From: a virus
Taxonomy: Duplodnaviria; Caudoviricetes
IMG/VR virus record: IMGVR_UViG_3300037424_000375
Span: 1 to 26,157 of that record
Strand: one strand, 5' to 3'
DNA length: 26,157 bases
Part shown: in pieces, positions 1-26,157 of the stretch
Layout of the letters: every line of letters begins with the position of its first letter
Position numbering within the stretch: the stretch's first letter is position 1
Translations under genes and position numbers: made by a program
Notes under the pieces: generated by a model
Told to the model about the DNA's origin: nothing
The model's input: only the letters and a program-made list of their open reading frames with translations
Databases searched by the model: none

Positions 1-31
1 GGAAATAGGCACATAAGGAGGGAGGAAATCA

Positions 32-973
32 GTGGCAAAAAGAGGAAGACCTACCAACGAAGAGGCAAGGGTGGCCGAACTCAGCGTGAAAGAAAAAGGC
101 GACCTCATCGAATTCGGTAAGGGCCTGCTGAAAGAAGAGAATGAAAAACTGAAGGAGAAACTGTCCCTATCTCCGTGGATATTCGAAATGGCGGGCAAAA
201 TCGAGGGCATGATGTTTACGGAGGTCCAGGCGAGATGTTTCAAGGTCCTATTTCTAAAAAAGGTGAAGGAAGCAAAGGACTACCGCGAGATCTATGGGAT
301 GACCTGGGAGCAGTTCTGCGAGCACCTTAAAATCAGCAAAAGAACAGCCGATAGTTGGCTGGATGAGCTGGGGCCATTCACGACGGAGTTTTTGGCAAAC
401 TTTGCCAATTTTTCCGGGTACGATTTGAATAAATTCAAGTACTTAGCCCTGGCAAAATTGGCAAACATTGCCAATTTTGGGGATAACAGCATCATCCACA
501 AGGGCGAGGAAATTCCACTCACCGATGAATTCAGGGACCAAATTCATGCCGCCTTCGCGGACATTATTGACGAGCTGAAGAAGCTCCACGAGGACCGCGA
601 TCTTGAGCGACGCACGCACGATCGGCGCTTAGCCGAGGATAGGAAGCACAGAGAAAAGCTGGAGCATGCCCTCTCAAAGCTGGAAAAAGAGGCGGCGCGA
701 AAGGGAATGTCGGCCGAGGACGATGCCTTTCTGAAACAGATGGAGATCCGCCGTAGGGGGTTCGATGGATACATGATGGGCGTCGATCCCCAAAATTTCC
801 TGGACGCAAAAGAGAAAGGCGAATTTTCTCCTCGGATGGTTGCCTCTTATCTTTCAACGCTTGATTACATGCGCAAGCAGATCCTGGCAGCTTACGACAC
901 AGCGATTCAGATTTACGGCAACCCCGTCATCGCGCCCGAGAAGGCGTGGCGTCCCGGGGTAACACTATCTTGA
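32..973 (+). CDS. Early protein upstream of the transposase, DUF3102-like, putative DNA binding, with a coiled-coil C-terminal half
   Basis: GGAGG RBS before GTG; 'WEQFCEHLKISKRTADSWL' HTH-like segment; position directly before transposase A as in B3/Mu-like phages. Confidence 0.55.
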   Translation: MAKRGRPTNEEARVAELSVKEKGDLIEFGKGLLKEENEKLKEKLSLSPWIFEMAGKIEGMMFTEVQARCFKVLFLKKVKEAKDYREIYGMTWEQFCEHLKISKRTADSWLDELGPFTTEFLANFANFSGYDLNKFKYLALAKLANIANFGDNSIIHKGEEIPLTDEFRDQIHAAFADIIDELKKLHEDRDLERRTHDRRLAEDRKHREKLEHALSKLEKEAARKGMSAEDDAFLKQMEIRRRGFDGYMMGVDPQNFLDAKEKGEFSPRMVASYLSTLDYMRKQILAAYDTAIQIYGNPVIAPEKAWRPGVTLS

Positions 974-983
974 GGAGGGAAAC

Positions 984-2732
984 ATGTGGCAGGAAGACCT
1001 TGCGTCTGAGCTCGCCTCATCAAAACCCTCTGAGCGCAGGCAGATTTTATCTCATTATCAGAAAATGTCGGGCCGGACGAAACAGAGTCTTTATCGCATT
1101 GCCGCTTGTTATGGGTTCGATGCGGAAAGAAGAAGCAGGGCTGACCGGGACAAATCGAAATCCGAGCTAACACCGGAGCAAGTTGAGTTCGTCGCGGCCC
1201 TGATCTACGAGACGCGGCGCGAAGTGAAAGGACCGATTATGCCCGTGGCCAGGGCCATCCAGATCGCAGAGGACAGCGGCATCATCCAACCCGGCCAGGT
1301 TGCTCCATCAACGATGAATGGCCTGCTCAGGCGAAGACAGATATCAAAGACGCATCAGAAAGCTGAACCTCCTCATACGTCCATGCGCTCGCTTCATCCG
1401 AACCATGTCCATGTCTTCGATGCTTCGGTCTGTATCCAATATTACCTAAAGAGCGGCGGTCTCGCCGTGATCGACGAGCGGGAGTTCTATAAGAACAAGC
1501 CAGACAACTTTAAGAAAATCAAGGAGCGAATCCTTCGTTATGTCATCACCGATCATTTCTCGGGGACTTTCTACTTCCGATACTACAACACCACGGGTGA
1601 GACGCAGGCCAATCTTTGGGATTTTTTGAAGGAGGCGTGGACCGGAATTGGTTCGGAGAAATTCCCGTTTCGCGGTGTGCCGTTCGAATTGCTGATGGAT
1701 ACGGGCGCCGCGAACAAGGCAAAAGCTATGACGACGTTTCTCAATCGGGGATTAGACGTAAAGACACCCGAGGGGATGCCCTACAACGCGCGCAGACAGG
1801 GGTCGGCGGAGAGCACCCATAACATTATAGAGGAGTGGTTCGAATCGGGCCTCCGGATCCAGCCGGCGACGTGTGAAGACGAAATGAATGTGTGGGCCAG
1901 GGACTTCATGATCTGGTATAACGCCACGCAAAATCACACACGTCATGGTCTGCCGAGAATCCAGTGCTGGCTCCTTATTCAGGAGGGTCAGCTTCGGGAG
2001 ATCCCGGAGGAGCGTATTCTCCAGGATCTCTGGGCAAATCCAGAGGAAGAGCGGACGGTGAGCGGGGACTGTACGATCAGCTTTCAGGGCAAGGACTATA
2101 ATCTCAAATATATTCCCGGCCTATTTCGCGGGGCGAAGGTGATGGTAATCAAGAAACCCTTCAGGCTCCCCAGGATCGACGTTTCCTATAACGAGCAGAT
2201 CTATGAGGCCTCGCCCGTGGAGATGCTGCCGGCGGAGCTCGGGGGCTTCAGGGCCGACGCGGCGATCATCGGGCAGGAATACAAATCGCCTCCGGAGACG
2301 CTCACCCAGCAGGCCATCAAGCGATTCGACAACATGGCCTATGGTGAGGACCCTTTGACCGTTCGACAGGCTCACGGCTCAGGGCGAACGGCACATAAGA
2401 ATCAGGTCCCATTTGCCGGTCTCAAAGTTTTCGGCCATCAGGCCGATAAGGTCGGGAACCTATCATTTATAGAGAAGCGGGGAACTCCCATTGAAGTCGA
2501 TCACGCGATTGCCGAGACGCAAATCTCCTTCACCGAGTTTTTGAAAAGGCTGATTCAGCGGGTGGGGCCGATCTCAAAGGAGATGAACCAGGAGCTGAGG
2601 GGGAAATACGGAGAGGCGATCAGCGTTGAGGAAGCGGAACGCGTAATTAATGACGCGGAGACCCGCCTACATCAAGATTTCGGCGCGGCAGGCGGCGACA
2701 CGGAGAAAAAGGCAATAGGCAATGGTCAATGA
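984..2732 (+). CDS. Mu-like DDE transposase (transposase A)
   Basis: GAGGAGG RBS; 'HPNHVHVFDASV', 'ITDHFSG', 'GVPFELLMDTGAAN', 'NARRQGSAESTHNIIE' integrase-core motifs; C-terminal 'RTVSGDCTISFQGKDY' Mu-transposase beta-barrel. Confidence 0.93.
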   Translation: MWQEDLASELASSKPSERRQILSHYQKMSGRTKQSLYRIAACYGFDAERRSRADRDKSKSELTPEQVEFVAALIYETRREVKGPIMPVARAIQIAEDSGIIQPGQVAPSTMNGLLRRRQISKTHQKAEPPHTSMRSLHPNHVHVFDASVCIQYYLKSGGLAVIDEREFYKNKPDNFKKIKERILRYVITDHFSGTFYFRYYNTTGETQANLWDFLKEAWTGIGSEKFPFRGVPFELLMDTGAANKAKAMTTFLNRGLDVKTPEGMPYNARRQGSAESTHNIIEEWFESGLRIQPATCEDEMNVWARDFMIWYNATQNHTRHGLPRIQCWLLIQEGQLREIPEERILQDLWANPEEERTVSGDCTISFQGKDYNLKYIPGLFRGAKVMVIKKPFRLPRIDVSYNEQIYEASPVEMLPAELGGFRADAAIIGQEYKSPPETLTQQAIKRFDNMAYGEDPLTVRQAHGSGRTAHKNQVPFAGLKVFGHQADKVGNLSFIEKRGTPIEVDHAIAETQISFTEFLKRLIQRVGPISKEMNQELRGKYGEAISVEEAERVINDAETRLHQDFGAAGGDTEKKAIGNGQ

Positions 2733-2799
2733 AAACATCTCTGTAATCGTGTTTTTTAAATCGGCGTAATCACGCGAAGCGGAAAGGAGGTGAAACCGA

Positions 2800-4053
2800 A
2801 TGACTACAAGTGGAGTCGCAGGACGCAAGGCGTATCAGATGCCGGAGAAGACCATCCTTTTAAAAGAGCTTATTTTGCAGTGCGGCATCAACCAGGCCGC
2901 AATCTCGGAAGCGGCGGATGTTTCCCGGACCTTACTTAATCTCACTCTAAATAGGGGTTACATCCCGCCCACATCCAAGGGTTTTCAAAAGAAAATTGAA
3001 AATTATATTTCCAGGAATCAAAAAGCCATGCACTGGCTCATCGAGCGCGGGCTCCAGGTCAGCGACATCTGGACCTCGGTCGACGCCCCGATCAAAAAGC
3101 ACCGCATGCCAGCGGGCCAGGGAGCGAAGGTCGCCGCCGGGTACAAAAAACAAGCATTCGTTCAGGGCGATCCCTCGAAGATCGTCATTCATTGGGAGGT
3201 TGAAATGATCACAGCAGAGGCAATGAAACACTACAAGGTTTTTCGTAACCCGTTTATTGACGACATTCAGAAAGACTCGGATATCTATATGTCCGAGGAG
3301 CACCGCTACATCGAGGCCGCCATGATCGATTGCGCGCGGCACGGCGGATTTCTGGCCGTGATCGGCGAGGTCGGGTCCGGCAAATCGGTCATGAGGCGGA
3401 AAGTCGTCGAGCAGCTCCGGAAGGACGGAGACGTGCTCATCATCTATCCTCAGATCATTGACAAGACCCGTCTCAACGCGAGCTCGATCTGCGACGCCAT
3501 CATCATGGACATCTCCAGCGACAAGCCCAAGATCAAGCTCGAGCAAAAGACCAGGCAGTGCCAGAAGCTTCTCCTGGAGAGGTCGAAGCAAAACTTCCGA
3601 AGCTGCCTGATGATCGAAGAGGCCCACGATGTCAACATCAATACCTTGAAATATCTCAAACGGTTCTACGAGATGGAGGACGGCTACAGAAAGCTCCTGG
3701 GCATCGTCCTGATCGGGCAGACGGAGCTGAAGCACGCCTTTAACGAGGCCCAGCACGTGGACCTGCGCGAGGTGATCCGGCGCGTCCAGATTGCCGAGAT
3801 AGCGGGCCTGAATGGCCACATCAAGGAATATCTGAATCTGAAATTCAAGCGCGTCGGGGCCGAGCTGGATAAGATCTTCACGACAGAGGCGCTGACGGCC
3901 CTGGGGAAAAGGCTCACGTCGATGGACCGGCAGAGTAAAAGGATCTCTCACGCCTATCCGCTGCTCGTCAATAACTACGCGGCCAAAGCCATGAACATGG
4001 CGTGCGAGATGGGCGAGACGCGGGTCACGGAAGACGTGGTGATGGCGATTTGA
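2800..4053 (+). CDS. Transposition ATPase (MuB-equivalent, ExeA/AAA_22 family) with an N-terminal HTH domain
   Basis: AAGGAGGT RBS; Walker A 'GEVGSGKS', Walker B 'LMIEEAH', 'VLIGQTEL'; directly follows the transposase. Confidence 0.92.
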   Translation: MTTSGVAGRKAYQMPEKTILLKELILQCGINQAAISEAADVSRTLLNLTLNRGYIPPTSKGFQKKIENYISRNQKAMHWLIERGLQVSDIWTSVDAPIKKHRMPAGQGAKVAAGYKKQAFVQGDPSKIVIHWEVEMITAEAMKHYKVFRNPFIDDIQKDSDIYMSEEHRYIEAAMIDCARHGGFLAVIGEVGSGKSVMRRKVVEQLRKDGDVLIIYPQIIDKTRLNASSICDAIIMDISSDKPKIKLEQKTRQCQKLLLERSKQNFRSCLMIEEAHDVNINTLKYLKRFYEMEDGYRKLLGIVLIGQTELKHAFNEAQHVDLREVIRRVQIAEIAGLNGHIKEYLNLKFKRVGAELDKIFTTEALTALGKRLTSMDRQSKRISHAYPLLVNNYAAKAMNMACEMGETRVTEDVVMAI

Positions 4054-4092
4054 TCCTTCGACAGGCTCAGGATGACGCGGAGACGCGGGGAA

Positions 4093-4130
4093 ACGCCCCT
4101 CAAAACACTGGGGCCGCTAACGCGGGCGAC
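4093..4130 (+). repeat. Double-hairpin repeat, copy 1
   Basis: ACGCCCCTCAAAACACTGGGGCCGCTAACGCGGG; related copies at 7458 and 7731. Confidence 0.85.
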
Positions 4131-4149
4131 GCGGAGAAGGAGAAAAGAA

Positions 4150-4497
4150 ATGACAAGAGAAAATGAGAACAAAAGAGTTTTTGGAGATAATCCCGTGACT
4201 CGAATGAATACCTTTGAAAAGCTGACATCGTTGAAGCAAACGGGAAAGCGGCCTGAGACCTCAGCGATTCTCACGACGCCGGAATCGATCGTCAGAGAGC
4301 ATCGGGCGCAGGTCCTGCAATCCCGGGGCCCCATCCTGGGCCGTGCCCCGGAGCCAGTGCCCTGGCAGGCGAGAATCGACTGGGACTTTGTGCTGAAGAT
4401 GATCAGCTATGCCTGCGGCGTTGCCCTGGGCCTCGTCGGGATCTATATGCTGGCGTGGGTTTTGATTCCGTTTTTGCAGATGATCAGATGGCAATAG
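4150..4497 (+). CDS. Hypothetical protein with a C-terminal transmembrane helix
   Basis: AAGGAG RBS at ~4137 and ATG 4150; hydrophobic 'ISYACGVALGLVGIYMLAWVLIPFL'. Confidence 0.65.
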   Translation: MTRENENKRVFGDNPVTRMNTFEKLTSLKQTGKRPETSAILTTPESIVREHRAQVLQSRGPILGRAPEPVPWQARIDWDFVLKMISYACGVALGLVGIYMLAWVLIPFLQMIRWQ

Positions 4498-4805
4498 ACA
4501 GAAAAAAGCCAATGGCCGATAGCCGGGGGGCAGACGACATGGGGGACCAGGTGGAGGAAGGCTTGAAAGTTCAGTTTGACAAAAAGGCCAAATTGCCTAT
4601 TGACGACGACATCGGGGTCCAGGTGGAGGAAGGCTTGAAAGAGTATTTCTTCTGTGCTCTTAGAAAAAGCAAACCGAGGATCTCCGTGGCGGTCTGCCAT
4701 CAGAAACGATGCTTATTCCTGGAATCCGAGGGCGGCAAATTCAAATGCAGCTACCGCAACTATGTCGATCCGAAAAAGACAGGAGGGAAGAGTGCCTCAA
4801 ACTAA
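4488..4805 (+). CDS. Hypothetical Cys-containing protein with an internal sequence duplication
   Basis: Start overlaps the end of the previous gene; DDxGxQVEEGLK occurs twice; four Cys in the C-terminal half. Confidence 0.55.
   Translation: MAIDRKKPMADSRGADDMGDQVEEGLKVQFDKKAKLPIDDDIGVQVEEGLKEYFFCALRKSKPRISVAVCHQKRCLFLESEGGKFKCSYRNYVDPKKTGGKSASN
4533..4641 (+). repeat. 37-bp direct repeat pair separated by 35 bp (CRISPR mini-array-like)
   Basis: GACGACATGGGGGACCAGGTGGAGGAAGGCTTGAAAG (4533-4569) and GACGACATCGGGGTCCAGGTGGAGGAAGGCTTGAAAG (4605-4641), 2 mismatches. The repeat is directly visible; CRISPR function is uncertain. Confidence 0.85.
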
Positions 4806-5037
4806 AGACGACACAGCGCGTGGCGAGGATGGGCGATATTACATCGCGTGTCCGAAGCGGAACAAAAGCCGGATTCCGCTCACGAAATGTTTCGGATGCG
4901 AGTTCGCAGCGGGCAGCGCAGGCGATCAGCAAATAGAGATTGGGTGTAGCTTTCCACATATGACAAAGCCCTGGCGACGGAAGGGTTCGAGGAGACCCAC
5001 ACGCCGCGCAAGCGCTGGCGCTGCGGGGGGTAAATAA
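4792..5037 (+). CDS. Hypothetical Cys-rich (possibly Zn-binding) protein
   Basis: GGAGG RBS and GTG 4792; 'CPK...KCFGCEF...IGC'. Confidence 0.55.
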   Translation: MPQTKDDTARGEDGRYYIACPKRNKSRIPLTKCFGCEFAAGSAGDQQIEIGCSFPHMTKPWRRKGSRRPTRRASAGAAGGK

Positions 5038-5165
5038 AATATCGAGGGACGGTTTGTCCTGAAAGTGGAGGTTTTAGATGTTGGCCCATTTCATTCTTTT
5101 GAAAAGTCTTATGACCGGGTCGTCATGGCCGGATTCCTGAACGATTACTACAAAAGGAGGAAAGT

Positions 5166-5435
5166 ATGAACAATAACGGCAAGCAAAAAATAACAGCGAT
5201 AGAGAGGCTTGATCACACGGCCTTCGCAGTGGGGACGAACTTCAAGAAGCGAAATTTCGATTCACTGAAGGACCTGAAAGAATTCGCCGACAGATGCGGA
5301 TATGAGATCAACATCGAGCATTCGCATGGGGCGGGCCTCTGTCTCGAAGTTTTAGAGAAAGAGGAGACAAGAAGAGGGGGAGATGCGGCGACAAGAGTGC
5401 CGGTTCTACGGAGCGTTTGTACGGGGGTAAGATGA
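5166..5435 (+). CDS. Hypothetical protein
   Basis: AAGGAGG RBS; co-oriented ORF in the operon. Confidence 0.6.
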   Translation: MNNNGKQKITAIERLDHTAFAVGTNFKKRNFDSLKDLKEFADRCGYEINIEHSHGAGLCLEVLEKEETRRGGDAATRVPVLRSVCTGVR

Positions 5436-5441
5436 CGGTTT

Positions 5442-5660
5442 ATGATCACTGACACCGACCAAAAAGTAAAGATTTTTCTGGAATCCTGGAACCTCCGGGA
5501 CGGCGAGCTGGACACGAAGGCATCGTGCGCGGTGTGCGGCAGGGATCTCGTCGATGGGAAATTCGGCCTGATTGACGGGGTCTTGGTTTGTTTGGAATGC
5601 CGTGGTCGTGATTTAAATGGAGAGAGCGGTTCGGCACGATCACGGTCCCAGTCAGTTTAG
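5442..5660 (+). CDS. Small Zn-finger-like protein
   Basis: CAVC...CLEC pairs. Confidence 0.6.
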   Translation: MITDTDQKVKIFLESWNLRDGELDTKASCAVCGRDLVDGKFGLIDGVLVCLECRGRDLNGESGSARSRSQSV

Positions 5661-5677
5661 GGGCAAGGAAAAAATCA

Positions 5678-6526
5678 ATGACCGCTGCCTTTCCATATAT
5701 CGGTGGAAAGAATCGAATCGCCCCTCAAATCAGCGTCTATTTGCACGCGACTGGCGGGGATTGCCTGGTTGATGTTTTTGGGGGGAGCGCGGCAGTGCTT
5801 CTCAACTCTGGATTTGAGAAACGAGTTTACAATGATATCGACGGCGACCTGGTGAACTTGTTCAAGGTGATCGGCGACGATCATTTCCGGCCAGCGCTTC
5901 TCAAACTAATCCGGCTTACTCCTCCATCGAGAGAGATCTTTGAGGACCATTACAGAGATTATGTGGCGCATGGTTTATCTTTCGGTCACGTAAGCGATCC
6001 GGTTGAGAGAGCCTTCAGGATCTTCTACAGGCTTCAGTTCGCTTTCGGCGGCAAATTGAGATCCGGAGGTTTCACGCTCAGCACCGGCGACAGAACCACG
6101 ATCAAAGAGATTCTCAGGTATCGGAATTCTTTGAAGCGACTGGCGGGGCTGGCTGGGTTCTTTAGAGATACGGCGATTGAGCATCTGGATTTTTCGGAAT
6201 GTATCAGCATTTACGGGCGACGCTCTGGTGTGGTTCTCTTTGTCGATCCGCCTTATATCGGCACCGAAAATTATTATTCCAGGCAACTCTCAAGGGCCGA
6301 TCATGCTTTTTTAGCCCATCAGTTGGCCTGCTGTAAGGCCCCCGTCGTCTGCACCTATTATGACGCTCCGGAAATCCGGGAGCTATATTCCGAGGCCAAA
6401 TGGCAATGGTCGCCAATAGAGACGATCAAGAACAGCCAGAGAAAAGGCGGACAAAACAAAGCGATAGAATGGGTCCTGAGCAGGAAAACGGCCATAGCGA
6501 ATGACAGAAAACCTAACCCCACTTGA
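5678..6526 (+). CDS. DNA adenine methyltransferase (Dam/D12 class)
   Basis: 'FPYIGGK', motif I 'VDVFGGSAAV', 'YNDID', catalytic 'DPPY'. Confidence 0.93.
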   Translation: MTAAFPYIGGKNRIAPQISVYLHATGGDCLVDVFGGSAAVLLNSGFEKRVYNDIDGDLVNLFKVIGDDHFRPALLKLIRLTPPSREIFEDHYRDYVAHGLSFGHVSDPVERAFRIFYRLQFAFGGKLRSGGFTLSTGDRTTIKEILRYRNSLKRLAGLAGFFRDTAIEHLDFSECISIYGRRSGVVLFVDPPYIGTENYYSRQLSRADHAFLAHQLACCKAPVVCTYYDAPEIRELYSEAKWQWSPIETIKNSQRKGGQNKAIEWVLSRKTAIANDRKPNPT

Positions 6527-6896
6527 AGCAACGATCATGGGAGTCCTCGAAGGCCACAAGGGGATGGAGAACTCGGTCTCTAAAAAAGACCTGGTCGACC
6601 GGGTGAATCAGCACTGGCCGCTCTTTCCTGTTTGCGAGCGGACCATCCGGCTAACGATCAAACACCTGGTCGAATCTCACGGCCAATGGATCGGCTCCTC
6701 TCCTAAAGGATATTTCATGGTCCAGACGGACCAGGAGCTCCTGGGCGTCTGCAAATACTATCGGGGCTACGGGTTGAGCGCCCTTCACATCGAGGCAAAG
6801 CTCAGGAAAATCAGCCTGCCGACGCTGTTAGGGCAGCTCTCGATAGAGTTCGAAACGGAGAATCGGAGACGCGGGGACGCGGAGACAAAAAGATGA
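6501..6896 (+). CDS. Winged-helix DNA-binding protein
   Basis: 'ERTIRLTIKHLV...IGSSPKGYF' pattern common in phage wHTH proteins. Confidence 0.7.
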   Translation: MTENLTPLEATIMGVLEGHKGMENSVSKKDLVDRVNQHWPLFPVCERTIRLTIKHLVESHGQWIGSSPKGYFMVQTDQELLGVCKYYRGYGLSALHIEAKLRKISLPTLLGQLSIEFETENRRRGDAETKR

Positions 6897-6920
6897 TTCA
6901 GTACCTGGGGGAGGAAAAAG

Positions 6921-7439
6921 ATGACACTAACCGAAATCGAAAAACTGGCGAAGGATCTGGAGGACGCTCGTCTCAACCTGCGGGAAAGTCTTGATGACCT
7001 CGAGACCGAGGTATTGGCGATCAAGAAGAAATTCATCTCCGCGATCCGGCGGGCCGTTGAAAAAGCGGCACAGCGCCACGAGGCGCTGCGCGAGGCCATC
7101 TCCGAGGCCCCGGATTTGTTTGTCAAACCGAAGACCGTTATCTTTCACGGCATCCGGCTGGGCTACATGAAGGGCAAGGGAGATATTGCCTGGGAAGATA
7201 CCGCGCAGGTCGTGAAGCTCATCAAGAAAAACTTCCCGGATTCCGTCGATATGCTCCTGAAAATTACGGAGACGCCGGTTAAAACCGCGCTGGCAGCCCT
7301 GAGCGTGTCTGACCTCAAGAAGATCGGGGTGACTGTGGTCGAGACTGGCGACGAGGTCTTCATCAAGCCGACGGACTCCGAGATCGACAAGATGATCAGC
7401 GCGCTTTTGAAGGACGAAGAGCTGAATCGGGCAGCATGA
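6921..7439 (+). CDS. gam: Mu Gam-like host-nuclease inhibitor (DNA end protection)
   Basis: GGAGG RBS; N-terminal coiled coil, 'KPKTVIFHGIRLGYMKG', 'LKKIGVTV...DEVFIKP'. Confidence 0.85.
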   Translation: MTLTEIEKLAKDLEDARLNLRESLDDLETEVLAIKKKFISAIRRAVEKAAQRHEALREAISEAPDLFVKPKTVIFHGIRLGYMKGKGDIAWEDTAQVVKLIKKNFPDSVDMLLKITETPVKTALAALSVSDLKKIGVTVVETGDEVFIKPTDSEIDKMISALLKDEELNRAA

Positions 7440-7457
7440 AAAGCCTGACGCGGTGAC

Positions 7458-7495
7458 ACGCCCCTCAAAACATTGGGGCCACTTTCGTGGGAGAT
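7458..7495 (+). repeat. Double-hairpin repeat, copy 2
   Basis: ACGCCCCTCAAAACATTGGGGCCACTTTCGTGGGAGAT. Confidence 0.85.
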
Positions 7496-7501
7496 AGGGC
7501 G

Positions 7502-7714
7502 ATGGGGAGTATCAAACTCATTGATCGAGCGGACGACAGTTTTGTGATGCGGATCTCTGACAGTATGGGAAATCCGCTGAGCCAAAAGCTCCTCGGAATT
7601 ACCCGGGGCATCAAAGGAGGCCCACCGTTGAAGCGCAGGATTCCCAAGGTTGGCAGAAACGATCCCTGCCCATGCGGCAGCGGGAAGAAATATAAAAAGT
7701 GTTGTCTGAGGTAA
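7502..7714 (+). CDS. SEC-C motif protein
   Basis: '[20 protein letters not shown]'. Confidence 0.85.
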
Positions 7715-7730
7715 ACCAGATAGGGGAGAT

Positions 7731-7768
7731 CGGCCCGCAAAAGACTGGGGCCACTAAGGGTGGGAGAT
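7731..7768 (+). repeat. Double-hairpin repeat, copy 3
   Basis: CGGCCCGCAAAAGACTGGGGCCACTAAGGGTGGGAGAT. Confidence 0.75.
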
Positions 7769-7960
7769 ATGGAGAAGAGGGAAAGGAAAATCGGGTCATT
7801 GGCGAATCATAAGGGCATTGTTATAGCGATGGATAGTCGTGATGGAATGATAACACTGACGGCGAAGGAGGCATTTGGATTAATCGGCGATATAAGAAAG
7901 TCCCTCTTTGACTGGAACAAACTAACGGGAAGAAAAAACGATGAACCGGCATGCCATTGA
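7769..7960 (+). CDS. Hypothetical protein
   Basis: GGGAG RBS and ATG 7769. Confidence 0.5.
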   Translation: MEKRERKIGSLANHKGIVIAMDSRDGMITLTAKEAFGLIGDIRKSLFDWNKLTGRKNDEPACH

Positions 7961-7993
7961 TGGGGATGAATATTTTGCATCTGGGGGCCAGAG

Positions 7994-8263
7994 ATGATTG
8001 ATCTGCGGACGGCACTAATAATCCAGAACAATGAGGTACGTTGTGAGGCGGGAGGGCCAGACCCAGAGACCAAGAAATTCGTTGGTTGGATAATGCGGGA
8101 TGTGGAAAGATGGGAGCCGCTTTTGAATACACAACCGATATTCGAAACCGCCGACGAGGCGCGGAAGGCGATGAATGATCTGGTGATCGCCATTAGGGGA
8201 ATCGATCTGAGCAAAGCGATTGATAACCTATCCTCGATGCTTGAGGGGAAAGGCCAGCGATGA
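7994..8263 (+). CDS. Hypothetical protein
   Basis: ATGA overlap with the downstream ASCH gene. Confidence 0.6.
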   Translation: MIDLRTALIIQNNEVRCEAGGPDPETKKFVGWIMRDVERWEPLLNTQPIFETADEARKAMNDLVIAIRGIDLSKAIDNLSSMLEGKGQR

Positions 8264-8796
8264 AAGGTCTGAGTCTTTGGGAGCCCTGGGCCACCGCTGT
8301 GGCACTTGATCTGAAAGGATTTGAGACGCGGTCATGGGCCACGTCTTATCGGGGGCCGCTCCTGATCTGCGCCTCGAAGATAAGACCCCCGTTGATCAAA
8401 ATCATCCATCTGCTCGTTAAGGTCAGGCTTACTTTGAATGATTTGAATTATGGAAGGGCAGTCTGCATTGTGGACCTCGTTGATGTTTTAAAAACCGAAG
8501 ATATTGTCGTTTCGAACCTCGAAAGAGCATTTGGAGACTACACCCCTGGGCGGTATGCCTGGAAATTTGAGAATATCAGAAGATTCGCAAACCCTCCTTT
8601 GGTTCGGGGAGGGCGACGCCTTTTTGAGGTATCGGACTATTATGAGGGGCTTGAAACTTACGATTCAATCGATCCCAACCCACAGAGAGAGGGTCCGGTA
8701 GGATCGGGATCCATCCCGCGTGAGTCCGTGGAAGCGGGAGTTCAGGAGCCGGCCGAAGGTGGACAAGACGGATATCCGAAAGACCCCACGGTCTGA
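8260..8796 (+). CDS. ASCH domain protein
   Basis: 'LSLWEPWATAV...KGFETRSWATSYRGPLLICAS...GRYAWKF...P..VRG..RLF'. Confidence 0.9.
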   Translation: MKGLSLWEPWATAVALDLKGFETRSWATSYRGPLLICASKIRPPLIKIIHLLVKVRLTLNDLNYGRAVCIVDLVDVLKTEDIVVSNLERAFGDYTPGRYAWKFENIRRFANPPLVRGGRRLFEVSDYYEGLETYDSIDPNPQREGPVGSGSIPRESVEAGVQEPAEGGQDGYPKDPTV

Positions 8797-8860
8797 TGTA
8801 TGGCCGTGCAGACAGTGTGCCCCCGGTGAACCGGCAGCCGGGGGATTTTAAGGGGAGCCA

Positions 8861-9055
8861 ATGCAAACCGAGGTTAGTCTTTTGATTCTTAAGGGCGCGA
8901 TCAGCGAGATGTCCGAAACGGACCAGGACCGGGTCAGAGAATGCGCTGGCAAACTAAGGGAGACCGTAAAAGAGTATGGAGATAGGGGTTTGATTGCAAT
9001 GGCCCTGGTTGACATCGAGGTGACCCTCGAACAAGAGAAGGCGGAGAAAAAGTGA
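8861..9055 (+). CDS. Hypothetical protein
   Basis: GGGGAG RBS; GTGA overlap with the next gene. Confidence 0.6.
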   Translation: MQTEVSLLILKGAISEMSETDQDRVRECAGKLRETVKEYGDRGLIAMALVDIEVTLEQEKAEKK

Positions 9056-9555
9056 GCCCCGATCTTCAAACCAACCATTCATCAATCTCCGCAACTCAGG
9101 TGAGGCTCATTCACATTGGTATCGCGGAGCTGGGGATCGACGATGACACCTATCGCATGATGCTCGCGCGTTACGGGGTCGATACCTGTAAGGATTTACA
9201 GTATTCCCAGGCGTCGGCTTTCATTGATGACCTGGTAAAAAAAGGTTTCAAAATCAAACGGCGTTTGAGACCGCGGAGACCCAACAATCCGAAACTGGAG
9301 TATCTGCCCAACCATCAGCAGCTCTCAATCATCGAGCATCTCCGCCGCGACGTTCAGTGGCGGGTCCATGACGGCTATCACCGGTGGGTTGAGAAGTTCC
9401 TGGGCCGCACATACATCCGAACGTCACGCGAGGCGCAAAAAGTCATCGAGGCGCTCAAAGCGATGAAGAGCCGGCAGCAGCAGGAGTTTTTGAAAAGATG
9501 TAAGGAAGCGGATACTCGTAAGTACCCTGAGCCTGACGGGGAAATCAGACCATGA
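9052..9555 (+). CDS. gemA: Mu GemA (gp16, DUF1018) family protein
   Basis: 'LIHIGIAELGIDDDTYRMML...TCKDL...KKGF' and C-terminal 'AQKVIEALKAM'. Confidence 0.85.
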   Translation: MSPDLQTNHSSISATQVRLIHIGIAELGIDDDTYRMMLARYGVDTCKDLQYSQASAFIDDLVKKGFKIKRRLRPRRPNNPKLEYLPNHQQLSIIEHLRRDVQWRVHDGYHRWVEKFLGRTYIRTSREAQKVIEALKAMKSRQQQEFLKRCKEADTRKYPEPDGEIRP

Positions 9556-9719
9556 AGAGATACAAATTTAAAACGCACAAGCGCTACGGGAAAAGAGATG
9601 TCGTGATCCGGCAACCGAGAGTAGAGCGCCTTTGTTTGAAATGCGATTCTGATTTTATGGCAAAGGGCCGATTTAACCGGATCTGCCCGAAGTGTTCCAA
9701 TGTGATTTCAAATTATTGA
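9552..9719 (+). CDS. Small Zn-ribbon protein (55 aa, not in the ORF track)
   Basis: ATGA overlap with gemA; MKRYKFK...RLCLKCDSDFMAKGRFNRICPKC. Confidence 0.7.
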   Translation: MKRYKFKTHKRYGKRDVVIRQPRVERLCLKCDSDFMAKGRFNRICPKCSNVISNY

Positions 9720-9733
9720 AGCGGAGATTCAAG

Positions 9734-9982
9734 ATGGCAGCGTGTAAAAAGTGCGGGAAGAAGATCGACGGTGGGTCCCCCTGGTCGTTGAGATATCGGT
9801 ATAAATATTGTCTGGATTGCAACGATAAGATCGCCGAGTCCAGAGGCCAGCTGATCCGGTGCGGGAGAAAAGTCGAGGCTCAGCTGAAGGCCGCGGCGGA
9901 TGCGAGCGGAAATCCGAAAGTGTGGCGGGCGGGTGAGTATAGTCAAGATGAGTTGAGACGGCTTATCCCCAGCATGGAGTAG
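9734..9982 (+). CDS. Small Zn-ribbon protein
   Basis: GGAG RBS; CKKC...CLDC. Confidence 0.65.
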   Translation: MAACKKCGKKIDGGSPWSLRYRYKYCLDCNDKIAESRGQLIRCGRKVEAQLKAAADASGNPKVWRAGEYSQDELRRLIPSME

Positions 9983-9998
9983 GCAGAAAGCAGAATAA

Positions 9999-10166
9999 AT
10001 GACACTTGACCAGGCCAGAAAAATCTGTGAGGAAATCGTTAAAAAGTACGGACTGGAGTCGCATTCGGATTACCACGAGGGGCGAAAGGGTGACAGCGTC
10101 CTGATCTATCTGACGCTGAAATTCAAGATCGACAAAAATTCTCTTGACAGGAAAATATCAAAGTGA
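9999..10166 (+). CDS. Hypothetical protein (55 aa, not in the ORF track)
   Basis: MTLDQARKICEEIVKKYG...LKFKIDKNSLDRKISK fills the gap in the operon. Confidence 0.5.
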   Translation: MTLDQARKICEEIVKKYGLESHSDYHEGRKGDSVLIYLTLKFKIDKNSLDRKISK

Positions 10167-10172
10167 TATACG
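10144..10172 (+). promoter_or_regulatory. Sigma70-type promoter
   Basis: TTGACA (10144-10149), 17-bp spacer, TGn extension and TATACG (10167-10172). Confidence 0.65.
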
Positions 10173-10178
10173 GGAACA

Positions 10179-10328
10179 GTGAAAGCCAGCGATGGCAAAA
10201 AGGAGAACGTCATATTGATCAGGATGTCGAAGAAGGAGGCTCGGTTGATAAAAAAGCAGGCCGGGAGCCTTGGTCTATCGGTATCCGCCTACGTCAGGAT
10301 GCTGGTCAATTCGGAGGAAAAAAAGTGA
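10179..10328 (+). CDS. Ribbon-helix-helix (CopG/MobC-like) regulator, 49 aa, possibly leaderless
   Basis: MKASDGKKENVILIRMSKKEARLIKKQAGSLGLSVSAYVRMLV: beta strand-helix-G-x-S-x-S-x-Y-x-R pattern. Confidence 0.7.
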   Translation: MKASDGKKENVILIRMSKKEARLIKKQAGSLGLSVSAYVRMLVNSEEKK

Positions 10329-10386
10329 AATAATTTGATCCCCAAAATCTAATCGATAAGGACGAGGAATACTCGCAAGGACGAGG

Positions 10387-10449
10387 AAAACCCGACTTGT
10401 TCTGTCATCCTGAACCTATTTCAGGATCTCAGTTGAGTCGGGTTTTTTT
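10387..10449 (+). terminator. Intrinsic terminator ahead of the lysis genes, with a REP-like hairpin inserted in its loop
   Basis: AAAACCCGACT (10387-10397) pairs with AGTCGGGTTTT (10436-10446), ending in a T run; the loop holds TGTCATCCTGAACCTATTTCAGGATCTC. Confidence 0.7.
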
Positions 10450-10493
10450 ATGGCAAAACTGCAGCACCGCAATACGGAGAACAGCAGCACGCA

Positions 10494-11006
10494 ATGACCA
10501 TCATCAGCAGATGGACGCACATCATGATTCACCACTCGGCAACTGTCGACGGTCGCACGTTCGACTGGCAGGCCATCCGGCGGTATCAGATGTCCTGGAG
10601 GATCGACGGGGTCAGCGTAACGAAGGCGGAATATGATCGACGGCTTGCGATCAACGCAGGCAAAAGATTTGAGCCGCCCTGGGACGACATCAGTTACCAC
10701 TTCGGAGACGAAAAGGTCAACGACCACTATGAGATTCTCGTCGGACGCGATCTCGACCGGCAGGGCGCGCACTGTGTGGGCATGAATCAGAGGGCCATCG
10801 GGGTCTGCTTCATCGGGAACTTTGACGTAGCGCGGGTGCCTGCGGATCAGTGGGCAGCCGGGCTCCTTTTTGTGAGGAGCCTTTGCCGGATACTGTTGAT
10901 CCCGATCACGTGCGTGGTCGGACACCGCGACTATGCTAAGAAGACCTGTCCCGGGGAAATGTTTGACATGGATCTCTTCAGGAGAGATCTGGCGACAATT
11001 GCTTAG
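10494..11006 (+). CDS. Endolysin, N-acetylmuramoyl-L-alanine amidase (Amidase_2/PGRP type)
   Basis: 'IMIHHSA', 'DISYHF', 'GAHCVGMN...IGVCFIGNF', 'GHRDY.KKTCPG'. Confidence 0.92.
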   Translation: MTIISRWTHIMIHHSATVDGRTFDWQAIRRYQMSWRIDGVSVTKAEYDRRLAINAGKRFEPPWDDISYHFGDEKVNDHYEILVGRDLDRQGAHCVGMNQRAIGVCFIGNFDVARVPADQWAAGLLFVRSLCRILLIPITCVVGHRDYAKKTCPGEMFDMDLFRRDLATIA

Positions 11007-11019
11007 AGGGGGTTCTAAC

Positions 11020-11187
11020 ATGAAATTCGAAACGGTATTCGGGAACGACAAGAACTGGGTCATCATGGCCGTCTTCGGCCTGGGGATGTACGCGCTTTTT
11101 ATCCTGGGCGTGGAGGCGAAAGAGATCGTCACCAACGCCATCTCCGGCCTGATGGGCATCGCAGTGGGGCAGTCAATAACCAAATGA
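11020..11187 (+). CDS. Small two-TM membrane protein, putative holin
   Basis: 55 aa with two hydrophobic segments, directly after the amidase. Confidence 0.6.
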   Translation: MKFETVFGNDKNWVIMAVFGLGMYALFILGVEAKEIVTNAISGLMGIAVGQSITK

Positions 11188-11281
11188 AACGGAGACGCGG
11201 AGACGCGGTGACCCGGAGAAAAGAATCTCTGCGATCTTTTTTTGAAATCGCTGTAATCAGCGGAGCGGAGCGAAGCGAAGC

Positions 11282-11998
11282 ATGAGTATTCCCAAAAAGC
11301 TCGACAAAGCCCTGGCCAACTCTCCAATCATGGAGATCAACGAATCGTTCAAAGGGCTTTTCATCTCAGACCTACACATGGGAGTCGGAGACGACGCAGA
11401 CGATTTCGGACCGAACGCTGAGCTGTGCCTCTCGGTGCTCAGGCGGCACGTGGCGGAGGGCTACCGGGTCTTCCTTCTCGGGGACGGATACGAACTTTGG
11501 GAAAACCCAGGATATGAGGCCGTCCGGGAAACCTATTCTGAGCTTTGCAATCTCCTGACCTGGAGGGCCGACAGACTATCGGGCAATCACGATCAAGACC
11601 TTTTTCTGCCCCAGGCGTATGTCCTTCGCTACGGGAAAACCGGGCGGCGGATCCTGATCCTTCACGGCCACCAGGGAAATTTTTTCTGTGACGAAGGGTA
11701 TCCCCTCGGCAGGTTCTTCGTGAGAAACATCTGGCGAAATCTTCAGTTGATCGGCTTTCGGGATCCGACGACGGCCATGAAAGACAAAAATCCGAAAAAG
11801 CACGAAGGGACCAGGGCTGCTTTCCATGACTGGGCCACGTCAAGAAAAGAAACTGTGATTTTCGGCCACACGCATTTCCCGGAGAGCGACCCGCCGTACT
11901 ACTGGAACACCGGGAGCTGGGTCGGCGAGGGCGGCCACGGGGTTGTTGTAGAAGGCGATCAGATATCGCTGAAAACTTTTACGAAGGAGGGCACATGA
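11282..11998 (+). CDS. Calcineurin-like metallophosphoesterase (LpxH-like motif set)
   Basis: 'ISDLH', 'LGD', 'GNHD', 'HGH', 'GHTH', 'NTGSW'. Confidence 0.88.
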   Translation: MSIPKKLDKALANSPIMEINESFKGLFISDLHMGVGDDADDFGPNAELCLSVLRRHVAEGYRVFLLGDGYELWENPGYEAVRETYSELCNLLTWRADRLSGNHDQDLFLPQAYVLRYGKTGRRILILHGHQGNFFCDEGYPLGRFFVRNIWRNLQLIGFRDPTTAMKDKNPKKHEGTRAAFHDWATSRKETVIFGHTHFPESDPPYYWNTGSWVGEGGHGVVVEGDQISLKTFTKEGT

Positions 11999-12579
11999 TC
12001 ATGATGAAAACAAAAAAAGCTTTTTCGCTGGCGCAGTTGCTCCTGTTGATCCTTGTTCTAATAAGCCTGGTCGGATGTTCGGGCGTGCAGACACAGCCTA
12101 CCAAAACCTTCGACCAGCTCTCGCCTGACGAACAGGCGCGGGTCGTTCTCTCCGCCGTTCAGTATGGCTCTGATCCGCTTTTCGATATCGGCAAAAGCGT
12201 TTTTGTCGTCAAGCCGGAATACATGGCAGCGTGGAAACTGGGAGTCGTTCCGAGCTTCGATCAGGTCAATAAAATTCTGCTCGACCTCGAGACGAGGGGC
12301 TCTCAGGGGCAGCAGATCACCGGCGATGTCATCTTGCAGTCGGTCCAGGGCAGGATCGCGGAGATCATCTCAACCGTCACTCAATACGGGACGATCCGGA
12401 AGACTTCCGGGGCGAAGCCCACGTCCGAAGATTACGGTCTGGTCGCGGTGCTCGGGATCCCGACCGCCGTGGTCGTCTGGAATGATATCGTCGCGGCAAT
12501 GGCGGGACATATCCCGAGCTGGGAGATCATCCTGGCCCGAAACAAGGCGCTTCAGGCGAAGATCGACGCGGAGAAGTAA
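11995..12579 (+). CDS. Lipoprotein (possible spanin-role protein)
   Basis: AAGGAGG RBS; basic N-terminus, hydrophobic core and lipobox LVGC. Confidence 0.7.
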   Translation: MIMMKTKKAFSLAQLLLLILVLISLVGCSGVQTQPTKTFDQLSPDEQARVVLSAVQYGSDPLFDIGKSVFVVKPEYMAAWKLGVVPSFDQVNKILLDLETRGSQGQQITGDVILQSVQGRIAEIISTVTQYGTIRKTSGAKPTSEDYGLVAVLGIPTAVVVWNDIVAAMAGHIPSWEIILARNKALQAKIDAEK

Positions 12580-12903
12580 ATGGAAGAAGCCCTTCGAAAT
12601 CTTTTTTTTGATGCTTGCAGCAACGCCTTGCGGTGGGGACCGGGGCTGCTGATTGCCATCGTCATGCTCTTCGGGCTCTACAAACTGCTTCTCCGTATGG
12701 GCAAAGACGTGGGGATGAAGATCGTCACGGCATTGGAGAAGCCCGCAGCAGCGCTGAACCAGCAGGCCGCGTCGATGGATAAGCTGACCAATTCAATCCA
12801 GGACTACGTGGGCCGGGATCAGCTCGAACACAAGGAAATAATTCTATTGCTCAAAGTGATCTCCAATAAGGTCAATCGCATCGAGGCAAAGAGTGGATCC
12901 TAA
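12580..12903 (+). CDS. Membrane-anchored coiled-coil protein (position of Mu gp25)
   Basis: N-terminal TM helix and C-terminal coiled coil, just before the gp26-like gene. Confidence 0.6.
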   Translation: MEEALRNLFFDACSNALRWGPGLLIAIVMLFGLYKLLLRMGKDVGMKIVTALEKPAAALNQQAASMDKLTNSIQDYVGRDQLEHKEIILLLKVISNKVNRIEAKSGS

Positions 12904-13201
12904 AAAAGAACGGTATCGAAGAATAAGAGGGCTGATCCTGAAGCTTCTCGCCTGCGAGCATCCGGGGTCCATCGATTTGAAGGTGCTCCATTTCTCTCTC
13001 GACAACCTCGGCTATACCATTACCGAGGAAGAGATGCGGAGCCACCTCGATTATCTGGAGAAGAAAAAACCGGGCCTCATCAAAACGGAGAAGAAAAAGG
13101 CGGGCCGGGTCGAGATCGAGATTGCGACGATCACTCCGGACGGGCTCGACGTGCTCGACGAATTTCGGACCGATCCAGGCATCGACACGAAGGATCTGTA
13201 G
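12893..13201 (+). CDS. Mu gp26-like winged-helix protein
   Basis: 'RGLILKLL...HLDYLE..GLI...ATITPDGLDVL...PGI'. Confidence 0.75.
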   Translation: MDPKKERYRRIRGLILKLLACEHPGSIDLKVLHFSLDNLGYTITEEEMRSHLDYLEKKKPGLIKTEKKKAGRVEIEIATITPDGLDVLDEFRTDPGIDTKDL

Positions 13202-13204
13202 GAC

Positions 13205-13732
13205 ATGGCAAAAGGGGCCAAAGGCAAATCGGTATTTGCGGAATCGCGCGAGCTGGCTTTTCGTTGCTACCAAAAGTGCGGGGGCAACGTTGAAGCGACG
13301 CTTCGGGAGCTTGAGAAAGAGGGGCTTAAGCTCTCGAAGCCGACCTTCTATGACTGGATGGAGAAATTCAATTTCAGGGAGCGTTTGAAAGCCTGCGACG
13401 CCGTGGCCCAGGAAGCGAGCGACGCGAAGATGCAGTACCGCGAGAAGATCCTCCTGGATCTGAAGAAACAGAAGACCCGCTATGACAAATTCTTTGAGAG
13501 CCTTGCCGAGAATACGATCGATACGCAGGCGACCTATGCTTATAACTCGCTCTGCAAAACGATCTCCGACATTCAGCGCGATCTCGATTCAAAGCCGGAC
13601 CTGTATCGTATGGCGCCGCTTGTCATGGATGGGTTTGTTCAGTTCGTTAAGAAAGTGGTCAAGGAGCAGGGTTCGCAGGAATTGGTTTTCGGCCTGATCG
13701 ATCGATTCTTTGATGAAATAAAACCGCAGTAG
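13205..13732 (+). CDS. Putative terminase small subunit
   Basis: N-terminal HTH ('LSKPTFYDWMEK'); lies directly upstream of the large terminase. Confidence 0.65.
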   Translation: MAKGAKGKSVFAESRELAFRCYQKCGGNVEATLRELEKEGLKLSKPTFYDWMEKFNFRERLKACDAVAQEASDAKMQYREKILLDLKKQKTRYDKFFESLAENTIDTQATYAYNSLCKTISDIQRDLDSKPDLYRMAPLVMDGFVQFVKKVVKEQGSQELVFGLIDRFFDEIKPQ

Positions 13733-13764
13733 TCGCAGGCAGTAGTCGCAGGCTTTAGCCTGCG
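13729..13764. repeat. GTAG-type REP-like palindrome GTAGYCGCAGGCTTTAGCCTGCG (partial plus full copy)
   Basis: The same unit recurs at 22841-22863 and 24438-24460. Confidence 0.85.
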
Positions 13765-13786
13765 TTGAAACTGAAACGGTGAGATA

Positions 13787-15310
13787 GTGGCGAGCAAGAA
13801 AGAGATCCAACAATTAATCAATCGCGTCAGATCCAGGATGCGGGCCGAGGCAAAGCCCTTTGAGGATACTTCCCCCGAGGCCAGAGCCGAGAGGATCCGC
13901 CGCTCGAAGGAAGATGATTTTTATTTTTTCAAAACTTACCTCCCTCATTATTTTCCGACCGAGAGCGCCGAATTTCACGAAGAGGTTGTCGAGCTTTCGA
14001 AAATCCAGGACGAGCCGGTGATTATCGCCGCGCCCCGCGAGCACGCGAAATCGACGCTCTGCACCTTTGCCATTCCCGTCGCCGATATCTGTCTCGAGAG
14101 GAAGCACTTCATTATCATCGTTTCCGATACCGAGGACCTGGCCGCCGACTTCAACGTATTCATCCAGCTCGAGCTCCAGGAGAACGAGCGGATCCTCGCC
14201 GATTTCGGATACCTCAAAGGCTACAAGTGGGAAGCAAAAGACTTCACCACGAGAAATGGGATCCGGGTCAAGGCCCGGGGCCGTGGCCAGAGGGTCAGAG
14301 GGATTCGAAACCGCCAGTACCGGCCCGACCGCGTCATCATCGACGATTTCGAAAACGACAAGAACGTCAAGAACCCGAAGCTCATCAAGGAGGCCGTAGA
14401 CTGGATTCTCACCGCTGTGCTCGGATCTCTTGCCGAGGGATATTCCCTGATGATGATCGGCACCGTGCTCGCAAAGAAATCGGTGCTGACCTGGTTTCTC
14501 AATGCCAAAGACGAGAACGAGCAACCTCTCTATATCAGCCGCGTCTATAAGGCGATCAAAGACGACGGTACGCCGCTGTGGCCTGCGAAGTGGCCCATCG
14601 AGAGGCTTCTCAAAAAAAAGCGCCAGATCGGGACGCTCAATTTCAACCGCGAATTTCAAAACGACCCGAAGGACGAAGAGGGTGTCTTCCGTGAGGAGTG
14701 GATCCGATATTACACGCCGGAAGAGATCGCGGGAAAGGCGCTCGCGGTCTATGAGGCCATCGACCCATCGGTCGGGGCGAATGAATCTTCGGATTACCGC
14801 GCTTTCGTAAAGATCGGACGCGCGCGCGATGGCACGATCTATGTGCTTTCAGCCGACATCAAGAAGCGCTCCGTTGACTCGCTCGTTTCCACTGAATACA
14901 TCCGGCAGGCAGAGCAGCCTGCGATCATCATCCGTCTTGAGACGGTGGCATTTCAGGCGGTCTTGATGATCCTCTTCAACGCGGAGGCACAGACACGCGG
15001 GATTCATTTACCAATACAAGAAATCAAACACACGGTCAACAAGGAGACCCGGATCACCGGGCTCTCTCCTTTTGTCGAGCGCGGAGTGATCCGTTTCAGA
15101 AAAGGCCACTCCGATCAGGACCTCCTGGTCGAGCAATTGATTTATTTTCCGTCAACGACGGTGAATAATGATGGCCCCGATGGGCTTGAGATGTCGGTCT
15201 CCGCCGCCCAGCAATACGCCGGATGGCATGTCGAGCACAAATCCACCGGCAAAAGGGTCGGCCATGAGATGGGCGATTATCTCCCCGAGGGAGAGGCGGT
15301 GAATTATTAA
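13787..15310 (+). CDS. terL: Terminase large subunit
   Basis: Walker A 'APREHAKST', 'RG...RPDRVIIDDFEND', 'IGT' coupling motif, nuclease 'AIDPS' and 'NDGPDG'. Confidence 0.93.
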   Translation: MASKKEIQQLINRVRSRMRAEAKPFEDTSPEARAERIRRSKEDDFYFFKTYLPHYFPTESAEFHEEVVELSKIQDEPVIIAAPREHAKSTLCTFAIPVADICLERKHFIIIVSDTEDLAADFNVFIQLELQENERILADFGYLKGYKWEAKDFTTRNGIRVKARGRGQRVRGIRNRQYRPDRVIIDDFENDKNVKNPKLIKEAVDWILTAVLGSLAEGYSLMMIGTVLAKKSVLTWFLNAKDENEQPLYISRVYKAIKDDGTPLWPAKWPIERLLKKKRQIGTLNFNREFQNDPKDEEGVFREEWIRYYTPEEIAGKALAVYEAIDPSVGANESSDYRAFVKIGRARDGTIYVLSADIKKRSVDSLVSTEYIRQAEQPAIIIRLETVAFQAVLMILFNAEAQTRGIHLPIQEIKHTVNKETRITGLSPFVERGVIRFRKGHSDQDLLVEQLIYFPSTTVNNDGPDGLEMSVSAAQQYAGWHVEHKSTGKRVGHEMGDYLPEGEAVNY

Positions 15311-15486
15311 AAATCAAATTCAATTTGAAAAAATGGCACTCTTCAAGATTTTGCGTTCTAAGGGCATTAATTTCGGAAGGGGGTATCTAACCCCCAAACC
15401 CGTTGACAACCCTGTCAACCCTATGTCAACCCCGCGTAGGATTGAAATTTGAAAGGGGTCACCACCCGGAAAAGGGCATTTTAAAG

Positions 15487-16980
15487 ATGGCGACACGGAA
15501 AGAGAAGAAAAAGCCCGAGCTTCAGCAGATCGCGACGGTCCAAAACGACATCACTCTGAACTACATCGGGAAGGTCCTGCTCAACCCTGATCCGATCCTT
15601 TCCGGCGAGGCCAGGGCTCAGGGGATCAAGGCCTTCGAGGACATGCTTTTTGAGGCGCGCGTCTTCTCCGAAATGCAAAAGCGAAAGCTCGCCGTCATCG
15701 GCAAGGAGTGGGACATCGAGCCCGCAAGCGACGATCCGCAGGACGTGAAGGTCGCAGACTTCGTCAAAGAAGTTTTCAAAAGATTTTCATACGACACCGC
15801 CCGCCAGGCGCTTCTCTCCGGCATCGTCACCGGGTTCAAGCCGGGAGAGGTGATGTGGGATTATTCGGAGGGCGATATCTGGATCAAAGGGATCAACGGA
15901 ATTTCGCCGCGGAGGTTCGCTTTCGATCTCGAGGGCAGGCTGCGGCTCCTCACCTGGGGAAATATGATCGAGGGCGTAGAGGTCCCGGAGAAAAAATTCA
16001 TCGTCTTCAGAAATCCCAGCAACAACGGCTCTCCTTATGGAGACGGGATCGGGCGGGCATTATATTGGCCGATCTGGTTCAAGAAAAACGGGGTGAAGTT
16101 CTGGGCGGTCTTCCTCGACAAATTCGGCCAGCCCACTCCCTGGGGAAAATATCCTCCGGGAACGACGGAGGACGACCAGACCAAGCTTCTCGACTCGCTC
16201 AAAGCGATGCAGACCGACCAGGCGATCATCACGCCGGATAACATGACCGTGGATCTTCTTGAGGCCGCGCGCGCGAGCTCGGTTGACTCTTACGATAAGT
16301 GGGAAAAATTCTGGAACGACGCCATCACCTTCATCATCCTCGGCCAGACGGCGACGACCGAGGGCACGCCCGGAAAGCTCGGGAGCGAAGAGGCCCGGTC
16401 CGATATCCGCGAAGAGATCGTCAAGGCCGACGCCGATCTGCTCTCCGAATGTCAGAACGATTTTCTGATCCCCTGGATCTGCGATTACAACTTTCCGGCG
16501 CTGAAGAAATATCCGAAGGTCTGGGTCCGCACGGAACCTCCCGATGACCTCGATAGGCTGTCCAAAGTCCACCAGGTCGTCTTGCCCTGGCTCGATGATG
16601 TTCCGAAAACTTTTATTCACGAGACCTATTCGATCCCGGTCGCCGAGGCGGGAGAGGACGTTGTGACGGTTCAGAAATCGTCCCCCCTTCCGCTCGGATT
16701 CGCGGAGAGTAGAAGATCTTTCGCCGGGTCGCCGGATCGCCCCCTCACCCCTTCGTCTTCTCAGGCGCAGATCGACTCCTTGATCGAGCGGAGCCTGAAG
16801 GAGGGTGGCATCTCGGAGTTTCACGATTCGCTGATGAAGATCATCGATGATGCGACAAGCCTTGAGGATCTCCAGGCGAAAATCCTTGAGCGGTTCAAGG
16901 ACCTGGATCTGGAGAAGATGAAAGAGATGATGGGCCGCTCTTTTTTTATAGCGAACTTACTTGGAAGGATTTCAAAATGA
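15487..16980 (+). CDS. Portal protein (Mu gp29, DUF935)
   Basis: 'SPYGDG..RALYW...F.DKFGQP..WGKY', 'ILGQTATT', 'VKADADLL'; start moved to ATG 15487. Confidence 0.93.
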   Translation: MATRKEKKKPELQQIATVQNDITLNYIGKVLLNPDPILSGEARAQGIKAFEDMLFEARVFSEMQKRKLAVIGKEWDIEPASDDPQDVKVADFVKEVFKRFSYDTARQALLSGIVTGFKPGEVMWDYSEGDIWIKGINGISPRRFAFDLEGRLRLLTWGNMIEGVEVPEKKFIVFRNPSNNGSPYGDGIGRALYWPIWFKKNGVKFWAVFLDKFGQPTPWGKYPPGTTEDDQTKLLDSLKAMQTDQAIITPDNMTVDLLEAARASSVDSYDKWEKFWNDAITFIILGQTATTEGTPGKLGSEEARSDIREEIVKADADLLSECQNDFLIPWICDYNFPALKKYPKVWVRTEPPDDLDRLSKVHQVVLPWLDDVPKTFIHETYSIPVAEAGEDVVTVQKSSPLPLGFAESRRSFAGSPDRPLTPSSSQAQIDSLIERSLKEGGISEFHDSLMKIIDDATSLEDLQAKILERFKDLDLEKMKEMMGRSFFIANLLGRISK

Positions 16981-17008
16981 TTTTCGCTATGCCCTATGCG
17001 AGGTTCTG

Positions 17009-17683
17009 ATGGTTACTGAATGGGGTCCACTCCCTTTCGACGAGGCGATAGATTTTTTCAGGGGCAAGGTCCCGATGACGATGGATGAATTTCTCGACCT
17101 CGCAAAAGAATCGCGCGTCAGGGCCTTCTCGGTTTCGAACGTCACGGGGATGAGCGCCCTTTCCGATATTCAAAGCTCGGTCGCAAAAGCCATTCAGGAA
17201 GGACTGAGCTTCGGAGACTGGAAAAAGCTGATCGGTAAGACGCTTCTCAATTACGGCATCGAGGGTTTTAGGATGGAGACGATCTTCCGATCCAACGTCC
17301 AGACGGCCTATCAGGTCGGCCACTATCAGCAGATGCACGATCCCGACGTTCTGAAAGACCGGCCTTACTGGAAATACGTTGCGGTGATGGACGAGCGGAC
17401 GCGGCCCGAGCATGCGCAGTGGCATGACACGGTGCTTCCGGCGGACGATCCCTGGTGGAACACTCACTACCCGCCGAATGGCTTCAATTGCCGGTGAACG
17501 GTTGTTTCCCTCTCCGGGCGGGAGGTCGAGCGCGAAGGATTGGAAGTGATGCCGTCTCCGGATGTCGAGACGTATGAGTGGGTAGATCCCAAGACTGGCG
17601 AAATCCACGATATCCCGAAGGGGATCGATCCCGGGTGGGACGTGAACGTTGGAAAGCTCGGAATGATGGCAGGCCTCGTATGA
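17009..17683 (+). CDS. Mu gpF (gp30)/SPP1 gp7-like head morphogenesis protein with in-frame TGA at codon 163 (candidate selenocysteine)
   Basis: 'RMETIFRSNVQTAY..G', 'PYWKYVAVMDERTRPEH', 'YPPNGFNCR*TVVSLS'; the frame continues 61 codons through 'IPKGIDPGWDVNVG' to TGA 17681-17683, which overlaps the gpG ATG. Confidence 0.9.
17509..17525 (+). promoter_or_regulatory. Candidate bacterial SECIS element
   Basis: CCTCTCCGGGCGGGAGG, a 17-nt hairpin starting 11 nt after the TGA, with a G-rich apical loop and a possible bulged U. Confidence 0.55.
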
Positions 17684-18120
17684 TTAAACTTTCGGTAACA
17701 CTCGATGCGGAACAGGCGAAGGCGACGCTTGGGGCGCTCAGCGGCAAGATGAAAAACATGACGCCGGTGATGAAGACCATCGGCCAAACCGTCCGCGCAT
17801 CGATTCAAAGAAATTTTGAGCAGGGAGGCAGGCCCACGGGCTGGATCAGGCTTGCTCCGGCGACGGTCGCCAAAAAAAGAAAGGGCGAAGGAAGGATCCT
17901 GATTGACAGCGCGAGGCTAAAAAACTCGATCAAGGTCCGGGCGTCGTCCGATAGAGTTGTAGTCGGGACAAACGTCGTCTACGCGGCGATTCATCATTTC
18001 GGCGGAATGGCGGGGCGCGGCCGCAAGGTGAGGATCCCGGCCAGGCCGTTTATGCTGATCCAGGACGAAGACTGGAAAGAGATCAACGAGACGGCTTCGG
18101 ATTATCTGCTTAGGTCGTAA
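17680..18120 (+). CDS. Mu gpG (gp31)-like virion morphogenesis protein
   Basis: 'NFEQGGRP.GW..L...T', 'ILIDSARL..SI', 'VGTNVVYAAIHHFGG', 'IPARPF'; ATG 17680 is coupled to the full-length gpF stop. Confidence 0.92.
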   Translation: MIKLSVTLDAEQAKATLGALSGKMKNMTPVMKTIGQTVRASIQRNFEQGGRPTGWIRLAPATVAKKRKGEGRILIDSARLKNSIKVRASSDRVVVGTNVVYAAIHHFGGMAGRGRKVRIPARPFMLIQDEDWKEINETASDYLLRS

Positions 18121-18132
18121 ATGGAGGGCAAA

Positions 18133-19260
18133 ATGTTTCCCGAATGGATCGAGATATTCAAGACCGGGACCTTGATGGACTCCAGAGGCAAAACCAGGGA
18201 GTGGACGCTCCAGGACCTAAAAGAAATTGTGGCAAACTACGACGTCGCCAAAAATCCCGCCCCGATCGTCATCGGCCACCCGGAGACCGACTCCCCGGCC
18301 TACGGCTGGGTCGAGGCCCTAAAGATCGAAGGCGACAAGCTCCTGGCTAAGCCTTTCCAGCTCGTCGACGAGTTCAAGGACTTGGTCAAGCGCGGCATCT
18401 ATAAAAAAATATCGAGCGCAATCTATCCGGGGATTATGACCTTGAAGCACGTGGGATTTCTCGGCGGCGCCGCCCCGGCGGTCAAAGGGCTCAAGCCCGT
18501 GACCTTCGGTACAAAAGAGGAGGCCTGGACCTTCGAGATGGAAACCTCTCTGTCTATAAATGATGGCGACACCACGCCCCGACCTGATGGGGGCGATACC
18601 AATAAAAAAGGAGGTATTAAAATGACAGTCAAAGAATTTATCGAAAAGATGAAGGCTTTCTTCTCGGAAGCCGAAAAGGGTCTTTCCACTGACACCGGCA
18701 CTGTCACTGTCACCGTCCCGGACACCGGTCTCAAATTCACCGAGGCCGAGGTCCAGGCCCGCGAGGCCAAGGTAAAGAAGGACGCAGAGGCCGTGCTCTT
18801 CGCCGAGAACGAAAAGCTCAAGAAGGAAAAAGAAGAGTCGGACAAGAAACTCAAAGAGATCGAGACCAAGGCCCGCAAAGACGGGATCGCCGCCTTTTGC
18901 GAGGGCCTCTGCAAAGAAGGAAAGCTCACGCCGGCGCTCCGGAAGATCATCGAACCGATCATGGTCGCGGTCTCCGACCAGGCGGCCCCGATTGAATTCT
19001 CGGAGACAGTGAAAAAGCCTGCCCTCGACGGCATCAAGGATTTTCTGACCGAGCTTCCGAAGGCCGTGACCTTCCGCGAAGTGACGCCGAAAGACGGACC
19101 GGCAGCCGGCGGATCCGCGAGCGAGAGGCTGTCGAAGCTGATCACGGCAAAGATGGGAGCTAAAAAGGATCTCTCTTACGGGGCGGCTTTTTCGGAGGTG
19201 CAGAGAGAGAATCCCGATTTGGCCAAGGAGTGCTTGGGAGAAATTAAACCCAGCGCTTGA
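18133..19260 (+). CDS. Mu gpI-like prohead protease/scaffold
   Basis: GGAGG RBS; 'WIEIFKTG', 'APIVIGHP...PAYGWV', 'YKKISS', 'LKHVGFLGGAAPAVKGL'. Confidence 0.9.
   Translation: MFPEWIEIFKTGTLMDSRGKTREWTLQDLKEIVANYDVAKNPAPIVIGHPETDSPAYGWVEALKIEGDKLLAKPFQLVDEFKDLVKRGIYKKISSAIYPGIMTLKHVGFLGGAAPAVKGLKPVTFGTKEEAWTFEMETSLSINDGDTTPRPDGGDTNKKGGIKMTVKEFIEKMKAFFSEAEKGLSTDTGTVTVTVPDTGLKFTEAEVQAREAKVKKDAEAVLFAENEKLKKEKEESDKKLKEIETKARKDGIAAFCEGLCKEGKLTPALRKIIEPIMVAVSDQAAPIEFSETVKKPALDGIKDFLTELPKAVTFREVTPKDGPAAGGSASERLSKLITAKMGAKKDLSYGAAFSEVQRENPDLAKECLGEIKPSA
18622..19260 (+). CDS. Nested in-frame scaffold protein (Mu gpZ-like)
   Basis: AAGGAGGT at 18608-18615 before the in-frame ATG 18622; charged helical product. 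Confidence 0.7.
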   Translation: MTVKEFIEKMKAFFSEAEKGLSTDTGTVTVTVPDTGLKFTEAEVQAREAKVKKDAEAVLFAENEKLKKEKEESDKKLKEIETKARKDGIAAFCEGLCKEGKLTPALRKIIEPIMVAVSDQAAPIEFSETVKKPALDGIKDFLTELPKAVTFREVTPKDGPAAGGSASERLSKLITAKMGAKKDLSYGAAFSEVQRENPDLAKECLGEIKPSA

Positions 19261-19312
19261 AACAAACAAAATCTAAACTCAAAACTTTTTGAATCAAGAA
19301 AGGAGAACACCG

Positions 19313-19714
19313 ATGGCTATTGAAAAACTTGGGACCTTGGTATCCCATCCGGCCTATGCGGACCTGAGAACTCATCAGTACAAAGTCGTGGTTCTGAAAT
19401 CGGACGGAACAGTCGGACTTCCGCTCACGGCGATCACGGCGATCCCCTATGGGATACTGCAAAACGCTCCGAATGTGGGAGAAGAGGCGGTCATCGCCCC
19501 GATCGGCTGCGGAGGGATTTCTAAAGCGGTGGCGAACGACGCCATTGCGAGGGGGGCGATCGTGGCCCTCGAATGGGTCGACGATCTTGGAGATTCGGGC
19601 AAGGTCAAAGCCGTGGCAGCGACCCAATATCCGGTCGGGCAAGTGGTCTATCCTTCAGATGCGGAGGATGATCTCTGCTCCGTGCTGCTGACCCCGATGA
19701 CGGTGAAAGCGTAA
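19313..19714 (+). CDS. Capsid cement/decoration protein (DUF2190-like)
   Basis: AAGGAG RBS; 'GILQNAPNVGEEA', 'AIARGA'; lies between scaffold and capsid genes. Confidence 0.7.
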   Translation: MAIEKLGTLVSHPAYADLRTHQYKVVVLKSDGTVGLPLTAITAIPYGILQNAPNVGEEAVIAPIGCGGISKAVANDAIARGAIVALEWVDDLGDSGKVKAVAATQYPVGQVVYPSDAEDDLCSVLLTPMTVKA

Positions 19715-19759
19715 CAATTAACGGGAAGCCTTCAGACTTCCGACGAAAGGAGAAAGACG

Positions 19760-20740
19760 ATGGCTCAACCTTTGTCAAAAACGGGAGTACCTCCCATTCT
19801 GCAGAATGTGAGCGTTCAGTATAGGAATCCGATCTATGTAGCGTCTCGGATTTTCCTTATGATCGACAACTGCCCTCCAGAAGCAAAAATCGCCCGTTAT
19901 CTCAAGGGCGCGTGGTTTCGCGACGAAGCCCAGATGAGAGGGCCCGGGGGCGAAGCCGCCCGGGGTGGCTATCCGGTAGACTTCCTCGATGTGGTCCCCA
20001 AGGAATATGCCTTCGCCAAAGAAGTTCCCGACGAAGACCGTGAAGTGGCCAACTCCCAGGGAGGCCCCCCGCTTCAGCCGGATATCGACGCTATCCAGTT
20101 CGCGACGGATAAAATTCTCATGAAAAGAGAAATCCTCTGCGCAGCGCTGATCAAGGCGACGGTCTGGTCGAGCGTCGCGGCAAGCGGCGAAGATGCCGAG
20201 GGCCTCTGGGCTCCTGCCGGGGCGACCAATACGTTCCTCGCGGACGTAGAAGCCAGGAAAACGACCATCCAGTCGGCGACGGGATTGATGCCGAACTGTC
20301 TCTTTATGGATGCGCTGACGTATAGCGCCGTCAAGGTTTGCGATTCCGTGCTCGACAAGATCAAATACACCCAAAAGGGCGTGTTGACGCCGGATCTGCT
20401 GGCGTCCATCCTCGACCTGGAGGAGGTCGTCGTCGGTCCCGCGATCTACAGCACCGCGAAGGAGTCGAAGGCCGGAACGGATTTTACGGCAGCTCAGATC
20501 TGGGCGAATACTGCCGGGAAGGGCATGGGTTTTCTCTACTACCGACCGTCCACTGCGGGATTGAAAGTCCCGGCCGCCGGATACATCGCCCGATCGGGCC
20601 TGTTTCCCGGGGGGGTCCGGGTTCAGACCTGGCGAGAGGATTCGAAACATCAGGACGTCTATGAGGCGGCCGAAAAAATTCACATCCTCGCCACGGGCCT
20701 GGATCTCGGGTTTATGTGGAAGGATACGTACTTAACCTAA
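19760..20740 (+). CDS. Major capsid protein
   Basis: AAGGAG RBS; 'LQNVSVQYRNPIYVA..IF', 'IQSATGLMPN'; size and position. Confidence 0.85.
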   Translation: MAQPLSKTGVPPILQNVSVQYRNPIYVASRIFLMIDNCPPEAKIARYLKGAWFRDEAQMRGPGGEAARGGYPVDFLDVVPKEYAFAKEVPDEDREVANSQGGPPLQPDIDAIQFATDKILMKREILCAALIKATVWSSVAASGEDAEGLWAPAGATNTFLADVEARKTTIQSATGLMPNCLFMDALTYSAVKVCDSVLDKIKYTQKGVLTPDLLASILDLEEVVVGPAIYSTAKESKAGTDFTAAQIWANTAGKGMGFLYYRPSTAGLKVPAAGYIARSGLFPGGVRVQTWREDSKHQDVYEAAEKIHILATGLDLGFMWKDTYLT

Positions 20741-20745
20741 AAGGA

Positions 20746-20801
20746 ATGGACTGAGCGTTGAGCATGGAGGACTGAGAGTCAAGCCTCAGTCCTCAGTCCA
20801 T
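20746..20801. repeat. Inverted heptamer-based repeat after the capsid gene
   Basis: ATGGACTGAG...AGGACTGAG faces CTCAGTCCTCAGTCCAT. Confidence 0.7.
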
Positions 20802-20837
20802 GTCTCTCATCACTTTATTTCAAGGAGGGTCAAACCA

Positions 20838-21644
20838 ATGAAAAGAACGAAATGGATTTTGAGCATCATGCTTATTCTGAGCCTGGTGATCATGTGGGAT
20901 CCAGGGTTCGCCCAATCGATCAGCGGCAGGACGAGCAGGGGATTGCCCCAGCCCGCCCCCGATACGAATTCTACATCGATCCGCGCCGGAAGGTATGGCG
21001 AAGTCATGACGGTCCCGCTCTACGGGAACAAGCACGCGCTGGCCGACGAAGGATCCTATTATATCGCCACAAACCCGACGATCGGGACCCCCATCGCCCA
21101 GACGACTTCCATCACCGCCTATGCCGACACCGCCGGGGCGATTGGAAATTACTTCTTCTGGAAGAACACCGATCTGACCGGAGGGAAGAGGGTCTACCTC
21201 GACTATATCAAGCTGATGGTCGTCCAGGTGCCCACTGCCGCCACATCCTGGCAGTGGGCTCTGGTCACCGATTATGGCGCGGCGCGGTACACGTCGGGAG
21301 GCTCGGCTATCGTTCCGGTCTCCCCGAACGGGGACATCGGGACCCCGTCCGTCGTTCAAATGTATGCCGGGGCCCTGACCACAGCGGTGGGCATATCCAA
21401 ACGCACTGTTGGAAGGGGCACGTTTCGCGGCGTTATCCCAACGACTTTTGACACGTATGTGATCGTATGTGGCGCGACCCAGGGCGGAACGGGATTTGCG
21501 TCGGCCGCGGCATCGGGCCGTTCGGTTGGCATTGCGCCTCCGATCATTCTCGGCCAGGGACAGAACCTGACGTTTATCATGTGGGGCGCATCCAATGCGG
21601 CTGCCGCCAGCTTCGAGTTCGAAGTAGGCTGGTGGGAGAAATGA
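20838..21644 (+). CDS. Hypothetical beta-rich protein with an apparent Sec-pathway signal peptide
   Basis: AAGGAGG RBS; MKRTKWILSIMLILSLVIMWDPGFA-Q. Confidence 0.7.
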   Translation: MKRTKWILSIMLILSLVIMWDPGFAQSISGRTSRGLPQPAPDTNSTSIRAGRYGEVMTVPLYGNKHALADEGSYYIATNPTIGTPIAQTTSITAYADTAGAIGNYFFWKNTDLTGGKRVYLDYIKLMVVQVPTAATSWQWALVTDYGAARYTSGGSAIVPVSPNGDIGTPSVVQMYAGALTTAVGISKRTVGRGTFRGVIPTTFDTYVIVCGATQGGTGFASAAASGRSVGIAPPIILGQGQNLTFIMWGASNAAAASFEFEVGWWEK

Positions 21645-21654
21645 AATCAATTCG

Positions 21655-21690
21655 GTAGGGAACGGCCTGCTTGCAGGAACCGTTCCCTAC
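21655..21690. repeat. Second GTAG-type REP-like palindrome
   Basis: GTAGGGAACGG-CCTGC-TT-GCAGG-AA-CCGTTCCCTAC. Confidence 0.8.
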
Positions 21691-21701
21691 AGGAGCATAG
21701 A

Positions 21702-22397
21702 ATGGCCTACTCTGTGCTTGCGGATCTGAAGAAACAGATCCCCGAAAAAAAGATCATCGAGCTGACAAACGACGCGGGCGCGGGTCCGCCGAAAAAGATC
21801 GCATACACTTCGGGTGGATCGTATGAGGTCGTCGCGGGAGACACGATCGTCCAGGGCGCGACGCATGCGCTGGTCGACGAGGTGGTCCTTTCGTCGGGAA
21901 GCTGGGCAGGCGGCGATGCCGCAGGCGATCTCTACCTCTCCGACCAGGTCGGCGACTTTGCCGCAGGCAATCTGGCCGTGGGGTCAAACTCCAACGTGGC
22001 GACAGTCGCGGGCAATTCGACCGACACCGTCTACGCCGTCGATACGGAGAAAGTCACCGAAGCGATCGCCAAAGCGGACGCCCTGATCGATGGCTACTGC
22101 GGACAGGTGGCCGAGGTCCCTTTTACGACGATTCCCGCGATCGTCAAACAGCATTCGATTACGCTGGCAATTTATTTTTTATATATCCGCCGATCGATGG
22201 CGCCGGAGCTCGTTCGAACAAATTATGAAGACGCGATCGCATACCTGAAGGACATTTCAACAGGCAAGGCGGCGCTCCCGCCTGTGGGGGAGGCCGACGT
22301 GGCCGCAGCGCCCCAGGCATCGCGAGCAGAGGGCGACGCGACTTTTTCAATTGGAAAAAAGAGCACGGGATCATCCGGCTCTCTTGATAACTACTGA
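21702..22397 (+). CDS. Mu gp36 (DUF1320) head-tail adaptor with an inserted domain
   Basis: 'MAYSVLADL', 'AIAKADALIDGY', 'LAIYFLY.RR...NYEDAIAYLKDISTGK'. Confidence 0.88.
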   Translation: MAYSVLADLKKQIPEKKIIELTNDAGAGPPKKIAYTSGGSYEVVAGDTIVQGATHALVDEVVLSSGSWAGGDAAGDLYLSDQVGDFAAGNLAVGSNSNVATVAGNSTDTVYAVDTEKVTEAIAKADALIDGYCGQVAEVPFTTIPAIVKQHSITLAIYFLYIRRSMAPELVRTNYEDAIAYLKDISTGKAALPPVGEADVAAAPQASRAEGDATFSIGKKSTGSSGSLDNY

Positions 22398-22416
22398 AAA
22401 TAGAATCTCAGGCGCG

Positions 22417-22839
22417 ATGGAAACAATTCTCTCAGCTCTCAAATCAACGATCCCCGCGGCCATGAAGGAGATCAAATCGGTCCACGTTCTTCCGGACCCG
22501 GACCTTCTCCCGGAGAGCGTCCAGTTTCCATGCGTCGGGTTGAAGGATGGGGACAGCGATTTTTCCGAGGGTATGAACCGCACCGAAGAGGAAAGCGGCT
22601 CGGTCCTTATATATGTGTATGTCCAGATCCTGAAAGAGGAGGCGTCGATCATGGGCGAGGGATCGAAAAAGGGAGTGATCAAACTCGTGAAGGACCTTCG
22701 CACGGCGCTCAACTGGAGCACGCTCGGCGACATCGTCAAGCACTTCTATTCTCCTGAGGTCATGGCCTCTGAGACGATGTTCAAGGGAGAAGATGTTTTC
22801 GTGCAAAGAAAAGGCTGCCGGTTCATTTACGAGCGATAG
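22417..22839 (+). CDS. Tail completion/terminator-like protein (position of Mu gp37)
   Basis: 'FPCVGL.DG', 'G...G...LVKDLRTALN'; follows gp36. Confidence 0.6.
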   Translation: METILSALKSTIPAAMKEIKSVHVLPDPDLLPESVQFPCVGLKDGDSDFSEGMNRTEEESGSVLIYVYVQILKEEASIMGEGSKKGVIKLVKDLRTALNWSTLGDIVKHFYSPEVMASETMFKGEDVFVQRKGCRFIYER

Positions 22840-22840
22840 A

Positions 22841-22863
22841 GTAGTCGCAGGCTTTAGCCTGCG
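22841..22863. repeat. GTAG-type REP-like palindrome
   Basis: GTAGTCGCAGGCTTTAGCCTGCG, identical to 13742-13764. Confidence 0.85.
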
Positions 22864-22878
22864 TAAAAGGAGGAACCA

Positions 22879-23064
22879 ATGTCCTACCGATTAAAAAAAA
22901 CTGAGAATGCATTTCGGGTTTGCAGAGAGGGGAAATTCGAGTACCGGCGCTACGAGCACGGGAAGACCTACGACGAGGTCCCCCCGGAAGACGCGCACCG
23001 TTTCGAAACTCTCGACGTGGAGAGGCCTGAATCCGCAGCGGATACAAAAAAAACAAAAAAGTAG
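22879..23064 (+). CDS. Small hypothetical protein
   Basis: AAGGAGG RBS; located before the tail gene. Confidence 0.7.
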   Translation: MSYRLKKTENAFRVCREGKFEYRRYEHGKTYDEVPPEDAHRFETLDVERPESAADTKKTKK

Positions 23065-23086
23065 TGTCTGCATCGGTCCGGGATAT

Positions 23087-23117
23087 CACGGACACGGACC
23101 ACGGACACGGACACGGA
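23087..23117 (+). repeat. CACGGA hexamer tandem run ending in the tail-gene RBS
   Basis: CACGGA CACGGA C CACGGA CACGGA CACGGA, then GGT. Confidence 0.8.
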
Positions 23118-23125
23118 GGTAAGCC

Positions 23126-24418
23126 ATGAGATCCGATTTTGCAACTGACGTCCAGATCGCCGTATCGGCGAATTCAAGAGAGACGGCGATTAACACCGAG
23201 CAGACACTCGACACCGGGATGCTCTGCGACATCGCTTCGATTCCCGGCCGCGAGCCAAAGCGCGAGAACAACGCCGATGAGGCCCACGGCAAAGAAGAGC
23301 CCGATCTGATCTATGACCTCGGAGGCGTCTCAAAAATGAAGATGAGATTCTCGCGGATGCAGGCCCAGCACATGGCCCTGATCGGATCCTACGGTCTGGG
23401 CAGCAGCTCGTCGGTCGCCGCCGGAGCGGGCTGGCTGAGGACGATCCTTCCCATCACCGGCGATCTCGACTCCGCAAGATCGAATCCCTCCTTCACGCTC
23501 GCCGCGCGTCTCGGAAAGCATTTGCAGAAAATCCGCGAGGCGAGCATGTTCGTGACCGGGTTTGACCTGACACTCGAGCGTGACGCATGGGCGGTCCTCG
23601 AGGCGGACCTGAACGGCACCGGAAAGGAAACCACGAACCGGACGAAGGAGACCGTCAACGCGGCCTATAACGCGGCCTCCCTGGCGCTCGCCGCCAATGG
23701 CGTCGCAGGATTGGACGCCGCAGAAAGGCTCGCCAATGTCCATCATATCCGGGTCAAGGTCCCGGTGACGCTCGAATGGGTAGACGTGGCTTTCTCCGCC
23801 GTATCTGGTGCAGAGCCTGCGATAATCACCATCACGCCCCCCGGAGGAGTAGCAACGCTCACCGATTACGAGATCATTTATAACATCAAGGAGGCCGGAA
23901 GCTATGCCTGGTGCTCCTTTCCGAGCAGGGTCGAGGAATATCCCCTCAGGGTGAGCGACTTCTACGTCAATCTCGGAGGCAAGTGGACCGGTAGCCTGGC
24001 AGGCGGGCACCAGATGGCGGCAGACATCAATATGCTCAAGTGGAGCTGCAAATGCGGCCCCGTGCCCGACTTCACGTCAGGAGGCGGGACCTATCTCTAC
24101 GCGAACAGGGCGTTGAGAGCGCCCAGGTCGCAGACCGTCACGCTGGACCGGCGCTTCGCCGATTCGATCCTCGCGCAGAGATTCGACGATATCGAATACT
24201 TCACCCTCTACGCGATCGCCGCGGGCGCGGTCTATGATTCGCCCCACAAATATACGGTGGAGGTCGTTTTCCCGAGGGTGGCGGTGAGAGGCAGGCCGGT
24301 GAGCGTCGGCGATAAGAACCGCCTGGTAGAGGGAGTAGAGTTCGATGTGTTTCAGGACGACACCTATGGAAGCGTGATTCTGAAGACGAAAAACATGGTG
24401 CAGCATTACGCCGCGTAA
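23126..24418 (+). CDS. Probable major tail (tube) protein
   Basis: GGAGGT RBS; beta-rich, 'NPSFTL', 'YTVEVVFPRV'; directly precedes the chaperone and tape measure. Confidence 0.7.
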   Translation: MRSDFATDVQIAVSANSRETAINTEQTLDTGMLCDIASIPGREPKRENNADEAHGKEEPDLIYDLGGVSKMKMRFSRMQAQHMALIGSYGLGSSSSVAAGAGWLRTILPITGDLDSARSNPSFTLAARLGKHLQKIREASMFVTGFDLTLERDAWAVLEADLNGTGKETTNRTKETVNAAYNAASLALAANGVAGLDAAERLANVHHIRVKVPVTLEWVDVAFSAVSGAEPAIITITPPGGVATLTDYEIIYNIKEAGSYAWCSFPSRVEEYPLRVSDFYVNLGGKWTGSLAGGHQMAADINMLKWSCKCGPVPDFTSGGGTYLYANRALRAPRSQTVTLDRRFADSILAQRFDDIEYFTLYAIAAGAVYDSPHKYTVEVVFPRVAVRGRPVSVGDKNRLVEGVEFDVFQDDTYGSVILKTKNMVQHYAA

Positions 24419-24421
24419 GCG

Positions 24422-24460
24422 GTAGCCGCAGACTTTGGTAGCCGCAGGCTTTAGCCTGCG
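24422..24460. repeat. GTAG-type REP-like palindrome (partial plus full copy)
   Basis: GTAGCCGCAGACTTT G GTAGCCGCAGGCTTTAGCCTGCG. Confidence 0.85.
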
Positions 24461-24483
24461 AAACTGAAAGGAGCGAAACGCAA

Positions 24484-24954
24484 ATGGCCCGAATTATCGG
24501 TGAGAATATCAAAAACAAATTGATTATCAAAGACCAGTACAACGAGAGCAGTTTCCTGACCGTCTATCACGAGTCGGCCACCGCCGAGGAGCGGATCGCG
24601 TACAGATCGGCGCAGTGGAAGAGAGACGGCAACAAGATCGAGAGCCGCCTGACCGCAGCGCGGCAGGAATGGGGAGAAAAGAAGATCATCGGGTTCAAGG
24701 AAGGAGACTTCAAATTTAAAGCTCCTCCCGAAAAGATTTCCTCCCCCTCGACGGGGGAGGGTGAGGGTGGGGGTGAAAATAGGGGTGAGGGGGAGATTCG
24801 AACAATCTCCTCGGACCCCGAGTCCCCAAACTACGATCCGAACTGGAAAGCCCTTCTCCGTAAATACGCCGCCGACGTCCTCGAGGCCGTGGCGGAGCAT
24901 ATCTTCGAGTCTACGTTTACGATCGCCGAACAGGACTACACCCAAAAAAACTGA
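24484..24954 (+). CDS. Tail assembly chaperone (lambda gpG analogue)
   Basis: AAGGAG RBS; position; ends in the slippery heptamer A AAA AAC followed by TGA. Confidence 0.75.
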   Translation: MARIIGENIKNKLIIKDQYNESSFLTVYHESATAEERIAYRSAQWKRDGNKIESRLTAARQEWGEKKIIGFKEGDFKFKAPPEKISSPSTGEGEGGGENRGEGEIRTISSDPESPNYDPNWKALLRKYAADVLEAVAEHIFESTFTIAEQDYTQKN

Positions 24955-25220
24955 TCGAGGACATTAGGGCGCTCATGGGCCTTAATGTCTGTGACCCGAA
25001 GAGAGAAGAAAGCTGCAAGAAGCAGGATAATTCCGAAGAGGTTCACCGATGGGCATGTTCAGTTTGCGAGAAAAAAAAGATAAGCGACGTCCACCCCTGG
25101 GCGTTGCATCTGGTCGATCTCAGACGCCTCCTGAAGGCGGGCTACCCGTTCGGAAAGAATGATCTCTCGTATCAGGAGTGGATGGATTTGGGTCTGCTAA
25201 ATGAAATGAAGGAAAAATAA
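24945..25220 (+). CDS. -1 frameshift extension of the chaperone (gpGT analogue)
   Basis: The -1 frame is open from the heptamer (KLIEDIRALMGLNVCDP...) to TAA 25220; 'AGYPF..NDLSYQEW'. Confidence 0.7.
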   Translation, partial: KKLIEDIRALMGLNVCDPKREESCKKQDNSEEVHRWACSVCEKKKISDVHPWALHLVDLRRLLKAGYPFGKNDLSYQEWMDLGLLNEMKEK

Positions 25221-25225
25221 AAAAG

Positions 25226-26157
25226 ATGGCCGACAATTCCAACACCCTCACGCTCACCCTCCAGGTCAAAGACGACGGCTCCGTCATCGTCGATACGACC
25301 AAGAGCAAGATCGACGCCCTCAATCAATCGACCGTCTCCGGAGGAAAATCAGTCACGGACGTTCTCGGCGGGGTGAAAGCCGGTTATCTCGCCGTGGCAG
25401 CAGGCGCGGCCGCCGCGTATGCGACGGTCAAGGAATTTCTCGATGCCGCTTCGGAAGCCGAGCAGGTCGAGTCGCGCATGGCCTTTCAGCTCGGCCAGGT
25501 CGGATACAACTTTGGCGAGATCAAGCCCTTCGTTGACGATTTCGCGGATTCTATTCTAAAGACAACACGGTTCTCCGACGAGATGGCCCGCCAGGGACTC
25601 GGCCAGATGATGCAGTACACCGCCGACGTCGGCAAGGCCATGCAGGGCGTGAAGCTTGCGATGGACATGTCCACGCAGTCGGGGCAAGATCTCGGGTCAA
25701 CGACGAGACTCGTTGGCATGGCCATGAACGGAAATGCCGAGATCCTCGGCCGTTGGATCCCGGAGCTCCGTGATCTCGATAGCAAGCTGGGATCATCCGC
25801 GACGAATGCGGAGAAGGCCGAATACGCGACCAGGGTCCTCAACGAAAAATTTGCAGGCGCTTCTCAAAAAGATCTGCAGACCTACTCCGGCCAGGTCGAA
25901 ACTCTGAAGAACCAGTACGACGAGCTGAAGGAGTCGGCGGGCCGCGCCCTGATGCCCGTCGCTAAATTCGCAGTGCAGGCGGCGAAAGGTATGCTTGAGA
26001 TTCCTTCGCTCTTCAGCCCGAACATTGCGTCGTTTGCCGATATCTCGGCACAGATGGAAGCAAGGAGAAAGGCCGGCGAGCAGGCGAAGATCGCAGCGGC
26101 AGCGAAAGCCTACGCCGACGACCTCGCCATCTGGAAAGCGAACCAAGACCAGCGCCA
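25226..26157 (+). CDS. Tape measure protein, N-terminal part (runs off the window)
   Basis: ATG 25226, MADNSNTLTLTLQVKDDGS; Ala-rich helical sequence, 'TYSGQVETLKNQYDELKESAG'. Confidence 0.88.
   Translation, partial: MADNSNTLTLTLQVKDDGSVIVDTTKSKIDALNQSTVSGGKSVTDVLGGVKAGYLAVAAGAAAAYATVKEFLDAASEAEQVESRMAFQLGQVGYNFGEIKPFVDDFADSILKTTRFSDEMARQGLGQMMQYTADVGKAMQGVKLAMDMSTQSGQDLGSTTRLVGMAMNGNAEILGRWIPELRDLDSKLGSSATNAEKAEYATRVLNEKFAGASQKDLQTYSGQVETLKNQYDELKESAGRALMPVAKFAVQAAKGMLEIPSLFSPNIASFADISAQMEARRKAGEQAKIAAAAKAYADDLAIWKANQDQR

Follow-up and report, generated by a model that had tools for sequence, protein, structure and literature searches.

A probable phage-encoded selenoprotein of the MuF minor head protein family

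Here we describe a probable selenoprotein encoded by a bacteriophage. In the stretch of viral DNA that was analysed (26,157 nucleotides, hereafter the window), the gene for the gpF or MuF minor head protein carries one in-frame TGA, and on sequence comparison we put the probability that its product is a phage-encoded selenoprotein, a member of a family using host SelB, at roughly 85%. For the MuF family the selenoprotein reading is the most likely one, held with somewhat higher confidence than for the window gene alone. Support comes from the placement of the codon, the hairpin that follows it, selection on the sequence beyond it and a correlation with the hosts; how the codon is decoded we infer from what is established about Sec insertion in bacteria. 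The decoding mechanism is a known one, in a setting for which no earlier report was found.

Judged by its genes, the contig belongs to a transposable phage of the Mu-like type. The genes for transposase A and the transposition protein B lie at 984..4053 on the plus strand (phrog_310, phrog_296), and A, B, gam, terminase, portal, protease, scaffold and major head genes are open frames. The gpF gene (17009..17683) sits in the head module, on the plus strand, with the portal gene on one side (15403..16980, PF06074 at 3e-99, start possibly further in) and a gpG-like neck or tail completion gene on the other (17680..18120, PF05069, phrog_26); protease I, scaffold and major head genes follow as open frames at 18121..20740 (phrog_976, phrog_673, phrog_1005). 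The neighbours of gpF are open and no broken genes were seen elsewhere in the window. No promoter- or terminator-like site was found at 16800-18300, and no tRNA gene in the window. The large terminase subunit (window 13787-15310) matches psiM2_ORF9/T7-type models and phrog_38 despite the Mu-like character of the phage, a gene for a calcineurin-like metallophosphoesterase (11282-11998) adjoins the lysis genes, and the early region holds one for a D12-class adenine methyltransferase (5678-6526). Many close relatives of the portal protein (P0133, P0134, P0140, P0144 and others) are about 700-740 residues long, some 200 more than that of the window, and these long forms are without a MuF Pfam tag.

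If the internal UGA is read, gpF has 224 residues; in the databases it is stored as a 162-residue fragment (P0006). It matches PF04233 at 7.7e-22 (78.6 bits, cut-off 29.6), TIGR01641 as its sole NCBIfam match (60.4 bits, cut-off 39.65) and phrog_220 over residues 2-217, and, over residues 8-215, is 36% identical to gpF of phage Mu. The frame is as the initial annotation had described it: the TGA at 17495..17497 comes after YPPNGFNCR, and 61 further codons (17498..17680), the conserved C-terminal part of MuF, end in IPKGIDPGWDVNVG...LV before the terminal TGA at 17681-17683, which overlaps the gpG start at 17680 (ATGA). The special coupling to gpG that had been proposed from this overlap was rejected as a Sec-linked trait, since a stop/start overlap is similarly frequent in TGA genes (16/40) and Cys genes (41/116) and is absent in two relatives, L008 and L267. 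Among Logan contigs from two runs, none of this allele covers 17495-17497, leaving the base without read confirmation; one 229-base piece from run X2 equals window 17586-17814 with zero differences.

The TGA stands at the second Cys of a C-x-C motif, giving the predicted Sec163, and the first, Cys161, is TGC (17489..17491). This is indeed a conserved Cys, as had been claimed: among 269 proteins from databases, CxC is present in 259, eight stop exactly before a Cys and two have an intein there, and no other residue was found at these positions among the 269. MuF genes were sought with motif patterns that place TGA at a Cys, and the hits were screened by an HMM built on 53 Cys relatives. The six scans yielded 1/7, 14/17, 9/54, 15/15, 18/21 and 27/33 MuF genes per hits, the 14/17 coming from a pattern with TGA at the first Cys that was first meant as a control, and 4 of 60 relatives from a similarity search were TGA-bearing MuF genes. 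Non-MuF chance hits (6/7, 3/17, 45/54, 3/21 and 6/33 per scan) were dropped, as were L206, whose fetched part lacks the motif, and near-duplicates of at least 85% over 90 nt. This left 41 non-redundant genes, of which 28 carry TGA at the first Cys (UxC) and 13, including the window gene, carry it at the second (CxU); a profile search of 401 genomes, in which no TGA pattern was used, gave a 42nd (L417, UxC). The TGA is always at one or other Cys of CxC, the first being recoded more often than the second (29 UxC versus 13 CxU), so that 12 other genes share the window's site and 29 have TGA at the position of Cys161. Each gene has one stop within the domain and 61-321 codons beyond it, and at 38 of the 42 loci a portal, gpG or gpI match lies inside the fetched flank. 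A matched control with TGA at Trp150 or Trp159, each one transition away, gave no MuF genes (0/18 and 0/8). A contig of another phage from run X1 (at window 17483) reads G-W-G-TGA-R-C, a further UxC MuF.

The TGA form is rare overall. It was found in 0/119 typed MuF genes of an unselected viral sample; one phylum sample (41 MuF matches in 31/401 genomes) held two TGA genes, both already in the set, and a second (18 matches in 17/401 genomes) held three, one of them new. The CxU pattern was found in 0/401 genomes of the class of G006. Of the 13 proteins closest to the window's (at least 67% identity), six are full-length Cys forms and seven, its own included, end at a Cys, the codon not being visible for five of these. 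On an unrooted FastTree of 231 rows, which does not separate gains from losses, the Sec/Cys label changes 25 times. One clade (L013, L347, L214, L240, L010) has CxC, UxC and CxU with one hairpin position, and in its Cys member L010 the closing pair of the hairpin is broken.

A nonsense mutation or an assembly error in a decaying prophage is a very improbable source of such a pattern. For the window, the TGA is one base from TGC, no read spans it, and three ordinary TAG alleles away from the Cys occur in the family; set against these are 42 independent genes with TGA at Cys positions only and zero at Trp, selection downstream, a hairpin tied to the TGA and the fact that no further broken gene was seen in the window. 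For the family as a whole this explanation is close to refuted. Genome-wide reassignment of TGA to Trp, Gly or Cys, for which the stop reassignment known in phages is a precedent, deserves hardly any credence here: TGA is the terminal stop of 10 of the 16 ordinary window genes checked, A, B, gam and portal among them, and of 18 of 41 TGA-bearing MuF genes, and each MuF gene has a single in-domain TGA. The initial annotation was right that recoding is not global. Three MuF genes with TAG away from the Cys motif (L311, L332, L409) are ordinary broken genes or TAG-recoded elements.

In bacterial Sec decoding, SelB binds a hairpin within the open reading frame and delivers the Sec-tRNA. The published bSECIS model, as given in section 5 of PMC13188914 (loop of 3-9 nt whose first two positions contain G, 16-37 nt past the UGA, stem of at least 4 bp), is passed on minimum-energy folds by 21/32 TGA genes versus 49/161 Cys genes. 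A stricter rule, devised after most TGA genes had been seen, asks for a loop of 3-5 nt with G[G/U] in its first two places, five or more contiguous pairs and a loop 14-30 nt past the UGA, and is passed by 30/32 TGA genes versus 7/161 Cys genes, with 3.6 expected from synonymous shuffles. In a later-found hold-out it was passed by 7/9 TGA genes (1.8 expected) and 0/29 Cys genes, and over all genes scored by 37/41 and 7/190, four TGA genes failing; L417 passes as well, along with 0/13 of the Cys genes shown from its sample. Of the selD/fdhA UGAs in hosts of the relatives 14/15 pass the rule, and of the ordinary TGA stops of the window 0/10 do; the loops GGC, GUC and GGA are common to MuF TGA genes and these host elements. 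Homologues with TGA at the window's own Cys, which the initial annotation envisaged, exist, and among the TGA genes the stems show changes on both sides. These compensatory changes, whose counts are not phylogenetically independent, are C-G versus G-C at pair 3 in one register and, in the other, C-G versus U-A and G-C. Where close genes form a Cys/TGA pair, the stem is lost in the Cys partner. A hairpin in the window's register is present in L267, L080, L070, L072, L081 and L351. The hairpin core of L267, CUCU-GGC-AGAG at 18 nt past the TGA, is the fdhA SECIS core of Desulfobacterota-type hosts.

The minimal SECIS of E. coli fdhF is a 17-nt hairpin 11 nt past the UGA. The initial annotation had proposed a counterpart in the 17-mer at +12 to +28 past the UGA of the window gene, and its position (17509..17525) stands. 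By itself the hairpin does not exceed chance, as five folds compared with shuffles gave z of 0.6 to 1.5, which is not significant, and 25% of synonymous shuffles of the gene pass the stricter rule. The predicted SECIS has the stem CCUCUC/GGGAGG and the loop CGGGC at 17515-17519, 17 nt past the UGA. It passes the stricter rule (-7.8 kcal/mol) and fails the published model on the minimum-energy fold of free RNA, where a shifted helix is favoured and the SECIS register with its 6-bp stem has a probability of 1-4%. When the first 9-11 nt past the UGA are held unpaired as a stand-in for ribosome shielding, the register takes over as the minimum-energy fold, its lower stem at 42-55%; at 12 it is lost. 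Under the same conditions L267 (TGA) forms the stem at 0.8-1.0 and L008 (TGC) never does. Overall, the SECIS evidence is strong for the family and modest for the window's own hairpin. The bulged U that had been put forward as a key feature is not supported by comparison, for the fold common to relatives is the 6-bp stem, near-equal in energy to the bulged-U version (-7.5). E. coli fdhF-type elements have a bulged U, and their loop contains GU, according to PMC8704476; the bulged-U fold is possible in the window but with GG in the loop, and the stems of relatives and of host selD/fdhA are unbroken. Rfam gave no relevant match in 17380-17700.

These features leave some room for a family that uses Sec and a window copy that is non-working or decaying, through a weak SECIS or a present host without Sec, and that yields the 162-residue fragment. 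We regard this as unlikely. It would agree with the weak hairpin and its competing fold, with the TGC and broken hairpin of L008 and with the lack of a linked host genome for the window phage, while the hairpin is in the family register and favoured with 9-11 nt shielded, L267 combines TGA at the same site with a strong hairpin, five more of the close proteins stop at the same Cys, and the neighbouring genes are open. The nearest relative with DNA (91% amino acid identity) has TGC at the site of the window's TGA; a picture in which all close relatives have Cys and the same hairpin disagrees with L267, which has TGA, and with L008, whose hairpin is broken.

The sequence after the TGA is under purifying selection. 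Across 15 TGA-TGA pairs, some of which may have been Cys for part of their divergence, pooled pN/pS is 0.25 before the site and 0.28 after it, at a pS mostly of 0.4-0.8, and between the window gene and L267 it is 0.27 after the UGA at a pS of 0.69. AlphaFold gives residues 161 to 220 of gpF a pLDDT of 88-97 in 10-residue blocks, a confidence that follows from the Cys homologues in the alignment. Among 14 long tails past the UGA, ten contain a nuclease-like PBECR2 domain above cut-off (L213, L221, L229, L249, L260, L334, L343, L344, L352, L353), and L348 has an ART-like domain just under it. As these domains lie behind the UGA, their synthesis would depend on read-through.

The hosts of the relatives carry Sec machinery. 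Of nine host genomes of UxC genes (Desulfovibrio cuneatus DSM 11391 with the prophage gene L224, Ca. Bilophila, Desulfobacteraceae, Nitrospiraceae, Nitrospirae, Pseudomonadales, two Proteobacteria bins and WOR-3), eight have selA, selB and tRNA-Sec (66-82 bits); the ninth, the WOR-3 bin G002, is without selA and selB, and its MuF gene is on a 1.6-kb contig. With a tenth host genome of a TGA-type MuF the total for selA is 9/10, and selD with a TGA of its own was found in 5/5 host genomes tested. Control genomes with chance pattern hits have Sec machinery in 5/45 (Fisher 1e-5 versus the TGA-MuF hosts), and Sec is used by 21.5% of bacteria according to PMC5029168. Nitrospirota hosts of Cys-type MuF have selA in 10/14, so the host link is necessary and not discriminating, and most Sec-competent hosts therefore carry Cys forms. 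All ten host-linked TGA-type genes are UxC and none is CxU, the form of the window gene. Relatives of its portal protein are named from Deltaproteobacteria (70% identity over 72%) and Nitrospirae (47%), and from these names alone the host is probably in Desulfobacterota or Nitrospirota.

MuF/gp7 proteins are needed in few copies, one or two per capsid (PMC5576092). On that ground leaky read-through independent of SelB might also serve: a near-cognate Cys or Trp tRNA would read the UGA at a low rate, aided by the 3' hairpin, so that a low-copy head protein would be made in sufficient amount, or short and long forms in a set ratio. This would account for the purifying selection and for the four genes that lack a clear hairpin, yet it predicts neither a G[G/U] loop at SECIS distance like that of host selD/fdhA nor restriction to selA/selB hosts, nor the absence of TGA at Trp codons, and the base after the TGA varies (18 C, 14 A, 9 G). 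We consider it improbable. Decoding as Sec by host SelA/B/C/D, the reading proposed initially, is upheld by the Cys-only recurrence, the TGA-specific hairpin, the downstream selection and the Sec machinery of the relatives' hosts. In a Sec-competent host, a ribosome at the UGA would expose the short hairpin with its G-G or G-U loop, host SelB would deliver Sec-tRNA, Sec would go in at residue 163 and translation would run to the real stop. Either MuF Cys could be Sec, with one hairpin position serving both. So low a copy number would make inefficient Sec insertion affordable, which would explain the repeated Cys/Sec flips; frequent switching fits near-neutrality as well as a conditional benefit.

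MuF resembles bacterial fdhA/fdhF and selD in the UGA at a conserved Cys, the Cys homologues, the Sec machinery in hosts of relatives and the G-loop hairpin 15-27 nt past the UGA (consensus model in PMC13188914, section 5), and CxU and UxC motifs both occur in known bacterial selenoprotein families. It differs in being phage-encoded, in belonging to a family of virion morphogenesis proteins for which neither a redox nor an enzymatic role is known, and in having Sec at either Cys with many switches on the tree. With Mu gpF (gp30) and SPP1 gp7, the latter of which binds the portal and is packaged in virions (PMC5576092), the window protein shares the domain, the place between portal and gpG and the invariant H...PP.G..CxC, whereas one of its Cys codons is TGA and it is without the C-terminal PBECR domain of Mu gpF, which ten TGA relatives keep. 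Viral UGA-Sec genes that use host machinery are known from the glutathione peroxidases of the poxviruses molluscum contagiosum and fowlpox (PMC8310308); these are captured host enzymes with a eukaryotic SECIS, in contrast to gpF, a native phage head gene with a predicted bacterial one. A MuF entry is not among the 119 prokaryotic families in Table 1 of a 2026 catalogue (PMC13188914), in which 'phage' has 0 occurrences; phage terms are absent from the text and four supplements of deep-Sep (PMC12013277) and from the accessible parts of the text and one supplement of BSepDB (PMC13326102). The literature base also comprised SelCysML (PMC13745706, text), the Haft preprint (10.1101/2022.07.06.499078), PMC5512222, PMC10778597 and PMC3892789. 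No selenoprotein of bacteriophage origin was found in the literature and catalogues searched, most subscription papers lying outside that search.

If the Sec reading is true, MuF would be a virion component that is also a selenoprotein originating in a bacteriophage, and the CxC/His site of a very common head protein of obscure biochemistry would be marked as chemically reactive, with natural CxC, UxC and CxU alleles making it testable. The change from Cys to Sec together with a new SECIS would arise repeatedly over short evolutionary distances. TGA-type MuF genes are stored in databases as truncated proteins, and a UGA with its hairpin in MuF would predict that the host of an orphan phage contig uses Sec.

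His135 (17411..17413) is His in 231/231 aligned rows, though it is outside every search pattern, and Arg132 is kept in 228/231. We infer a metal or redox site made up of His135, Arg132, Cys161 and Sec163, in which His135 may act as a third ligand or as the catalytic partner of C161/U163; the His135/Cys161/Sec163 site of the product is most likely one for metal binding or thiol-redox chemistry. A PDB sequence search with gpF gave no match below E 0.75, Foldseek with the gpF model none at E<=0.001, and VIA a best Z of 4.7 on the N-terminal helices only, with the C-terminal part barely covered; as these comparisons gave no relevant match, fold-based support for a metal site is lacking. A bolder version, which we hold as tentative and rather doubtful, is that MuF is a native phage selenoprotein family with dozens of Sec gains, at one or the other Cys of a metal/redox site of the His-Cys-Cys kind, that the Sec form is selected and alters the chemistry of DNA packaging or ejection in anoxic sulfidic hosts, and that the output both of infectious virions and of MuF's C-terminal nuclease domains depends on host SelB and selenium. 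In two database proteins (P0101 and P0329), inteins with Hint domains begin exactly at the first Cys of the MuF CxC, the equivalent of Cys161, a location that would fit an essential site.
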